In this document: positions 1 through 64,000 of the stretch, in pieces
How the letters are laid out: each line of letters begins with the position of its first letter
How positions within the stretch are numbered: position 1 is the first letter of the stretch
Assembly (NCBI GenBank): GCA_965204535.1
Contig: OZ241996.1
Coordinates: 288,001 to 352,000 of the forward strand
Reading direction: 5' to 3'
Source of the DNA: a bacterium
GTDB lineage: Bacteria > UBA8248
Length of the DNA stretch: 64,000 nucleotides
Notes under the pieces: generated by a model
The model's database searches: none
What the model was told of the DNA's origin: nothing
Seen by the model: only the letters and a program-made list of their open reading frames with translations
Position numbers and translations under genes: made by a program

Positions 1-17
1 CTAGGTGCAACAAGGTG

Positions 18-184
18 GTAGGGACAGGTCGCGACCTGTCCCTACGGGGCGAACGGAGCCTGGATCGTAGGGACAACCCCCTGTGGTTGTCCTTCTTTGT
101 GATGCTTACGACACGGACAGGCACGGGGGCCTGTCCCTACGCCATTCATCCTCGATGCGGGCGGACACATGGGTCCGCCCCTAA
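18..184. repeat. Cluster of four GTAG-type REP-like palindromes (18-45, 67-92, 115-140, 159-184)
   Basis: 18-45 is the perfect palindrome GTAGGGACAGGTCGCGACCTGTCCCTAC, identical to 60868-60895; the others are GTAG/CTAC-type hairpins with variable loops. Confidence 0.85.
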
Positions 185-207
185 GAAACCGTTGCCCTGC
201 GAACTCT

Positions 208-684
208 CTACTCGTCCACCTCCTCGAACTCTGCCGTATACTCCACCTGAATCCCCCGCTGAACGCTCTGGCTCGCCGGGCAGCCCTTCTCGTGCACGGC
301 GAGGGCGCGCTCTGCGTCTTCTCGCTTTCCCCTGGGGATTCGGCACTTGTAATTGACCTTGATCTTCGTGACCAGGGCCATGCCGTCCACGTTCTCGATG
401 ATGCCTTCCACTTCCGCCACGAGGTTGTCGGGGCTGCTCTTTATCCCGCGCGCATCCAGCGCGCCTCCCATGTTGCCCGTCAGTCAGCCGGCGACGGCGG
501 CCGCCAGGTGATCCAGCGTGGCCGGACGCTCTTCCTCGGGTTCCGCCTTGTAGAAGTTCTTGATGCCCCCGTGGATGCCGTAGGGAATCGGCTCGTCCGG
601 GAAGGCGTCGAGATAGCCCGTTTTCATTCCCCTGCCGGGCTCCTTGACGATGCGGGCCTTGGTGACGTGAATGACTTCGCCCAT
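208..684 (-). CDS. OsmC/Ohr-like redox protein, probable selenoprotein (in-frame TGA at 484-486)
   Basis: ORFs 484-684 and 208-471 are in one frame: ...LDHLAAAVAG-TGA-LTGNMGGALDARG...KGCPASQS; AAGGAG RBS before ATG 684; TGA sits at the position of the first OsmC catalytic Cys. Confidence 0.8.
448..464 (-). promoter_or_regulatory. Candidate bacterial SECIS hairpin
   Basis: On the minus strand GCGCGC-UGGAU-GCGCGC begins 19 nt after the UGA and has a G in the second loop position. Confidence 0.6.
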
Positions 685-783
685 GTCGGTCTCCTTGTTG
701 AAATGGGGTTTCGAAAAATTTCCTGAATGATTAGAAGCTCAAGGGTAGCACCCTCATGAGGCGAGGGGAACTCTCCCCCGGCT

Positions 784-1692
784 TTACGTGATGACGACGA
801 TGGTGCCCGCCACGGTCAGGAGCGCGCCGAGGACGAGCCGGGGCGTGATGTTTTCCATCTCGCGCAGGAAAAGCCAGCCCAGCACCAGGACGATGAGCGG
901 CTGGGCGGAGATGATGGCCGTCACGCGCACGGCCAGCGTGTGGACGAACGCGAAGTTATAGAACGGAACGGCGATCGTCTGGCAGACGGCTGCGGCGAAA
1001 ATCCACCTCCAGGCCGAGGCGGGGATGGGGCCGCGCGATTCCTCGCCCCTGTCGAGCGCCATCAGCAGCGACGCCGTGGCGGCCCCTACCCAGAGCGCTA
1101 TCGCGGCGGTGGCGAGCGGGTGTAGGTTCAGGGACGCTTTTTTGAAGAAAACCGCGGCCACGCCCCAGAGCAGCGAGGTGACCCCGGCGGAAATCCAGCC
1201 GAACAGCTTCCACCGCGCGCCGTGGGCTTCGGCTTCCGCCTCCCGGGATGGTTCGGCCTGAACGATGAGGGTGATGCCGATGAGGAGGATCGCGAGGCCG
1301 GTGAAGATGGAGATCGTCGGCGTCTCCCCGAGCATGAACGAAGCCCCCACGGCCGTTATGGCGGGGTACGTCAACGCGATGGGGATGGAGCGGTTCGGCC
1401 CGATGCGGTGGATGGCGCGGTAATAGAAGGTGCGCGATATGCCGATGTGGAAAAAACCCGCGAGGAAGGCGAACACAAGAGTGGCTGTCGTGACGCCCTG
1501 AAAATCGTCTTTCGAGATGAGGCCGATGGCGATGAGCGTCACGAGAGCCGCGTTCACGCTCGTCATGACGGCGGTGACCTTGAGGACGGGCGCGTTCATG
1601 AGCGCGCGCTTGATGAAATAGACGAACACCGCCCATGCGGCCGAGGCTACCGAGGCCAGAAGCACGCCGTAGGCGTTCGATTCGGGGTTCAT
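784..1692 (-). CDS. DMT/EamA family transporter
   Basis: About 10 hydrophobic segments in two repeated halves; FYYRAIHRIGPNRS and LFLREMENIT EamA-like motifs. Confidence 0.85.
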   Translation of the reverse strand: MNPESNAYGVLLASVASAAWAVFVYFIKRALMNAPVLKVTAVMTSVNAALVTLIAIGLISKDDFQGVTTATLVFAFLAGFFHIGISRTFYYRAIHRIGPNRSIPIALTYPAITAVGASFMLGETPTISIFTGLAILLIGITLIVQAEPSREAEAEAHGARWKLFGWISAGVTSLLWGVAAVFFKKASLNLHPLATAAIALWVGAATASLLMALDRGEESRGPIPASAWRWIFAAAVCQTIAVPFYNFAFVHTLAVRVTAIISAQPLIVLVLGWLFLREMENITPRLVLGALLTVAGTIVVIT

Positions 1693-1754
1693 CTCGGCTT
1701 ACCGCGCGGGCGGATGCGCCGCGCGTCGAGACCTTCGGAACGTGGCCAAAGGGG

Positions 1755-2378
1755 TTATTTGTCGGTATTGATGCAGAGCACCGCGCGCCAGTAGTCAAAG
1801 ATGTTCACGCGCTCCTGGCGTTCGAGAGTCAGGTTGTTCGCCTCGAGCAGGGGTTCGAGGTCCAGAGTGGTCTCCCATCCGAATTTCTTGCAGACCCCGT
1901 TGATGAGTTCTTCGAACTTGGCCAGCAGAAGTTTCTGGCTCTTGAAATGGTTGATGAAGACGATGCGCCCGCCCGGCTTGCACACGCGGCAGATCTCCGA
2001 GACGACCTTGTGCGGGTCGGGGGCGGCGCTCACCACATAGCAGGCGGTGACGCAGTCGAAGGTGTTGTCCGCATACGCCATGTTCTGCGCGTCCATCACG
2101 GAGAGTTCGACGTTTTGAAGGCGCATCTTCTCGACCTTCTCCTTCGCCTTCTCGAGCATTTTCGAAGAGAGGTCGATGGCGATGATCTCCGACGTCGACG
2201 GGTAGAGCGGCAGGGAGAGACCCGTGCCCACGCCCACTTCGAGCAGTTTCTCGCCCGGCTGGAGGTCGAGCAGGTCGACGCCGACGTTCCTGCCTTCACT
2301 GAACACGTGCTTGAAGACCAGGTCGTAGAATTTCCCCCAGCGATCGTATATCTTGATGACAGCGTCCGGCGATTCCAC
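1755..2378 (-). CDS. Class I SAM-dependent methyltransferase, PmtA (phosphatidylethanolamine N-methyltransferase)-like
   Basis: LLEVGVGTG motif I; YDRWGKFYDLVF and NHF motifs; GTG start with GAGGGG RBS inferred. Confidence 0.75.
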   Translation of the reverse strand: MESPDAVIKIYDRWGKFYDLVFKHVFSEGRNVGVDLLDLQPGEKLLEVGVGTGLSLPLYPSTSEIIAIDLSSKMLEKAKEKVEKMRLQNVELSVMDAQNMAYADNTFDCVTACYVVSAAPDPHKVVSEICRVCKPGGRIVFINHFKSQKLLLAKFEELINGVCKKFGWETTLDLEPLLEANNLTLERQERVNIFDYWRAVLCINTDK

Positions 2379-2591
2379 TTTGCACCCCTCTATAAAGCTC
2401 CCGCGCTCGCAACTGCACGCGAATCCGGTGGGCGACGGGCATACCAACCGCGAATGTATCCGGCATACTTCCCGGATTGAACCAATTCTCTTCCTTCCAT
2501 CCTTCCAACTTCGGAAGATATGCCATATTGTAAGAAAAAATAAAAATTTTTTCCAGACCAATCGGCAATGGTGATTACGGGGGAACAGGAC

Positions 2592-3377
2592 ATGGCGTGG
2601 GAGACAATCGGTTTCGAGCAAGAGGGGGGCTTGGCCCTCGTGCGGCTCAATCGCCCCGAGGCGCTGAACGCGCTCGACCGGCAGATGGCGAAAGACTTAT
2701 ACGAGGTGTGCGAGCGATGCAGCGAGCCCGACATCCGCGCGATGGTTCTGAGCGGGGCGGGGCGCGCCTTCTGCGCGGGCGGGGACCTGAAGGAGATCGA
2801 GGCGCGCATCCGGGCGGGCGAGCGGATGGAGGAGTTCCTCTGGCCGGATTATCAAAAAGCGCTGGCGAAACTCCATGAGGCCCGCTGTCCGACGATAGCC
2901 GCCGTTCACGGTTTCGCCGTAGGCGCGGGATGTGATATCGCTTTGGCCTGCGACATCCGCCTGGCGGGCGCGGGCGCGTCGTTCGGGCAGGTGTACTCCA
3001 GGGTCGGACTCGTCCCCGATTGCGGGGGCACGTTTTTCCTGCCCCGCGTCGTGGGCAGCGCGAAGGCCCTGGAGTTGATTTTGACGGGCGACGTCATCGA
3101 CGCGGAGGCGGCGCTCGCCATCGGCCTCGTCCGCTCGGTTCATCATGACGACGCGCTCATGGAGGAGGCGACAGCACTTGGGCGAAGGCTCGCCGAGGGG
3201 CCTTCGATTGCGCTTCGCGCGGCGAAGAAGCTGATTCGCGCCTCAGGCGGCCTGGATGTGGCGACGGCGCTGCGCGCAGAGGCGAGCGCGCAGGCCGAGA
3301 CGGTCGCCAGCCGGGATTTTCAGGAAGGAATCGCCGCCTTTCTGGAGAAGCGAGAACCCAGGTTCCAGGGCAAGTGA
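2592..3377 (+). CDS. Enoyl-CoA hydratase/isomerase (crotonase) family protein
   Basis: LNRPEALNAL, AFCAGGDL, VHGFAVGAG, GLVPDCGG and C-terminal EGIAAFLEKREP motifs. Confidence 0.9.
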   Translation: MAWETIGFEQEGGLALVRLNRPEALNALDRQMAKDLYEVCERCSEPDIRAMVLSGAGRAFCAGGDLKEIEARIRAGERMEEFLWPDYQKALAKLHEARCPTIAAVHGFAVGAGCDIALACDIRLAGAGASFGQVYSRVGLVPDCGGTFFLPRVVGSAKALELILTGDVIDAEAALAIGLVRSVHHDDALMEEATALGRRLAEGPSIALRAAKKLIRASGGLDVATALRAEASAQAETVASRDFQEGIAAFLEKREPRFQGK

Positions 3378-3436
3378 ACGAACTCCGGCGATTCGGAACC
3401 GGCGCCGTATAGCCATATAAAGGACGCTTCTCGAGG

Positions 3437-4399
3437 ATGGAAGCATATTTCGCAAGTTTTCCCATCTGGGCGAATCTCATCTTCTTCGCCGCGGGCCTGC
3501 TCATCGTCACGAAAGGCGCCGACTGGTTTACCGACGGCGCGGTGGGAGTCGCCGAAATCACGGGAATTCCCAAGGTAATCATCGGCGCCACCCTGGTGAG
3601 TCTGGCTACGACGGCGCCCGAGTTCAGCGTCTCCGTCATCGCGGCCTGGCTGGACCATCCCGCCACGTCCGTGGGAAACGCGGTCGGCTCCACGGTCTGC
3701 AACATCGGACTCATCCTGGCGGTGGCGTTCCTGCTCGAGCCCGTGTCTCTCGCCCGGGCGGACGTTTTGCCGAAAGGCCTCTTCATGCTGATGATGGGCG
3801 TGTTGCTCCTCACCCTGGGCTGGGACGGAGAAATCGCCCGCGTCGAGGGCGTGGTCTTGTTCGTTTTCGTGCCCGTTTATCTGTGGTTCACCATGAAGCG
3901 GGCCACGTGGACGGATTTCGATATCGGGAGCGCCGTGACGGACCGGGAACAGCAGCATATCGGGCTGCGTTTCATCGCCGGCTCGCTGGCGGTCGTTTTC
4001 GGCAGCGTTCTGCTCGTTCAGAACGCGGTGCATCTCGCCCGCGCCATGGGCGTTCCCGAACTCATCGTCGGCCTTACGCTCGTGGCCGTCGGCACCTCGC
4101 TGCCCGAACTGATCACGGCCGTCTCCGCATCCTTGAGCGGTCATGGGGACATGGCCGTCGGCAACGTGCTGGGGGCGAACGTCCTGAACATCGCATGGGT
4201 GCTGGGCGGGGCGTCTCTCATCGCGCCTTTGGGGATAGAGCATCAATCGTTCGTTCTGGATTTCCCGTTCATGCTCTTGTTGATGCTGATGTTCTTGCTT
4301 CTCGCCTTGTGGAAGCGCGGCATGGGGCGCAGGGCAGGGATCATGTTCCTGACCGGATATGTATGCTACCTGGCGCTCATTTTCGCTTATTTCGTTTGA
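3437..4399 (+). CDS. Ca2+/Na+ antiporter (YrbG/CaCA family)
   Basis: Two alpha repeats: ATTAPE...GNAVGS and GTSLPE...GNVLGAN. Confidence 0.9.
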   Translation: MEAYFASFPIWANLIFFAAGLLIVTKGADWFTDGAVGVAEITGIPKVIIGATLVSLATTAPEFSVSVIAAWLDHPATSVGNAVGSTVCNIGLILAVAFLLEPVSLARADVLPKGLFMLMMGVLLLTLGWDGEIARVEGVVLFVFVPVYLWFTMKRATWTDFDIGSAVTDREQQHIGLRFIAGSLAVVFGSVLLVQNAVHLARAMGVPELIVGLTLVAVGTSLPELITAVSASLSGHGDMAVGNVLGANVLNIAWVLGGASLIAPLGIEHQSFVLDFPFMLLLMLMFLLLALWKRGMGRRAGIMFLTGYVCYLALIFAYFV

Positions 4400-4504
4400 A
4401 GACCTTCATACGAAAATTTTAATTTTCGCTCGGCGCCTTTTGCCGGTATATTAAGGGTCGATGGTTCCGGATAGTTCCAGAGGTTCGCAGGGAAAGGGAA
4501 TGAG

Positions 4505-5359
4505 ATGGACATGAAAAAGATATTCGCGTTGATCGCAGCGATTGCATTGTCATGCGGCCTGGGCGCCGAAGGGGCGAGCAGGAAAGGCGGCCCCGCCATG
4601 AAGGAATTGGGCCGAGTCGTCATCGAGGTGAACGAGAAGAAAATCACCCTGGGGGAAATTGAAGCGAGACTCAGACAATTGGCGCCCGCCGTGCGCATCC
4701 GCATCCGCAAGAACAAGGAACGGTTTCTCGAAGGTATCGTACAGGGGGAACTTCTCTACCAGGAAGCGATTCGCCAAAAAATCGACGAATCTCCCGAGAT
4801 CAGCAAAAGGATAGCGCGGTTGAAGCGAAGGCTCGTCATCGAGGAATTCCTGAGGCGTGACGCCGAGACGGCGAGCGCGTCCGAGCAGCAGTTGCGCGAT
4901 TTCTTCCTCGCCAACAAGGAGCGGTTCCGCCGCAGGGAAGCGGTCACCCTCGCCCACATCGTGCTCAAAACCGAACAGGAGGCCTGGGACGCCGTCGCCG
5001 AACTCAGAAAAGGGACGCCTTTCGCGCAGGTGGCGAGGCAGCGCTCGATATTCGAGGGTACGCGCGATGCGGGCGGGATGATGGGAACCGCCGAGCGGGG
5101 CGCATTGGACAAGGCGATTGAGGATGTGGCGTTCAAACTGCCCATCGGCCAGCCGAGCGACCCGATTCGAACGTCCGCCGGCTGGCAGGTGATACGTGTG
5201 CTCGAGCGCGTGGGGGCTGCGGATGCGAAGTATGAAGACGTGAAAGACGACGTAAAGCTCGTTTATTCGGAGATCAAGCGAAACGAGAGGTACGAGGCGC
5301 TGCTCAGGCGCTTGCGCGAGGGAGCGAAAGTCAAGGTTCACGCAGATCGGTTCCAATAG
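4505..5359 (+). CDS. Exported parvulin-type peptidyl-prolyl isomerase (PrsA/SurA-like)
   Basis: N-terminal signal peptide; HIVLK...FAQVARQRS...GG.MG...SDPIRTSAGW rotamase motifs. Confidence 0.85.
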   Translation: MDMKKIFALIAAIALSCGLGAEGASRKGGPAMKELGRVVIEVNEKKITLGEIEARLRQLAPAVRIRIRKNKERFLEGIVQGELLYQEAIRQKIDESPEISKRIARLKRRLVIEEFLRRDAETASASEQQLRDFFLANKERFRRREAVTLAHIVLKTEQEAWDAVAELRKGTPFAQVARQRSIFEGTRDAGGMMGTAERGALDKAIEDVAFKLPIGQPSDPIRTSAGWQVIRVLERVGAADAKYEDVKDDVKLVYSEIKRNERYEALLRRLREGAKVKVHADRFQ

Positions 5360-5384
5360 TCCGTCGCACGACCGTCATCGCGTT

Positions 5385-5448
5385 TTATTCACATTTTTTC
5401 CACAGCTTCTCCCCCGGATACCCCCGGATATTCCACGGCCTATCCACA
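5385..5448 (+). promoter_or_regulatory. Co-oriented DnaA boxes
   Basis: TTATTCACA 5385-5393 and TTTTCCACA 5396-5404 fit TTWTNCACA; CTATCCACA 5440-5448 has one mismatch. Confidence 0.55.
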
Positions 5449-5501
5449 AGAAATTGTGGTTTTGGGCAAAATAATCGTTGACGTGCCACTATATCTTGTG
5501 G
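5444..5501. promoter_or_regulatory. Tandem NrdR-box-like palindromes upstream of dcd
   Basis: CCACAAGAAATTGTGG 5444-5459 and CCACTATATCTTGTGG 5486-5501, 42 bp apart; a TTGACG -35-like hexamer at 5478-5483 lies between them. Confidence 0.7.
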
Positions 5502-5766
5502 TTATATGATTTTCCTCGAAACATGATGACTACAGCGAATCCCAAGCGTGTCTCTCGGGCTTCGGACCGGAGAAGCGCTTGTCAGGTCTCCCCCGTTTCG
5601 GGCGGACAGGGGAGGTCGTCTGGGGGTGGGGGGAGTTGGTCTCCTCTCGCCCCCAGATATTATGTGCTCGGGAATTTCACCTCCCGGGATTTCGCGCATC
5701 GGTCGTTTTCGGTTTCAGGTGGGATCCGGGTTTTCACGAAGCGCCCCGGGAGACGAGGTTCACGCG

Positions 5767-6321
5767 ATGTCGATCAAGTCGGACAGGTGGATATCGAAGA
5801 TGGCGCGCGAGCACGGGATGATCGAACCCTTCGAGGACAAGCAGGTGCGCGAGGGCGCCATCTCCTACGGTGTCTCCTCCTACGGCTACGACATCCGCAT
5901 CGCCGATGAGTTCATGATTTTCACGAACGTGAACTCCACCATCGTGGATCCGAAGAATTTCGACGAGCGCTCGCTGGTCCACGTCAAGGACGACACCTGC
6001 ATCATCCCGCCCAATTCCTTCGCCCTCGCCAAGACGGTGGAGTATTTCCGCATCCCCAGGAGCGTGCTCACCGTCTGCGTCGGCAAGAGCACTTACGCGC
6101 GCTGCGGCATCATCGTCAACGTCACGCCCTTCGAACCCGAGTGGGAGGGCTTCGTCACCCTCGAAGTGTCGAACACCACGCCCCTGCCCGCCAAGATATA
6201 CGCGAACGAGGGAATCGCGCAGGTGCTGTTCTTCGAGAGCGACGAGGAGTGCGAGACCTCCTACGCCGACAAGAAGGGCAAATACCAGAAACAAAAGGGC
6301 CTCACCCTGGCGAAGCTGTAG
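5767..6321 (+). CDS. dcd: dCTP deaminase
   Basis: [27 protein letters not shown] and TPFEPEWEG motifs. Confidence 0.95.
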
Positions 6322-6483
6322 GCCATGTTGTTTTTGTAGCGCGACCTGTACCTGCCTCCTCCCCAAACCCCTTGTTTTTCTTTTCCCTTTAATGTTTCGC
6401 GCTCCTGTTGTATGATGATCCCATACATTCCGCCCGTGAAGCGAAATCTCCCGCTTCTCCGGTTTGCTCGGGAGGCGTCGTCC

Positions 6484-6969
6484 GTGTCCCAGGAACTCTC
6501 TCATATCGACGAGCAGGGCCGCGCCCGCATGGTGGACGTGGGGGATAAGGAAGTCACCCGCCGCGAGGCCGTGGCGCGCGGCCGCCTCGAGATGGCGCCC
6601 GAAACCCTGCGACTGATTCTCGAAGGCGGTCTGCCCAAGGGCGACGTGCTGGGCACGGCGCGAATCGCCGGCGTCATGGCGGCGAAGCAGTGCGCGAACC
6701 TCATCCCGATGTGTCATCCGCTGCGTTTAACGAGCGTGGAAATAGACTTCTCGGCCGATGAGCCGCCCGGCGAATTGAGCATCGAGGCTGCCGTGCGCGC
6801 GCAGGACAGAACGGGTGTGGAGATGGAGGCCCTGACCGCCGTGAGCGTGGCGGGCCTTACCGTCTACGACATGTGCAAGGCGGTGGATAAGGGCATGGTG
6901 CTCTCGGATGTTCGGCTGGTGAGAAAAACGGGAGGAAAGAGCGGGGATTTCATGCTGGATGAAGAATAG
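6484..6969 (+). CDS. moaC: Cyclic pyranopterin monophosphate synthase
   Basis: [29 protein letters not shown] and KTGGKSG motifs; GTG start inferred. Confidence 0.95.
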
Positions 6970-7169
6970 CCATTTTTCGCTTCTTATTTTGGGGAGACGA
7001 TACGCCTGCCCCGCTTCGCCCTCCACTCGACCTGCCGGAATCAGACCGGAAGCCCGGCGCTTCATCATCGAAGGCGGAATTGATTCCGCCCGAAATCATT
7101 ACGTAACAAGGTTGTTATAGTATGCCACGGCAATATTTATCGTAATAAGATATTCCGGGGGAAATATAC

Positions 7170-8249
7170 ATGAATGAATCCACGAAGAAGATCTCGGTAG
7201 AGACGATACCGAAGGAGAAAAAGGCGGGCCCAAACCGCCTGGGCTTGATTCTGGGCGTTTTCTTCATCGTCCTGTGCGGCGTCCTGGGCGCTGCGCTCGC
7301 AGAAGCCCTGGGCGTGGCGGGCCGCGCGGCCGGCCTGGCCGGAGGCGCTTTGACGGGCGTTTTGCTGCTGGCGCTCGCGAGGGAACTCGGAAAGCTCAAG
7401 GTCGGCGTTCTGGCCGGCGGGGCCGCGGGCCTGCTCTTCGGCCTTCTGGCCGCCCTGCTGCTGTGCGCTCTTATCGGGGAGGCGTTTCCGCAAAACGTCC
7501 GTCCCCTGGCCGGCGCATTCATCGGCCTGCTTTTCAGTTGTATGGGCGTATTTCTCGGCTCGGTGGCGGGAAGCTTGTATTCACCGTCTCTTCCCGCCCA
7601 GGGAAAAGATGCGGGCGCCAAAAAACACCATCACGCCAAGATTCTCGACACCAGCGTGATCATCGACGGGCGCATCGCCGACATCTGCGAGGCGGGCTTC
7701 GTCGAAGGCCCCATGGTGGTGCCCCAGTTCGTGCTCAAGGAATTGCAGCAGATCGCCGATTCCTCTGATTCCCTGAAACGAAACCGCGGCCGACGCGGTC
7801 TCGACGTCCTCCAGCGGATTCAGCAGAACCAGGACCTCGACATCGACATTGTCGAAACGGACTTCCCCCGCGTGAAGGAGGTGGACACCAAGCTCGTGCT
7901 CCTGGGCAAGGAGATATGCGGCAAGGTGATGACCAACGATTTCAACCTGAACAAGGTGGCCGAACTCCAGGGGGTGCGCGTTCTCAACATCAACGAGCTG
8001 GCCAACGCGGTGAAGCCGGTCGTCCTGCCCGGCGAGGACATGAGCGTGTTTGTCATCAAGGAGGGCAAGGAGCACAACCAGGGCGTCGGCTATCTGGATG
8101 ACGGGACGATGGTGGTGGTGGATAACGCCAAGAACCGAATCGGCGACCAGATCGCCGTCTCCGTGACGAGCGTCCTGCAGACCACCGCCGGGCGGATGAT
8201 TTTTACGAAAATACGAGATGAAGCCGAACTATCGCAAACCGGCGCCTGA
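7170..8249 (+). CDS. Membrane PIN/TRAM domain protein (YacL-like)
   Basis: N-terminal TM helices, [16 protein letters not shown] domain, C-terminal TRAM domain ([23 protein letters not shown]); precedes ispD. Confidence 0.92.
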
Positions 8250-8982
8250 GCGCGCGCTCTCTTCTTCTGCTTTGCCGGATCCCGACGAGACGGCGGCCAT
8301 CGTTCCCGCTGCAGGCAAGGGCTTGCGCCTGCCCGGCGCGGTCGCCAAGCAGTTCCAAATCCTCGCCGGAAAACCCCTGTTCCATCATGCTCTATTGCGA
8401 ATCGCGCGGGCGGGCCTCGTGGGGCGAGTCGTCGTGGCGGTTCCCCCCGGCGCGGACCCGCCCGAGCTTCCTGAGGGAATTGGCGTAGAGGTTCAGGTCG
8501 TCGAAGGCGGGCAGCGCCGCCAGGATTCGGTGCGAAACGGGCTCGACCTCCTGGGAGATGATGTTTCCTGGGTCGTCGTGCACGACGGGGCGCGTCCTCT
8601 GGTGACGCCCGATCTGATAGAGAGGTGCCTCATCGGCGCGGCGGAGACCGGCGCCGCCATCGCGGCCCTGCCCGTGGTGGATACGGTGAAGACGGGCGAC
8701 GCCGAGGGATTCATCGAATCGACGCGCCCGCGCGAGGGCCTCTGGCTCGCCCAGACGCCCCAGGCGGCGCGGCGCGAACTGCTCGTCCGCGCGATGGAGT
8801 GGGCGGACGCGAATGATTTCGAGGGAACCGACGAGGCGGCCCTGCTCGAGGCCGTCGGCGTTCGGGTGAAACTGGTCGAGGGCAGCGCGCAGAACATCAA
8901 GGTGACGACGCCCGGCGACGTCGAGCGCGCGGTGCGGCTGATGGAACTCGAAAAACATGCCGAAGCGGAGGCTTCCACATGA
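8218..8982 (+). CDS. ispD: 2-C-methyl-D-erythritol 4-phosphate cytidylyltransferase
   Basis: [23 protein letters not shown] and NIKVTT motifs; start uncertain. Confidence 0.93.
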
Positions 8983-9461
8983 TACGCGTCGGGGTAGGCT
9001 ACGACGTCCACCGCTTCGAGGCGGGTCGCAAGCTCATTCTCGGGGGCGTGGAGATTCCCTTTGAGCGGGGTCTCGCCGGGCACTCCGACGCCGATGCGCT
9101 CATCCACGCGATCATCGACGCATTGTTGGGCGCGGCGGCCCTGGGCGACATCGGCAGTCATTTTCCCGATACGGACGAGACGTATCGCGGCGCGGACAGC
9201 CGGGAACTCCTCGCGCGCGCCGTGGCGCTTCTCGCCGAGCGCGGCATGAGGCCGGGGAACGTGGATTCCGTGGTCGTGGCGGAAAGGCCGAAACTCGCTC
9301 CTCATATCCCCGAGATGCGAGAGGTCATCTCTTCCGTTCTGGGAATTCCGCCCGATCGGGTGGGTATCAAGGCGACGACGGGCGAGGGGCTCGGCTTCGC
9401 GGGCCGCGAGGAGGGCGTCGCGGCGCACGCGGTTTGCACCATAAGCGTGGAGTCTCCTTGA
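8979..9461 (+). CDS. ispF: MEcDP synthase
   Basis: GYDVH, HSDAD, GDIGSHFP and KATTGE motifs. Confidence 0.95.
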   Translation: MIRVGVGYDVHRFEAGRKLILGGVEIPFERGLAGHSDADALIHAIIDALLGAAALGDIGSHFPDTDETYRGADSRELLARAVALLAERGMRPGNVDSVVVAERPKLAPHIPEMREVISSVLGIPPDRVGIKATTGEGLGFAGREEGVAAHAVCTISVESP

Positions 9462-9553
9462 CGCCCATCGGCGGGGCATGACAAATTCTCCCCCGGATAC
9501 GACCTGAAGCGCATTTTCACGCCTGAATTTACGGGTTTTCCGGAGAGAGTCAT

Positions 9554-11017
9554 TTGAGTCTGCAGCTATACAACACTTTGACGAAGATGAAAGAACCCTT
9601 CGTGCCCTTGGAAGAAGGCCGCGTGAAGATGTATGTGTGCGGGGTGACGGTGTACGACCACTGCCATCTCGGCCACGCGCGCGCCGCCATCGTTTTCGAC
9701 GTGATTCACCGCTATTTCGAATACCGCGGCTACGATGTTCTCTTCGTGTGCAACTTCACGGACGTGGACGACAAGATCATCGCCCGCGCCAGGCGTCTCA
9801 AGATTCCCATCAATGAGCTGACAGAGAAGTTCATCGGCGAATACTACGTCGACATGGATGCGCTCGGCGTTCGGCGGGCGGACATCGCCCCGCGCGCCAC
9901 GGAGAACATCGAGGGCATGATCGAGATGATCGAAAAACTCATCGAGAAGGGAATCGCCTACGAAGTCGCGGGCAACGTGTATTACGACATCGAGAAATTC
10001 GCAGACTACGGCAAGCTCTCGGGCCGCAACACCGAGGAACTCGAAGCCGGCCACCGCATCGAACCGGGCGAGGGCAAGCGCAACCCGCTCGACTTCACCC
10101 TCTGGAAGACGGCGAAGCCCGGCGAGCCCGAATGGGAGAGTCCCTGGGGGCCTGGCCGCCCCGGCTGGCACATTGAGTGCTCCGTCATGTCGAGCCGATA
10201 TCTGGGCGATCGTTTCGACATCCACGGCGGGGGGGAGGATCTGGTGTTCCCCCACCATGAGAACGAGATTGCGCAGAGCGAGGGCTGCTTCGGGCACGAG
10301 TGGGTGCGCTACTGGGTGCACAACGGCTTCGTGCAGATCAACCACGAGAAGATGAGCAAATCGAAGGGCAACTTCTTCACCATCAAGGCGATTCTGGAAG
10401 ACCACCCCGCCGAGGTGATCCGCTATTTCCTGCTGGGGACGCACTACAGGCACCCGGTGGATTATTCGGATCAGGTGGTGGGTGAGGCGAGGAAAGGGCT
10501 GGACAGGCTCTACAACGTGCGGCTCAGGCTCGCGCGAAGCGGCGGGGAGGATACGGGTGGCTGGCGCGAGCGGGTGGAGGAGGAGGCCGCCGCCTTCCGC
10601 GCCCAGTTCACCGAAGCGATGGACGATGACTTCAACACCGCGCGCGCCCTGGGGTATCTCTTCGACTTCGCGCGCCGGATAAACGGATTCATCAACGAGG
10701 CGGGCGCGCTGCCCGAATCCGCAGCCGCCCTTGCGCGCGGCGTATTCGAGGAGGTGGGCGAAGTTCTGGGTCTGTTCGCCCACCCGCCCGAGGAGTGGTT
10801 CCGAAGCGCCGCGGGCGCTCTGTCCTCGGATGGGGATGAGGAACAAAACGGCGTCCTGCGCGATGAGGATATAGAAAACCTGCTCGAAAAACGCGCGCAG
10901 GCGCGGGCGAGCAGGGATTTCCCCGAGGCCGACCGGATCCGGGAGGAACTCGCGGAGGCCGGCATCGTCCTGGAAGACGGCCCCGACGGCACCCTCTGGA
11001 AGCGAAGGGTACCGTGA
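9554..11017 (+). CDS. cysS: Cysteine--tRNA ligase
   Basis: CGVTVYD..HLGH, GRPGWHIEC and KMSKS motifs; TTG start. Confidence 0.97.
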   Translation: MSLQLYNTLTKMKEPFVPLEEGRVKMYVCGVTVYDHCHLGHARAAIVFDVIHRYFEYRGYDVLFVCNFTDVDDKIIARARRLKIPINELTEKFIGEYYVDMDALGVRRADIAPRATENIEGMIEMIEKLIEKGIAYEVAGNVYYDIEKFADYGKLSGRNTEELEAGHRIEPGEGKRNPLDFTLWKTAKPGEPEWESPWGPGRPGWHIECSVMSSRYLGDRFDIHGGGEDLVFPHHENEIAQSEGCFGHEWVRYWVHNGFVQINHEKMSKSKGNFFTIKAILEDHPAEVIRYFLLGTHYRHPVDYSDQVVGEARKGLDRLYNVRLRLARSGGEDTGGWRERVEEEAAAFRAQFTEAMDDDFNTARALGYLFDFARRINGFINEAGALPESAAALARGVFEEVGEVLGLFAHPPEEWFRSAAGALSSDGDEEQNGVLRDEDIENLLEKRAQARASRDFPEADRIREELAEAGIVLEDGPDGTLWKRRVP

Positions 11018-11088
11018 ACGCCGCGCGGGGGCGAGGCCGAAGGTTCCGGTCTCGCCGGGTTTCATCTCATCACCGAAGAGCATAACCC

Positions 11089-11853
11089 TTGAAACGGAAA
11101 CCCGAATACGTCTGCGGGGCGCACAGCGTGCCGGCGGCTCTCGCGCGCGGGCCGGGGCGGGTGAAGCGGCTCCTCATTGCCGATGGCCGCCGGAGCCGCC
11201 GGGTGTCCGAGGCGGTGCGGCTCGCGGAGTCATCCGGCATACCCGTCGAGGTGCTCGACTCCAGGAAACTCGCGAAAATGGCCGCCACGGCGCAGCATCA
11301 AAGCCTGGTGGCGGAGGTGCATCCCACGCCGCTTCTCTCACTCGATGATCTCATCGAAGCGCAACCCGCGGCGGCTCCGCCCGTTTTACTGCTCGACGGG
11401 GTGCAGGACCCGAGGAATTTCGGCGCTATCCTGAGGAGCGCGGCGGCTCTGGGGGCGGGCGGGGTGGTCTGGCCGAAGGATGGGGCCGTGGGCCTCACGC
11501 CCGTCGCCGCGAAGGCGGCCGCGGGCGCGCTGGAGGTCGTGCCGCTCGCGCGCGTGACGAATCTGGCCCGCGCCGTCTCCGCGCTCAAGGAAGCGGGCTA
11601 CTGGGCGCTGGCGGCGGATGCGCGAGGCGATAAGACGCTGGGCGTCGATGAATTGCCCCGGCCCTGTTGTCTGGTCATCGGAGCGGAGGGCAGGGGCGTG
11701 CGGCCGCTCGTGTTGAAGAACTGCGACGTGCGCGTGCGGATTCCCATGGAGGAGGGCGTGGTGTCTTCGCTGAATGCCTCGGTCGCCGCGGCGATCCTGC
11801 TCCACGGATTATGCGAGAATCGCGCGGAGGACGAGGGCGCGGCTCAGGTGTAG
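11089..11853 (+). CDS. rlmB: 23S rRNA Gm2251 methyltransferase (SPOUT)
   Basis: DGVQDPRNFGAILRS, GAEGRG and SLNASVA motifs; follows cysS. Confidence 0.9.
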   Translation: MKRKPEYVCGAHSVPAALARGPGRVKRLLIADGRRSRRVSEAVRLAESSGIPVEVLDSRKLAKMAATAQHQSLVAEVHPTPLLSLDDLIEAQPAAAPPVLLLDGVQDPRNFGAILRSAAALGAGGVVWPKDGAVGLTPVAAKAAAGALEVVPLARVTNLARAVSALKEAGYWALAADARGDKTLGVDELPRPCCLVIGAEGRGVRPLVLKNCDVRVRIPMEEGVVSSLNASVAAAILLHGLCENRAEDEGAAQV

Positions 11854-11943
11854 GCCTCTCCCTCGTGGGCGCCTTGATATCCGGGGTCGAACCCCCGACC
11901 CTGCGCTCCTTGCGTTTCGCTCTCTCCAGGGGGATAAAGGGGG

Positions 11944-11972
11944 TTGACAAGGTGCGTCGGTGGGCCTAATTT
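11944..11972 (+). promoter_or_regulatory. Sigma70-type promoter of the tRNA-tuf operon
   Basis: TTGACA-17 bp-TAATTT just upstream of tRNA-Thr. Confidence 0.65.
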
Positions 11973-11987
11973 AACCCGCCTTTGCGG

Positions 11988-12063
11988 GCTGGCGTAGCTC
12001 AGCTGGTAGAGCAGCTGATTTGTAATCAGCAGGTCGGAGGTTCGAGTCCTCTCGCCAGCTCCA
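11988..12063 (+). tRNA. tRNA-Thr(TGT)
   Basis: GCTGGCG/CGCCAGC acceptor stem, CTGAT-TTGTAAT-CAG anticodon arm, TTCGA T-loop, CCA end. Confidence 0.96.
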
Positions 12064-12182
12064 CGGCGGGACGCGCCTCCCGGACATCTTGGATAAGATA
12101 GAAACGGCTTCGGGGAGTCGATGGTTCCCGCGAGGTTTTTTTGATAGCTTTTATGGTTGTTTTTGAGGAACGGCGGTTTTCC

Positions 12183-12267
12183 GGGGAGGTTCCCGAGTGG
12201 CCAAAGGGATCAGACTGTAAATCTGACGGCTCAGCCTTCGGAGGTTCGAATCCTCCCCTCCCCACCA
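12183..12267 (+). tRNA. tRNA-Tyr(GTA)
   Basis: Cloverleaf with CTGTAAA anticodon loop, long variable arm, ACCA end. Confidence 0.96.
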
Positions 12268-12315
12268 GCAGACAGATAGTCGGGACGCTTTGAGACGGGC
12301 GCTTTGGATTCAGAA

Positions 12316-12391
12316 GCGGGAATAGCTCAGATGGTAGAGCATCAGCCTTCCAAGCTGAGGGTCGCGGGTTCGAGCCCCGTTTCCCGCTCCA
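12316..12391 (+). tRNA. tRNA-Gly(TCC)
   Basis: GCGGGAA/TTCCCGC acceptor stem, CTTCCAA anticodon loop, TCCA end. Confidence 0.96.
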
Positions 12392-12571
12392 GGATGATTC
12401 GAGGCTTTCGCCTTTTCTTGATATGAGTTTCATTCGTGTGGATTTTGGCTCCCGGGGTTGCTCTGGACGGGATAAGTTGTATTATCCGCCCGGAGCGAAT
12501 GCCGGGGGTCATCGTTCGCCGAGGTTGCTCCGGCTGAAACAAATGATGTTCGCATGCCCGGGGCGTAGCCG

Positions 12572-12647
12572 GCCCACGTAGCTCAGCCGGCAGAGCACTT
12601 CCTTGGTAAGGAAGAGGTCACCGGTTCAAGTCCGGTCGTGGGCTCCA
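12572..12647 (+). tRNA. tRNA-Thr(GGT)
   Basis: GCCCACG/CGTGGGC acceptor stem, TTGGTAA anticodon loop, CCA end; directly upstream of tuf. Confidence 0.96.
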
Positions 12648-12877
12648 GGGCAGGCGAAGTTCATTGAAATTTCGAGGTTCGTGCATTATTCTGCAAGCAG
12701 CATGAAACGCCCTGGAATCCCTCGGGTTCGCATGGTTTCCCTTTGGCGATGGACAAGGTTTCGGCCGAGCGGGTATAAAGGCGCGTTTTTCGGGAATGGC
12801 AAGGTAGAGAGGAAAGGGTTCCTCTCCCCATGAAGATAATTGTTTTTTGAATATTCAACAGAAGGAGAATTCGCGTC

Positions 12878-14056
12878 ATGGCGAAGGCGAAGTTTGAGCG
12901 CACGAAGCCGCACGTGAACGTGGGGACGATAGGTCACGTGGACCACGGGAAGACGACGTTGACGGCCGCGATCACGAGGCACCTCTCGCAGAAGGGGATG
13001 GCGGAGGAGATCGGGTTCGACGAGATCGACAAGGCGCCCGAAGAACGCGAGCGGGGTATCACGATAGCGACGGCGCACGTGGAGTACGAGACGGAGAACC
13101 GCCACTACGCGCACGTGGACTGTCCGGGCCATGCGGACTACGTGAAGAACATGATAACGGGCGCGGCGCAGATGGACGGCGCGATACTGGTGGTTTCGGC
13201 GGCGGACGGACCGATGCCGCAGACGCGCGAGCACATCCTGCTGGCCCGCCAGGTGGGGGTACCCTACATCTGCGTGTATCTCAACAAAGTCGATATGGTG
13301 GACGACGAGGAGCTCCTGGAGCTGGTCGAGCTGGAAGTCCGCGAGCTTCTCTCGACCTACGAGTTCCCGGGCGACGACATCCCGGTGGTGCCGGGTTCTG
13401 CGCTACGGGCACTTGAGGGGAGCGACACCTCCTCGATAGACGATTTGATGGAGGCGGTGGACGGCTATATCCCCGAACCCGTACGCGACGTCGACAAACC
13501 GTTCCTGATGCCGGTGGAGGACGTTTTCTCGATATCGGGCCGGGGAACGGTGGCGACGGGCCGCGTGGAGCGCGGGATCGTGAACGTTGGGGATGAGGTG
13601 GAGATCGTGGGCATCACGGACACGAGGAAGACCGTCGCCACGGGCGTTGAGATGTTCCGGAAGCTCCTGGATCAGGGCCAGGCGGGCGACAACGTGGGGG
13701 TATTGCTCCGGGGTGTGAAGAAAGACGAGATAGAGCGCGGTCAGGTTTTGGCGGAGCCTGCGTCGATCAAGCCGCACCTCAAGTTCAAGGGCGAGGTGTA
13801 CATCCTGACGAAAGAAGAGGGCGGTCGCCACACGCCGTTTTTCAACGGGTACCGTCCGCAGTTTTATTTCCGGACGACGGACGTGACGGGACTGGTGACG
13901 CTGCCCGAGGGCCGGGAGATGGTGATGCCCGGGGACAACGTATCGCTGGACGTGGAGTTGATCACGCCGATAGCGATGGAGCGCGAGCTACGCTTCGCGA
14001 TACGCGAGGGGGGCCGCACGGTGGGGGCCGGCGTCGTCACCGAGGTCGTCGAGTAG
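12878..14056 (+). CDS. tuf: Elongation factor Tu (copy 1)
   Basis: [21 protein letters not shown] and [11 protein letters not shown] motifs. Confidence 0.99.
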
Positions 14057-14097
14057 AGCGGACAAGGCGGTCGTTTCGGAACAATAAAGGTTTTCAC

Positions 14098-14174
14098 AGG
14101 CCAGTGGCTCAATTTGGTAGAGCACCGGACTCCAAATCCGGCGGTTGGGGGTTCGAGTCCCTCCTGGCCTGCCA
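14098..14174 (+). tRNA. tRNA-Trp(CCA)
   Basis: AGGCCAG/CTGGCCT acceptor stem, CTCCAAA anticodon loop, GCCA end; before secE. Confidence 0.96.
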
Positions 14175-14233
14175 TGAACCCGGGGCCGGGCCTTGATTCG
14201 AAAACGTCGTAAGCGGCTGCGGAGAGCGGATGT

Positions 14234-14449
14234 ATGAATAACAAGGTGATGGGCTGGATTCATCAGGGGCGCACCTTTCTGCGTGACGTGCAGAGCGAAG
14301 CGAAGCGCGTGACGTGGCTCGATATGCGCCAGACGGCGGCGCAAACCGCCATGGCCCTCGTGTTCGTCTTCATCATTGCGATATATTTGGGGCTCGTCGA
14401 CTTGGCGTTGTCCCGAGCCGTCAGCTATTTCCTCAATTTCGGCTTCTAA
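14234..14449 (+). CDS. secE: Preprotein translocase subunit SecE
   Basis: FLRDVQSEAKRVTW motif plus one TM helix; between tRNA-Trp and nusG. Confidence 0.93.
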   Translation: MNNKVMGWIHQGRTFLRDVQSEAKRVTWLDMRQTAAQTAMALVFVFIIAIYLGLVDLALSRAVSYFLNFGF

Positions 14450-14463
14450 GTCAGGATTCCGGC

Positions 14464-14991
14464 ATGTCCATGAACTGGTACGTGGTGCACACTTATTCGG
14501 GTTTTGAAAACAAGGTGAAGCGCTCGATCGAAGAGCAGTTTCGCGGGAAGGAATACGAGGAGAAACTCGGTGAAATCGTGGTTCCCACCGAGCAGGTGGT
14601 GAAGGTGAAGGGCGGGAAGAGGCGCACGACCAACCGGAAATTCTTCCCCGGCTACATCCTGATTAAGATGGAGTGCGACGAGGACACCTGGTATGTCGTC
14701 AAGAACACGCCGAAGGTAACGGGTTTTCTGGGCGGAACGGCGCCGAGTCCCCTTTCTGAAGGCGAGATGGAAAACATCCTCAAGCAGATGAGCGGAGAGG
14801 CCGAGAAGCCCAAGCCCAAGATCGATTTCGAAAAAGGCGAGAGCATCCGGGTGATAGACGGGCCTTTCGTGAACTTCACCGGCGAGATCGACGAGGTTCA
14901 CGCCGACAGAGGAAAGCTCAAGGTCATGGTCAGCATTTTCGGCCGGGCGACGCCCGTGGAACTCGAGATGCTCCAGGTGGAGAAGGTATAG
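14464..14991 (+). CDS. nusG: Transcription termination/antitermination factor NusG
   Basis: WYVVHTYSGFE, FFPGY, KOW motif VIDGPF, SIFGRATPVEL. Confidence 0.97.
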   Translation: MSMNWYVVHTYSGFENKVKRSIEEQFRGKEYEEKLGEIVVPTEQVVKVKGGKRRTTNRKFFPGYILIKMECDEDTWYVVKNTPKVTGFLGGTAPSPLSEGEMENILKQMSGEAEKPKPKIDFEKGESIRVIDGPFVNFTGEIDEVHADRGKLKVMVSIFGRATPVELEMLQVEKV

Positions 14992-15093
14992 GGAAGAAAA
15001 GGTTTATCGGAGGCGCGGCGTTCGCCGCGTCCGGGAGATAGAGCGAGGCGCAGCCCGGGCAAGTCTCAGGCTTTGTCGCTCCGAGAGGGGAAA

Positions 15094-15519
15094 ATGGCGA
15101 AAGAAGCGGTTGGCATCATCAAACTTCAAATACCGGCCGGTCAGGCGAACCCCGCCCCGCCCGTCGGTCCCGCGCTCGGCCAGCAGGGCGTGAACATCAT
15201 GGAGTTCTGCAAGGCCTTCAACGCGCAGACCCAGGGCAAGGAGGGCACGATCATACCGGTCGTGATCTCGGTGTACGCGGACAAGAGCTTCACCTTCATC
15301 ATGAAGAGTCCGCCGGCCTCCGCTCTCCTCAAACAGGCCGCCGCCCTGGCGAAAGGCTCCTCCGAACCCGGACGCGAGGGTGTCGGCAGCGTGACGCGAA
15401 AACAACTCGAGGAAATCGCGGAGATCAAGAAAGAGGACCTGAACAGCGCCGACCTCGACGGGGCCGTCCGGATCATCGAGGGTACGGCCCGCAGCATGGG
15501 GATCGAGGTCAGCGGGTAG
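15094..15519 (+). CDS. rplK: 50S ribosomal protein L11
   Basis: [13 protein letters not shown] and GTARSMG motifs. Confidence 0.98.
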
Positions 15520-15533
15520 TTTTTATTTTACCA

Positions 15534-15570
15534 GGTGGGAGGCGTCCGCTCCGGGCGTCGTTCGAACCAC
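15534..15570 (+). promoter_or_regulatory. L1-binding autoregulatory leader upstream of rplA
   Basis: GTGGGAG-hairpin-GAACCAC architecture immediately before the rplA RBS. Confidence 0.6.
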
Positions 15571-15588
15571 GAAGGAGGAGGCAGGCGA

Positions 15589-16293
15589 ATGCCCAGGCAC
15601 GGCAGGAAATACAAAGAAGCCCGGGAGCGGATCGATAGGGAAAAACAGATTCCGCTCGCAGAGGCCGTTGGTTTGTTGAAGGAGATATCGACGGCGAAAT
15701 TCGACGAAACCGTCGAGATCAGCGCCAAACTCGGCGTCGACCCGCGCCATGCGGAGCAGATGGTGAGGGGAAGCGTCGCTTTGCCCAACGGCATCGGCAA
15801 GGAAGAGCGCGTCGTGGCGTTCGCCAAGGGCGAGAAAGTGGCCGAGGCCAAAGAGGCGGGCGCCGAGTACGTGGGTGCGGATGATCTGGCCGAGAAGATT
15901 CAGGGCGGCTGGATGGAGTTCGACCGCGTGGTGGCGACGCCGGACGTCATGAGCGTCGTGGGCAAGCTCGGGCGGGTGCTTGGCCCGCGCGGCATGATGC
16001 CCAACCCGAAATCCGGCACCGTCTCCTTCGACGTGGGCCGCATGGTTCGGGAGATCAAGGCGGGCAAGGTGGAATACCGCGTGGACAAGGCGGGCATTAT
16101 TCACGCCCCGGTCGGAAAGGTGAGTTTCGAAGAGAAGGCGCTCTCCGAGAACATCTCCGCAGTCGTGGATGCGCTCGTTCGCGCGAAGCCCGCGGCGAGC
16201 AAGGGGGTGTACTTCAAGGGCCTCACCATCTCCAGCACGATGGGGCCCGGCGTGAAGGTCGACCACCAGTCTCTTCTCGCGGCATTGAAATAG
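15589..16293 (+). CDS. rplA: 50S ribosomal protein L1
   Basis: [19 protein letters not shown] and STMGPG motifs. Confidence 0.98.
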
Positions 16294-16305
16294 GGAGGCC
16301 CTGAA

Positions 16306-16866
16306 ATGGCGACAGCAGTTGTGGAGAAGGGGAGGCTGGCGACGGGCAAGGCGCCCCGCGAAGATAAGCTCGAGGCGATAGAGGTGCTCCAGACTCGTTT
16401 TAACGAGAGCACCTCTTTGGTGTTGTTCGACTACCGCGGGCTGAGCGTCGCGCAGATGACCGCGCTCAGGCGGCAAACGCGCGAAGCGGGCGTTCGGCTC
16501 TCCGTCGTCAAGAATTCGCTCACCGAGCGCGCGGTGGAGGGCACGGGTTTCGAGGAGTTGCAGGGAAGGCTCATCGGGCCGATTTCCATCGTGACGACCG
16601 ACGGCGACCCCTCGACGCCCGCCAAGATACTCAAGGAATTCGTGAAGAAAGAGTCCGCCGGCGAGATCAAGGGCGGGGTTCTGGACGGCAGATTTCTGGA
16701 AACCGCCGAAGTGGACTCGCTCGCGGAACTGCCCTCGCGCGATGTGCTGCTCTCGATGTTGCTCTCCGCCTTACAGGCCCCCGTGGCGGGTCTGCCGAGA
16801 GTTCTGAACGGCGTCGTTTCCCAACTCATAAATGTCGTCGACGCCATTGCCAAAAAGAAAGAATAA
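16306..16866 (+). CDS. rplJ: 50S ribosomal protein L10
   Basis: DYRGLSV, VVKNSL and LAELPSRD motifs; position in operon. Confidence 0.95.
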   Translation: MATAVVEKGRLATGKAPREDKLEAIEVLQTRFNESTSLVLFDYRGLSVAQMTALRRQTREAGVRLSVVKNSLTERAVEGTGFEELQGRLIGPISIVTTDGDPSTPAKILKEFVKKESAGEIKGGVLDGRFLETAEVDSLAELPSRDVLLSMLLSALQAPVAGLPRVLNGVVSQLINVVDAIAKKKE

Positions 16867-16976
16867 GTGTAATATAACTGTTTGCCCTTAGAAGGGGGGC
16901 AAACAGTGAAATTTTCAAGATAAAATGGCCTTGATCTGGCCGATGGTCTATTGCGATTGCGAGGAAAGGGCGAATT

Positions 16977-17360
16977 GTGGCGACCAAAGAAGAAGTAATC
17001 GATTTCATTGAAAACATGACGGTGATGGAGTTGAGCGACTTCGTCAAGGAGCTCGAGGAGAAGTTCGGCGTAACCGCGGCCGCGCCCATGATGGTGGCCG
17101 GAGCGGGAATGGCGGCGGGCGGCGACGCGGGCGAAGCGGCGGAGGAGCAAACCGATTTCACCGTCACCCTCAAAGCTTTTGGTTCAGAGAAAATCAAGGT
17201 TATCAAGACCGTCCGCGAACTGACCAATCTTGGTCTCAAGGAGGCGAAAGACTTGGTGGAGAGCGCACCCCAAGCCGTCGTGGAGGCGGTTCCCAAGGAA
17301 GACGCCGATGCTGCTGCCGATAAGCTCAAAGCGGTAGGCGCGGAGGTGGAAATCACATAG
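16977..17360 (+). CDS. rplL: 50S ribosomal protein L7/L12
   Basis: [17 protein letters not shown] and [11 protein letters not shown] motifs; GTG start. Confidence 0.98.
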
Positions 17361-17454
17361 GGCTCACCCGGGATGCCGATGGCCCGATCCCTGCCGGTCG
17401 CGGCGGGGTCGGCGCTTTACTCGTATCGCCCCCACTTTTTTGAGGTGAGCCGAC

Positions 17455-20400
17455 ATGAATATAAAAAATGGCAAGAACGGCCGTCGGGTTCGAGAGGATT
17501 TCGCCTCCATACCTGCGGTTATCGATATTCCGAATTTGATCGACATTCAGCTGTCTTCCTACGAACGATTTCTCCAATGGGAAGTGTTGCCCTCCGAGCG
17601 ACGTACGGACGAGGGTCTCGAGGGCGTGTTTCGCAGCGTCTTCCCCATCTCCGATGCCGCCGAGAATGTAACGCTCGAATACCTCGGCTATGAAATAGGC
17701 GTCTGGGAGTCGAAGGGCAACGAATATCCCGGCCTTGGCGGCCCCGGCGTGAAGGACGACGACGGGGTGGAGGTCTTCTGCCGGCAAAAGCACGAGGCGG
17801 ATGAATGCCGCCAGAGAGGGATGACCTACGTCGCGCCCCTGCGCGTCATGCTGCGCCTTACGGTGTACGAGCATGATGAGCAGACCAAGGAGCGCCGCGT
17901 CCGCGAGGTGAAGGAGCAAAAGGTATACTTGGGGGAAATCCCCCTGATGACGGAGAACGGCACCTTCATCATCAACGGCACGGAGCGGGTCGTCGTCAGC
18001 CAGATGCACCGCTCGCCCGGCGCCTTCTTCAGCGCGGACAAGGTGAAGCCCACCGCCAAATCGGCCTTTACGGCCCGGCTCATCCCCTACCGGGGAAGCT
18101 GGCTGGACTTCGAATTCGACAGCAAGGATTTGCTCTTCGTCCGAATCGACAGGCGCCGCAAACTTCCCGTCACCGTTCTGCTGCGCGCGTTCGGCCTGGA
18201 TAAAGACGATATTCTCAATTCTTTCTACCAGAGCGAGGAACTCTTCTACGACGAGAAGAGAGACACTTATTACAAGAAACTCTCCGAACTCATGGTGAAC
18301 CAGAGGATTTTCGAGGACATCGTCCTCCCCGAGACGGGCGAACTCGTTCTGCGGTCGGGGCGCAAGTTCACGCGCGCCGCTCTTCGGAAGCTTCAGTCCG
18401 CGGGCGTGGAGATTCTGGAACTCAAGGACGAGGAAGTCGTCGGGGGCATTCTGGCCCAGCCGGTGGCCGACCCCGAAACCGGCGAGGTGCTCTTCGACAC
18501 GAACCTCGAGATCACCTCCGAGGTTCTCGCCGCCCTGCGAGACAAGAAAATCCCCAAGCTGGCGATTCTCTACGTCTCCGGCGTGGGGGCGGACAGGACC
18601 ATCCGCGACACCCTGACGTCGGATAAATGCGAGACGCAAGAAGATGCTCTCGTCGAGATATACAAGCGCCTGCGCCCGGGCGATCCCCCGACGAAAGAAA
18701 CGGCGAGGCTCCTTTTCGAGAATCTTTTCTTCAACTCAAAGCGATATGACTTGTCGCGCATCGGACGCCTGAAGCTGAACACGAAGCTGGGCCTGAACCT
18801 CCCGCTGGATCAGAGAACCCTGACGCTCAACGACGTTATCGCCACGGTCCGCTACATCATCGAGCTTCGCCATGGTCAGGGGGTGGTGGACGACATCGAT
18901 CATCTCGGCAACCGGCGCGTGCGTTCCGTGGGCGAGTTGCTCGAAAGCCAGTTCCGCGTCGGTCTCGTGCGCATGGAGCGCGCCATCCGCGAGCGGCTGA
19001 GCATCCAGGACATGGAAAATCTGTTGGTGCGCGATCTGGTCAACTCCAAGATGATCACGGCGGCGGTGAAGGAATTTTTCGGTTCCAGCCAGTTGAGCCA
19101 GTTCATGGACCAGACGAATCCCCTCTCGGAGATCACCCACAAGCGCAGGCTCTCGGCCCTGGGACCCGGCGGCCTGACGCGCGACCGGGCCGGTTTCGAG
19201 GTGCGCGACGTTCATGCCACGCACTACGGCCGCATTTGCCCGATCGAGACGCCCGAGGGGCCGAACATCGGGCTGATTGCGAGCCTTTCCACGTATGCGC
19301 GCGTGAATCAGTACGGATTCATCGAAACGCCCTGCCGCAAGGTGGTGAACGGACGCGTGGGAGCATCGGTCGAATGGCTCTCGGCGATCGATGAGGACAA
19401 GTACAAGATCGCCCAGGCGAACGCGCCCGTGGACGATAAGGGCAACCTCGTCAACGAATTCGTTTCGGCGAGGACGAGCGGAGAGTTCGTCATGGTGCCC
19501 CGCGAGCAGGTGGACTACATGGACGTATCGCCCAAGCAGTTGGTGAGCGTGGCCACCTCCCTCATTCCCTTCCTGGAGAATGACGACGCGAACCGCGCGC
19601 TCATGGGTTCGAACATGCAGCGCCAGGCGGTTCCCCTGTTGCGGCCCGAGGCGCCCTTCGTCGGCACCGGCATGGAGGGAATCGCGGCAAGGGACTCGGG
19701 CGCGGTCGTCATCGCGCAATGCGACGGCCGTGTGGCGAGCGTGGACGCGACCAGAATCGTGATTCGCGCGACCGAGCAGGCGGGAAACCTGGCCGAAGAG
19801 GGCGTCTACATCCACAATCTGGTGAAGTACCGCCGTTCGAACCAGAATACCTGCATCAACCAGAAACCCATCGTACACGTGGGCCAGGAGGTGCAGAAGG
19901 GCGACATCATCGCGGATGGGTTCTCCACCGATCAGGGCGAGCTCGCTCTGGGCAGAAACATGCTTGTCGCCTTCATGCCCTGGAACGGCTACAACTTCGA
20001 GGACGCCATCGTCATCTCCGAAAAGGTGGTGAAGGAAGACATCTACACCTCCCTCCACATCGAGGAGTTCGAAATCGAGGCGCGCGACACGAAACAGGGC
20101 CCCGAGGAGATCACGCGCGACATCCCGAATCAGAGCGAAGAAGCCCTCCGCGACCTCGATGAGAGCGGCATCGTTCGCGTGGGCGCGCGGGTCAATCCGG
20201 GAGACGTGCTCGTCGGGCGCATCACGCCCAAAGGAGAGACGCAGCTGAGCCCCGAGGAGAAGCTCCTGCGGGCCATCTTCGGCGAGAAGGCGGGCGACGT
20301 CCGCGACTCCTCGCTCAGGGTGCCTCCGGGGATCGAGGGGACGGTCGTGGAAGTGCGCGTCTTCTCCAGGCGGGGCGCGGAGAAGGACGCCCGCATGCAG

Positions 20401-21501
20401 CAGATCGAGGATGCGGAAATCGAGAGGCTGGAGAAGGACTACGGCGATGAAATCAACATTCTGAACGAGGAGGGCGATGCGAGAATCCGCTCTCTGCTCA
20501 TCGGGCAGCGCGCCCTCGCCGACGTGGTTCACCTCAGGACGAGTGAGAGCCTCTTCGCCAAGGGGGAGGAATTGAACGAGGAGGGCCTCGCGAAGATCAG
20601 CGGTGTCCACCTCCTGAACCTGCCCGTCGATAAGGCGTTGCTCGACCAGATCAAGGTCCTCTCCGACCACACGAACGAACAGGTCGAGCTGCTCGACAGC
20701 ATTCTGCAGGAAAAGATAGCCAAGCTTCAGCGCGGCGACGAGCTTCCCCCCGGCGTTCTCAAGATGGCGAAAGTCTACGTGGCGATGAAACGCAAGCTCC
20801 AGGTGGGCGACAAGATGGCGGGCCGCCACGGCAACAAGGGGGTCGTCTCCATCATCGTTCCCGAGGAGGACATGCCCTATCTCGAAGACGGCACGCCGAT
20901 CGAGATCGTGCTCAACCCCCTCGGCGTGCCCTCGCGCATGAACGTCGGCCAGATTCTGGAGACGAACCTGGGGTGGGCCGCGAAGGTGCTGGGCAAGCAT
21001 TTCGCGACGCCGGTGTTCGACGGCGCGACGGAGCAGGACATCGTGCGCTTTACGGAAGAGGCGGAGTTGCCGCCATACGGCAAAACCCAGCTCTATGACG
21101 GAAGAAACGGCCAGCCCTTCGAGCAGAAGGTTACGGTGGGGATGATCTACATGCTCAAGCTCCACCACCTCGTGGACGACAAGATTCACGCGCGCTCGAC
21201 GGGCCCCTATTCTCTGGTGACGCAGCAGCCCCTCGGCGGCAAGGCGCAATTCGGCGGGCAGCGCCTCGGTGAGATGGAGGTGTGGGCGCTTGAGGCCTAC
21301 GGCGCCGCCAAGACGCTGCAGGAGATATTGACGGTGAAGAGCGATGACGTCTCCGGCCGCACGCGGATTTATGAGTCCATCGTAAAAGGAGAGAACTCGC
21401 TGGAGGCGAGTCTGCCGGAATCCTTCAACGTGTTGATGAAGGAGCTTCAGAGTCTCGCCCTTGATGTCGAATTGATAGAGAGCGGCGAGGCGCCGAGCTA
21501 G
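17455..21501 (+). CDS. rpoB: RNA polymerase beta subunit
   Basis: [33 protein letters not shown] and GGQRLGEME motifs. Confidence 0.99.
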
Positions 21502-21585
21502 ACCTGAATTTCTGAGCCTGTTTGTTCGGCGGTTCCATCGGCCGTCGCCCAAGGGATGACGCACATACTCCCAAGGAGGGTTGAA

Positions 21586-25737
<4,152 letters not shown>

Positions 25738-25772
25738 CCCCTTGAAAATATGGATTTTTTCCGCGTGTGAGG

Positions 25773-25800
25773 TTGACAAGAGCGCGTGTAGGGCTATAAT
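25773..25800 (+). promoter_or_regulatory. Sigma70 promoter of the str operon
   Basis: TTGACA-16 bp-TATAAT with perfect hexamers. Confidence 0.85.
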
Positions 25801-25998
25801 CGCCGCTTCGTTGTCTGGAGTGCGTGGTTCTTGAAGTCGTAGAGCCTTGCAAGTAATTGAAATAATTAAGATTATTTGGCTGCCCCATCTCGAGGCTCAG
25901 CCGTAGTCGAAATAAAAGGCCCCGAGATGAGGGCGAAGAACGCTTTGGTCTCGAAAGAGCGGGATTTTTCGGGGCGGCTTTCTCATGATTCGGAGTGA

Positions 25999-26373
25999 AT
26001 GGTGCCGACGATCAGCCAGTTGATACGCAAGGGGCGCAAGCGGATTCAGACGAAAACCGATAGTCCTGCGCTGCGCAATTGTCCCCAGAAGCGCGGCGTT
26101 TGCGTTCGTGTGTATACGACGACGCCCAAGAAGCCGAACTCGGCGCTCCGGAAGGTCGCTCGTGTGCGTCTCACCAATGGCATGGAGGTGACCACCTACA
26201 TCCCCGGAGAGGGACACAACCTTCAGGAACACTCCATCGTCTTGATCCGCGGCGGACGCGTGAAGGATCTGCCCGGCATTCGCTATCACGTCGTTCGGGG
26301 AACGCTCGACAGCGTGGGCGTGGAAGCGCGTCGTAACGGGCGCTCCAAATACGGGGCGAAAAAGCCGAAGTAG
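25999..26373 (+). CDS. rpsL: 30S ribosomal protein S12
   Basis: [12 protein letters not shown] and GGRVKDLPG motifs (start 25999 or GTG 26002). Confidence 0.99.
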
Positions 26374-26415
26374 GCGGCGTTCTCGTTTCAGGTTCAGCAG
26401 GGAGACTCATATTTC

Positions 26416-26883
26416 ATGGCGAGAAGAAAAAGAGCCACGAAAAGAACCGTTTTGCCGGATCCGAAGTTCAACGACCGGCTGGTAACCAAGTTCATCAACT
26501 CCCTGATGCTCAAGGGGAAGAAGAGTCTGGCCGAGCGCGTGTTCTACGGGGCGATGGACGTGGTGGAGGAGAAGATGAAGGAAGACCCCATCAAGGTCTT
26601 CAAGCGCGCCATGGACAACGTGAAGCCCGCTCTCGAGGTCCGCTCCAGGCGTGTGGGCGGCGCCACCTATCAGGTGCCCGTGGAAGTGCGGCCCGACAGG
26701 CGCACGGCGCTCAGTATCCGCTGGATCATCCAGAACGCGCGGAGCCGGGACAGGAAGATTGCGAACGGCCTCGCCGCCGAGATCATGGACGCTGCGAACG
26801 ATACGGGCGGCGCCGTTCGCCTGAGAGAGAACACGCATCGCATGGCGGAGGCGAACAAAGCCTTCGCACACTATCGTTGGTAG
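26416..26883 (+). CDS. rpsG: 30S ribosomal protein S7
   Basis: [11 protein letters not shown] and [15 protein letters not shown] motifs. Confidence 0.99.
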
Positions 26884-26901
26884 GCCAGGGAAGGATAGAC
26901 C

Positions 26902-29007
26902 GTGCCCAGCGAAGCGCTCCGGAAAACGAGAAACATCGGCATCATGGCGCATATCGATGCCGGCAAGACGACGACGACCGAGCGCGTCCTGTTCTACACG
27001 GGCCGAACCCACAAAATGGGCGAGGTGCATGACGGCGCGGCCACCATGGACTGGATGGCGCAGGAACAGGAACGCGGCATCACCATCACCTCCGCGGCGA
27101 CGCGCTGCGCCTGGAACGATCACGTCATCAACATCATCGACACGCCCGGCCATGTGGATTTCACGGCAGAGGTGGAGAGAAGCCTGCGGGTTCTCGACGG
27201 CGCTGTGGCGGTGTTCTGCGCCGTGGGCGGCGTGGAGCCGCAAAGCGAGACGGTCTGGCGGCAGGCGGAGAAATACGGCGTTCCCCGCCTCGTGTTCGTC
27301 AACAAGATGGACAGGACGGGCGCGGATTTCCAAAGGGTGGTGAATGAAGTGAGGGAGCGTCTCGCCGCGAACCCGCTCATGCTGCAACTGCCGATCGGGG
27401 CGGAGGAGAATTTCGCCGGCATGGTGGATCTCGTGACCATGAAGGCGCGGGTGTTCGACGACCCGATGGGCGCTTCCTACCGGGAGGCGGAAGTGCCTGA
27501 TAATCTGAAGGACGAAGCGAATGATCTGAGAGAAAAGCTCTTCGACACGCTCTCGATGTTCGATGACTCGTTGGTGGAGAAATACCTGGAAGGCGAGGAG
27601 ATTTCTCCCGAGGAGATTCGGGCCGCAATTCGACAGGGAACGATCTGCGGCGAATTTGTTCCCGTCGTATGCGGCTCCGCGTTTAGGAACAAGGGCGTTC
27701 AACTCCTTCTCGACGCCATCATCGACTACCTTCCCTCTCCTCTCGAAATTCCCCCCGTTCAGGCCGTCTTGTCAGATGAAGATTTGGAACTGGGCAGAAA
27801 GCCCGAGGAGAGAGCGCCCTCGGACGAGGACCCGCTCTGCGCGCTGACTTTCAAGGTCATGACGGACCCTTATGTAGGCCAACTGGTATTTATCCGCGTG
27901 TATTCCGGCGTGCTGAAATCGGGTTCCTCCGTATTGAACACGATCACCGGCAAGCAGGAGCGCGTAGGGCGTCTCATGCGAATGCACGCGAACAAGCGTG
28001 AAGAGATACAGGAGGCCCACGCAGGCGACATCGTCGCCGCCCTGGGCATCAAACAGGCCAAAACGGGCCATACGCTCTGCGCTCCTTCCCACCCCATCCT
28101 TCTTGAAAGCATCAACTTTCCCGAACCCGTTATTTCCATCGCCATCGAGCCGAAGACGAAATCCGACCAGGACAAGCTCGGCAACGCCCTGGCGAGGCTC
28201 TCGGATGAGGACCCGACCTTCCGGGTGCGTTCGGACGAGGAGACGGCGCAGACCATCCTCTCCGGCATGGGGGAGTTGCACCTGGAGATTCTGGTGGACA
28301 GGCTATTTCGGGAATTCGCGCTGGAAGCCAGCGTGGGCAAGCCCCAGGTCGCCTATCGGGAAACGATCCGGGCCGAGGCCGCTGCGCGCGGGCGTTTCGT
28401 GCGCCAATCCGGTGGACGCGGGCAGTTCGGGGACGTGGAGATCACCATCAGACCGCTCGTTCCGGGCGGCGGGTTTCAGTTCGTCAACAAGATTGTGGGC
28501 GGCGTGATTCCGAGAGAATACATCCCGGCGGTCGAGAATGGCGTCAGAGAAGCCATGGAGAACGGGGTTTTGGCCGGATATCCGTTGCTCGACATCGAGG
28601 TCACGCTTTTCGATGGTTCGTTCCACCAGGTGGACAGTTCGGAGGTGGCCTTCAAAATCGCAGGCTCCATGGCCTTCCGGGAGGCCGCGAAGAAGGCGAA
28701 GCCCGTTCTGCTCGAGCCGATCATGGATATGGAAGTAGTGTGCCCCTCGGATTTTCTGGGTGATGTCATGGGAGACCTCACCTCCCGGCGCGGCCGGATT
28801 CGAGAGATGGATGACAGGGCGGGCGCCAAGGTGGTGAACGCCTCCGTCCCGCTCTCGGAAATGTTCGGTTACGCGACCGACGTTCGGTCGATGACCCAGG
28901 GCAGGGCGACCTATACGATGCAGTTTGGCCGATATGAAGAGATGCCGCGCCAGCTTGCCGAGGAGTTGATGGCGAAAAACGCAGGCACGGCGGTCGAAAC
29001 GGTATAG
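26902..29007 (+). CDS. fusA: Elongation factor G
   Basis: [25 protein letters not shown] and RSMTQGRA motifs. Confidence 0.99.
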
Positions 29008-29077
29008 GCAGGTATATCTGGAGGGGGCGGGCGTGAGCCGCCCTCTTTGATTTTCTATCAGAAGGAGAATTCGCGTC

Positions 29078-30256
29078 ATGGCGAAGGCGAAGTTTGAGCG
29101 CACGAAGCCGCACGTGAACGTGGGGACGATAGGTCACGTGGACCACGGGAAGACGACGTTGACGGCCGCGATCACGAGGCACCTCTCGCAGAAGGGGATG
29201 GCGGAGGAGATCGGGTTCGACGAGATCGACAAGGCGCCCGAGGAGCGCGAACGCGGCATCACGATAGCGACGGCGCACGTGGAATACGAGACGGAGAACC
29301 GCCACTACGCGCACGTGGACTGTCCGGGCCATGCGGACTACGTGAAGAACATGATAACGGGCGCGGCGCAGATGGACGGCGCGATACTGGTGGTATCGGC
29401 GGCGGACGGACCGATGCCGCAGACGCGCGAGCACATCCTGCTGGCCCGCCAGGTGGGGGTACCCTACATCTGCGTGTATCTCAACAAAGTCGACATGGTG
29501 GACGACGAGGAGCTCCTGGAGCTGGTGGAGCTGGAAGTCCGCGAGCTTCTCTCGACCTACGAGTTCCCGGGCGACGACATCCCGGTGGTGCCGGGTTCCG
29601 CGCTGAGGGCCCTGGAGGGTACGGACACCTCCTCGATAGACGAGTTGATGGAGGCGGTGGACGGCTACATCCCCGAACCCGTCCGCGACGTCGACAAGCC
29701 GTTCCTGATGCCTGTTGAGGATGTTTTCTCGATCTCCGGCCGGGGTACGGTGGCGACGGGCCGCGTGGAGCGGGGCATCGTGAACGTTGGGGATGAGGTG
29801 GAGATCGTGGGCATCACGGACACGAGGAAGACCGTCGCCACGGGCGTGGAGATGTTCCGAAAGCTCCTGGACCAGGGCCAGGCGGGGGACAACGTGGGCG
29901 TATTGCTCCGGGGTGTGAAGAAAGACGAGATAGAGCGCGGCCAGGTGCTGGCGGAGCCGGCGTCGATCAAGCCGCACTTAAAGTTCAAGGGCGAGGTGTA
30001 CATCCTGACGAAAGAAGAGGGCGGCCGCCACACGCCGTTTTTCAACGGGTACCGCCCTCAGTTTTATTTCCGCACGACGGACGTGACGGGTCTGGTGACG
30101 CTGCCCGAGGGGCGAGAGATGGTGATGCCGGGTGACAACGTGTCGCTGGACGTGGAGTTGATCACGCCGATAGCGATGGAGCGCGAGCTACGCTTCGCGA
30201 TACGCGAGGGAGGCCGCACGGTGGGGGCCGGCGTCGTCACCGAGGTCGTCGAGTAG
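29078..30256 (+). CDS. tuf: Elongation factor Tu (copy 2)
   Basis: Near-identical to 12878-14056. Confidence 0.99.
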
Positions 30257-30280
30257 AGAGATGGAAGGATAGCGGGGGAA

Positions 30281-30589
30281 ATGAGCCAGAAGATTCGGAT
30301 TCGACTCAAGGCATACGATCACCGTCTGCTGGACCAATCGGTGGGCGAGATCGTCGATACGGTGAAGCGAACGGGCGCTTCGCTGGTGGGGCCGGTGCCG
30401 CTGCCCACTTCCATCAACAAGTACACGGTGCTGCGCGGCCCGCACATCGACAAGAAATCGAGAGAGCAGTTCGAGATCCGGACGCACAAAAGGCTCGTGG
30501 ATATCATGGAGCCGACCCAGCAGACGGTGGATGCGCTCATGAAGCTCGAACTCGCCGCAGGCGTAGACGTCGAAATCAAGCTGAACTAA
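30281..30589 (+). CDS. rpsJ: 30S ribosomal protein S10
   Basis: [10 protein letters not shown] and KKSREQFE motifs. Confidence 0.99.
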
Positions 30590-30602
30590 CCGGGATGATG
30601 TG

Positions 30603-31316
30603 ATGGAATTTTTGCTTGGTCGAAAAATCGGGATGACCCAGGTGTTTTCGCCGGATGGCGGAGCGATCTCGGTGACGGTGGTCGAGGCGGGTCCTTGCAC
30701 CGTCGTGCAGCGCAAGACCGAGGAGAATGACGGCTACGCGGCCGTTCAGCTCGGGTACATGCCCCGGAAAGAAAAGGGCCTCTCGAAAGCGGCTTTGGGC
30801 CATTTCCAGAAAGCGGGGACGCAGCCGTTTCGATATCTGAAGGAAGTTCCGCTGGAGGATGAGGACGCGGCACTCGAGGCGGGCAGCCTCATCGACGTGA
30901 CGATATTCGATCGCGGCGACCGGCTCGACGTGACGGGCACGAGCAAGGGGCGCGGCTTCGCGGGCGTGATGAAGCGTCATGGATTCGGCGGCGGGCCCGC
31001 CTCCCACGGCGGCATGTTCGATCGCCTGCCGGGGGCGATGGGCGCTTCGGCGTATCCCTCGAAGATCATCAAGGGCAAGAAGATGCCGGGCCAGATGGGG
31101 AACGAAAAGGTCACCACGCAGGGACTCCTGGTGGTGGACGTCATCCCCGAGGAGAATCTGCTTCTGCTCAGGGGCGCCGTGCCCGGAGCGAACGATGGAT
31201 TTGTGGTTTTGCGCAAGAGCGTCAAGGGCAACAGGGGCGGGCTGGAAAAACCGAAGGAGCAGGCCAGGAGCCTGAACCCCCTGAAGGCTTCGAAGCGGGC
31301 CGCGCGAGGGAATTGA
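30603..31316 (+). CDS. rplC: 50S ribosomal protein L3
   Basis: GRKIGMTQVF, SKGRGFAG and RGAVPG motifs. Confidence 0.98.
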   Translation: MEFLLGRKIGMTQVFSPDGGAISVTVVEAGPCTVVQRKTEENDGYAAVQLGYMPRKEKGLSKAALGHFQKAGTQPFRYLKEVPLEDEDAALEAGSLIDVTIFDRGDRLDVTGTSKGRGFAGVMKRHGFGGGPASHGGMFDRLPGAMGASAYPSKIIKGKKMPGQMGNEKVTTQGLLVVDVIPEENLLLLRGAVPGANDGFVVLRKSVKGNRGGLEKPKEQARSLNPLKASKRAARGN

Positions 31317-31324
31317 GGAACGAC

Positions 31325-31951
31325 ATGCCCCGGATTGATGTGTATGACTTGGAAGGCCAGGTGGTGGAGCAGATGGATCTGCCCGAGTCCGTTTTTGACG
31401 GTGAGGTGAAGGTGCACCTGATCCACCAGATGGTGAAGGCGCAACTCGCGGCGCGGCGCGCAGGCACGCATTCGACGCTGACGCGCAAGGAAGTGCACGG
31501 CACGGGCGCGAAGCCTTTTCGCCAAAAGGGCGGGGGACGCGCTCGCGCGGGCGACGTCAAATCCCCGATATGGCGGCACGGGGGGGTCACCTTCGGCCCC
31601 AAACCGCGCGATTACACCCAAAAGATGAACAAGAAGATGAAAAGCGGCGCACTCCGGAGCGCCCTGAATCTGAAATGGAAAGAAGGAAAACTGCTCGTCG
31701 TGCGCGACCTCAATCTGCCCGAGCCCAAGACGCGCCTCATGGCGGAAGTCATCGAGAACCTGAACCTCGGGCGCAAGGCGTTAATCGTGGACGACGGGGG
31801 TGAGCGGAATTTCGAGTTGGCGACGAGAAACATCAAGGGCGCGAAACCGATGAGGCCCGAGGGTCTGAACGTATACGACATCATGGGTCACGAGCACCTC
31901 GTTTGCACCAAGGGCGCGCTCGGCGGCATCTCGGAAAGGTTGGCGGGCTAG
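31325..31951 (+). CDS. rplD: 50S ribosomal protein L4
   Basis: KPFRQKG.GRARAG and GGVTFGPKPRDY motifs. Confidence 0.98.
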   Translation: MPRIDVYDLEGQVVEQMDLPESVFDGEVKVHLIHQMVKAQLAARRAGTHSTLTRKEVHGTGAKPFRQKGGGRARAGDVKSPIWRHGGVTFGPKPRDYTQKMNKKMKSGALRSALNLKWKEGKLLVVRDLNLPEPKTRLMAEVIENLNLGRKALIVDDGGERNFELATRNIKGAKPMRPEGLNVYDIMGHEHLVCTKGALGGISERLAG

Positions 31952-31954
31952 GTC

Positions 31955-32242
31955 ATGGAAAACACGTCCATCATCCGCAGACCCTGCGTAACGGAAAAAA
32001 GCATCGCGAGCACCGAGGAGGCGAACAAGGTCGTCTTCGAAGTAGCTATCGGAGCAAACAAGATAGAGATAAAAAAAGCGGTGCAGGAGTTGTTCGGCGT
32101 TACGGTGCTGAACGTGAACACGATGCGGGTGCCCGGCAAGAAGGTTCGCATGGGCCGTCACCAGGGCGTCAAGCCCGCATGGAAAAAAGCGATTGTGACG
32201 CTTCGCGAAGGCGACACGATCGAATTTTTTGAATCTACCTAG
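31955..32242 (+). CDS. rplW: 50S ribosomal protein L23
   Basis: [15 protein letters not shown] and WKKAIVTL motifs. Confidence 0.97.
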
Positions 32243-32259
32243 ATTTTGAGGCGCGTGTC

Positions 32260-33090
32260 ATGCCGGTGAAAAAATACAAGCCGACTTCTCCGGGGCGGAG
32301 GTTCCAGGACGTTCTCGTGCGGGACGAGATTACGACGGATCGGCCCGAGAAATCCCTGACCAAGGGGATGTCGAAATCCGGCGGACGGAACAACCGGGGC
32401 CGCATCACCACCTATCAGAGGGGCGGAGGCCACAAGCGCCGCTACCGGGTGGTGGATTTTCGGCGCGAGAAAACCGGCGTGCCCGGCAAGGTGCGCTCGA
32501 TCGAATATGATCCGAACCGCTCCGCGCGGTTGGCGCTCATCGTCTATCTCGACGGGGAGAAGCGCTACATCATCGCGCCCGATGGGCTGGAAGTGGGCGC
32601 GACCATAAGCTCCGGGCCGGAGGCGGAAATCCGCGTCGGCAACGCGCTGCCCGTGGACCGGATTCCGCTGGGCACCACGTGCCACAACATCGAGATGAAG
32701 CCGGGGCGCGGCGGGCAGATCGCCCGCAGCGCGGGCGTGAGCGCCCAGCTCATGGCGAAGGAGGGGAATTACGCGCAGTTTCGGCTCTCCTCCGGAGAGG
32801 TCCGCATGATTCACCTTTCCTGCTACGCCACGATAGGCGAGGTGGGAAATTCGGACCACAGCAACGTGAGTCTCGGCAAGGCGGGGCGAAAGCGGTGGCT
32901 GGGTCGTCGTCCCAACGTTCGCGGCGTGGCCATGAATCCGGTGGATCACCCGCTGGGTGGCGGCGAGGGCAAGAGTTCGGGAGGCAGGCACCCGGTGACA
33001 CCGTGGGGCAAGCCGACGAAAGGCTACAAGACGCGCAAGAAGGATAAGCCTTCTTCTAAATTCATCGTGCGGCGAAGAAAATCCAGGTAG
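32260..33090 (+). CDS. rplB: 50S ribosomal protein L2
   Basis: IEYDPNRSA and [11 protein letters not shown] motifs. Confidence 0.99.
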
Positions 33091-33116
33091 CCGGATTTCA
33101 GGGAGATTGGATAGCG

Positions 33117-33401
33117 ATGCCACGTTCTCTTCACAAGGGCCCATTCGTAGATGCGCACCTCCGCAAGAAAGTGGAGGCGATGGACGAGAGCGGCGAGAAG
33201 CGGATGATCAGGACCTGGTCGAGGCGCTCCACCATTGTACCGGATTTCGTGGGCCATACGTTCGCCGTGCATAACGGCAAGAAATTCGTGCCCGTGTACG
33301 TGACGGAGAACATGGTGGGCTTCAAGCTCGGGGATTTTTCCCCCACCCGCACCTTCCGCTCGCATTCGGGAATGACGAAGCGGCAGGTTACGCTGAAGTA
33401 G
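33117..33401 (+). CDS. rpsS: 30S ribosomal protein S19
   Basis: [14 protein letters not shown] and HNGK motifs. Confidence 0.98.
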
Positions 33402-33438
33402 GCTTTGGCGGGTCGGTCGAAACAGGCAAGGGAATGAC

Positions 33439-33774
33439 ATGTCGAAGGCGATTTTGAAATATCACCGCGCCAAGCCGCGCAAGACGCGCCAGATAGCGGA
33501 TATGATCCGCGGCAAGCGGGTGGCGGACGCTCTCAACCTGTTGCGCCTGTCCACGCGCTCATCGGCCAAGGTGGTGGAGAAGGTGCTTCTCTCCGCGCTC
33601 GCGAACGCCACCGACAAGGGGGAGCATGACGATCCCGAAGGTCTCATCGTGAAGAGCGTTCGGGTCGACGTGGGGCCGACGCTCAAGCGGTTCCGCGCCC
33701 GTGCGCGCGGGCGCATCGGCCGCGTCAAACACAGAAGTTGCCACATTCGCGTGGATATCGGCGAAGCGAATTAG
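33439..33774 (+). CDS. rplV: 50S ribosomal protein L22
   Basis: IRGK, SALANA and [14 protein letters not shown] motifs. Confidence 0.97.
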
Positions 33775-33784
33775 GGGGATACAA

Positions 33785-34447
33785 ATGGGTCAAAAAGTTC
33801 ACCCCATCGGTTTTCGGGTCGGCATCACCAGAGGCTGGAATTCGCACTGGTTCGCCAAGCACAATTTCGGCGACCTGCTTCTGGACGATCAGCGCATCCG
33901 CAAGTACGTGAAGGAGCGCCTCTCGCACGCAGGCGTGAGCAACGTGGAGATAGAGCGGGCGAGCGAGCGTGCGCGCATCAACATCTGGACGGCCCGGCCG
34001 GGCATCATCATCGGAAAGCGCGGTGCCGAGGTGGACAGGCTGAAGGCGGATCTGCAGGAACTCACCGGCAACCAGGTGAACGTGAACATCAAGGAAGTGC
34101 GAAAGGCCGAGATGGACGCCCAGCTCGTGGCCGAGAACATCGCCATGCAGCTCGAGCGCCGGATCGCCTTTCGCCGGGCGATGAAAAAAGCGGTGACCTC
34201 TGCCCTTCGCTTCGGCGCCAAGGGCGTGAAGATTCAGTGTTCCGGCAGGCTCGGGGGCGCCGAGATTGCGCGAACCGAGTGGTACCGGGAGGGCCGCGTG
34301 CCGCTTCAGACCCTTCGCGCGGACATCGACTACGGGTTCGCCGAAGGCAAGACGACATACGGAATCATCGGAGTGAAGGTCTGGATATTCAGGGGCGAGA
34401 TGATCCGGCAAGCGAGAAGAACGCCTTCCCAGACGCTGGGTTCGTAA
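33785..34447 (+). CDS. rpsC: 30S ribosomal protein S3
   Basis: [21 protein letters not shown] and [13 protein letters not shown] motifs. Confidence 0.99.
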
Positions 34448-34467
34448 CAGGCGCTTAGGAGCGAGAC

Positions 34468-34875
34468 ATGCTGCAACCGAAAAGAACGAAGTTCAGAAAG
34501 ACGCAGAAGGGTCGTCTGGACGGCAAGGCCCAGCGCGGCTCGACGCTCTCGTTCGGCTCCTACGGGCTTCAAACCCTGGAGACGGCGCACATTACGGCGC
34601 GCCAGATCGAGGCGGCCCGCATCGCGATGACGCGCCACGTCAAGCGCGGTGGGCGGATATGGATTCGTCTTTTCCCCGATAAGCCCATGTGCAAGAAACC
34701 GGCCGAGGTTCGCATGGGCAAGGGCAAGGGTTCGCCCGAGTACTGGGTGGCGCCCGTGCGCGCGGGCAGGATTCTCTACGAGATGGACGGCGTCGCCGAC
34801 GATGTCGCCCGCGAGGCGCTGCGCCTGGCCGCCCAGAAGCTGCCGTGCAAAACCAGGATTGTAACCTCTTCCTGA
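34468..34875 (+). CDS. rplP: 50S ribosomal protein L16
   Basis: [11 protein letters not shown] and RMGKGKG motifs. Confidence 0.99.
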
Positions 34876-34888
34876 GGGGGATGATGGC

Positions 34889-35110
34889 GTGAAATACGGC
34901 GAGGTCCTCGAACTGAGCGATGATGAACTCGGGTTCAAGGAGAACGAATTGCGTCAGGAGTTGTTCAACCTGCGTTTTCGAAAGGCGACGGGCCAACTGG
35001 ACAACACGGCGCGCATCGGACTGTTGAAGCGGGATTTGGCGCGGGTGTTGACTTCAAAGCGTGAGCGCGAAAGCGCGCAGGCCGCGGGCGCCGAGGGAGA
35101 GGGATCGTAG
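34889..35110 (+). CDS. rpmC: 50S ribosomal protein L29
   Basis: ELFNLRF..ATGQL motif; position in operon. Confidence 0.95.
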   Translation: MKYGEVLELSDDELGFKENELRQELFNLRFRKATGQLDNTARIGLLKRDLARVLTSKRERESAQAAGAEGEGS

Positions 35111-35371
35111 ATGAGTGATGTTCGAGGCAGGCGGAAGGTTCGGGAAGGAAGAGTCGTAAGCGACGTGATGGACAAGACCGCCACCGTCGAGGTGGTGCGC
35201 ATGTTCAAGCATACGACCTTCAAGCGCGTCGTGCGCAGGCGAAAGAAATACCTGGTTCACGACGAGGAGAACTCACTCAATACGGGAGACAGGGTGCGCA
35301 TCATCGAAACCAGGCCGATGAGCCGGAGGAAGCGCTGGCGTCTTCTGGATGTAATCGAGCGCAGCAAGTAG
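35111..35371 (+). CDS. rpsQ: 30S ribosomal protein S17
   Basis: VVSDVMDKT, HDE and ETRPMSRRKRW motifs. Confidence 0.97.
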   Translation: MSDVRGRRKVREGRVVSDVMDKTATVEVVRMFKHTTFKRVVRRRKKYLVHDEENSLNTGDRVRIIETRPMSRRKRWRLLDVIERSK

Positions 35372-35383
35372 GGAACCGAAAAA

Positions 35384-35752
35384 ATGATTCAGGTCGAAAC
35401 AATGTGCAGCGTGGCGGACAATTCGGGGGCGAAGCGCGCCCAGTGCATCAAGGTATTGGGCGGCTCGCGGCGGCGGTACGCGCGGATCGGCGACATCATC
35501 GTCGTGGCGATCAAGGAAGCCGTGCCGAACAGTCCCGTGAAAAAAGGAGAAGTCCGGCGCGCCGTCGTCGTTCGAACCGTCAAGGAGACCGGGCGCGAGG
35601 ACGGCACCTACATTCGCTTCGACGACAATGCCGTCGTCATCATCAATGAGGCGCGCGAACCGATGGGGACGCGCATTTTCGGGCCCGTGGCCCGCGAGTT
35701 GAGACGCAAGCGGTTCATGCGCATCGTTTCGCTCGCGCCTGAGGTTCTGTGA
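35384..35752 (+). CDS. rplN: 50S ribosomal protein L14
   Basis: [13 protein letters not shown] and SLAPEVL motifs. Confidence 0.99.
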
Positions 35753-35760
35753 GGAACGAG

Positions 35761-36099
35761 ATGGGTTCGAGTTCAAAGAAAACGCATGTAAAAAAAGGCG
35801 ACATCGTTCAGGTGATCGCCGGACGCGAGAAGGGGAAGACCGGCAAGGTGCTCCAGGTGCTCAAGGATGAGAACCGTGTCATCGTCGAGAAGGTGAACAT
35901 CGTGAAGCGGCACACGAAGCCGAGCCAGGGGCAGCAGCAAGGCGGTATTCTGGAGCGGGAGGGCAAGATACATATTTCCAACGTCATGCCCGTGGACCCG
36001 AAGACCAACCAGCCTTCGCGGATTCGGAGAAAGCGGCTCGAAGACGGCGCGCATGTGCGCGTGACGCATAGCAGCGGCGAATTGCTCGATACGGTGTAG
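35761..36099 (+). CDS. rplX: 50S ribosomal protein L24
   Basis: [19 protein letters not shown] motif and IHISNV. Confidence 0.97.
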
Positions 36100-36122
36100 A
36101 AGAAAGAAGGATTTGATTCGAA

Positions 36123-36674
36123 ATGGCGTACGTGCCCAGAATGTTGCAGCTTTATCGTGACGAAATCGTGGAAAAACTCCGCAAGGAGTTTGAATACGCC
36201 AACGTCATGCAGATTCCGCGGCTTGTGAAGGTCACTCTGAACATGGGTCTTGGGGAGGCCGTACAGAATGCGGCGACTCTGGAGAACGGCGTCGCCGAGT
36301 TGACGAGCATTGCGGGCCAGAAGCCCGTCATCACACGCGCGAGGAAATCCATCGCGAATTTCAAGCTGCGCGAGGGCATGCCCATCGGGGCGATGGTGAC
36401 GCTTCGCGGCGCGCGGATGTGGGATTTCGCGGACCGGCTGGTGAACGTGGCGCTCCCCCGCGTGCGCGATTTCAGGGGCTTGAGTCCAAAGTCTTTCGAC
36501 GGGCGCGGAAACTACAGCCTCGGGATACGCGAGCAGCTCATTTTCCCCGAAATCGATATCGACAAGGTGGAGAGATCCCGTGGCATCGGGGTGGTCCTGA
36601 ACACATCGGCGAACACGGATGAAGAGGGCAGGGCGCTGCTTCGCGAGTTGGGCGTCCCCTTCCGGGCGAGTTAA
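36123..36674 (+). CDS. rplE: 50S ribosomal protein L5
   Basis: FKLREG and LPRVRDFRG motifs. Confidence 0.99.
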
Positions 36675-36685
36675 GAGGAAATACA

Positions 36686-36871
36686 GTGGCGAAAAAATGC
36701 TTGATTGCGAAACAGAAGAAGCCGCCCAAGTTCGGCGTGCGTGCGTATAACCGCTGCCAGCGTTGCGGACGTTCGCGAGGCTACTTGAGGCGTTTCAAGA
36801 TTTGTCGGATTTGTTTCCGTGAATTGGCGCTCAAGGGCGAAATTCCGGGAGTCACGAAGTCGAGTTGGTAG
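36686..36871 (+). CDS. rpsN: 30S ribosomal protein S14, short Zn-binding type
   Basis: 61 aa with CQRC...CRIC and IPGVTKSSW. Confidence 0.97.
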
Positions 36872-36887
36872 CCGGAGAACAAAGCGT

Positions 36888-37289
36888 ATGAGCATGACGG
36901 ATCCCATTGCCGATCTTCTGACGCGCATTCGCAATGCGGTGCGGGCGGGCCATGATAGCGTCGAGATTCCGGGCAGCGAACTCAAGGCGCGAGTCGTCGG
37001 AATCCTGAAGTCCCAGGGCTACATCAAGGGATACGATGTCGAACCGGGTCCGACGGGACAGACGCGGATCAAGGTGGCGCTCAAGCCGCCCCAGGACGGC
37101 AAGCTGGTGTTGAGCGGCCTCAAGCGCGTCAGCAAGCCCGGCCTCCGCGTGTACGTGGACAAGGAGTCGGTTCCCAAGGTGCTCAACGGCATGGGAATCG
37201 CCATTCTCACGACGTCGAGAGGCGTGGTGACGGATGAGGAAGCGAGGAACCTGGGGGTCGGCGGTGAAGTTCTCTGTGAAATTTGGTGA
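36888..37289 (+). CDS. rpsH: 30S ribosomal protein S8
   Basis: DPIADLLTRIRNA, SKPGLRVY and GGEVLC motifs. Confidence 0.98.
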   Translation: MSMTDPIADLLTRIRNAVRAGHDSVEIPGSELKARVVGILKSQGYIKGYDVEPGPTGQTRIKVALKPPQDGKLVLSGLKRVSKPGLRVYVDKESVPKVLNGMGIAILTTSRGVVTDEEARNLGVGGEVLCEIW

Positions 37290-37299
37290 GGTGGTTTGA

Positions 37300-37845
37300 A
37301 TGTCACGCATCGGAAAAATGCCGATTCCCATCCCCTCGGGCGTCGAAGCGAAGCTCGATGGACGGAAAATCTCCGTCAAAGGGCCCCTGGGCGAACTCGA
37401 CCTCGAGTTGCACCACAGGCCGAAGGTGGAGATAGATGACGGGAACATCGTCGTCACGCGCGTCAGCGAATCGCGCCAGGACAAATCGCTCCACGGCCTC
37501 ACGCGCTCGCTGATCGCCAATATGGTCGAAGGCGTGACGAAAGGGTTCGAGAAGGAACTCGAGATAATCGGCTTGGGATACCGCGTGGAGGCGAGGGGCG
37601 AGGGAGTCGTCCTGAACGTGGGATATTCGCATCCGGTGAGCATCGAACCGATCGAGGGCATCACCTTCGAGGTGCAGAGCGACCGCAACCGGACGGCGAT
37701 CAAGGTGAAGGGCATCGACAAGCAGTTGGTGGGCTGGGTGGCCGCCGAAATCCGCAAGGTGAAGCCCCCCGAGCCGTATAAGGGCAAGGGCATCCGCTAT
37801 GCGGGCGAGACGGTTCGCCGCAAGGTCGGCAAGGCCGGCGTGTAG
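37300..37845 (+). CDS. rplF: 50S ribosomal protein L6
   Basis: MSRIGK and PEPYKGKGIRY motifs. Confidence 0.99.
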   Translation: MSRIGKMPIPIPSGVEAKLDGRKISVKGPLGELDLELHHRPKVEIDDGNIVVTRVSESRQDKSLHGLTRSLIANMVEGVTKGFEKELEIIGLGYRVEARGEGVVLNVGYSHPVSIEPIEGITFEVQSDRNRTAIKVKGIDKQLVGWVAAEIRKVKPPEPYKGKGIRYAGETVRRKVGKAGV

Positions 37846-37862
37846 CGCGGGAGGTTTGAGAA

Positions 37863-38243
37863 GTGGGTCGATTGACGAAACTCGAGGCGAGGCGCAAGCG
37901 AAAGGTGAGAATCCGCAAGAAGAGCCGCGGAACGGGCGAGCGTCCTCGTTTGACGGTTTTCAGGAGCGATGGACACATCTACGCCCAGGTGATTGATGAC
38001 GTCTCGGGCCGGACCCTGGCCGCGGCCTCTTCGCGCGAGAAGAATTTCGCCTCCGAGGCGAAGGAAGTCGAAAACGCGGGCGGGAGCAACGTGGCGGGCG
38101 CCGCCATCGTCGGCAAGCTGCTGGCCGGTCGCGCGAAGGCCAAGGGTGTGGAAAAAGTGGTTTTCGATCGCAACGGCTATCTCTATCATGGCCGCGTGAA
38201 GGCGCTGGCCGACAGCGTGAGAGAGACGGGGGTGAGTTTCTGA
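37863..38243 (+). CDS. rplR: 50S ribosomal protein L18
   Basis: RPRLTVFRS and [12 protein letters not shown] motifs. Confidence 0.98.
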
Positions 38244-38920
38244 TGGCGCGAGACGCAAGACGAGGCCGGGACAGGGAGCCGGAGAATCCTGAAGAGCGTG
38301 AATTCATCGACCGGGTCATCTACGTGAACCGCGTGGCCAAGGTGGTGAAGGGCGGCAGGCGCTTCAGTTTCAGCGCCCTGGTGACCGTCGGCGACAGGAA
38401 GGGCCAGGTCGGCATCGGAATGGGCAAGGCGAACGAGGTGCCCGAAGCCATCCGCAAGGGCGTGGAGAAGGCCCGCAAGGCGATGGTGAAGGTGGCCCTC
38501 GACCATGAGACCATCCCCCACCAGACGATGGGCAAATACGGCGCGGGCCGTGTGCTTCTCAAGCCGGCGGCGCGGGGAACGGGCGTCATCGCCGGCGGCC
38601 CCGTGCGCGCGGTTCTGGACGTCGCCGGGGTGCGCGACATATTGACGAAGTGCATCGGCACGAACAACCCGCACAATGCGGCCAAGGCGACGCTGCAGGG
38701 CTTGAGTTCGCTGCGCAACAAGGAAGAAGTTTTGGCGCTCCGGGGAATCGGCGTCGAAGATGACGCCGCCGAAGACGCAGAGACGGAGGACACCGAGACA
38801 GCGGCAGTAGAGGCGGAGGCCGCGGCGGAAGATGCCTTGGATAGCGGCGCCGCAGCCGACGAAGCAGGTGACGCCGACGATGCGAGCGATGACGAAGACG
38901 CCGGCGCGAAGGAAGAATAG
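38243..38920 (+). CDS. rpsE: 30S ribosomal protein S5 with acidic C-terminal tail
   Basis: [12 protein letters not shown] and GTGVIAGG motifs. Confidence 0.98.
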
Positions 38921-38928
38921 AGGGAAAG

Positions 38929-39117
38929 ATGGCGCAGGATAAGCTGAAAATCACCTTGAGAAAGAGCACTTCCGGTTCGAACGTGAAGCAGCGCGCCGTC
39001 TTGCATGGATTGGGCCTGAGGCGGATCAACCAGACGGTCGTGAAGGCGGACAACGCCTGCATTCGCGGCATGGTGTTCAAGATCAAGCATCTCGTAGAAG
39101 TGGAGGAGGGGGCCTAG
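38929..39117 (+). CDS. rpmD: 50S ribosomal protein L30
   Basis: [14 protein letters not shown] and RGMV..IKHLV motifs. Confidence 0.95.
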
Positions 39118-39131
39118 CGCCCCGGGTTCAA

Positions 39132-39640
39132 ATGTCCGAGAACGACGCGACACCGGAAAATTCATATACGGGCCTGGGTGATTTGTCCTCCCCGGACGGG
39201 GCGGTGAAGGCCAGGCGGCGCGTGGGCCGCGGTACGGGCTCCGGAAGGGGCAAGACCTCCACACGCGGGCACAAGGGGCAGAAATCGCGTTCCGGCTACA
39301 GCCGAAAAGTCGGTTTCGAGGGTGGTCAGATGCCGCTCCAGCGCCGCTTGCCGAAGCGTGGGTTCAACAACCGCTTCAAAAAAGAGTTCTCCGAGTTGAA
39401 CGTGGGGCGTTTGGGCGTGCTGGCCGAGGGCGTGAACGCCGACGCGGACGCCCTGCGGGCCGCCGGCCTGATTCGAAAAGTAGCGAAAGACGGCGTCAAA
39501 ATCCTGGGTGAGGGCGAAGTGGATCGCGCGGTTCACCTCAAGGTCCAGAAATGCAGCGAATCGGCCCGCCGGAAAATCGAGAGCGCGGGCGGCAGCGTGG
39601 AGATCGTGGCCCTCGCGGCGAAGCCGGAGGATAAAAGCGA

Positions 39641-39644
<4 letters not shown>
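39132..39644 (+). CDS. rplO: 50S ribosomal protein L15
   Basis: GRGTGSGRGKT and FEGGQMPL.RRLPKRGF motifs. Confidence 0.98.
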
Positions 39645-40963
<1,319 letters not shown>

Positions 40964-40964
40964 C

Positions 40965-41594
40965 GTGAAAATGATTCTTCTGGGCCCTCCGGGTTCGGGA
41001 AAAGGCACCCAGGGCGCTGCGCTCTCGAAATCCCTCCAGGTGCCCGAAATCTCGACGGGAGACATGTTGCGTCAGGCGGTGGAGGAGAAGACGGCGCTGG
41101 GCCAGCAGGTGGGGGATGTCATCAACCAGGGCTGCCTCGTGCCGGATGCGCTTATCATTTCGGTGATCGAGGAGCGCATTTCCCGGGCGGATTGCGGGCA
41201 TGGCTTCATCCTGGATGGTTTTCCCAGGACGATTGAGCAGGGCGAGGCCCTGGAGAGAGTCTTGCCGGACAGCGTGGATGTGGTTATCTATTTCAATGTG
41301 TCGAGCGAAGCCGTGGTGGCTCGCCTGGCGGGTAGACTCACCTGCAGGAAATGCGGCGCCGTCTATCCCAAGGTGGACACCTCGCTTTGCTCCGTTTGTG
41401 GAGGAGACCTCTACCAGCGCGAGGACGACATGACGAGCACTGTGCTCCGTCGCCTGGAACTGTACCGGGAGCATACCGAACCGTTGGTGGCGTTTTATCG
41501 CGACAAGGGCAAGCTCGCGGAGATCGACGGTGAGGGCAGCGTTGAGGAAATCGCGCAGAGGGTGGAGGAAGGTATTGCCCAGGTGCTTGCTTGA
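40965..41594 (+). CDS. adk: Adenylate kinase with Zn-type LID
   Basis: GPPGSGKGT, STGDMLR, LDGFPR and CxxC...CxxC LID. Confidence 0.97.
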   Translation: MKMILLGPPGSGKGTQGAALSKSLQVPEISTGDMLRQAVEEKTALGQQVGDVINQGCLVPDALIISVIEERISRADCGHGFILDGFPRTIEQGEALERVLPDSVDVVIYFNVSSEAVVARLAGRLTCRKCGAVYPKVDTSLCSVCGGDLYQREDDMTSTVLRRLELYREHTEPLVAFYRDKGKLAEIDGEGSVEEIAQRVEEGIAQVLA

Positions 41595-42346
41595 TGGCTA
41601 TCATCCTTCGTTCGCGAAAAGAGATAGAGCGTTTACGGGCCAGCAACCGGGTGGTGATGAGCGTCATGGCGCAACTCAAAGAAGCGATTCGTCCGGGTGT
41701 CACGACGCTGGAGTTGGACGCCTTGGCGGAGCGGGTGATTCGGGAGCAAGGGGCCATACCTGCTTTCAAGGGGTACAGGGGCTATCGGCACACCATATGC
41801 GCTTCGATCAATGAAGAAGTAGTGCATGGGGTGCCCTCCGGGAAGAAACTCGAGGAAGGGGATATCGTCAGCGTGGATGTCGGGGCGAAATTGTATGGCT
41901 ACTATGGAGATCATGCCGTTACCTTTCCCGTGGGCGACGTTGATCCCGGGGCGAAGAAGCTCTTGAAATGCTGCGAGGAGTCCCTTTTCAAGGGTATCGA
42001 GCAGGCGAAACCGGGCAACCGGTTGTTTGATATTTCACACGCCGTGCAAAAGCACGCGGAAAACGCCGGGTTTTCGGTGGTACGCGCCTATGTGGGGCAT
42101 GGGGTGGGAACGAATCTTCACGAAGAACCCCAGGTTCCGAATTTCGGCGAACCCGGCACGGGGCCGGAACTGAAGGCGGGCATGGTTCTCGCGATTGAGC
42201 CGATGCTGAACATGGGTGTTCATGACGTGAAGGTTTTAAGCGATGAATGGACAGTCGTTACGGCGGACGAGAAACTCTCCGCGCATTTTGAACATTCCGT
42301 CGCCATCACCGAAGACGGCCCGGATATTCTGAGCCTGGCCGCATGA
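41594..42346 (+). CDS. map: Methionine aminopeptidase type I
   Basis: [21 protein letters not shown] and SAHFEH motifs. Confidence 0.98.
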
Positions 42347-42630
42347 GGAGACCGCGCCGAGGGGGAAGCCGGAAGCAGAGAAAGCGCGATCAGGCAGAGC
42401 GCGAGGAGAGGGCTCCCAAGGAAGGCGTGATCGAGGTGGACGGGATCGTCGTGGAGCCTCTGCCGAACGCGATGTTTCGCGTTGAACTCGAAGGCGGCCA
42501 CAAGGTGTTGGCCCACATCTCGGGGAAAATGCGGATGCACTTCATCCGGATTCTCCCGGGAGACAACGTCAAGGTGGAGTTGTCCCCTTACGATTTGACG
42601 AGAGGGCGGATAACGAGCCGGTACAAGTAG
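42343..42630 (+). CDS. infA: Translation initiation factor IF-1 with N-terminal extension
   Basis: [15 protein letters not shown] and [10 protein letters not shown] motifs. Confidence 0.96.
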
Positions 42631-42658
42631 GTTTTCAAGCGAGATTTGGAGTCGGGAA

Positions 42659-42772
42659 ATGAAGGTGAGGAGTTCCGTCAAGCCGATGTGTGACAAGTGC
42701 AAGGTCATCCGCCGCAAGGGTGTCGTGCGCGTCTTGTGCTCGAACCCCAAGCATAAACAGCGACAAGGCTGA
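42659..42772 (+). CDS. rpmJ: 50S ribosomal protein L36 (Zn type), absent from the ORF track
   Basis: Hand translation: [37 protein letters not shown]. Confidence 0.97.
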
Positions 42773-42803
42773 AGCGGCGGCGAGGAAATAGAGGAGAACG
42801 CGA

Positions 42804-43178
42804 ATGGCCCGTATTGCCGGAGTGGATATTCCCAACGACAAGAACGTCAACATCGCCTTGACGTACATCTATGGAATCGGGCGGACTTCCGCGAACAAGA
42901 TAGTGGAAGAAGCGAATATCAACACCTTCTCCAAGGTGAAGGACCTCTCCGAAGCCGAGGTGCAGACCTTGCGCGAGATTATCGAGCGCGGCTATGCGGT
43001 GGAGGGCGACTTGAGGAGCCGGGTGACGATGAACATCAAGCGATTGATGGACATCGGCACCTACCGGGGCCTCCGGCACCGCCGTGGATTGCCCGTTCGC
43101 GGGCAGAGAACCCACACGAATGCGCGCACCCGCAAAGGGCCGCGTAAGACGGTGGGCGCAAAGAAAAAAGACAACTGA
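42804..43178 (+). CDS. rpsM: 30S ribosomal protein S13
   Basis: MARIAGVD and [18 protein letters not shown] motifs. Confidence 0.99.
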
Positions 43179-43216
43179 TTTTTTTGATTTCGCCTCTATA
43201 GGGTAGGAGATTTCAA

Positions 43217-43618
43217 TTGGCGCAAGCGGGTAGAGGAAAACGCGGTGGAAAGCGCCGTCGTGAACGGAGAGCCATCGGCAAGGGACAGGCTCACATCCTG
43301 GCGACCTTCAACAACACCATGATATCGATCTCCGACACGGGCGGGAACGTGGTTTGCTGGTCGACGGCCGGCGGGCAGGGCTTCAAGGGTTCCCGGAAGA
43401 GCACGCCTTTCGCCGCGCAGATGGCTGCTGCGGATGTCGCCAAAAAAGCGTTGGACCTCGGCGTGACTTCGGTCGAGGTATACGTGAGCGGTCCGGGTTC
43501 CGGCCGGGAGGCGGCGATTCGCTCGCTGGCCGCGGCGGGGCTCGAGGTGAGTCTCATTCGTGACGTAACGCCTATTCCCCACAATGGTTGCCGACCGCGC
43601 AAGCGGCGTCGGGTCTAG
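43217..43618 (+). CDS. rpsK: 30S ribosomal protein S11
   Basis: [11 protein letters not shown] and [11 protein letters not shown] motifs; TTG start. Confidence 0.98.
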
Positions 43619-43643
43619 GTCAAGGCAAGAGGGAGTCTGAATT

Positions 43644-44276
43644 TTGGCGCGATACAAAGATTCGGTTTGTCGGCTTTGCCGAAGAGAGGGAATGAAGCTC
43701 TTCCTGAAGGGCGACCGCTGCATCGGCGATAAATGCTCTTTCGAGAAACGGAGCTTTCCGCCGGGGCAGCATGGCGCGGCGCGTTCGCGCGGGAAACTGA
43801 GCGAATACGGGCTGCAGCTTCGCGAGAAACAAAAAGCGCGCCGGGTATACGGCGTGCTGGAGAAGCAGTTCCGGCTGTATTACAAAGAAGCCGCGCGGCG
43901 CAAGGGCGTCACCGGCGACAACCTGTTTTCTCTGCTCGAGTCCAGACTCGACAACGTCGTGTTCCGAGCGAGTTTCGCGGATTCGCGCAATCAGGCGCGT
44001 CAACTGGTGACTCACAACCACGTTCGGGTGAACGGCCGGAAGGTGAATCGCCCGGCGTTCGCCGTTCGCAAGGGCGACGTCGTCGAGATTAAAGAGAAAA
44101 GCAAGAAAATTGCGCTGATCGTGCAAAGCGCGGAAAAAGGGAAAGTGCGCGGCGCTCCCGCCTGGCTCGACGTGGACCACGCCGATCTTCAAGCGCGTGT
44201 TCTGGAGCCGCCCAATCTGGTCGACTCTCTGATTGACATCAACGTGCAGCAAATTGTGGAACTGTATTCCAAATAA
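43644..44276 (+). CDS. rpsD: 30S ribosomal protein S4
   Basis: [17 protein letters not shown] and IVELYSK motifs; TTG start. Confidence 0.98.
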
Positions 44277-44343
44277 ATGACGAATTTGTTTCGACCTACT
44301 TGTTTCAAAAAGTGGTCAACCGCCGAACGGAGGACCAACGCAG

Positions 44344-45363
44344 ATGACAGCCATTGCTGATCTGGTCAAACCCACCGGCCTGGAGCCCCAGTCGGATAGT
44401 TTGACCGATACTTTCGGCCGTTTTGTCGCCGAACCCCTGGAGCGCGGGTATGGCGTTACGCTGGGCAATGCGCTCCGCCGGGTGATCTTGTCTTCACTGC
44501 AGGGAGCCGCTTTCACGGGCGTGCGCATCGAGGGGGTATTTCACGAGTTTTCGAGCATTCCAGGCGTCATGGAGGATGTGACGGAGATCATCCTGAATCT
44601 CAAGGACATCGTCATCGAGGTGGAATCGGAAACCTTGCCGGTTCACATGCATTACCGGCATTCGGGTTCGGCCGGCGTATTCAAGGCGGGAGACATCAAA
44701 GCCCCTGCGGGCGTGAAGGTGCTGACCCCCGACATCGAGATCGCCAACATGAACGATGAGGCGGAACTCGAAGTGGAACTCGTGGCGAACATCGGCCGCG
44801 GCTACGTTCCCGCGGAGAGAAACGTGGATCTGACGCTCGGCCCCCAGTTCATCCCGGTGGATTCCATCTTCTCTCCCATCCGCCGCTGCACCTTCCAGGT
44901 GGAGAAAACCCGGGTGGGCGACATCACGGACTACGACAAGCTGATTCTCGACGTGGAGACGAACGGAACCATCGCCCCCGTCGATGCGGTCGCCCACGCG
45001 GCGAAGATACTGAAGGACAACCTCCAGATATTCATCAATTTCGAGGAAGAGACCGAGCCCCAGGCGCCCAAGGTGGACGAGCGCAAGCAGAGAATCGTCG
45101 AGAGCCTCAGCAGGAGCGTGGAGGAACTCGAACTTTCGGTTCGCAGCTATAACTGCCTGAAAAACGCGCGTATCCGCACACTGGGCGAGTTGGTGCAAAA
45201 AACCGAGGCCGAGTTGCTGAAAACCAGGAACTTCGGGCGCAAGAGTTTGAATGAAATTCGTGATATCCTCACGGGCATGGGTTTGTCCCTGGGTATGGAT
45301 TTGAGCTATATGGATCTCTCGCCGCTCGATTTGAGCGCGCCGGAAGATTCCGAACAAGAATAG
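44344..45363 (+). CDS. rpoA: RNA polymerase alpha subunit
   Basis: [26 protein letters not shown] and NFGRKSL motifs. Confidence 0.99.
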
Positions 45364-45374
45364 GACATAGATAG

Positions 45375-45797
45375 ATGCGGCATCGATGGCACGGCAGAAA
45401 ACTGGGGCGCACCTCGAAACATCGCGATGCGATGACGAGGAACATGGTGACTTCTCTCATCGACGAGGAGAGGGTGCGAACGACGCTGGCGAAGGCCAAG
45501 GAGGTTCGCCGCCACGCCGAGCGCATCATCACCACGGGCAAGAAGGGCACGCTCCATGCAAGGCGGCAGGTTGCCTCTTATCTCAAGACGCCCGCTGCGG
45601 TCGCCAAGCTCATGGAGACCATCGCCCCGAGATATGCGAAGCGACCCGGCGGCTACACCCGGATTCTGCGCCTCCCTCCCCGGCAGGGAGACGCCGCGCC
45701 CATGGCGCTCCTCGAGTTGGTCGACAGGGACACCACCAGGGAAGAAGAAAGGCGGGAGCGCCGCCGGAAGAGAAAAGAGGCGCAAGGGGAAGCGTAG
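45375..45797 (+). CDS. rplQ: 50S ribosomal protein L17
   Basis: MRH...RKLGR and RPGGYTRI motifs. Confidence 0.98.
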   Translation: MRHRWHGRKLGRTSKHRDAMTRNMVTSLIDEERVRTTLAKAKEVRRHAERIITTGKKGTLHARRQVASYLKTPAAVAKLMETIAPRYAKRPGGYTRILRLPPRQGDAAPMALLELVDRDTTREEERRERRRKRKEAQGEA

Positions 45798-45822
45798 AGG
45801 CCCTCATATGAGAGACTCCCGA

Positions 45823-45851
45823 AAGGAGAGCCGCCGCGGCTCTCCTTTTTT
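45823..45851 (+). terminator. Rho-independent terminator ending the ribosomal protein cluster
   Basis: GGAGAGCCG-CCG-CGGCTCTCC stem followed by TTTTTT. Confidence 0.85.
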
Positions 45852-45867
45852 GTTTGCCTGAAATAAT

Positions 45868-46308
45868 GTGGAGACCGAACCATTGTCCGTTTCGAGAGGA
45901 CGCCCGGATGCAGACGGCTGTTTCGTATGCGGCCCCGAGAACCCGATTGGCCTGAAAATCGCGTTCCGGCTCGACGGCGATGTCTGCCGCGCCGAGTTCA
46001 CGCCGCAGTCCGTTCACCAGGGCTACGACGGCGTCACCCACGGCGGCATCGTCTTCAGCGTTCTCGATGACGTCATGGCGAACTGGCTTTTCCTCCAGGG
46101 AATTCGCGCCTACTCGGCGAGAAGCGAAATCCGCTACCGCGACCCCCTGCCCGTCGGCACCCCCTTGCTGATTGAGGGGAGACTCAAGAAGAAAAAAGGC
46201 AGGTTCGTCGTTATGGAGGGAAAAGCGACCAGAGCGGAAGACGGTCGCGCCGTCGCCGAGGCGGAGAGCACCTTCCATGTCGTGGAAGAGGATGCGGACG
46301 GTTCATGA
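45868..46308 (+). CDS. PaaI-family hotdog thioesterase
   Basis: [12 protein letters not shown] and [11 protein letters not shown]...LDD motifs. Confidence 0.88.
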
Positions 46309-47420
46309 AAATCGGGCTGCTCAGGGAAATCAAACAGGATGAATACAGGGTCGCCTTGACGCCTGGCGCCGTAGAGGCTCTCGCGGAGGCGGGCCACACC
46401 GTGATGGTGGAAAAGGGCGCAGGCCTCGACGCCGGCATCGCGGATGCGGAATACGAGGCGGTGGGTGCGCATATCGTCTCCTCCGCGGAGGAACTCTGGG
46501 CCGAGGGGGAGATGATCGTCAAGGTCAAGGAGCCCCTGGAGCCGGAGTTTCCGATGATGCGCGAGGGGCAGATTCTGTTCGCCTTTTTGCATCTGGCCGC
46601 CTGCCGGCCCCTGGCGCGCGCACTCATCGAGAGCGGAGCCTACGGCATCGCGTTCGAGACGGTGACCTCGCCCGAAGGCGTTTTGCCGATTCTACAGCCC
46701 ATGAGCGAAATAGCGGGCAGGATGGCCGTCCAGGAGGGCGCCAAGTATCTGGGGAAAAACCTGGGCGGCCGCGGCGTCCTGCTGGCCGGGGCGCCGGGCG
46801 TTCCGCGGGGAAACGTAGTCATCCTCGGAGCGGGCATTGTAGGGAAGAACGCGGCCAAGATTGCAGTGGGCATGCACGCGGGCGTCACGGTTTTCGACAT
46901 CAATCACGCGCGCCTCGAATATATCGACGATATCTTCGACGGTCGGGTCAAGACGCTGGTATCCACGCGCTTTACCATACGCGAAGCCCTGCGCGAGGCG
47001 GATCTGGTCATCGGCGCCGTTTTGGTGCCTGGAGGCCGCACGCCGGTTCTGGTTTCGCGCGAGATGCTGGGGGAGATGAATCCCGGCGCCGTCATCGTGG
47101 ACGTGGCGGTGGACCAGGGCGGCTGCGTGGAGACGATACGGCCCACCTATCACTCGGATCCCACCTACGTCGTAGACGGCGTCGTCCACTACGGCGTGGC
47201 GAACATGCCGGGGGTCGTCCCCCGAACGAGCACCATCGCGCTCTCGAACGCCGTGCTGCCCTACGCCCTGGAACTGGCCAACTCAGGTCTCCAGGAAGCG
47301 GTGAGGCGCAATCCGCACCTCGCCGACGGCCTGAACGTGGCCGAAGGGCGCATCACACACGCGGGCGTGGCGGATGCCCTGCAAATGGAGGGCGCAAGCG
47401 TGGGGGAGGTGTTCGCCTAG
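46305..47420 (+). CDS. ald: Alanine dehydrogenase
   Basis: [29 protein letters not shown] and VANMPG motifs. Confidence 0.96.
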
Positions 47421-48124
47421 CCGCCTTCTGCGACCGGGACGCTTGCGCTTTCAAGTGATTTCTTGATGAGGTCCAGTACGAATTTCCCTTGAATTTCCAG
47501 GTGCCTGATCACCAGGCGTTCAGCGGCTCTCGCGTCACCGTCGAGGATGGCATCGAGTATATCCTCGTGCTCGGCCATGGAATTATCGAGACGCCCGGGC
47601 GCGTGAAGCGTGACCACGCGGGTCTTCATGATCTGCTGCCGCAGGTTCCCGATGAGCCCCTGTAGTCTCGAGTTCTCGCAAGCGCTCGTGATGTGGCGGT
47701 GAAAGTCGCGGTTCGCCGCCCAGTATTCGTCCACTTCGCCGCGCTCGTGGTGGCGCTTCAACTGTTCGAAAAACGCATGGAGCGTTTCGTTCGCCCTGCC
47801 TTCGCGAAGATTCGGGGTCGCGAGGCGCGTGGCGAGGCCCTCGAGCACGCTCGTGATGGTGTAGATGTCCAGGACTTCATCTTCGCTCACGAGGCTCACG
47901 TGCGCCCCCTTGTGCGGGACGACGGTGATGTAGCCCTCCGCCGCAAGTTCCCGGAAGGCTTCGCGGAGCGGGGTTCTGCTCACGCCCATCGATTCGGTGA
48001 GCGTCGTCTCGACCAGCTTGTCTCCCGGCTGGAAGATGCCGCTCAGAATGGCGTCTTTTATCTGTTCCGACACCATCTTGCTCAGGGATTTGGGTTTTTC
48101 GATCTGAACGCCCGGTATCCGCAC
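47417..48124 (-). CDS. GntR-family (FCD domain) transcriptional regulator
   Basis: GVSRTPLREA wHTH; FCD motifs NRDFH and AEHEDILDAI. Confidence 0.92.
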   Translation of the reverse strand: MRIPGVQIEKPKSLSKMVSEQIKDAILSGIFQPGDKLVETTLTESMGVSRTPLREAFRELAAEGYITVVPHKGAHVSLVSEDEVLDIYTITSVLEGLATRLATPNLREGRANETLHAFFEQLKRHHERGEVDEYWAANRDFHRHITSACENSRLQGLIGNLRQQIMKTRVVTLHAPGRLDNSMAEHEDILDAILDGDARAAERLVIRHLEIQGKFVLDLIKKSLESASVPVAEGG

Positions 48125-48205
48125 CTCAATCCCCCCGCGAGCCCTTGCGAAGTCTGGGCGCCATAATGGCGGATAAGTCTCCGAAGATTTTCATGCTCCC
48201 GAGCC

Positions 48206-49396
48206 TCACACCACGCCTTCGTCTCGAAGGACGTTTCTTTGCGCCTCATCCATGCCGAGGACGGATTCGAGCACCTCTTCTGTGTGCTGGCCCAGCGTGG
48301 GCGGCGGCGTCCGCACCGCGCCCGGGGTTTCGGAGAGCTTGATGGGTACGCCGGTCACCTTCGTGGGGCCGGCGACGGGCACGTCGATATCCACCACCAT
48401 CTCGCGCGCGAGAATCTGGGGCTCGTTCAACACCTGCTCAAGATTGTTGATGGGGCCGCACGGGATGCCCGCTCCCCGCAGGGTTTCGATCGTTTCTCCC
48501 ACCGTCTTCTCGGCGAAGAAGGGGTCGAGAATCCCCTGGAGCTCCAGGCGGTTGTCCACCCTGTCCTTGTTGACGGCGAATTTGGGGTCTTCCTTGATGT
48601 GCCCCAACCCCATCGCGTCGCAGAACCTGCGCCAGAGGCTGTCGTTGCCCACGCCGAGGTTGAAGTAGCCATCCTGGCACTTGTATGTCTCATACGGCGT
48701 GATGGAGGGATGCTTGTTCCCCCGCCTGGGCGGAAGCTTTCCGGTCCCGAAGTAGTTGTTCGCGTGGTAGGTGAGCAGGGCCACCTGCCCGTCGAGCATG
48801 CCGACGTCGACCATCTGCCCGACGCCCGTTTTCTCGCGGTGGTAGAGGGAGAGCAGAACCCCTTGGGCGGCGAGCATTCCTGCCGTGATGTCCCCAATGG
48901 ATGCGCCAAACTTGCTGGGCGGGCCGTCGGGCTCTCCGGTGATGCTCATGATTCCGCCCTCGCCCTGGATGACCACGTCGAAGCCGGGCTCGTTTTTCCG
49001 GGGGCCGGTCTGGCCGAAGCCCGAGAGCGAGGCGAATATCACCGCCGGGTTGATGCGGTGGATCTCCTCCCAGGAAAACCCGAGCTTGTCCAGCGTGCCG
49101 GGCCGGAAGTTCTCCACGACGACGTCGCCCTTGCGAATCAGATCGCGCAGGAGTTCCTTGCCGCGCTCGTCCTTCAGGTTGAGCGTGAGGCTTTTCTTGT
49201 TGCGGTTAATGGAGATGAAGTATGTGCTCACCCCGTTCAGAAAGGGTGGCCCCCAGCCTCGGGTGTCGTCCCCGCCCTGGGGATGTTCGATCTTGATGAC
49301 CTCCGCGCCCATATCGCCCAGCATCATGGTGCAATACGGGCCTGCGAGAATGCGCGTCAGATCGACTACGCGAACGCCTTCGAGTGGTCCAGCCAT
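48206..49396 (-). CDS. Family III (CaiB/BaiF) CoA-transferase
   Basis: PLEGVRVVDL..ILAGP, NRNKKS, ENFRPG, catalytic-Asp region SIGDITAG, PTLGQHT. Confidence 0.93.
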   Translation of the reverse strand: MAGPLEGVRVVDLTRILAGPYCTMMLGDMGAEVIKIEHPQGGDDTRGWGPPFLNGVSTYFISINRNKKSLTLNLKDERGKELLRDLIRKGDVVVENFRPGTLDKLGFSWEEIHRINPAVIFASLSGFGQTGPRKNEPGFDVVIQGEGGIMSITGEPDGPPSKFGASIGDITAGMLAAQGVLLSLYHREKTGVGQMVDVGMLDGQVALLTYHANNYFGTGKLPPRRGNKHPSITPYETYKCQDGYFNLGVGNDSLWRRFCDAMGLGHIKEDPKFAVNKDRVDNRLELQGILDPFFAEKTVGETIETLRGAGIPCGPINNLEQVLNEPQILAREMVVDIDVPVAGPTKVTGVPIKLSETPGAVRTPPPTLGQHTEEVLESVLGMDEAQRNVLRDEGVV

Positions 49397-49409
49397 GAAT
49401 GTCGCTCCA

Positions 49410-50534
49410 TCAGGTTCGGATGAGTGATATCAGCACGCCGGCCGCAATCGCCGAGCCGATGACGCCCGCCACGTTGGGGCCCATCGCGTGCATGAGCAGA
49501 AAATTGCCCGGATTCTCGTCGGCCCCCACCTTCTGGACGACGCGGGCCGCCATGGGGACCGCGCTCACGCCCGCCGCCCCGATGAGGGGATTGATCGGCG
49601 TGCGGCTGCACGCCGCCATGATCTTGCCGAAGATGACGCCGGTGGCCGTGCCGATGCCGAAGGCGATGAAGCCGAGCAGGAGGATGCCGATGGTCTCCCA
49701 CTTGAGGAAAGTCTCCGCCGTCATCGAAGCGCCCACCGAGACGCCGAGAAAAATCGTCACGATGTTGAGCAGCGCATCTTCGGAAGTCTTCAAGAGCCTC
49801 TCGACGACCCCGCACTCGCGGAAGAGGTTCCCGAGCATGAGCATCCCGATGAGGGGCGCCGCCGATGGCAGGAGAAGGCCCGTGAGCAGCGTGGTGATGA
49901 TGGGGAAGAGGATGCGGACGGGTTTTTCGATATCTTTTAGCTGCATCATCTCCCGCGAGCGTTCCTCGCTGTTCGTCAGCGCCTTCATGATGGGGGGCTG
50001 TATCATCGGAACGAGCGCCATATAGCTGTAGGCGGCCACGGCGATGGGGCCGAGCAGGTGGGGCGCCAGTTTCGAGGCAGTGTAGATGGCCGTGGGGCCG
50101 TCCGCCCCGCCGATGATGCCGATGGCGCCGGCTTCGGAGAGGTTGAAGCCCAGGAATATGCTCCCGAGCAGCGTGGCGAAAATGCCGAACTGCGCCGCAG
50201 CTCCGAGGAGCAGCGTCTTGGGGTTCGCCAGCAGCGGGCCGAAGTCCGTCAGCGCTCCGATGCCCATGAATATCAGGGGCGGAAACACGCCCGCCTTCAC
50301 CCCGAAATAGAAATAATGGATGAGGCCGCCTTTATCGAAAATGCCGGTTTCAGGGAGGTTCGAGAGCAGCATGCCGAACCCGATGGGCACCAGGAGCAGG
50401 GGTTCGAACCCCTTCTGGATGGCCAGATAGAGGAGGAGGCAGGAGATAGCGAGCATGAGGACGTCGCCGAAATGAAGTGACGCGAACCCGGTAAGGGAGA
50501 TGAATTCGGCGACCGAGTGGAACAGGCGGCTCAT
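49410..50534 (-). CDS. Na+-translocating decarboxylase beta subunit (OadB/MmdB/GcdB family)
   Basis: [41 protein letters not shown] and HAMGPNVAG motifs. Confidence 0.95.
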
Positions 50535-50947
50535 GAGACCTCCAGCAGCAGTTGAGAGGCTTCGACCTTGTCGCCCTTGCGCACGTGAACCGCCTGAACG
50601 ACGCAGTCCGAATCCGCCAGAATCACGTTCTCCATCTTCATCGCCTCCAGCACCAGGAGCGTATCGCCTGCGCGCGCCGAATCGCCCGGTGCGACCTCGA
50701 CGGAGAGGACCACGCCCGGAAGCGGAGCCAGTATCTTCCCGCCGACGCTCGTCGCCCGGGGCGCGGGCTTGCGCGCGGCGGCCGGACGCGGAGCGGGGGT
50801 AGCGGAGGGGACGGCCTTCTCCTCTTCTTCCACCCCCACGCGATGCGTCTCGCCGTCTACCGTAATCTCGAGTTCGTCCGAGCCGGGGCCGCGCTCCACG
50901 CTCACCGCGTAGCGCTTTCCGTTGATGGTCAGATGGAAATTTCTCAC
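50531..50947 (-). CDS. Biotin carboxyl carrier subunit (MmdC-like)
   Basis: Ala/Pro-rich linker and EAMKM biotinylation motif; GTG start overlaps the upstream stop. Confidence 0.9.
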
Positions 50948-51252
50948 CGACGCCTCCGCTGCATGGAATGGCCCCGGCGGGCGGTACGCGCCCATAGGGA
51001 ATCTGCGCCCCGGCGCACCGGGGGAACGAATATCTCGGGCCTTTCGGTTTCGAGGAAATATCCGGCGGCGGCGGCGAGGACGAGGTCCAGATCATCACCT
51101 TGTGCGGCGGTATCCGCATCCTCCGCCCCGGAGTCGGTCTCCTGAGGTCCTGAGCCGACGAATCTTTCCAGAAGCAGGATGACCGCCATCAGCACGAGCA
51201 GGGAGCCGAAGACGACGCCCATGCCGATGATCGTCAGTAAGATTCCGGGCAT
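50944..51252 (-). CDS. OadG/MmdD-like membrane anchor subunit
   Basis: N-terminal TM helix [15 protein letters not shown] segment, C-terminal W...R; position in operon. Confidence 0.8.
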
Positions 51253-51278
51253 GAATGCATCCACGGGGAAATCCTTTT

Positions 51279-52841
51279 CTACAGCGGAATGTTTCCGTGT
51301 TTTTTCTGCGGCCGCTCCTCGCGCTTGTGCGCGGTCATTTCGAGCGCCCGGATGAGCGCGCCCCTCGTCTGGCGCGGCTCGATGATGACGTCCACGAGAC
51401 CGTATTTCGCCGCCGTGTAGGGGATTGCGAAAAGCCTCCGGTATTCCTCTATCTTCTCCCGGCGGACCTTTTCGGGGTCCTCGGCCTCGCCGATCTCGCG
51501 CCGGAAGATGATGTTGGCCGCGCCTTCGGGGCCCATGACGGCGATCTCGGCGAACGGATAGGCGAGAACACGGTCGTAGCCCAGGCCGAACCCGCTCATC
51601 GCGATGTAGGCGCCGCCGTAGCTTTTTCTGACGATCAAGGCGATTTTCGGCACGTTCGCCTCGCTGTAGGCGAAGAGCACCTTGGCCCCGTGGCGGATGA
51701 CGCCGCCGTATTCCTGCTGGGTGCCGGGCAGATAGCCGGGCACGTCCACGAAGTTGACGAGAGGGAGGTTGAAGGCGTCGCAAAAGCGCACGAAGCGCGC
51801 GAGCTTGTCAGAACTGTCGATGTCGAGGACGCCGGCCAGGTGCGTGGGCTGGTTCCCCACGACGCCGACGGGTCTTCCCCCCAGGCGCGCGAAGCCGACG
51901 ACGATGTTTTTGGCGAACTCCGCGTGAACCTCCAGGAAATCGCCGTCGTCGAAGACATTGGTTATCAGGTCGCGTACGTCGTAGGCGTTCGTGGCCTCCG
52001 CCGGGACGACCCCGTCGAGTTCGGGGTTCTCATCGGGCGGCCACTCGGGCGGGTCGGACAGGGGCGGGTCGTCGAGATTGTTCGACGGCAGGAAGGAGAG
52101 CAGCTTCTTCACCATCCCGAAGCATTCGCGCTCGTCTCTGGCGAGAAAATGCGCGTTCCCGCTCGTCGAGCTGTGCACCGCGCCGCCGCCCAACTCCTCG
52201 ACGGATACGTCTTCTCCCGTCACCGCCTTGATGACCTCAGGCCCGGTGATGAACATCTTGCTCAGCCCGTCGACCATGAAGACGAAGTCCGTGATGGCGG
52301 GGGAGTAGACCGCCCCGCCCGCGCAGGGACCTAAGATGATCGATATCTGCGGGATCACGCCCGACGCGTGGGTGTTGTTCTTAAAGATTTGCGCGTATCC
52401 GTGAAGCGCGAGTACGCCCTCGTGGATGCGCGCGCCGCCCGAATCGAGAATGGTGACGATGGGCGCGCCCGCCTTCATGGCGAGTTCCTGCATCTTCACG
52501 ATTTTTTCCGCGTGCATCTCGCCCAGCGAGCCGCCGAGGGCGCCGAAATCCTGAGAAGCCACGAATACGAGCTGGCCGTTCACGCGCCCGCTGCCGGTGA
52601 TGACGCCGTCCCCGGGGGAGCGCCGCGCATCCATCCCGAAATCCGTGGCGCGCGTTTCGACGAAAAGGTTGAGTTCGGAAAAACTATCGGGGTCGAGCAG
52701 GAGGTCGATGCGCTCCCTGGCGGTGAGCTTCCCCTGCTTGTGCTGGCGCTCTTTCGCCGCCTCGCCGCCCAGCGCCTGCGCCTGTGAGGTAAGCTCCTTC
52801 AGCTCTTCTATCGGGTCCGGTCGATCCGGGTCGGGAGGCAA
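51279..52841 (-). CDS. Acyl-CoA carboxyltransferase subunit (MmdA/PccB family)
   Basis: GKLTARERI, DSGGARI, GPCAGGAVY, DVPGYLPG, RKSYGGAY and KKHGNIPL motifs; TTG start. Confidence 0.95.
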   Translation of the reverse strand: MPPDPDRPDPIEELKELTSQAQALGGEAAKERQHKQGKLTARERIDLLLDPDSFSELNLFVETRATDFGMDARRSPGDGVITGSGRVNGQLVFVASQDFGALGGSLGEMHAEKIVKMQELAMKAGAPIVTILDSGGARIHEGVLALHGYAQIFKNNTHASGVIPQISIILGPCAGGAVYSPAITDFVFMVDGLSKMFITGPEVIKAVTGEDVSVEELGGGAVHSSTSGNAHFLARDERECFGMVKKLLSFLPSNNLDDPPLSDPPEWPPDENPELDGVVPAEATNAYDVRDLITNVFDDGDFLEVHAEFAKNIVVGFARLGGRPVGVVGNQPTHLAGVLDIDSSDKLARFVRFCDAFNLPLVNFVDVPGYLPGTQQEYGGVIRHGAKVLFAYSEANVPKIALIVRKSYGGAYIAMSGFGLGYDRVLAYPFAEIAVMGPEGAANIIFRREIGEAEDPEKVRREKIEEYRRLFAIPYTAAKYGLVDVIIEPRQTRGALIRALEMTAHKREERPQKKHGNIPL

Positions 52842-52860
52842 TGCGCTTCTCCTGGAAAAA

Positions 52861-52875
52861 TGTATATTGCATACA
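52861..52875. promoter_or_regulatory. Candidate GntR operator upstream of the decarboxylase operon
   Basis: Palindrome TGTAT-ATTGC-ATACA 20 bp upstream of the start; minus-strand TTGACT at 52899-52894. Confidence 0.5.
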
Positions 52876-52977
52876 ATCAGCTTTGGGCTATAAAGTCAAG
52901 GTTTTCCGGGTGGGCCTGATGGGGTTTTGGGGAGAGAATCACAGCGGTGGGGAGAGAGAAAACGGCCGTTTCTATGC

Positions 52978-53567
52978 GGCTCTTGAAAAACCTTATTTCG
53001 TGATTCGGTGTATGGAACCGACCGGGGAGAAGGAGATTTCACTCCCCCCTTGAGGGGGTTATTGAAAAAGTCCCGTGGAGTGATTTTGGTTAAGCGCACG
53101 TTTTTGAAGTCAACTCCCCCCTTGAGGGGGAGTCGAAGAGCTGAGGGCGTAAGCCCGACAGCGATTCGGTGGGGGGTATAATACGGGCTGGCGATAAATC
53201 GCATTTTACCCCCCACCGCATCAGCCTTCGCACAAACCGCTCGGCTTCTGCGTCTGGCTTTCCCCTCGGGAAGCCAGACCCTCAAGGGGGGAGTGAAGTT
53301 CTTCTCTCGTCGGTCTGCAATGATCCTTAAGCCTTAAGGAAATGCTGAAAAAGCCGGCAATGCCGGGATTGCCGTCATTCCGGCGAAAGCCGGAATCCAG
53401 AGCCGATGGGTGTGGAGATACGGCGTTGCGTTTTTCTTCGATGAAGCGGGAATGTCGACTGAAAACAAAAAAAGGCGAAAAGCAAAACCCCTGGATTCCG
53501 GCATACGCCGGAATGACAAACCTTTTTCTTTCACTGACAGAACAGGCCGCATATATGCGGCCCCTAC
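52978..53567. repeat. Composite intergenic repeat cassette (GTTGAAAA-type ends, MITE-like unit 53110-53296, CGTC-REP pair 53373-53400/53491-53517, partial GTAG-REP 53545-53567)
   Basis: Modules recur at 58.4-58.8, 60.8-61.2, 62.6-62.9 and 63.6-64.0 kb. Confidence 0.85.
53110..53296. mobile_element. MITE-like element, copy 1
   Basis: Terminal inverted repeats ACTCCCCCCTTGAGGG / CCCTCAAGGGGGGAGT, internal hairpins, no coding capacity; homologous to 58502-58675 and 63706-63890. Confidence 0.7.
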
Positions 53568-53590
53568 ACACGCGCCACCCGCCAGAGTCG

Positions 53591-54514
53591 CTAGGACGCC
53601 ATTTCCCACTCGGGGATGCCCGCGTGGAGGAGTTGTCCCGGCAGCTGGCGGTTCAGGATTTTCTCGGCATGGGCGACGGCTTCCAGGAGTTTCGGCAGGT
53701 CGACCCCGGTCTCGATCCCCATCTCGTGGAGCATGTTGATCGTGTCCTCGCTCGCGATGTTGCCCGTGGCGCGCGGCGCGAAGGGGCACCCGCCCAGGCC
53801 GCCGATGGAGGCGTCGAACGTGTCGACCCCGACTTCCAGGCCCGCCAGCAGGTTTGCCAGGCCGGCTCCCCTCGTGTTGTGGAGGTGGAGCGCGTAGCGG
53901 ACGGAGGGGAATTTGCCCCGAATGTGTTCGGTCAGCTTTTTGATTTCGGCCGGGTTCGACATGCCCACGGTGTCGGCGAGGCCGATTTCCCCGCAGCCCA
54001 TGTCCACGTATTCGCCGACCACCCACTCGACGTCCTCATAGGAGATGCGCCCCTCATACGGGCAGCCGAAGGTGGCGACCACGCCGCCCCGGAGCTTGAG
54101 GCCCGCATCCAGCGCCATTTTGGCGACTTCGCGGGCGACCCCGAGCATCGTCTCCCGGCTCGCGCGGATGTTCTTCTGGTTGAACGTCTCGCTGGCGGCG
54201 ACGAACAGCATGACGCCGTCGAGTTCGCACTCGAGCGCGCGCTCCATGCCGCGCACGTTGGGGACCAGGGCTTCATACTCGGCATCTGGGCTGCGCTTAC
54301 ACCCGGCCAGCACCTCCTTTGCGTCTTTAAGCTGCGGGACGTGCCTGGGACTCACGAAACTCGTCACCTCGACCCGGCGGACGCCCGCGTCGGTGATGGT
54401 GTCGAGAAGCTTTATCTTATCCTCGGGCGATATGTATTTCTTTTCGTTCTGGAGGCCGTCCCGCGTGCCCACTTCGACGATATCGACCTTCGTGGGGAGA
54501 CTCATCGCATTCAT
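53591..54514 (-). CDS. HMG-CoA lyase-like (DRE-TIM) acyl-CoA lyase
   Basis: EVGTRDGLQNE, SFVSP..VPQL, LHLHNTRG and GGLGGCPFAP.ATGN motifs. Confidence 0.9.
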   Translation of the reverse strand: MNAMSLPTKVDIVEVGTRDGLQNEKKYISPEDKIKLLDTITDAGVRRVEVTSFVSPRHVPQLKDAKEVLAGCKRSPDAEYEALVPNVRGMERALECELDGVMLFVAASETFNQKNIRASRETMLGVAREVAKMALDAGLKLRGGVVATFGCPYEGRISYEDVEWVVGEYVDMGCGEIGLADTVGMSNPAEIKKLTEHIRGKFPSVRYALHLHNTRGAGLANLLAGLEVGVDTFDASIGGLGGCPFAPRATGNIASEDTINMLHEMGIETGVDLPKLLEAVAHAEKILNRQLPGQLLHAGIPEWEMAS

Positions 54515-54544
54515 TCTCCTGCGTGATTTAAGGATTCGTTCCCG

Positions 54545-55648
54545 TTATACGGCGGCCCTCGCCATCTTTTCGGCGCGGACGGGGATGCCGACGGCGCCGT
54601 GCCCGGCCGCATCTCCTGCCGTGAACGCTCCGCCCGATATGGCGTGGCGCCACTCGGCGTATGGCTCCTCATCGAGCAGATGGGCGAGTTCGTGCGCCCT
54701 GTCGTAAGTCTCCAAAGACAGGGCGAGGGCGAACCCCGCCGATTTGGCGATGTAGGATTCATAGGGCGAACTGAGCAGGGCGGGCTTGCCGGCGGCGTCG
54801 AACACCCGCGCCACCTCCCAGGCGTTTCGGGGGCCGCCGAATTTCGCGATCTTGATGAGGCCGATGTCGACGGCATTCGCATCGACGAGGCGGCGCGCGT
54901 CGTCGATGGAGAACAGCGATTCATCCAGGGCCACCTGCATCCCCCGGGCGCGAATTTCGCGGAACACGTCGAGGCATTTCTTCTCCGCCGGGAGCACAGG
55001 CTGTTCGAAGTGTTCCAGGTCGATCTCGATCATCTTGTCCGTGAAGCGCAGGGCTTCCTCGGGCGAGTAGCCGCCGTTCGCATCCGTCCTGAGTTTTATA
55101 TCGGGGCCGAACCGCTCGCGCAGCCTCACGATGCGCTCGGCGTCCGCCTCCATATCGACGCCCGATTTCACCTTGAGGGTCGTGACGCCCTGCGCCACAA
55201 GCGGTTCGGCCTTCCTGACGGCTTCATCGGGTGGGAGGAGGCCGATGGGGGCGTCGAGCGTGACGGAGGCTCTCTTGTGCCCGCCGAAGACTTGAGAGAA
55301 GGGTGCCCCGTCGGTTTTAGCGGACAGATCGACGGCGGCGATTTCGAGCGCCGTGCGCGCGGCGCCCATGCCCCCAAAGTCCGCCACCTCATCGAGCGCG
55401 GCGAGGAGTTCATCCGCCTCTTTGCCGCGTATCCGGGGAGCGGCTTCGCGCAGGGTCGCCGCCATGTCCGAGCCCGTTTCTTTGGTAAAATACATCAAAG
55501 GCGCCGCCTCGCCCCAGCCCTCTACGCCCGCATCGTCCGTCAAGCGGACCACGACCCGCTCCAGCGTCGACGCGCCCCCGTAGCGGTTCCTCGATCCCTG
55601 ATTGACTTCCACGGCGGTATCCCAGATCGTTACTTCCTGAATCGGCAT
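54545..55648 (-). CDS. Enolase-superfamily enzyme, muconate-lactonizing-enzyme subgroup
   Basis: GWGEA, KVK, DANG, EQP, DES and KIAKFGG residues; AAGGAG RBS before ATG 55648. Confidence 0.85.
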   Translation of the reverse strand: MPIQEVTIWDTAVEVNQGSRNRYGGASTLERVVVRLTDDAGVEGWGEAAPLMYFTKETGSDMAATLREAAPRIRGKEADELLAALDEVADFGGMGAARTALEIAAVDLSAKTDGAPFSQVFGGHKRASVTLDAPIGLLPPDEAVRKAEPLVAQGVTTLKVKSGVDMEADAERIVRLRERFGPDIKLRTDANGGYSPEEALRFTDKMIEIDLEHFEQPVLPAEKKCLDVFREIRARGMQVALDESLFSIDDARRLVDANAVDIGLIKIAKFGGPRNAWEVARVFDAAGKPALLSSPYESYIAKSAGFALALSLETYDRAHELAHLLDEEPYAEWRHAISGGAFTAGDAAGHGAVGIPVRAEKMARAAV

Positions 55649-55703
55649 GAAATCTACTCCTTTATGGGAGAATGGAATTCTCATTCGACATAGGTTTATG
55701 AAA

Positions 55704-55969
55704 TCACTCCCCCCTTGAGGGGATTGTTGAAAAAATCATCCTTGGTCGTAATGACGGCCAAAACCCGAACCCGGGCGGAGGCACAGGCTCTCGCCTTGAA
55801 AACCAACCCCCCCTACCCCCCCTTGTCAGGGGGGCAAAAAAAGCAAAAGCCCTCTATCGGCGGTAGGTGTCGCCTTTTCATACCCCCCTGACAAGGGGGG
55901 GTAGGGGGGGTTGCCTTTATCCCCTGACAAGGGGAGCTTTTTCAAAGATCCCCCCTCAAGGGGAGTGAT
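55704..55969. repeat. Nested repeat cassette: MITE-type TIRs enclosing GTTGAAAAA/TTTTTCAAA ends and a CCCCCTTGTCAGGGGG/CCCCCTGACAAGGGGG inverted repeat
   Basis: TCACTCCCCCCTTGAGGGG-ATTGTTGAAAAA ... CTTTTTCAAAGAT-CCCCCTCAAGGGGAGTGA; inner long inverted repeat at about 55805-55912. Confidence 0.75.
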
Positions 55970-56018
55970 TCGACCTTTCTTTCCCCGGCTTCCGCCTGTT
56001 CGTCTCCTCCGGCCATAT

Positions 56019-56540
56019 TCACTCGGGCGCATATATCCGGATGTCGGGCAGGGTGCGGTAGGCCTCGTCGCAGTCCAGCCCGTAGCCGACGACGAAATGA
56101 TTCTCGATGGTGAAGCCCACGTGGTCCGCGTGGATATCGACTTCTCTCCTCTCCAGCTTGTCCATCAACACGCACGTTCTCAAGGAGGCCGGGCGCTTAT
56201 CTCTCAGAATATCAATGGTTTTCGAGAACGTATGTCCCGTATCGAGAATGTCGTCGATGAGCAGCACGTTCCGCCCCTCGACCTCGCCCAGGTGTCTGGC
56301 GTCGATTTCCACCCGGCCCTTGCTGCGCGTGCCCGCGCCGTAGCTCGATGCCGAGAGGAAGCCGAGCGTGGTGTTGCGCCCGAGGGCGCGGGCGAGGTCG
56401 ACGCCGAAGACGATCGCGCCTTTCAGGATCATGACGACGTGAACCGGCCCGGCGGGCAGCGCCTCGTTGATCTCGTCAGCGAGTTCGGGGAGGCGGCTCT
56501 CGATCTGCGCCTGCGATATCAGAATTTCCTCGGCAGGCAT
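56019..56540 (-). CDS. hpt: Hypoxanthine phosphoribosyltransferase
   Basis: ILKGA, SSYG, LLIDDILDTGHT and FVVGYGLD..YR.LP motifs. Confidence 0.93.
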   Translation of the reverse strand: MPAEEILISQAQIESRLPELADEINEALPAGPVHVVMILKGAIVFGVDLARALGRNTTLGFLSASSYGAGTRSKGRVEIDARHLGEVEGRNVLLIDDILDTGHTFSKTIDILRDKRPASLRTCVLMDKLERREVDIHADHVGFTIENHFVVGYGLDCDEAYRTLPDIRIYAPE

Positions 56541-56543
56541 CGT

Positions 56544-57686
56544 CTACTCGAGTACGGCCAGCAGAAGGCGCTTCAGGTCCTCCTGGGTCGAGGGGACCGG
56601 GTTCGTGTTGACCTGGTGGCTCTCCGCCGCGTCCTTGGCGAGGACGTCGAGGTCCTCGTTCACGACGTCCGCCTCTCTCAGGCTGCCCGGAATGCCGATG
56701 TCCGTGTTGAGTTCGCGGATGGCGTCTATCGCCGCCTCGGCCGCCTGCGGGGCGCCGGCTTTCAGGAGCGGCGCCATGCGCGCGTAGGCCTCCCGCATGG
56801 CGGGGAGGTTGAACTCCATGACGGGCGGCAAAAAGATGCCGTTCGCCGTGCCGTGGTGCAGCCCGTGGTAGGCGCCCAGCGGATGCGCGAGCGAGTGCAC
56901 GATGCCGAGGCCCGTGTTGGTGAACGCGCGTCCCGCGAGCATGGCGGCCAGCGAGATGGCGTCGGCGGCCTCGGGGTCTGCGGGGTCGTCCACGTAGGCC
57001 CTGCCGTGCGCCCCGATTCGCGCGATGGACTCGAACGCCAGCGCCTCCGTCCAGGGGTTGGAGGCGGGCGAGCCGACCGATTCGATGGCGTGGGTGAGGG
57101 CGTCCATCATTGCGCCCGCCGCGATGTGCGAGGGGAGTTTCGCCAGCAGGGCGGAGTCGACGACCGCGAGTTTTGCGAACAGCGAGTCGTCGGCGAGCAC
57201 CGCTTTGATCATGAACTTCGTGTCCGTGACGATGGAGCTCATGGTGACCTCGCTGCCCGTGCCCGCCGTCGTGGGAACGGTGATGAGCGGCGGGCCGGGT
57301 TTCGTGGCCTTGCCGCGCCCGTAGTAGTCGCTCGGCGCGCCGCCGTTCGCGGTGATGGCCAGCGTCGCCTTGGCGGTGTCCATCGTGCTGCCGCCGCCTG
57401 CGGCGATGAAGCCGTCGCAGCCGTGCTCGCCAAAGAAATCGCGGGCCGCGAGGATGCTCGTGTCGGAGGGATTCGCCTCGGCCTGATCGTAGAACACATA
57501 TTCGAGCGAGGCGTCTTCGAGTCCTTTCAGGACCGAATCGAGCGCCCCGCTCGACGCCAGCCCCGGGTCTGTGACGAACATCGGCTTCGCCATTCCCAGG
57601 CCCTTCGCTTCCTCTCCTATCTGGGCGGCCTCTCCGCGGCCGAAGCGGACGCGCGGGCCGGATGCAATCTGGAACGCTTTCACCAT
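56544..57686 (-). CDS. Iron-containing alcohol dehydrogenase
   Basis: GGGSTMD, PTTAGTGSEVT, DALTHAIE and HSLAH...HG motifs. Confidence 0.93.
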   Translation of the reverse strand: MVKAFQIASGPRVRFGRGEAAQIGEEAKGLGMAKPMFVTDPGLASSGALDSVLKGLEDASLEYVFYDQAEANPSDTSILAARDFFGEHGCDGFIAAGGGSTMDTAKATLAITANGGAPSDYYGRGKATKPGPPLITVPTTAGTGSEVTMSSIVTDTKFMIKAVLADDSLFAKLAVVDSALLAKLPSHIAAGAMMDALTHAIESVGSPASNPWTEALAFESIARIGAHGRAYVDDPADPEAADAISLAAMLAGRAFTNTGLGIVHSLAHPLGAYHGLHHGTANGIFLPPVMEFNLPAMREAYARMAPLLKAGAPQAAEAAIDAIRELNTDIGIPGSLREADVVNEDLDVLAKDAAESHQVNTNPVPSTQEDLKRLLLAVLE

Positions 57687-57716
57687 GAATACACTCCTTC
57701 GCTGCTCTGATGAGGT

Positions 57717-58337
57717 TTAAGGGAATTTACGAAGCATGCGTTCGTAATCTTCTTCCGTGTCGATGTCGAGAAACATATCATCATTGGGGAGTTCGAGAAA
57801 AACGATTTTGCCGGGAGATTCCGTTTCCAGTCTCTGGATGATCCCCCTGCCGCCCGCATCTCCGCTCGCTTGCAGCAATTCGTCTCTTAGGGAGGCGGAG
57901 AACAGTGTGGGATTTCCGCGCCTGCCTTGGAATACCGGCGCCGCGACCAGTGCTTCGGGCCGGGATTCCTCATGCAGGGAAATCAGGTCGTTCACGATTC
58001 CGAACGTCAGGAGGGGCTGATCGCCCAGGACGAACAGATATGCCCCGGCCTCCTCATGCGCCGCCTCGACCCCTGCGATCATGCTCGTGCTCTGCCCACA
58101 GGCGTAGCGGGGGTTGTGCGTGAGGCGCACGTCGAGACCCTCCACGGCCTGTATTACTTCTGCTTCCTCGTAGCCCGTGACGAGGATGACCTCGGAAACC
58201 GCGCTTTCGAGCACCGCCTTCGCCGTCTTGCGGAGGACGGTTTCATCCCCCAGGGGCAGGAGGAGCTTGTTCCGCCCCAGGCGCTTGGATAAGCCTGCGG
58301 CGAGCAGGATCGCAGAGATGCGGCGCGCGTCCGCCAC
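57717..58337 (-). CDS. MocA-like molybdenum cofactor cytidylyltransferase family protein
   Basis: ILLAAGLSKRLG.NKLLL, NP.Y..GQSTS, LGDQP, GNP, GDAGGR and DIDT motifs; GTG start inferred. Confidence 0.85.
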   Translation of the reverse strand: MADARRISAILLAAGLSKRLGRNKLLLPLGDETVLRKTAKAVLESAVSEVILVTGYEEAEVIQAVEGLDVRLTHNPRYACGQSTSMIAGVEAAHEEAGAYLFVLGDQPLLTFGIVNDLISLHEESRPEALVAAPVFQGRRGNPTLFSASLRDELLQASGDAGGRGIIQRLETESPGKIVFLELPNDDMFLDIDTEEDYERMLRKFP

Positions 58338-58437
58338 CTGTGTTCTCCGATAGTGAAGAAAGGACTCAAGTCTGGTCGGCATGGTAAGGAGGCGGGCTTC
58401 CCGGTGTCAATTCTCCGACGGGCGCGCCGCCTGAGAG

Positions 58438-58790
58438 ATTGTTGAAAAAGCCGGTTTGCGGCCCCTATGGAGATTGCTCGCTACCGAGGAGAATTGCAAA
58501 ATCACCCCCCCTTGAGGGAGAGTCGGTGAGGTGAGGGGGTTTTTACCCGAAACCGAACCGGTGGGGGGAGTTTTTTCTGTGGCATGTCCCCCCACCGATT
58601 CAGCCTTCGCAAAAAACGCTCGGCTTCATCGTCTGGCTTTCCCCTCGGGAAGCCAGACCCTCAAGGGGGGAGTGAAATCCCCTCCTTCCCCGGTCGGAAT
58701 TGACGCCGGAATGACGGACATGCGCCCTTCGATACGCGGCTTCGCCGCTACTCAGGGTGAAGGGTGTTGGGGGCGGCTACTCAGGGTGAG
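58438..58790. repeat. Composite repeat cassette incl. MITE-like copy 2 (58502-58675), half CGTC-REP (about 58705-58716) and CCCTTCGATACG...CTACTCAGGGTGA repeat
   Basis: Shared modules with 53.0-53.3 kb and 63.6-63.9 kb; GCTACTCAGGGTGA occurs twice in tandem. Confidence 0.8.
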
Positions 58791-58846
58791 GTCGATACAT
58801 CGAAGCGCGTCATCGGGGTTATCAGCAACCTCCCCGGCCCTTTCCG

Positions 58847-58875
58847 TTGACAACCCCTCACCCCGTCTCTAATAT
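58847..58875 (+). promoter_or_regulatory. Sigma70-type promoter upstream of the cyclase-dehydrogenase pair
   Basis: TTGACA-17 bp-TAATAT. Confidence 0.65.
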
Positions 58876-59033
58876 CGGAAGCGCTCAAAACCCACGACAT
58901 ATCCCACAAGAAACCCGGATGCGGGCAAGTCGTATCGCCGGTTTTGGCCTGATTCAAAAGATGTGTTTCATGCAGCGAATCGCAAGGATTCGGATATTTC
59001 ACCTATAGCGGAACACCCCGAAGGAGAATCACC

Positions 59034-59747
59034 ATGGCGTACAAGAATCACGAAATCATCGATCTCTCGCAAGACATCTACCAGGGCCAGCCGGTGTTCG
59101 TGGGACACCCCGAGACCTGGCGCTGGACGAACATGACGCACGAGGAAAGCGCCGCCAGCGGGCGTTTCCAGAGCGAGATGAGCTACTATTCGGGCATCAT
59201 CCAGTTCTGCGAGCACGGTCCCACGCACGTGGATTCCATCAGCCATCTCGACCCCTCGCCCGACGCCCCCCACATCGACGAGATGAACTTCGATTCCTTC
59301 TACAGCCGGGGCATCGCGATTGATTTCGAGAACGTGGAGGACAACAGCTACATCGACGCGGACGACGTGAAGCGCAGGCTCGATCACTACAATTACGAGA
59401 TAAAGCCGGGCGACACCCTTCTCTATACCTACGGGCACTTCAAGCGCCACCACCCGACGCCGCTGTACACGACGGCCTACGCGGGCTGGACGCGCGAGGC
59501 GGCCGAGTACGTCTACGGCGAGTGCGGGGCCATCAACGTGGGCACCGACGCTCCCAGCATGGACATGGCGACCAGCCCCGGATACCCCTGCCACCTCGTT
59601 TGCCGCGAGCTGGGCCGCACCAATACGGAGAACCTGTGCAACATCGAGTTGGTGGTGGGCAAGGAGTTTCTCTACATCGGGCTTCCGCTCAAGATCACGG
59701 GCGGGTCGGGCTCGCCGATTCGGGCGATCGCCGTGCTGAACGCCTGA
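59034..59747 (+). CDS. Cyclase family (kynurenine formamidase-like) metal-dependent hydrolase
   Basis: IIDLS, EHGPTHVD (HxxTHxD), GTDAPS, ENL and LPLKI.GGSGSPIRA motifs. Confidence 0.88.
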   Translation: MAYKNHEIIDLSQDIYQGQPVFVGHPETWRWTNMTHEESAASGRFQSEMSYYSGIIQFCEHGPTHVDSISHLDPSPDAPHIDEMNFDSFYSRGIAIDFENVEDNSYIDADDVKRRLDHYNYEIKPGDTLLYTYGHFKRHHPTPLYTTAYAGWTREAAEYVYGECGAINVGTDAPSMDMATSPGYPCHLVCRELGRTNTENLCNIELVVGKEFLYIGLPLKITGGSGSPIRAIAVLNA

Positions 59748-59768
59748 TTCGGTTCACGCGAGGCGAAC

Positions 59769-60803
59769 ATGAAAGCCCTGGTGAAACGGGCGAAAGGGCC
59801 CGGCGAGATGGCGCTTCTGGACGTTGCGGAGCCCCGCGTGGGACCCGGGCAGGTGAAGGTGAAAATCGCCCACGCCGGCATCTGCGGCACGGACGTGCAC
59901 ATCGCCTCGGGCGAGTTTTTCCACTACTTCCCGCCCCTGGTGCTGGGGCACGAGTTCTCGGGCGAAGTGGTGGAAACGGGCGCAAGCGTCGAGGGGATTC
60001 CCCTGGGCGCGCGGGTGACGGCCGAACCCACGAAGTCGACATGCCGCGTCTGCCCGCACTGCATATCGGGCCGCTACAACCGCTGCGAGCAGCGAGACAT
60101 CGCGGGCGTGGTGAGCGACGGCGCCTTCACCGACTACGTGGTCACGCGGGCCGAGTCGATCCACCGCCTGCCCGACAGCGTGAGTCTCAAGGCGGCAGCA
60201 CTCTCAGAACCCCTCGCGGTTTGCGTTCACGGGGTGTGCGAGCAATGCAGCGTGCGCGAGGGCGACTTCGTCCTCATCATGGGTCCGGGCGCCATCGGCC
60301 TGGGGTGCGCCCAGGTGGCAATCGCACACGGCGCGCGGGTGATGGTGGCCGGCGCCGGCAAGGACGCGCACAGGCTGGCGCTCGCCCGTTCGCTGGGTGC
60401 TGAGTGGACGGTGAACGTAGAGAAAGAAAACGTCCTGGAGCGCGCTCTGGCGGTCACGAACGGCTGGGGGGTCGATCTGGCGGTCGAGGCGGCGGGTGCT
60501 GCCGGCGCGATGGAGGTTTGCGTCGAGGCGGTGAGAAAGGGAGGAGAAATCCTCCAGGTGGGCCTGCCCGGCGCGCCGGTTCCCGTCGATATGGACCGGC
60601 TGGCGTTCAAGGAGATCCGCCTTATCGGCACGTTCGGGCAGAAGCGCTCCGCCTGGCTGCTGGCGCTTGAGTTGCTGGAGGCGGGCAGGGTCGACGCCGA
60701 AGCGATGGTATCCGACATGCTCCCGCTCGATGACTGGGAGCGGGGCTTCGACATCATGGCGCGCGGGGCCGGGCTGAAGGTGCTCCTGACGCCGAAAGGA
60801 TAG
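59769..60803 (+). CDS. Zn-dependent medium-chain dehydrogenase (threonine/sorbitol dehydrogenase-like)
   Basis: GICGTD, GHEFSG, CxxCxxC...C and GPGAIG motifs. Confidence 0.92.
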   Translation: MKALVKRAKGPGEMALLDVAEPRVGPGQVKVKIAHAGICGTDVHIASGEFFHYFPPLVLGHEFSGEVVETGASVEGIPLGARVTAEPTKSTCRVCPHCISGRYNRCEQRDIAGVVSDGAFTDYVVTRAESIHRLPDSVSLKAAALSEPLAVCVHGVCEQCSVREGDFVLIMGPGAIGLGCAQVAIAHGARVMVAGAGKDAHRLALARSLGAEWTVNVEKENVLERALAVTNGWGVDLAVEAAGAAGAMEVCVEAVRKGGEILQVGLPGAPVPVDMDRLAFKEIRLIGTFGQKRSAWLLALELLEAGRVDAEAMVSDMLPLDDWERGFDIMARGAGLKVLLTPKG

Positions 60804-61166
60804 GGGGTTGTTGAGAAGGTTCTGATTTCGTGATTCGGCGTATGAAACCATCAAGGTAGGAGGGTCCGTAGGGACAGGTCGCGACCTGTCCCTACAAGAG
60901 GCGGTGCGGTTTTGTTCGTCATTCCGGCGAAAGCCGGAATCCATTTTTTGCTTTTGTTTTTTATTTTCTGATTGCTTCCCGCCAATAACGGGGGAGATGA
61001 AAGGCCGGAGCATTGCCATTCTGTTCGAAAATGGATTCCGGCTTTCGCCGGAATGACGGCAATATCGGCATTACAGGGGTTTTTCATCGGCTCCCTCAAA
61101 AGGGGAGTGGACTTCAAAAGCGTGCGCTCAACCAAAATCGCTTTACGGGGCTTTTTCAACAGCCCC
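60804..61166. repeat. Repeat cassette bounded by GGGGTTGTTGAGAA / TTTTCAACAGCCCC, carrying GTAG-REP 60868-60895 and CGTC-REP pair 60917-60943/61032-61058
   Basis: Imperfect terminal inverted repeats; about 61092-61166 is the reverse complement homolog of about 53054-53128. Confidence 0.85.
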
Positions 61167-61268
61167 GATTGACGAGGAACGGAGAACGACTGCGCTTTAC
61201 ACCGGAAAAGGCGAACTCAAGGAAAGATGAGATATATTCGGACGAATCCAGGGTTTTCAATATAGAGG

Positions 61269-61781
61269 ATGGCACACATGAGCATCGACGGAAAAGAATT
61301 CAGAACCGCCCTCGGCAGGTTCGCCACGGGCGTCACGGTCGTCACCGCGAAAACGCTGACCGAAGCCCGGGGCATGACGGCGAACGCGTTTTCCTCCCTC
61401 TCGCTCGACCCGCCGCTCGTCCTGGTGTGTTACGACAACAAGGCGTCGAGCCTGAAGATGGTGCAGGAGGCGAAGAAGTTCGCCATCAATTTCCTGGCCG
61501 AGGAGCAGAAGAACACCTCCGACTGGTTCGCGGGCAAGGGCCGGGACGCGGAGGATCAGTTCGCCGACATTCCGCATGAAATCGGCGAGAACGGCTCGCC
61601 CGTGCTCACGGGGAACGTGGGCGTTCTGGAGTGCGACCTGCACGAGGAGCTTCCGGGCGGAGACCACACCATCGTCGTGGGGCGGGTGACCCGCGTCGTG
61701 CTCGAAGAAGAGGTGCGCGCCCCGCTTCTTTTCTACGGAAGCGCCTACCGGAAGATGGACATGGACGGTTCCTACGACTGA
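61269..61781 (+). CDS. Flavin reductase family protein (HpaC/RutF-like)
   Basis: FRTALGRFATGVTVVT, SLSLDPPLV and GGDHTI motifs. Confidence 0.92.
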   Translation: MAHMSIDGKEFRTALGRFATGVTVVTAKTLTEARGMTANAFSSLSLDPPLVLVCYDNKASSLKMVQEAKKFAINFLAEEQKNTSDWFAGKGRDAEDQFADIPHEIGENGSPVLTGNVGVLECDLHEELPGGDHTIVVGRVTRVVLEEEVRAPLLFYGSAYRKMDMDGSYD

Positions 61782-61817
61782 TCCCCGAAACCGGCTCGAT
61801 TTCCACAAGGAGTTCCC

Positions 61818-62579
61818 TTGGCATCGTATCAAGCGGTTGCGTTCGACCTGTTCGACACGCTCGTCGATTTCGACATCAAGCTGTTCCCGGTGGTGGAGAT
61901 AGACGGCAAGGAGGAGAAGACCACCTCGAAAGCGGCTTATGACGCGCTCTACGAGGGCGGTTTCCTCGTGCCGAATTATCCGGCCTTCCACCAGCTCTGG
62001 CTCCAGAACTCGAAAGAGGTGTGGGGCGAGCGCAACAACGACCCCGAGCTTAAAGAAGTTCGCTCAATCGTCCGATTCCGGCGCTTGATGGAGCTTCTGG
62101 TGGCGATTCCCGCACAAGACAGGGAACGCGCCGCCAAGACGGCCCTGAACGCCCACATGTACGGCATCGAGAATTCCGTCGTGTTCGACACGGACCGGCT
62201 CGACGTGCTGGGGAAAATTAAAGACGCCGGCCTCCCGATAGCGCTCTTGAGCAATTTCGACCATTCGCCCACCGCGCGGCGGATTATCGATAAGATGGGG
62301 GTTACGCCGTATCTCGACTCCATCCTGATCTCGGAGGATGAGGGTTTCAGGAAGCCTGCGTCGTCGCTGTTCCTCAAGGTGGCCGAAGAACTGGGCGTAT
62401 CGCCGGGAGAAGTGCTCTTCGTGGGCGATACGTTCGATGCCGACGTTACGGGGCCGCAGAGCGTGGGCATGCCGTGCGCCTGGCTCAACAGAAAGGGCGC
62501 GCCCGTGCCTGAGGGTTGCGAACCGCCTGATTTCGAGATTCAGAATTTAGAGGATACGCTTTCGATTCTGGGGTTGTAG
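61818..62579 (+). CDS. HAD-family hydrolase
   Basis: FDLFDTL, LSN, RKP and VGDT..AD motifs; TTG start. Confidence 0.88.
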   Translation: MASYQAVAFDLFDTLVDFDIKLFPVVEIDGKEEKTTSKAAYDALYEGGFLVPNYPAFHQLWLQNSKEVWGERNNDPELKEVRSIVRFRRLMELLVAIPAQDRERAAKTALNAHMYGIENSVVFDTDRLDVLGKIKDAGLPIALLSNFDHSPTARRIIDKMGVTPYLDSILISEDEGFRKPASSLFLKVAEELGVSPGEVLFVGDTFDADVTGPQSVGMPCAWLNRKGAPVPEGCEPPDFEIQNLEDTLSILGL

Positions 62580-62868
62580 GGACAGGCCCCTGTGCCTGTC
62601 CTTGGAAGCGCAACCACGGAGATGGACATATTCGATACGGGCGGCCACGGGGGGCCGCCCCTACGGTGAATGCAGTTTGTTCGTCATTCCGGCGCATGCC
62701 GGAATCCAGGCGGACGGACGTGGAAGAAAAACGGAAATGTGGCAAACCGGTTCAGGTGGCAGGATTCTCTCGACTCAGAATTCTCCCATCGGCTCTGGAT
62801 TCCGGCATGCGCCGGAATGACGGCGGTGGTGAATTTCGAGCGAGGAGCGGCTTTTTCAACCGCCCCCT
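62576..62868. repeat. GTAG-REP pair (62576-62601, 62639-62664), CGTC-REP pair (62682-62709, 62795-62822) and TTTTTCAAC end
   Basis: Direct similarity to the other copies in the window. Confidence 0.85.
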
Positions 62869-62897
62869 CCAGGCCCGATAGATAAGAGGATATCCGC

Positions 62898-63620
62898 TTG
62901 TCGGTTCTGGCGCTTCAGCATGTGGACGTGGAAAGGCTCTCGCTGCTCGAAGAGGTGCTCGCGCAGAAGGGGGTTCCCGCGCGCTACCTGGCCCTCCAGG
63001 AGGGCGAGCCTCTCCCGCGCTCTTTGGGTGATCTGGAGGATGTAAGCGCGATTGTCGTCCTGGGCGGGCCGATGGGCGTCTACGAGGCGGAAAAATACCC
63101 CTGGCTGGCGGATGAACTCCGTTTTCTCCGTGAAGCGCTTCACGCGGGATTCCCCGTCTACGGTCTTTGCTTGGGCGCGCAGTTGATGGCGGCGGCGCTG
63201 GGCGCCCGCGTGTATCCGGGGGAGGGGAAAAAAGAAATCGGCTGGTTTCCGGTGGATCTGACGCCGGAGGCGAAAGGGGATCCGCTCCTGAGCGATGAGG
63301 CGGCTTCTTTCCCCGTCTTCCAGTGGCACGGCGATACGTTCGACATTCCCGGTGGCGCGGTGCGTCTCGCGTCTTCGGCGCGGTATCCCAATCAGGCGTT
63401 CCGGTGGGGCGCGCGCGCCTACGCCTTCCAGTTTCACCTCGAAATCGGGATGGAGGACATATCCACCTGGCTGGATGCGTTCGAGGGCGATATGAAATCC
63501 CCGCGCTCGGACGCGGACCCCGAGGCGATATTGGGCGAAGCGCCGTTGCACATGGAGACGTTGAACCGGCGGGCCGCGCGCTGGTTCGGGCGCTGGCTCG
63601 ATCTCTCGGGGCTTGTTTAG
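62898..63620 (+). CDS. Type 1 glutamine amidotransferase-like protein
   Basis: LGGPMGV, GLCLGAQL (Cys nucleophile), QWHGD and QFHLE motifs. Confidence 0.9.
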   Translation: MSVLALQHVDVERLSLLEEVLAQKGVPARYLALQEGEPLPRSLGDLEDVSAIVVLGGPMGVYEAEKYPWLADELRFLREALHAGFPVYGLCLGAQLMAAALGARVYPGEGKKEIGWFPVDLTPEAKGDPLLSDEAASFPVFQWHGDTFDIPGGAVRLASSARYPNQAFRWGARAYAFQFHLEIGMEDISTWLDAFEGDMKSPRSDADPEAILGEAPLHMETLNRRAARWFGRWLDLSGLV

Positions 63621-63640
63621 TCGCCTTGATACCCCTTTGT

Positions 63641-64000
63641 AGGTTGTTGAAAACCCCGGTGTATGTCACCTGCGGCGATGTCTCTCCACCGAGGAGAATT
63701 TCAAATCAACTCCCCCCTTGAGGGGGAGTCGAAGAACTGAGGGCGTAAGCCCGACAGCGATTCGGTGGGGGGATAATTCGGAATGGCGATAAAACGCATT
63801 TTACCCCCCACCACATCGGCCTTCGCACAAACCGCTCGGCCTCTGTCGGGCTTTCCCCTCGGGAAGCCCGACCCCCTCAAGGGGGGAGTGGTTCCTTCTC
63901 TCTCGTCAGTTGCCTAAATTCCCAAAATCACGAAATCGGGACTTTTTCAACAACCCCCTCAAGGGGGGAGTGATTTATTTCCTTTCGGACTTTTTCAACA
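63641..64000. repeat. Composite cassette with MITE-like copy 3 (63706-63890) inside GGTTGTTGAAAA/TTTTTCAACAACC ends; further ends run to the window edge
   Basis: Close homolog of 53110-53296. Confidence 0.85.

Follow-up and report, generated by a model that had tools for sequence, protein, structure and literature searches.

Two adjacent open reading frames separated by a UGA codon form one conserved OsmC-fold gene with a predicted selenocysteine at the catalytic cysteine position

On the minus strand of the window (the whole stretch of 64,000 nucleotides analysed here), two short open reading frames follow each other and are separated by a TGA codon. Are these two genes, the remains of a broken gene, or a single gene in which UGA is read as selenocysteine (Sec)? 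The reading frames at 684-484 (66 aa) and 471-208 (87 aa) lie in one frame. If the TGA (486-484 on the minus strand, codon 67) is translated as U, the gene at 208..684 comprises 158 codons and ends with TAG; the protein contains AAAVAG-U-LTG (U67) and, further downstream, KG-C135-PAS (GCPAS). Translation thus confirmed what the initial annotation had described: two reading frames in one frame, the TGA at 484-486, a protein of 158 aa and both motifs. Its coordinates and motifs were correct, but the strand had been left out: the feature is on the minus strand, and the plus strand of 208-684 does not encode a meaningful protein. The AAGGAG ribosome binding site assigned to the upstream ATG was located at 696-691 (691..696, minus strand), 6 nt ahead of the start codon, and GGAG-type motifs precede the ATG in the homologous loci listed as well. 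A scan of window positions 1-2700 for promoters and terminators gave signals at chance level. As foreseen for standard gene callers, the databases contain the gene as separate fragments of 66 aa and 87 aa, the latter starting at an internal ATG (Met72, 469..471) that is not conserved. The analyses below show that both fragments belong to a single conserved gene, which encodes a small OsmC-fold protein. For the complete reading, one intact gene in which UGA encodes Sec and which yields a 158-residue OsmC-fold selenol/thiol redox enzyme, we estimate a probability of about 0.9.

Codon 67 is TGA in all 111 distinct homologous coding sequences (143 loci, 54-99% identity). Codon 135 (TGC, 280..282 on the minus strand in the window) encodes Cys in 110 of them, the remaining locus being truncated; one locus has a second stop. 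One of the DNA-level searches behind the 143 loci used the best 80 of 272 confirmed stretches, and distant Cys forms are therefore under-sampled at the DNA level. A single TGA was present in all 34 matches from 33 of 41 related genomes and in all 48 matches from 47 of 51 genomes of the host phylum. Named relatives are records of Nitrospinota, Ca. Tectomicrobia, Rokuibacteriota and Methylomirabilota. The two halves of the gene have dN/dS values of 0.058 and 0.081 among 24 close relatives and of 0.088 and 0.150 among 57 more distant ones; both halves are under purifying selection. The initial annotation had asked whether reads might carry TGC or TGT instead. Contigs from other DNA runs (X3, X4, X5) and from RNA-library runs (X15, X16, X19) bridge the codon, and no difference is listed at 484-486; this comparison is among the rows listed, and a further contig, X1, may be the window's own source. 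Sponge metagenomes are among the runs containing DNA of the window. The RNA-library contigs cover the gene, but as assembled contigs they are not a measure of its transcription; X15 and X16 both end near 690 and come from one study.

Which residue do homologues have in place of the TGA? In a profile alignment, U67 and C135 match the two Cys of the T. thermophilus and E. coli OsmC proteins. In a clade of proteins that are 39-50% identical to the window protein, all 120 full-length members listed (the best 120 of 340 from a search with the Cys homologue P0024) have Cys both at column 67 and at column 135. The TGA thus stands where this sister clade has Cys and where OsmC has its peroxidatic Cys, and C135 is predicted to be the resolving Cys. 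According to the initial annotation, homologues with another residue at this column would speak against Sec. None were found among the 120 sister-clade proteins, but in the wider family (the best 150 of 758) 81 representatives span the column, 63 with Cys and 18 with another residue. These 18 argue against a universal Cys, and some lack the second Cys too. Some of them may be errors, being single-base neighbours of TGA; others without both Cys look like inactive paralogues. The close relatives with Gly (P0004) and Arg (P0026) at column 67 are single-member clusters known from protein records only. The remainder of the 150 are pieces: 19 stop at columns 64-68, 26 begin at columns 68-72 and 24 are of other kinds. 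Breaks clustered at this column are the signature of an unread UGA. N-terminal database pieces of more distant relatives (for instance those ending in AATAG or AATAA) have column 66 as their last residue, which hints that the wider family may include more subclades with a TGA.

The genome has the machinery to decode UGA as Sec, which the initial annotation had proposed to look for. Profile matches above the cut-off were found for selA (573 bits), selB (389 bits), selD (332 bits) and tRNA-Sec (75.9 bits), and selD itself contains an in-frame TGA. Among other genomes carrying the gene, 31 of 32 have selA (the exception is 79% complete), compared with three of eight genomes without the gene; these are kin genomes and the counts are not independent. 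As a side observation, the genome is rich in selenoproteins. Of 20 in-frame TGA candidates picked by hand from 513 (L188-L207), 14 have a Pfam redox domain across the TGA: seven CMD/AhpD-like, one UGSC, one DsbA, two AhpC/TSA, two deiodinase-like and one thioredoxin. In two GrdB-like candidates and one rhodanese the TGA lies beside or outside the matched stretch, and three have no spanning match.

A SECIS-like hairpin, GCGCGC-UGGAU-GCGCGC, is located at 464-448 (448..464, minus strand), downstream of the TGA. Its 6-bp stem begins after 19 nt, and its 5-nt loop (458-454) starts 25 nt past the UGA and has a G at position 2; the folding energy is -11.4 kcal/mol. The stem and loop described initially were thus recovered, and they agree with the published bacterial SECIS model, given in the Fig. 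2 legend of PMC13188914 as a loop of 3-9 nt, a stem of 4-16 bp, a G in the first two loop positions, a spacing of 16-37 nt and an MFE of at most -7.5. This comparison was made with our own simplified filter and not with bSECISearch. The filter also passes 139 of 1746 TGA-ended long ORFs of this genome (8%) at -7.5 and 56 of 1746 (3%) at -10.5. Compared with shuffled sequences, windows of 54-107 nt show no more stable folding (z +1.18, +0.38, -0.61, +2.30); only short windows chosen around the hairpin beat the shuffles (z -2.66, -3.08, -2.94). By itself the hairpin is modest evidence.

The strong evidence is its conservation in the homologous sequences. Synonymous divergence in codons 74-80 is 0.04-0.06 compared with 0.24-0.58 in the two halves of the gene, an approximately 4-14-fold suppression. 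In 35 representatives with less than 90% nucleotide identity, Ala75 is encoded by GCG in 35, Ala78 by GCG in 32 and Leu76 by CTG in 28, compared with 39-74% for the top codon of other Ala and Leu columns (column permutation p 0.0009, with relatedness ignored). All 109 TGA loci have Ala at position 78, which in the Cys clade is divided between Ala and Gly (68/52). Arg79 in the main clade is encoded by CGC or CGT and by no other codon, and either of the two can pair. With so little variation in the stem there is almost no covariation: no true compensatory changes were seen in the homologous loci, and the single common substitution is C to U, which leaves a G-U pair. A distant MTGTLAxALAARK subgroup has a weaker hairpin (-3 to -11 kcal/mol), often with the loop UAGCG. 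Following the established bacterial pathway, SelB carrying Sec-tRNA would bind the hairpin 20-36 nt past the UGA and insert Sec67. We regard decoding of the UGA as Sec at residue 67 as very likely.

Other explanations of the in-frame TGA were weighed against this evidence. An in-frame stop in one lone genome usually means a pseudogene or a sequencing error, but here the same codon is present across several bacterial lineages, dN/dS is low on both flanks and independent contigs agree; both are therefore excluded for all practical purposes. The UGA might also be a true stop, with the 66-aa and 87-aa proteins made by translational coupling and assembling afterwards. Databases do call two genes, and of the 111 loci 24 have an ATG at codon 68, right after the stop, and 81 have one at codon 72. 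However, such a split would remove the catalytic residue and cut the helix 56-78, and 11 of the 111 loci have no in-frame ATG, GTG or TTG within 19 codons past the TGA. Moreover, none of the 111 loci has TAA or TAG in place of the TGA, and both the frame and the intervening residues are preserved, which makes two separate proteins very improbable. Equally slim is the chance that an alternative code or a mischarged tRNA-Sec assigns Trp, Gly or Cys to the UGA. Trp, Gly, Arg and Ser do occur at column 67 in a few distant database proteins, but 1746 of 3602 long ORFs of the genome (a heuristic ORF set) end in TGA, the Sec system is complete and the sister clade has Cys at the column. Decoding as Sec is thus the reading that we follow below.

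PF02566 is matched by residues 53-149 of the read-through protein, a stretch that includes the TGA position, with 47.5 bits (cut-off 27.5); taken separately, the N-terminal half has no match and the C-terminal half scores 31.3 bits. In an AlphaFold model of the monomer (pLDDT 92, pTM 0.83) U67 lies in the middle of helix 56-78, and the Foldseek matches of the model are OsmC, Ohr and Ohr-like structures. The two catalytic Cys positions are those of the OsmC/Ohr superfamily, in which they lie some 60 residues apart, with a spacing between U67 and C135 (68) similar to that of Ohr (64). Other catalytic residues differ. In Xylella Ohr the catalytic Glu is found ten residues before the peroxidatic Cys (Glu51/Cys61; PMC5962072). 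The corresponding position is Leu57 in 108 of 109 TGA loci and in 119 of 120 Cys-clade proteins, followed by an invariant Asp58. Catalytic Arg residues are known from the beta1-beta2 loop in Ohr and from the loop before helix 1 in OsmC. By sequence position, Arg18 lies in the beta1-beta2 loop with Arg in 10 of 19 rows, and Arg53 is not a conserved residue of the Cys clade. In each of the two clades at least 90% of the sequences keep Asp58, His131, Arg79 and Arg143, His38 is present in all TGA loci and G70 is invariant in 229 of 229 sequences (109 TGA and 120 Cys). The Glu is likewise absent from the Cys clade, so Sec does not simply make up for its loss. The initial annotation had Sec replacing the peroxidatic Cys. 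This holds for the aligned position, but a protein without the catalytic Glu is no canonical OsmC/Ohr peroxidase, and here "peroxidatic" denotes a position only.

What could the enzyme do? From these comparisons we predict a redox use of Sec67 and Cys135 with high confidence, and the protein is probably an antioxidant-type redox enzyme. The most likely activity is that of a lipoyl- or dithiol-recycled reductase of organic peroxides. By analogy with Ohr/OsmC chemistry, the Sec67 selenolate would attack the oxidant, the resulting selenenic acid would be resolved by Cys135 to give an Se-S bond, and lipoylated or AhpD-like proteins would re-reduce this bond in a homodimer. Ohr and OsmC are reported to be re-reduced by lipoyl groups (PMC5384416), and AhpD is reported as the reductant of C. 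glutamicum OsmC (PMC8945050). At least seven genes of this genome are AhpD/CMD-like and carry a TGA within the domain.

The odds that peroxide is the main substrate are about even because the catalytic Glu is absent. PMC5384416 describes one Ohr-like protein without Arg and Glu that showed no peroxidase activity in one laboratory and activity in another. It is possible, although we think it somewhat doubtful, that Sec is inserted but the protein is no peroxidase. Sec67 and Cys135 might instead serve disulfide/persulfide exchange or the clearance of electrophiles or hypohalous oxidants, with a family-specific site formed by His38, Asp58, His131, Arg79 and Arg143. The Leu at the Glu position and the conserved residues of this site point in this direction, as do the neighbouring genes described below, a TetR gene and a second Sec-OsmC, and PMC5384416 and PMC8945050 treat Ohr-like proteins as uncharacterised. 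On the other hand, the closest curated model and the closest solved sequences are OsmC peroxiredoxins, and the spacing of the two catalytic positions resembles that of Ohr, both of which argue for the peroxide reductase.

The 111 loci show no operon conserved across lineages that would point to a substrate. In 30 of them an NF041052-like gene with a TGA is found on the opposite strand, no more than about 3 kb away, a TetR gene is nearby in 28 (directly upstream in all but one), and both are present in 17. In Rokubacteria-type loci, as in L108, the NF041052 selenoprotein gene (1807-2322, minus strand; 164.5 bits), the TetR gene (2408-3019, plus strand) and the subfamily gene (3001-3468, plus strand) are clustered, and a glyoxalase-like gene adjoins. 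The TetR gene is presumably NemR-like. In the window, genes for an EamA transporter (784-1692) and a PmtA-like methyltransferase (1755-2420) lie upstream on the same minus strand. They are kept in 32 and 34 of the 111 loci, those of the window's own group, which also has a sodium:solute symporter on the other strand in 27 of 111; other lineages have different genes. Just past the stop of the gene, at 18-185, is a cluster of GTAG-type palindromic repeats, which we take to be REP-like; two of the units recur in the genome as 42 and 86 exact copies.

Eight OsmC-fold genes were found in the genome, five of them with a TGA: three true NF041052 members (163-183 bits), one of a HAGUGLY type (61.5 bits) and the window gene. 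The four others are L074:1450-1944 (minus strand), L076, L077 and L079. L074 is the HAGUGLY gene; it is below the NF041052 cut-off and may, from its sequence, represent a third Sec-OsmC type.

The principle is not changed by this gene, since OsmC-like selenoproteins and the mis-annotation of UGA codons are already known. What is added is a second OsmC selenoprotein subfamily that can be curated, present in 47 of 51 genomes of the phylum and in Rokubacteria/Methylomirabilota, and stored in databases as an orphan of 66 aa and a stub of 87 aa without the catalytic residue.

OsmC-like selenoproteins were predicted in 2005 in the Sargasso Sea survey (PMC1088965) and are catalogued as one family with the motif UxxT (PMC2398784, PMC9312934, PMC13188914); in the table of a 2026 review they are given as predicted and not experimentally verified. 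The initial annotation was thus right that such proteins are known, but the window gene belongs to a separate subfamily and not to the described UxxT/NF041052 family. Like NF041052 (OsmC_like_Se), the window protein has the PF02566 fold, Sec at the first catalytic Cys, a second Cys that is kept and a hairpin 3' of the UGA. However, it scores 18.4 bits against a cut-off of 95, has U-[LM]-T-G (here U-L-T-G) instead of UxxT (the published representative MCS5647933.1 has GFULLT), is 23% identical to a true member from the same genome and sits on a separate long tree branch. Its loop starts 25 nt past the UGA, compared with 20 nt in the NF041052 genes of the genome. The 2026 review counts differing Sec motifs as distinct subfamilies, so that U-[LM]-T-G would be an unlisted one. 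The literature searched, leaving aside Haft and Tolstoy 2025 as well as Deng et al. 2026, a survey of Methylomirabilota MAGs that may include such genes, contains no description of it, and a term search of PMC5029168 returned no OsmC. We tentatively propose an uncatalogued and widespread U-[LM]-T-G subfamily that would have gained Sec and SECIS independently of the published OsmC selenoproteins. Three separate Sec-OsmC lineages would then coexist in the genome, each with its own hairpin register (loop at +17, +20 and +25). In Rokubacteria-type loci the protein would partner the neighbouring NF041052 selenoprotein under TetR, with a His/Asp site replacing the Arg/Glu pair.

The window protein passes no NCBIfam model: with the OsmC (TIGR03562) and Ohr (TIGR03561) models it reaches 28 and 20 bits, below the cut-offs of 85.8 and 88.85. 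It shares with OsmC (E. coli 1QWI/1NYE, T. thermophilus 1UKK) and Ohr the fold (TM-score about 0.7) and the two-Cys register, but identity to these peroxidases is 14-24% and the catalytic Glu is absent and, by sequence position, none of the catalytic Arg sites appears to be conserved. Consequently, it is placed in the uncharacterised Ohr-like/YhfA group, which has two catalytic positions without the Arg/Glu pair according to PMC5384416 and PMC8945050. The Ohr-like Thermoplasma protein Ta0195 (2ONF) gave the best TM-score among the listed matches (0.75/0.83, rmsd 2.7). The window family differs from this group in having Sec for Cys as well as a family-specific G-x-H-G-G loop and a P-[AS]-T-L-D motif. 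Closest is the sister clade with Cys (P0024, P0123-P0240), whose named records belong to Acidobacteriota; it shares the motifs of the window family, with C-[LM]-T-G and thus Cys at position 67 where the window family has the TGA. In a 38-row tree a branch (98/100) separates the 17 sampled TGA forms from the rest, with 13 Cys forms next to them and NF041052 far away; owing to long branches, the deeper order of this tree is unsure, and the change may have run from Cys to Sec or back. With about 45% identity, these natural Sec and Cys versions are a clean pair for studying Ohr-like function and the contribution of selenium.

Follow-up and report, generated by a model that had tools for sequence, protein, structure and literature searches.

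Among the described systems, the one closest to the locus reported here is the Na+-translocating methylmalonyl-CoA decarboxylase (EC 7.2.4.3) of Propionigenium modestum and Veillonella parvula, which has the same four subunits, a two-domain carboxyltransferase (CT) and, in P. modestum, the gene order A-D-C-B, presumably the same as in our operon. In Propionigenium, a loop of succinate decarboxylation is established (PMC8085960). The malonate decarboxylase Na+ pump of Malonomonas rubra (Mad, EC 7.2.4.4) also has a biotin carrier and a beta subunit, and a malonyl thioester is a possible substrate of our system too. Transcarboxylase (EC 2.1.3.1; 12S/5S/1.3S), the 12S subunit of which is close to the CT of our operon (606 bits), can form malonyl-CoA from acetyl-CoA without ATP (PMC8085960). 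SUGCT and the Frc and YfdE oxalate transferases share the family III fold of the CoA-transferase encoded next to the pump.

The window, that is, the whole stretch of 64,000 nucleotides analyzed, comes from a bacterium of the uncultured UBA8248 lineage. A sequence-only reading had described in it a minus-strand run of six genes with a palindrome at the promoter, 13 bp between the beta and transferase genes, and no biotin carboxylase, mutase, epimerase or acyl carrier protein (ACP) gene within the unit. All of this holds, and the six genes are intact:

52861-52899, minus strand: promoter region, with a TTGACT hexamer and a FadR-type palindrome at 52876-52861
52841-51279, minus strand: CT (acyl-CoA carboxyltransferase, MmdA/PccB type), 520 aa, TTG start, PF01039 634 bits
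51264-50944, minus strand: OadG/MmdD-like membrane anchor, 106 aa, PF04277 E 4e-8 (over cut-off), TIGR01195 just under cut-off
50947-50531, minus strand: biotin carrier protein, 138 aa, EAMKM motif with Lys104
50534-49410, minus strand: Na+-translocating carboxybiotin decarboxylase beta subunit, 374 aa, TIGR01109 513 bits against a cut-off of 191
49396-48206, minus strand: family III (CaiB/BaiF; CoA_transf_3) CoA-transferase, SUGCT-like, 396 aa, catalytic Asp169
48124-47417, minus strand: regulator of the GntR/FadR subfamily, GntR and FCD domains
53591-54514, minus strand: HMG-CoA lyase-family gene, upstream of the operon and outside its core, NF004283 over cut-off

In gene order, the six genes are spaced by a 14 nt gap, two 4-nt overlaps, a 13 nt gap and an 81 nt gap. 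Four mutase-family genes and one epimerase gene, as in hosts of methylmalonyl-CoA decarboxylase, are found elsewhere in the same genome, in trans only.

Residues D145, S324 and N354 of the beta subunit align with the Na+ ligands D203, S382 and N412 of Salmonella OadB (alignment to 6iva), a full predicted ligand set; of 30 loci, 29-30 retain the four motifs examined, and beta is present in 33/34 genomes. The carrier has the lysine of its MKM motif, a membrane anchor is encoded, and a biotin ligase is present in the genome (BirA in 49/51 genomes); only two biotin-carrier proteins were found there, that of the operon and pyruvate carboxylase. Judging from these residues and domains, the product of the operon is an intact Na+-coupled biotin (de)carboxylase.

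The best NCBIfam match of the CT is TIGR01117 (mmdA), at 794 bits against a cut-off of 998.8, a possible difference from methylmalonyl-CoA decarboxylase. The operon also differs from that system in its appended transferase and GntR genes, and its host has a heme-copper oxidase together with an ATP synthase predicted to be of the H+ type (see below). With 686 bits to a PCC-type chain but 100 bits to GcdA, the CT is much nearer to Pcc/Mmd than to GcdA; specificity for glutaconyl-CoA or methylcrotonyl-CoA is thereby ruled out, and the CT is not of the type that defines glutaconyl-CoA decarboxylase. The Mad and Mdc malonate decarboxylases were ruled out as well: the operon has no ACP, no MadA/MdcA ACP-transferase, no split CT, no MadL/M carrier and no MadB-type beta (183 bits, MadB cut-off 597), and it would be CoA-based whereas Mad is ACP-based. 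Unlike transcarboxylase, the system has a membrane beta subunit, and an OadA/5S domain is absent from 18/34 lineage genomes (PF02436 occurs in G000 solely inside pyruvate carboxylase). Ile413 of the CT sits at the specificity position of PccB (D422), which is occupied by Ile (38) or Val (5) in 43 lineage loci and by Cys (10), Asp (8), Ile (3) or Val (1) in 22 biotin-carboxylase-linked CTs; Ile is also found in the PDB acetyl-CoA carboxylase beta chain 7w5u. The lineage CTs form one vertically inherited clade in a quick tree of 33 chosen rows with SH-aLRT support only.

The transferase has the CoA_transf_3 domain and catalytic Asp of family III, and its W48, Y59 and H229 match Trp91, Tyr102 and His253 of SUGCT by motif; unlike SUGCT, Frc and YfdE, it falls below every curated cut-off for these equivalogs (387/750, 328/522 and 319/504 bits, score/cut-off, respectively). 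Among solved structures, its nearest relative is a CoA-transferase of dicarboxylates, named succinate-hydroxymethylglutarate CoA-transferase in the PDB. An orthologue is present in 43/51 genomes. The order beta then transferase recurs in 29/30 loci across the phylum, beta lies directly upstream in all 34 loci with a transferase of 68% identity or more, and in family f4 the two genes remain paired despite reshuffled outer flanks, so that the conservation of the transferase with the pump is borne out. The best 120 matches of a protein database search with the transferase were all the lineage's own, and neighbor clustering of 46 distant transferase loci gave no common substrate clue.

At the promoter, the TTGACT hexamer (52899-52894, minus strand) is followed by the palindrome TGTAT-N5-ATACA (52875-52861), which includes TTGTATGCAA, one mismatch away from TTGTATACAA; a promoter scan called no sigma-70 promoter in this region. 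A site within one mismatch of TTGTATACAA was found in 25 of 41 CT upstream regions, and the weight of the site rests on this conservation because the 10-mer, within one mismatch, recurs 38 times genome-wide. The site fits the FadR consensus, a GTM-N0-1-KAC palindrome (PMC4494728), and the GntR protein combines a GntR helix-turn-helix with an FCD domain; it is likely the repressor of the operon, and the palindrome its putative operator. GntR is encoded in 26/30 short loci and missing from the locus in G043, G027 and G028; the palindrome is absent from loci without GntR (G043 and genus g6). The regulator is thus dispensable in some members. In g6, the pump and fatty-acid synthesis are kept without the transferase, and the pump there is also without GntR; neither gene is required in all members.

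The sequence-only reading had overlooked that this CT is the sole Carboxyl_trans gene, and hence the sole acyl-CoA CT, of its genome, and that acetyl-CoA carboxylase is absent. We found no AccA, AccD or stand-alone AccC in the genome, the only biotin carboxylase domain of which lies inside pyruvate carboxylase. In the 51 genomes, all of them MAGs with close kin that are not independent, AccA was not found, the family giving weak matches only (best E 4.6e-15) to frames of CT size; a dedicated biotin carboxylase such as defines acetyl-CoA and propionyl-CoA carboxylases was found neither in the operon nor, over cut-off, in any of the 51 (AccC: 0/51, versus 10/14 controls). Some biotin carboxylase domain occurs in 29 of these genomes, including pyruvate carboxylase-sized frames (16/51), an orphan gene in G026 and a fusion to a carrier in G051; in the other 22, among them the single-contig G001, G007 and G032, the domain is wholly absent. 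FabD is present in 34/34 genomes, and PlsX-FabH-FabD-ACP-FabF clusters occur in G000, G001, G007, G028 and G032. Thirteen of the 34 genomes, again including the three single-contig ones, have FabD and the pump CT but lack biotin carboxylase and OadA/5S domains alike.

Because AccA and AccC are missing, FabD is universal in the genomes searched and the CT is the only acyl-CoA CT of its genome, the pump likely supplies malonyl-CoA. By elimination, we on balance favor the view that it replaces the missing acetyl-CoA carboxylase and makes malonyl-CoA from acetyl-CoA without ATP, the net direction for acetyl-CoA being, in contrast to methylmalonyl-CoA decarboxylase, probably carboxylation; the retention of pump and fatty-acid synthesis in g6, which lacks the transferase, counts for this role. 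Na+-driven reversal is the likely source of this malonyl-CoA, with a transfer of the carboxyl group from methylmalonyl-CoA as a possible second one. In the reversed mode, Na+ influx through beta would load CO2 onto the biotin carrier, the Na+ gradient being supplied by respiration and an Mrp antiporter (found in 3/5 genomes tested; Nqr in none of the five), and the CT would hand the carboxyl group from the carrier to acetyl-CoA, feeding fatty acids and polyketides. Alternatively, the CT could carboxylate propionyl-CoA, which the epimerase and mutase would convert to succinyl-CoA; methylmalonyl-CoA derived from succinyl-CoA could in turn charge the same biotin. The complex would work near equilibrium and run forward when carboxylated thioesters are in excess. 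The transferase would likely be accessory, swapping CoA among malonate, methylmalonate or succinate and acetyl- or propionyl-CoA, and GntR would likely tune expression of the operon.

The thermodynamics of acetyl-CoA carboxylation by the pump are marginal: the malonyl-/acetyl-CoA ratio at equilibrium, calculated with ion and CO2 values that were assumed, comes to 0.0004-0.6 for a dGm' of 37 kJ/mol and to 0.00004-7.5 across 31-43 kJ/mol. Reversal of such a pump in vitro with acetyl-CoA was reportedly achieved by Dimroth and Hilpert, as the title of their 1984 paper has it.

Several observations speak against reversal. Some members are titled as groundwater MAGs, a setting in which the driving force of Na+ would be lower; G028 and G032 gave no Mrp match; biotin carboxylase genes occur in G026 and G051, besides the pyruvate carboxylase-sized frames; and repressors that sense a ligand are found more typically in catabolic operons. 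Other routes to malonyl-CoA are possible as well, through unrecognized ligases among the acyl-CoA synthetases, oxidation of malonate semialdehyde or TRAP import of malonate.

More broadly, and tentatively, one Na+-gradient-driven membrane carboxylase may replace both acetyl-CoA and propionyl-CoA carboxylase in the whole phylum, with a transferase of new specificity (CoA-dependent malonate/methylmalonate) salvaging dicarboxylates. If true, ion influx rather than ATP would cover the cost of the committed step of fatty-acid synthesis, cells would use a pump reversal so far seen in vitro only, and bioenergetics and metabolic engineering would gain a way to malonyl-CoA that spends no ATP. For the oxaloacetate enzyme, a survey from 2026 was still asking whether cells depend on a pump of this type for carboxylation (PMC13147460). 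In the open-access literature searched (main texts), we found no description of the operon or of an in vivo replacement of acetyl-CoA carboxylase. The lineage, with single-contig genomes that have fatty-acid synthesis and neither biotin carboxylase nor 5S, makes the idea testable, as does the small four-gene complex, which lends itself to expression; an assay of the transferase could assign a gene to CoA-dependent malonate activation.

The rival that survives best, although we regard it as rather unlikely, is a classical methylmalonyl-CoA decarboxylase running forward: at low oxygen, succinate would pass through mutase and epimerase to the pump, the transferase would close the loop as a propionyl-CoA:succinate CoA-transferase, and malonyl-CoA would come from another route. 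[quoted passage not shown] These same counts, with the g6 pump that has neither transferase nor GntR, do not support the earlier description of the system as stand-alone. A further locus, L100, has a 53%-identical transferase beside CT and mutase genes; it falls, however, outside the lineage's transferase clade in a tree of 14 representative lineage loci and the window copy (16 near-identical paralogue loci were left out; quick search, SH-aLRT support only). Forward running would also leave fatty-acid synthesis without malonyl-CoA in the 13 genomes that have neither a biotin carboxylase nor a 5S domain. Moreover, a heme-copper oxidase is present in 5/5 genomes tested, and the ATP synthase looks H+-type: Na+-type rings require a polar residue at position 67 of the c subunit (PMC2359735), whereas the F-type c subunit here (Q..ESL..Y) has Leu, matching the chloroplast ring. 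The search for a Na+-type ATP synthase suggested by the sequence-only reading thus went against it, and its view of a Na+ gradient for energy as the output is not supported for this lineage; an additional V/A-type K subunit with Na+-type residues, in G032, favors the forward direction.

That reading's own loop, in which the transferase moves CoA from acetyl- or propionyl-CoA onto malonate or methylmalonate, the pump decarboxylates the product with export of Na+, and fatty-acid synthesis draws on some of the malonyl-CoA, appears quite unlikely for the UBA8248 lineage. It accords with the tight, conserved transferase-pump linkage, with the FadR-type putative operator, with the weak activity of SUGCT-type enzymes on malonyl-CoA/malonate (EC 2.8.3.13) and with the mono-to-dicarboxylate CoA transfer known for Frc and YfdE (34% and 39% identical to our transferase). 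It fits well an Acidobacteriota operon, L081 (partial in L143), which has likewise a family III transferase, CT, carrier and beta in one run and arose independently; this operon differs in its gene order (MatC-transferase-CT-carrier-beta), in its MatC carrier and in an AccC over cut-off in its genome, and its transferase (53% identical) and CT belong to other clades, so that the substrate need not be the same. A metagenome scan with the L081 CT gave beta in 3/80 loci, the transferase in 1/80 and MatC in 0/80, and neither of two examined among 20 plasmid beta matches has a family III transferase. Against the loop in the lineage, no malonate carrier was found in the genome carrying the operon: MatC gave no match there and was absent from 4 lineage genomes, Rhodobacter MadL/M, MdcA and MdcC queries had no match in G000, and MadM had none in 51 genomes, nor in the controls. 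The g6 pump is kept without the transferase, an aerobe whose ATP synthase is predicted to use H+ would gain little energy, and a phylum-wide reliance on external malonate for lipids seems unlikely. The transferase-pump linkage and the fit to L081 stand; a stand-alone character and an energy output are not supported for the lineage.

Very unlikely is a transferase unrelated to the pump substrates, which with the upstream HMG-CoA lyase-family enzyme, a possible partner, would activate 3-hydroxy-3-methylglutarate, or a hydroxy-dicarboxylate like it, and split it. The PDB name of its closest match points that way, and the lyase gene is upstream in 31/34 loci (the other three are truncated); it is, however, syntenic in family f1 only and adjacent in none of the seven f3/f4 loci with flank, the CT's own conserved promoter element stands between lyase and CT, and transferase and pump stay together except in g6. 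Least probable, and barely credible, is an ATP-dependent acyl-CoA carboxylase of CT and carrier, with beta a side activity, for although the CT closely resembles PCC beta chains and a biotin carboxylase domain could be borrowed in 29/51 genomes (from pyruvate carboxylase, methylcrotonyl-CoA carboxylase or an orphan gene as in G026), the other 22 have none to lend, and beta retains all its Na+ ligands and overlaps the stop codon of the carrier gene.

A MatB-class ligase over cut-off was found in 0/4 lineage genomes tested and 0/5 genomes overall, the controls also falling below the cut-off. For the methylcitrate cycle, the best matches were 26% (PrpD) and 42% (PrpB), and one citrate synthase II/methylcitrate synthase-family gene was over cut-off. 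Lastly, in one sponge metatranscriptome, which given possible DNA carry-over does not count as proof of co-transcription in any degree, contigs of relatives (~85-94% identical) span CT-anchor, beta-transferase and transferase-GntR.

The pump operon lies on the minus strand of the window, from 52841 down to 47417, and all six genes are intact, separated in order by 14, -4, -4, 13 and 81 nt, in agreement with the tightly packed run described in the sequence-only reading.

Genes of the pump operon, in order
Gene 1, minus strand, carboxyltransferase (CT), 520 aa
Gene 2, minus strand, OadG-like anchor, 106 aa
Gene 3, minus strand, biotin carrier, 138 aa
Gene 4, minus strand, Na+-pump beta subunit, 374 aa
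Gene 5, minus strand, family III CoA-transferase, 396 aa
Gene 6, minus strand, GntR-FCD regulator

The beta subunit retains the equivalents of D203, S382 and N412 of Salmonella OadB, residues whose replacement there abolishes or weakens Na+ binding (PMC7274780). By its matches the CT belongs with the Pcc/Mmd enzymes (PDB 1vrg, 686 bits; transcarboxylase 12S, 606; GcdA, 100), and it falls under the mmdA cut-off for methylmalonyl-CoA decarboxylase. In every sequence feature tested, the predicted complex matches the Na+-translocating biotin decarboxylases, and it is none of Mad/Mdc, Gcd, transcarboxylase or ACC/PCC. The transferase keeps the catalytic Asp and scores under every curated equivalog cut-off; its nearest solved structure is SUGCT, which is reported to prefer succinate and glutarate over malonate (bioRxiv 10.1101/2024.02.07.578422), and its distant relatives show no consistent gene context. 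A literature search lying mostly outside subscription journals and supplements returned no description of the operon, or of in vivo replacement of acetyl-CoA carboxylase (ACC) by such a pump. Convergent on the operon end, at 45868-47420, are a hotdog thioesterase-like gene and an alanine dehydrogenase gene, an arrangement syntenic in most loci of family f1 and in genome G026. Several inverted and direct repeats occur in the spacer that separates the lyase gene from the CT gene (52900-53590) (e.g., arms 53020-53056/53279-53315 and 53374-53400/53491-53517); the spacer has similar text elsewhere in the genome and differs in length between relatives, and the repeats are likely REP/MITE-like elements.

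The association of pump and transferase is conserved. Among the 34 genomes sampled from the class, 33 have the beta gene. Of the 30 best loci, 29 have the transferase next after beta, and 26 show GntR within a 1.5-kb flank. Wherever the transferase is at least 68% identical (34 loci), beta immediately precedes it; only one of 46 more distant transferases adjoins a pump (locus L081). In family f4 the CT-anchor-carrier-beta-transferase-GntR core stays together while the outer flanks vary, and the link thus exceeds background synteny. In genus g6 (G027 and G028) all four pump genes are present but the transferase and GntR are missing; at E<=1e-150 a transferase orthologue was found in 43 of 51 genomes of the phylum, and the eight others are six fragmented assemblies and the two g6 genomes. 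Quick trees place the CTs of the lineage in a single clade (SH-aLRT 95), where g6 falls inside f4, and likewise group its transferases into a single clade (SH-aLRT 91).

The genome of the window, G000 (95.7% complete, 2 contigs), has a single Carboxyl_trans match, the CT of the operon; AccA-family and E. coli AccD queries match nothing else there, and the biotin carboxylase domain occurs only inside pyruvate carboxylase. Exactly one CT is found in 29 of the 34 class genomes, a second, weaker-scoring one in three and none in two, both fragmented; the only second CT checked, that of G023, is 30% identical and adjoins a biotin carboxylase. Across the 51 genomes, the AccA family gave only weak matches, all in CT-sized frames, AccC never exceeded its cut-off and 22 genomes showed no biotin carboxylase domain. 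FabD is present in all 34 class genomes, a PlsX-FabH-FabD-ACP-FabF cluster was confirmed in five and BirA is encoded in 49 of 51. The OadA/5S domain is absent from 18 of 34 genomes, and 13 of 34, including the single-contig G001, G007 and G032, combine fatty-acid synthesis (FAS) and the pump without biotin carboxylase or 5S. Against ACC replacement count an orphan biotin carboxylase in G026 (L231:6927-8411) and a biotin carboxylase-carrier fusion in G051, at a contig end beside glycosylation genes (L232:6498-8219), the two stand-alone candidates that were examined in the phylum. G000 and several members of its genus also encode a malonyltransferase domain (G000:C2:2416861-2417706) in a frame of ~3,480 aa, the size of a type I polyketide synthase, which adds to malonyl-CoA demand. 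An unrelated genome, G037 (100% complete; L124, L125), lacks biotin carboxylase as well, although it encodes FabD, a single CT, an OadA/5S domain and, separately, a beta-anchor pair; a Thermotoga control likewise gave no AccC match at 1e-30. Many bacteria may thus have lost ACC while possessing a pump or transcarboxylase.

Because FAS needs malonyl-CoA and no other carboxyltransferase present could make it, we lean slightly towards the view that the pump supplies malonyl-CoA, chiefly by reversal: Na+ influx would drive carboxylation of acetyl-CoA to malonyl-CoA. Acetyl-CoA carboxylation by reversed methylmalonyl-CoA decarboxylase was reportedly claimed in the title of a 1984 paper by Dimroth and Hilpert. 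The equilibrium malonyl-/acetyl-CoA ratio computed for reversal is 0.0004-0.6, with a dGm' of 37 kJ/mol (PMC8085960), entry of 2 Na+ for each H+ that leaves, and concentrations assumed for seawater and the cell, which makes the reaction thermodynamically feasible but marginal. At the equivalent of D422 of PccB, a known specificity determinant (PMC2886142), 38 of 43 lineage loci, not all from independent genomes, carry Ile and the other five Val; biotin-carboxylase-linked CTs (n=22) have mostly Cys or Asp. One ACC beta chain also has Ile, a match that is no more than suggestive. For the oxaloacetate pump, in vivo use as a carboxylase is classed as unverified (PMC13147460). Methylmalonyl-CoA could charge the same biotin with no need for Na+, which would account for the universal mutase and epimerase.

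Those genes, encoded in trans (mutase family, 51/51 genomes; epimerase-like, 34/34), contradict the earlier description of the unit as stand-alone. They also bear on forward pumping during conversion of succinate to propionate, which we regard as unlikely but the foremost alternative. The F-type c subunit has Gln, Glu, Ser and Tyr, but Leu where predicted Na+ rings carry a polar residue (PMC2359735), and in this resembles a chloroplast ring; a Na+ gradient would therefore not drive ATP synthesis directly. An exception is G032, which has an additional K subunit of Na+ type. In the five genomes tested, heme-copper oxidase is always present, Mrp in three and Nqr in none.

A little less probable still in this lineage is the loop first proposed, in which the transferase moves CoA onto a free malonate-type acid and the pump decarboxylates the product. 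Queries with real MatC, MadL/M, MdcA and MdcC sequences found none in G000, nor was MatC found in three further lineage genomes. The loop does find good support in another organism, a member of the Vicinamibacterales (Acidobacteriota), where L081:5628-11839 encodes a MatC carrier, family III transferase, CT, a small protein (151 aa, no Pfam match), biotin carrier and beta. We take this MatC to be a malonate carrier (its Pfam label is dicarboxylate carrier). The CT and transferase of L081 fall outside the lineage clades in quick trees, its genome has AccC over the cut-off, and among 80 metagenome loci with this type of CT, beta was seen at three and the transferase at one. As a candidate for a true CoA-dependent malonate pump, L081 is the strongest encountered; L143 is a partial relative. 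A Desulfarculaceae locus (L100:2522-8182) combines CT, mutase and B12 subunit with a transferase of family III that is a candidate for propionyl-CoA:succinate transfer.

Partnership of the transferase with the HMG-lyase is improbable, and a CT working with a borrowed biotin carboxylase is marginally more so.

The promoter palindrome noted earlier is real. Of 41 regions upstream of CT genes, 25 have TTGTATRCAA at no more than one mismatch from TTGTATACAA, and the motif agrees with the consensus of the FadR subfamily (PMC4494728); the 10-mer is not rare by itself (38 genome sites within one mismatch). Four f4 loci carry a related motif, TTGTMTGAT. The palindrome is missing in G043, whose otherwise syntenic locus has no GntR, and in g6, a pattern that points to a putative GntR operator and shows GntR control to be dispensable. 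In G000, a B12-binding subunit, a CoA ligase, MeaB and a mutase are encoded together in an operon (L244; G000:C2:1113087-1117599) that has a tandem TTGTAT..CGTATACAA site at its promoter, at most two mismatches from the operator consensus in 10/10 genomes of the genus. Its mutase has a TMRQ motif with Ile replacing Tyr, and the operon resembles a 2-hydroxyisobutyryl-CoA mutase cluster. A gene of the citrate synthase II/methylcitrate synthase family (L243; G000:C2:701600-702900) has AAAGTATACTGTATACAAT 89 nt upstream and possibly belongs to the same GntR regulon as the pump operon.
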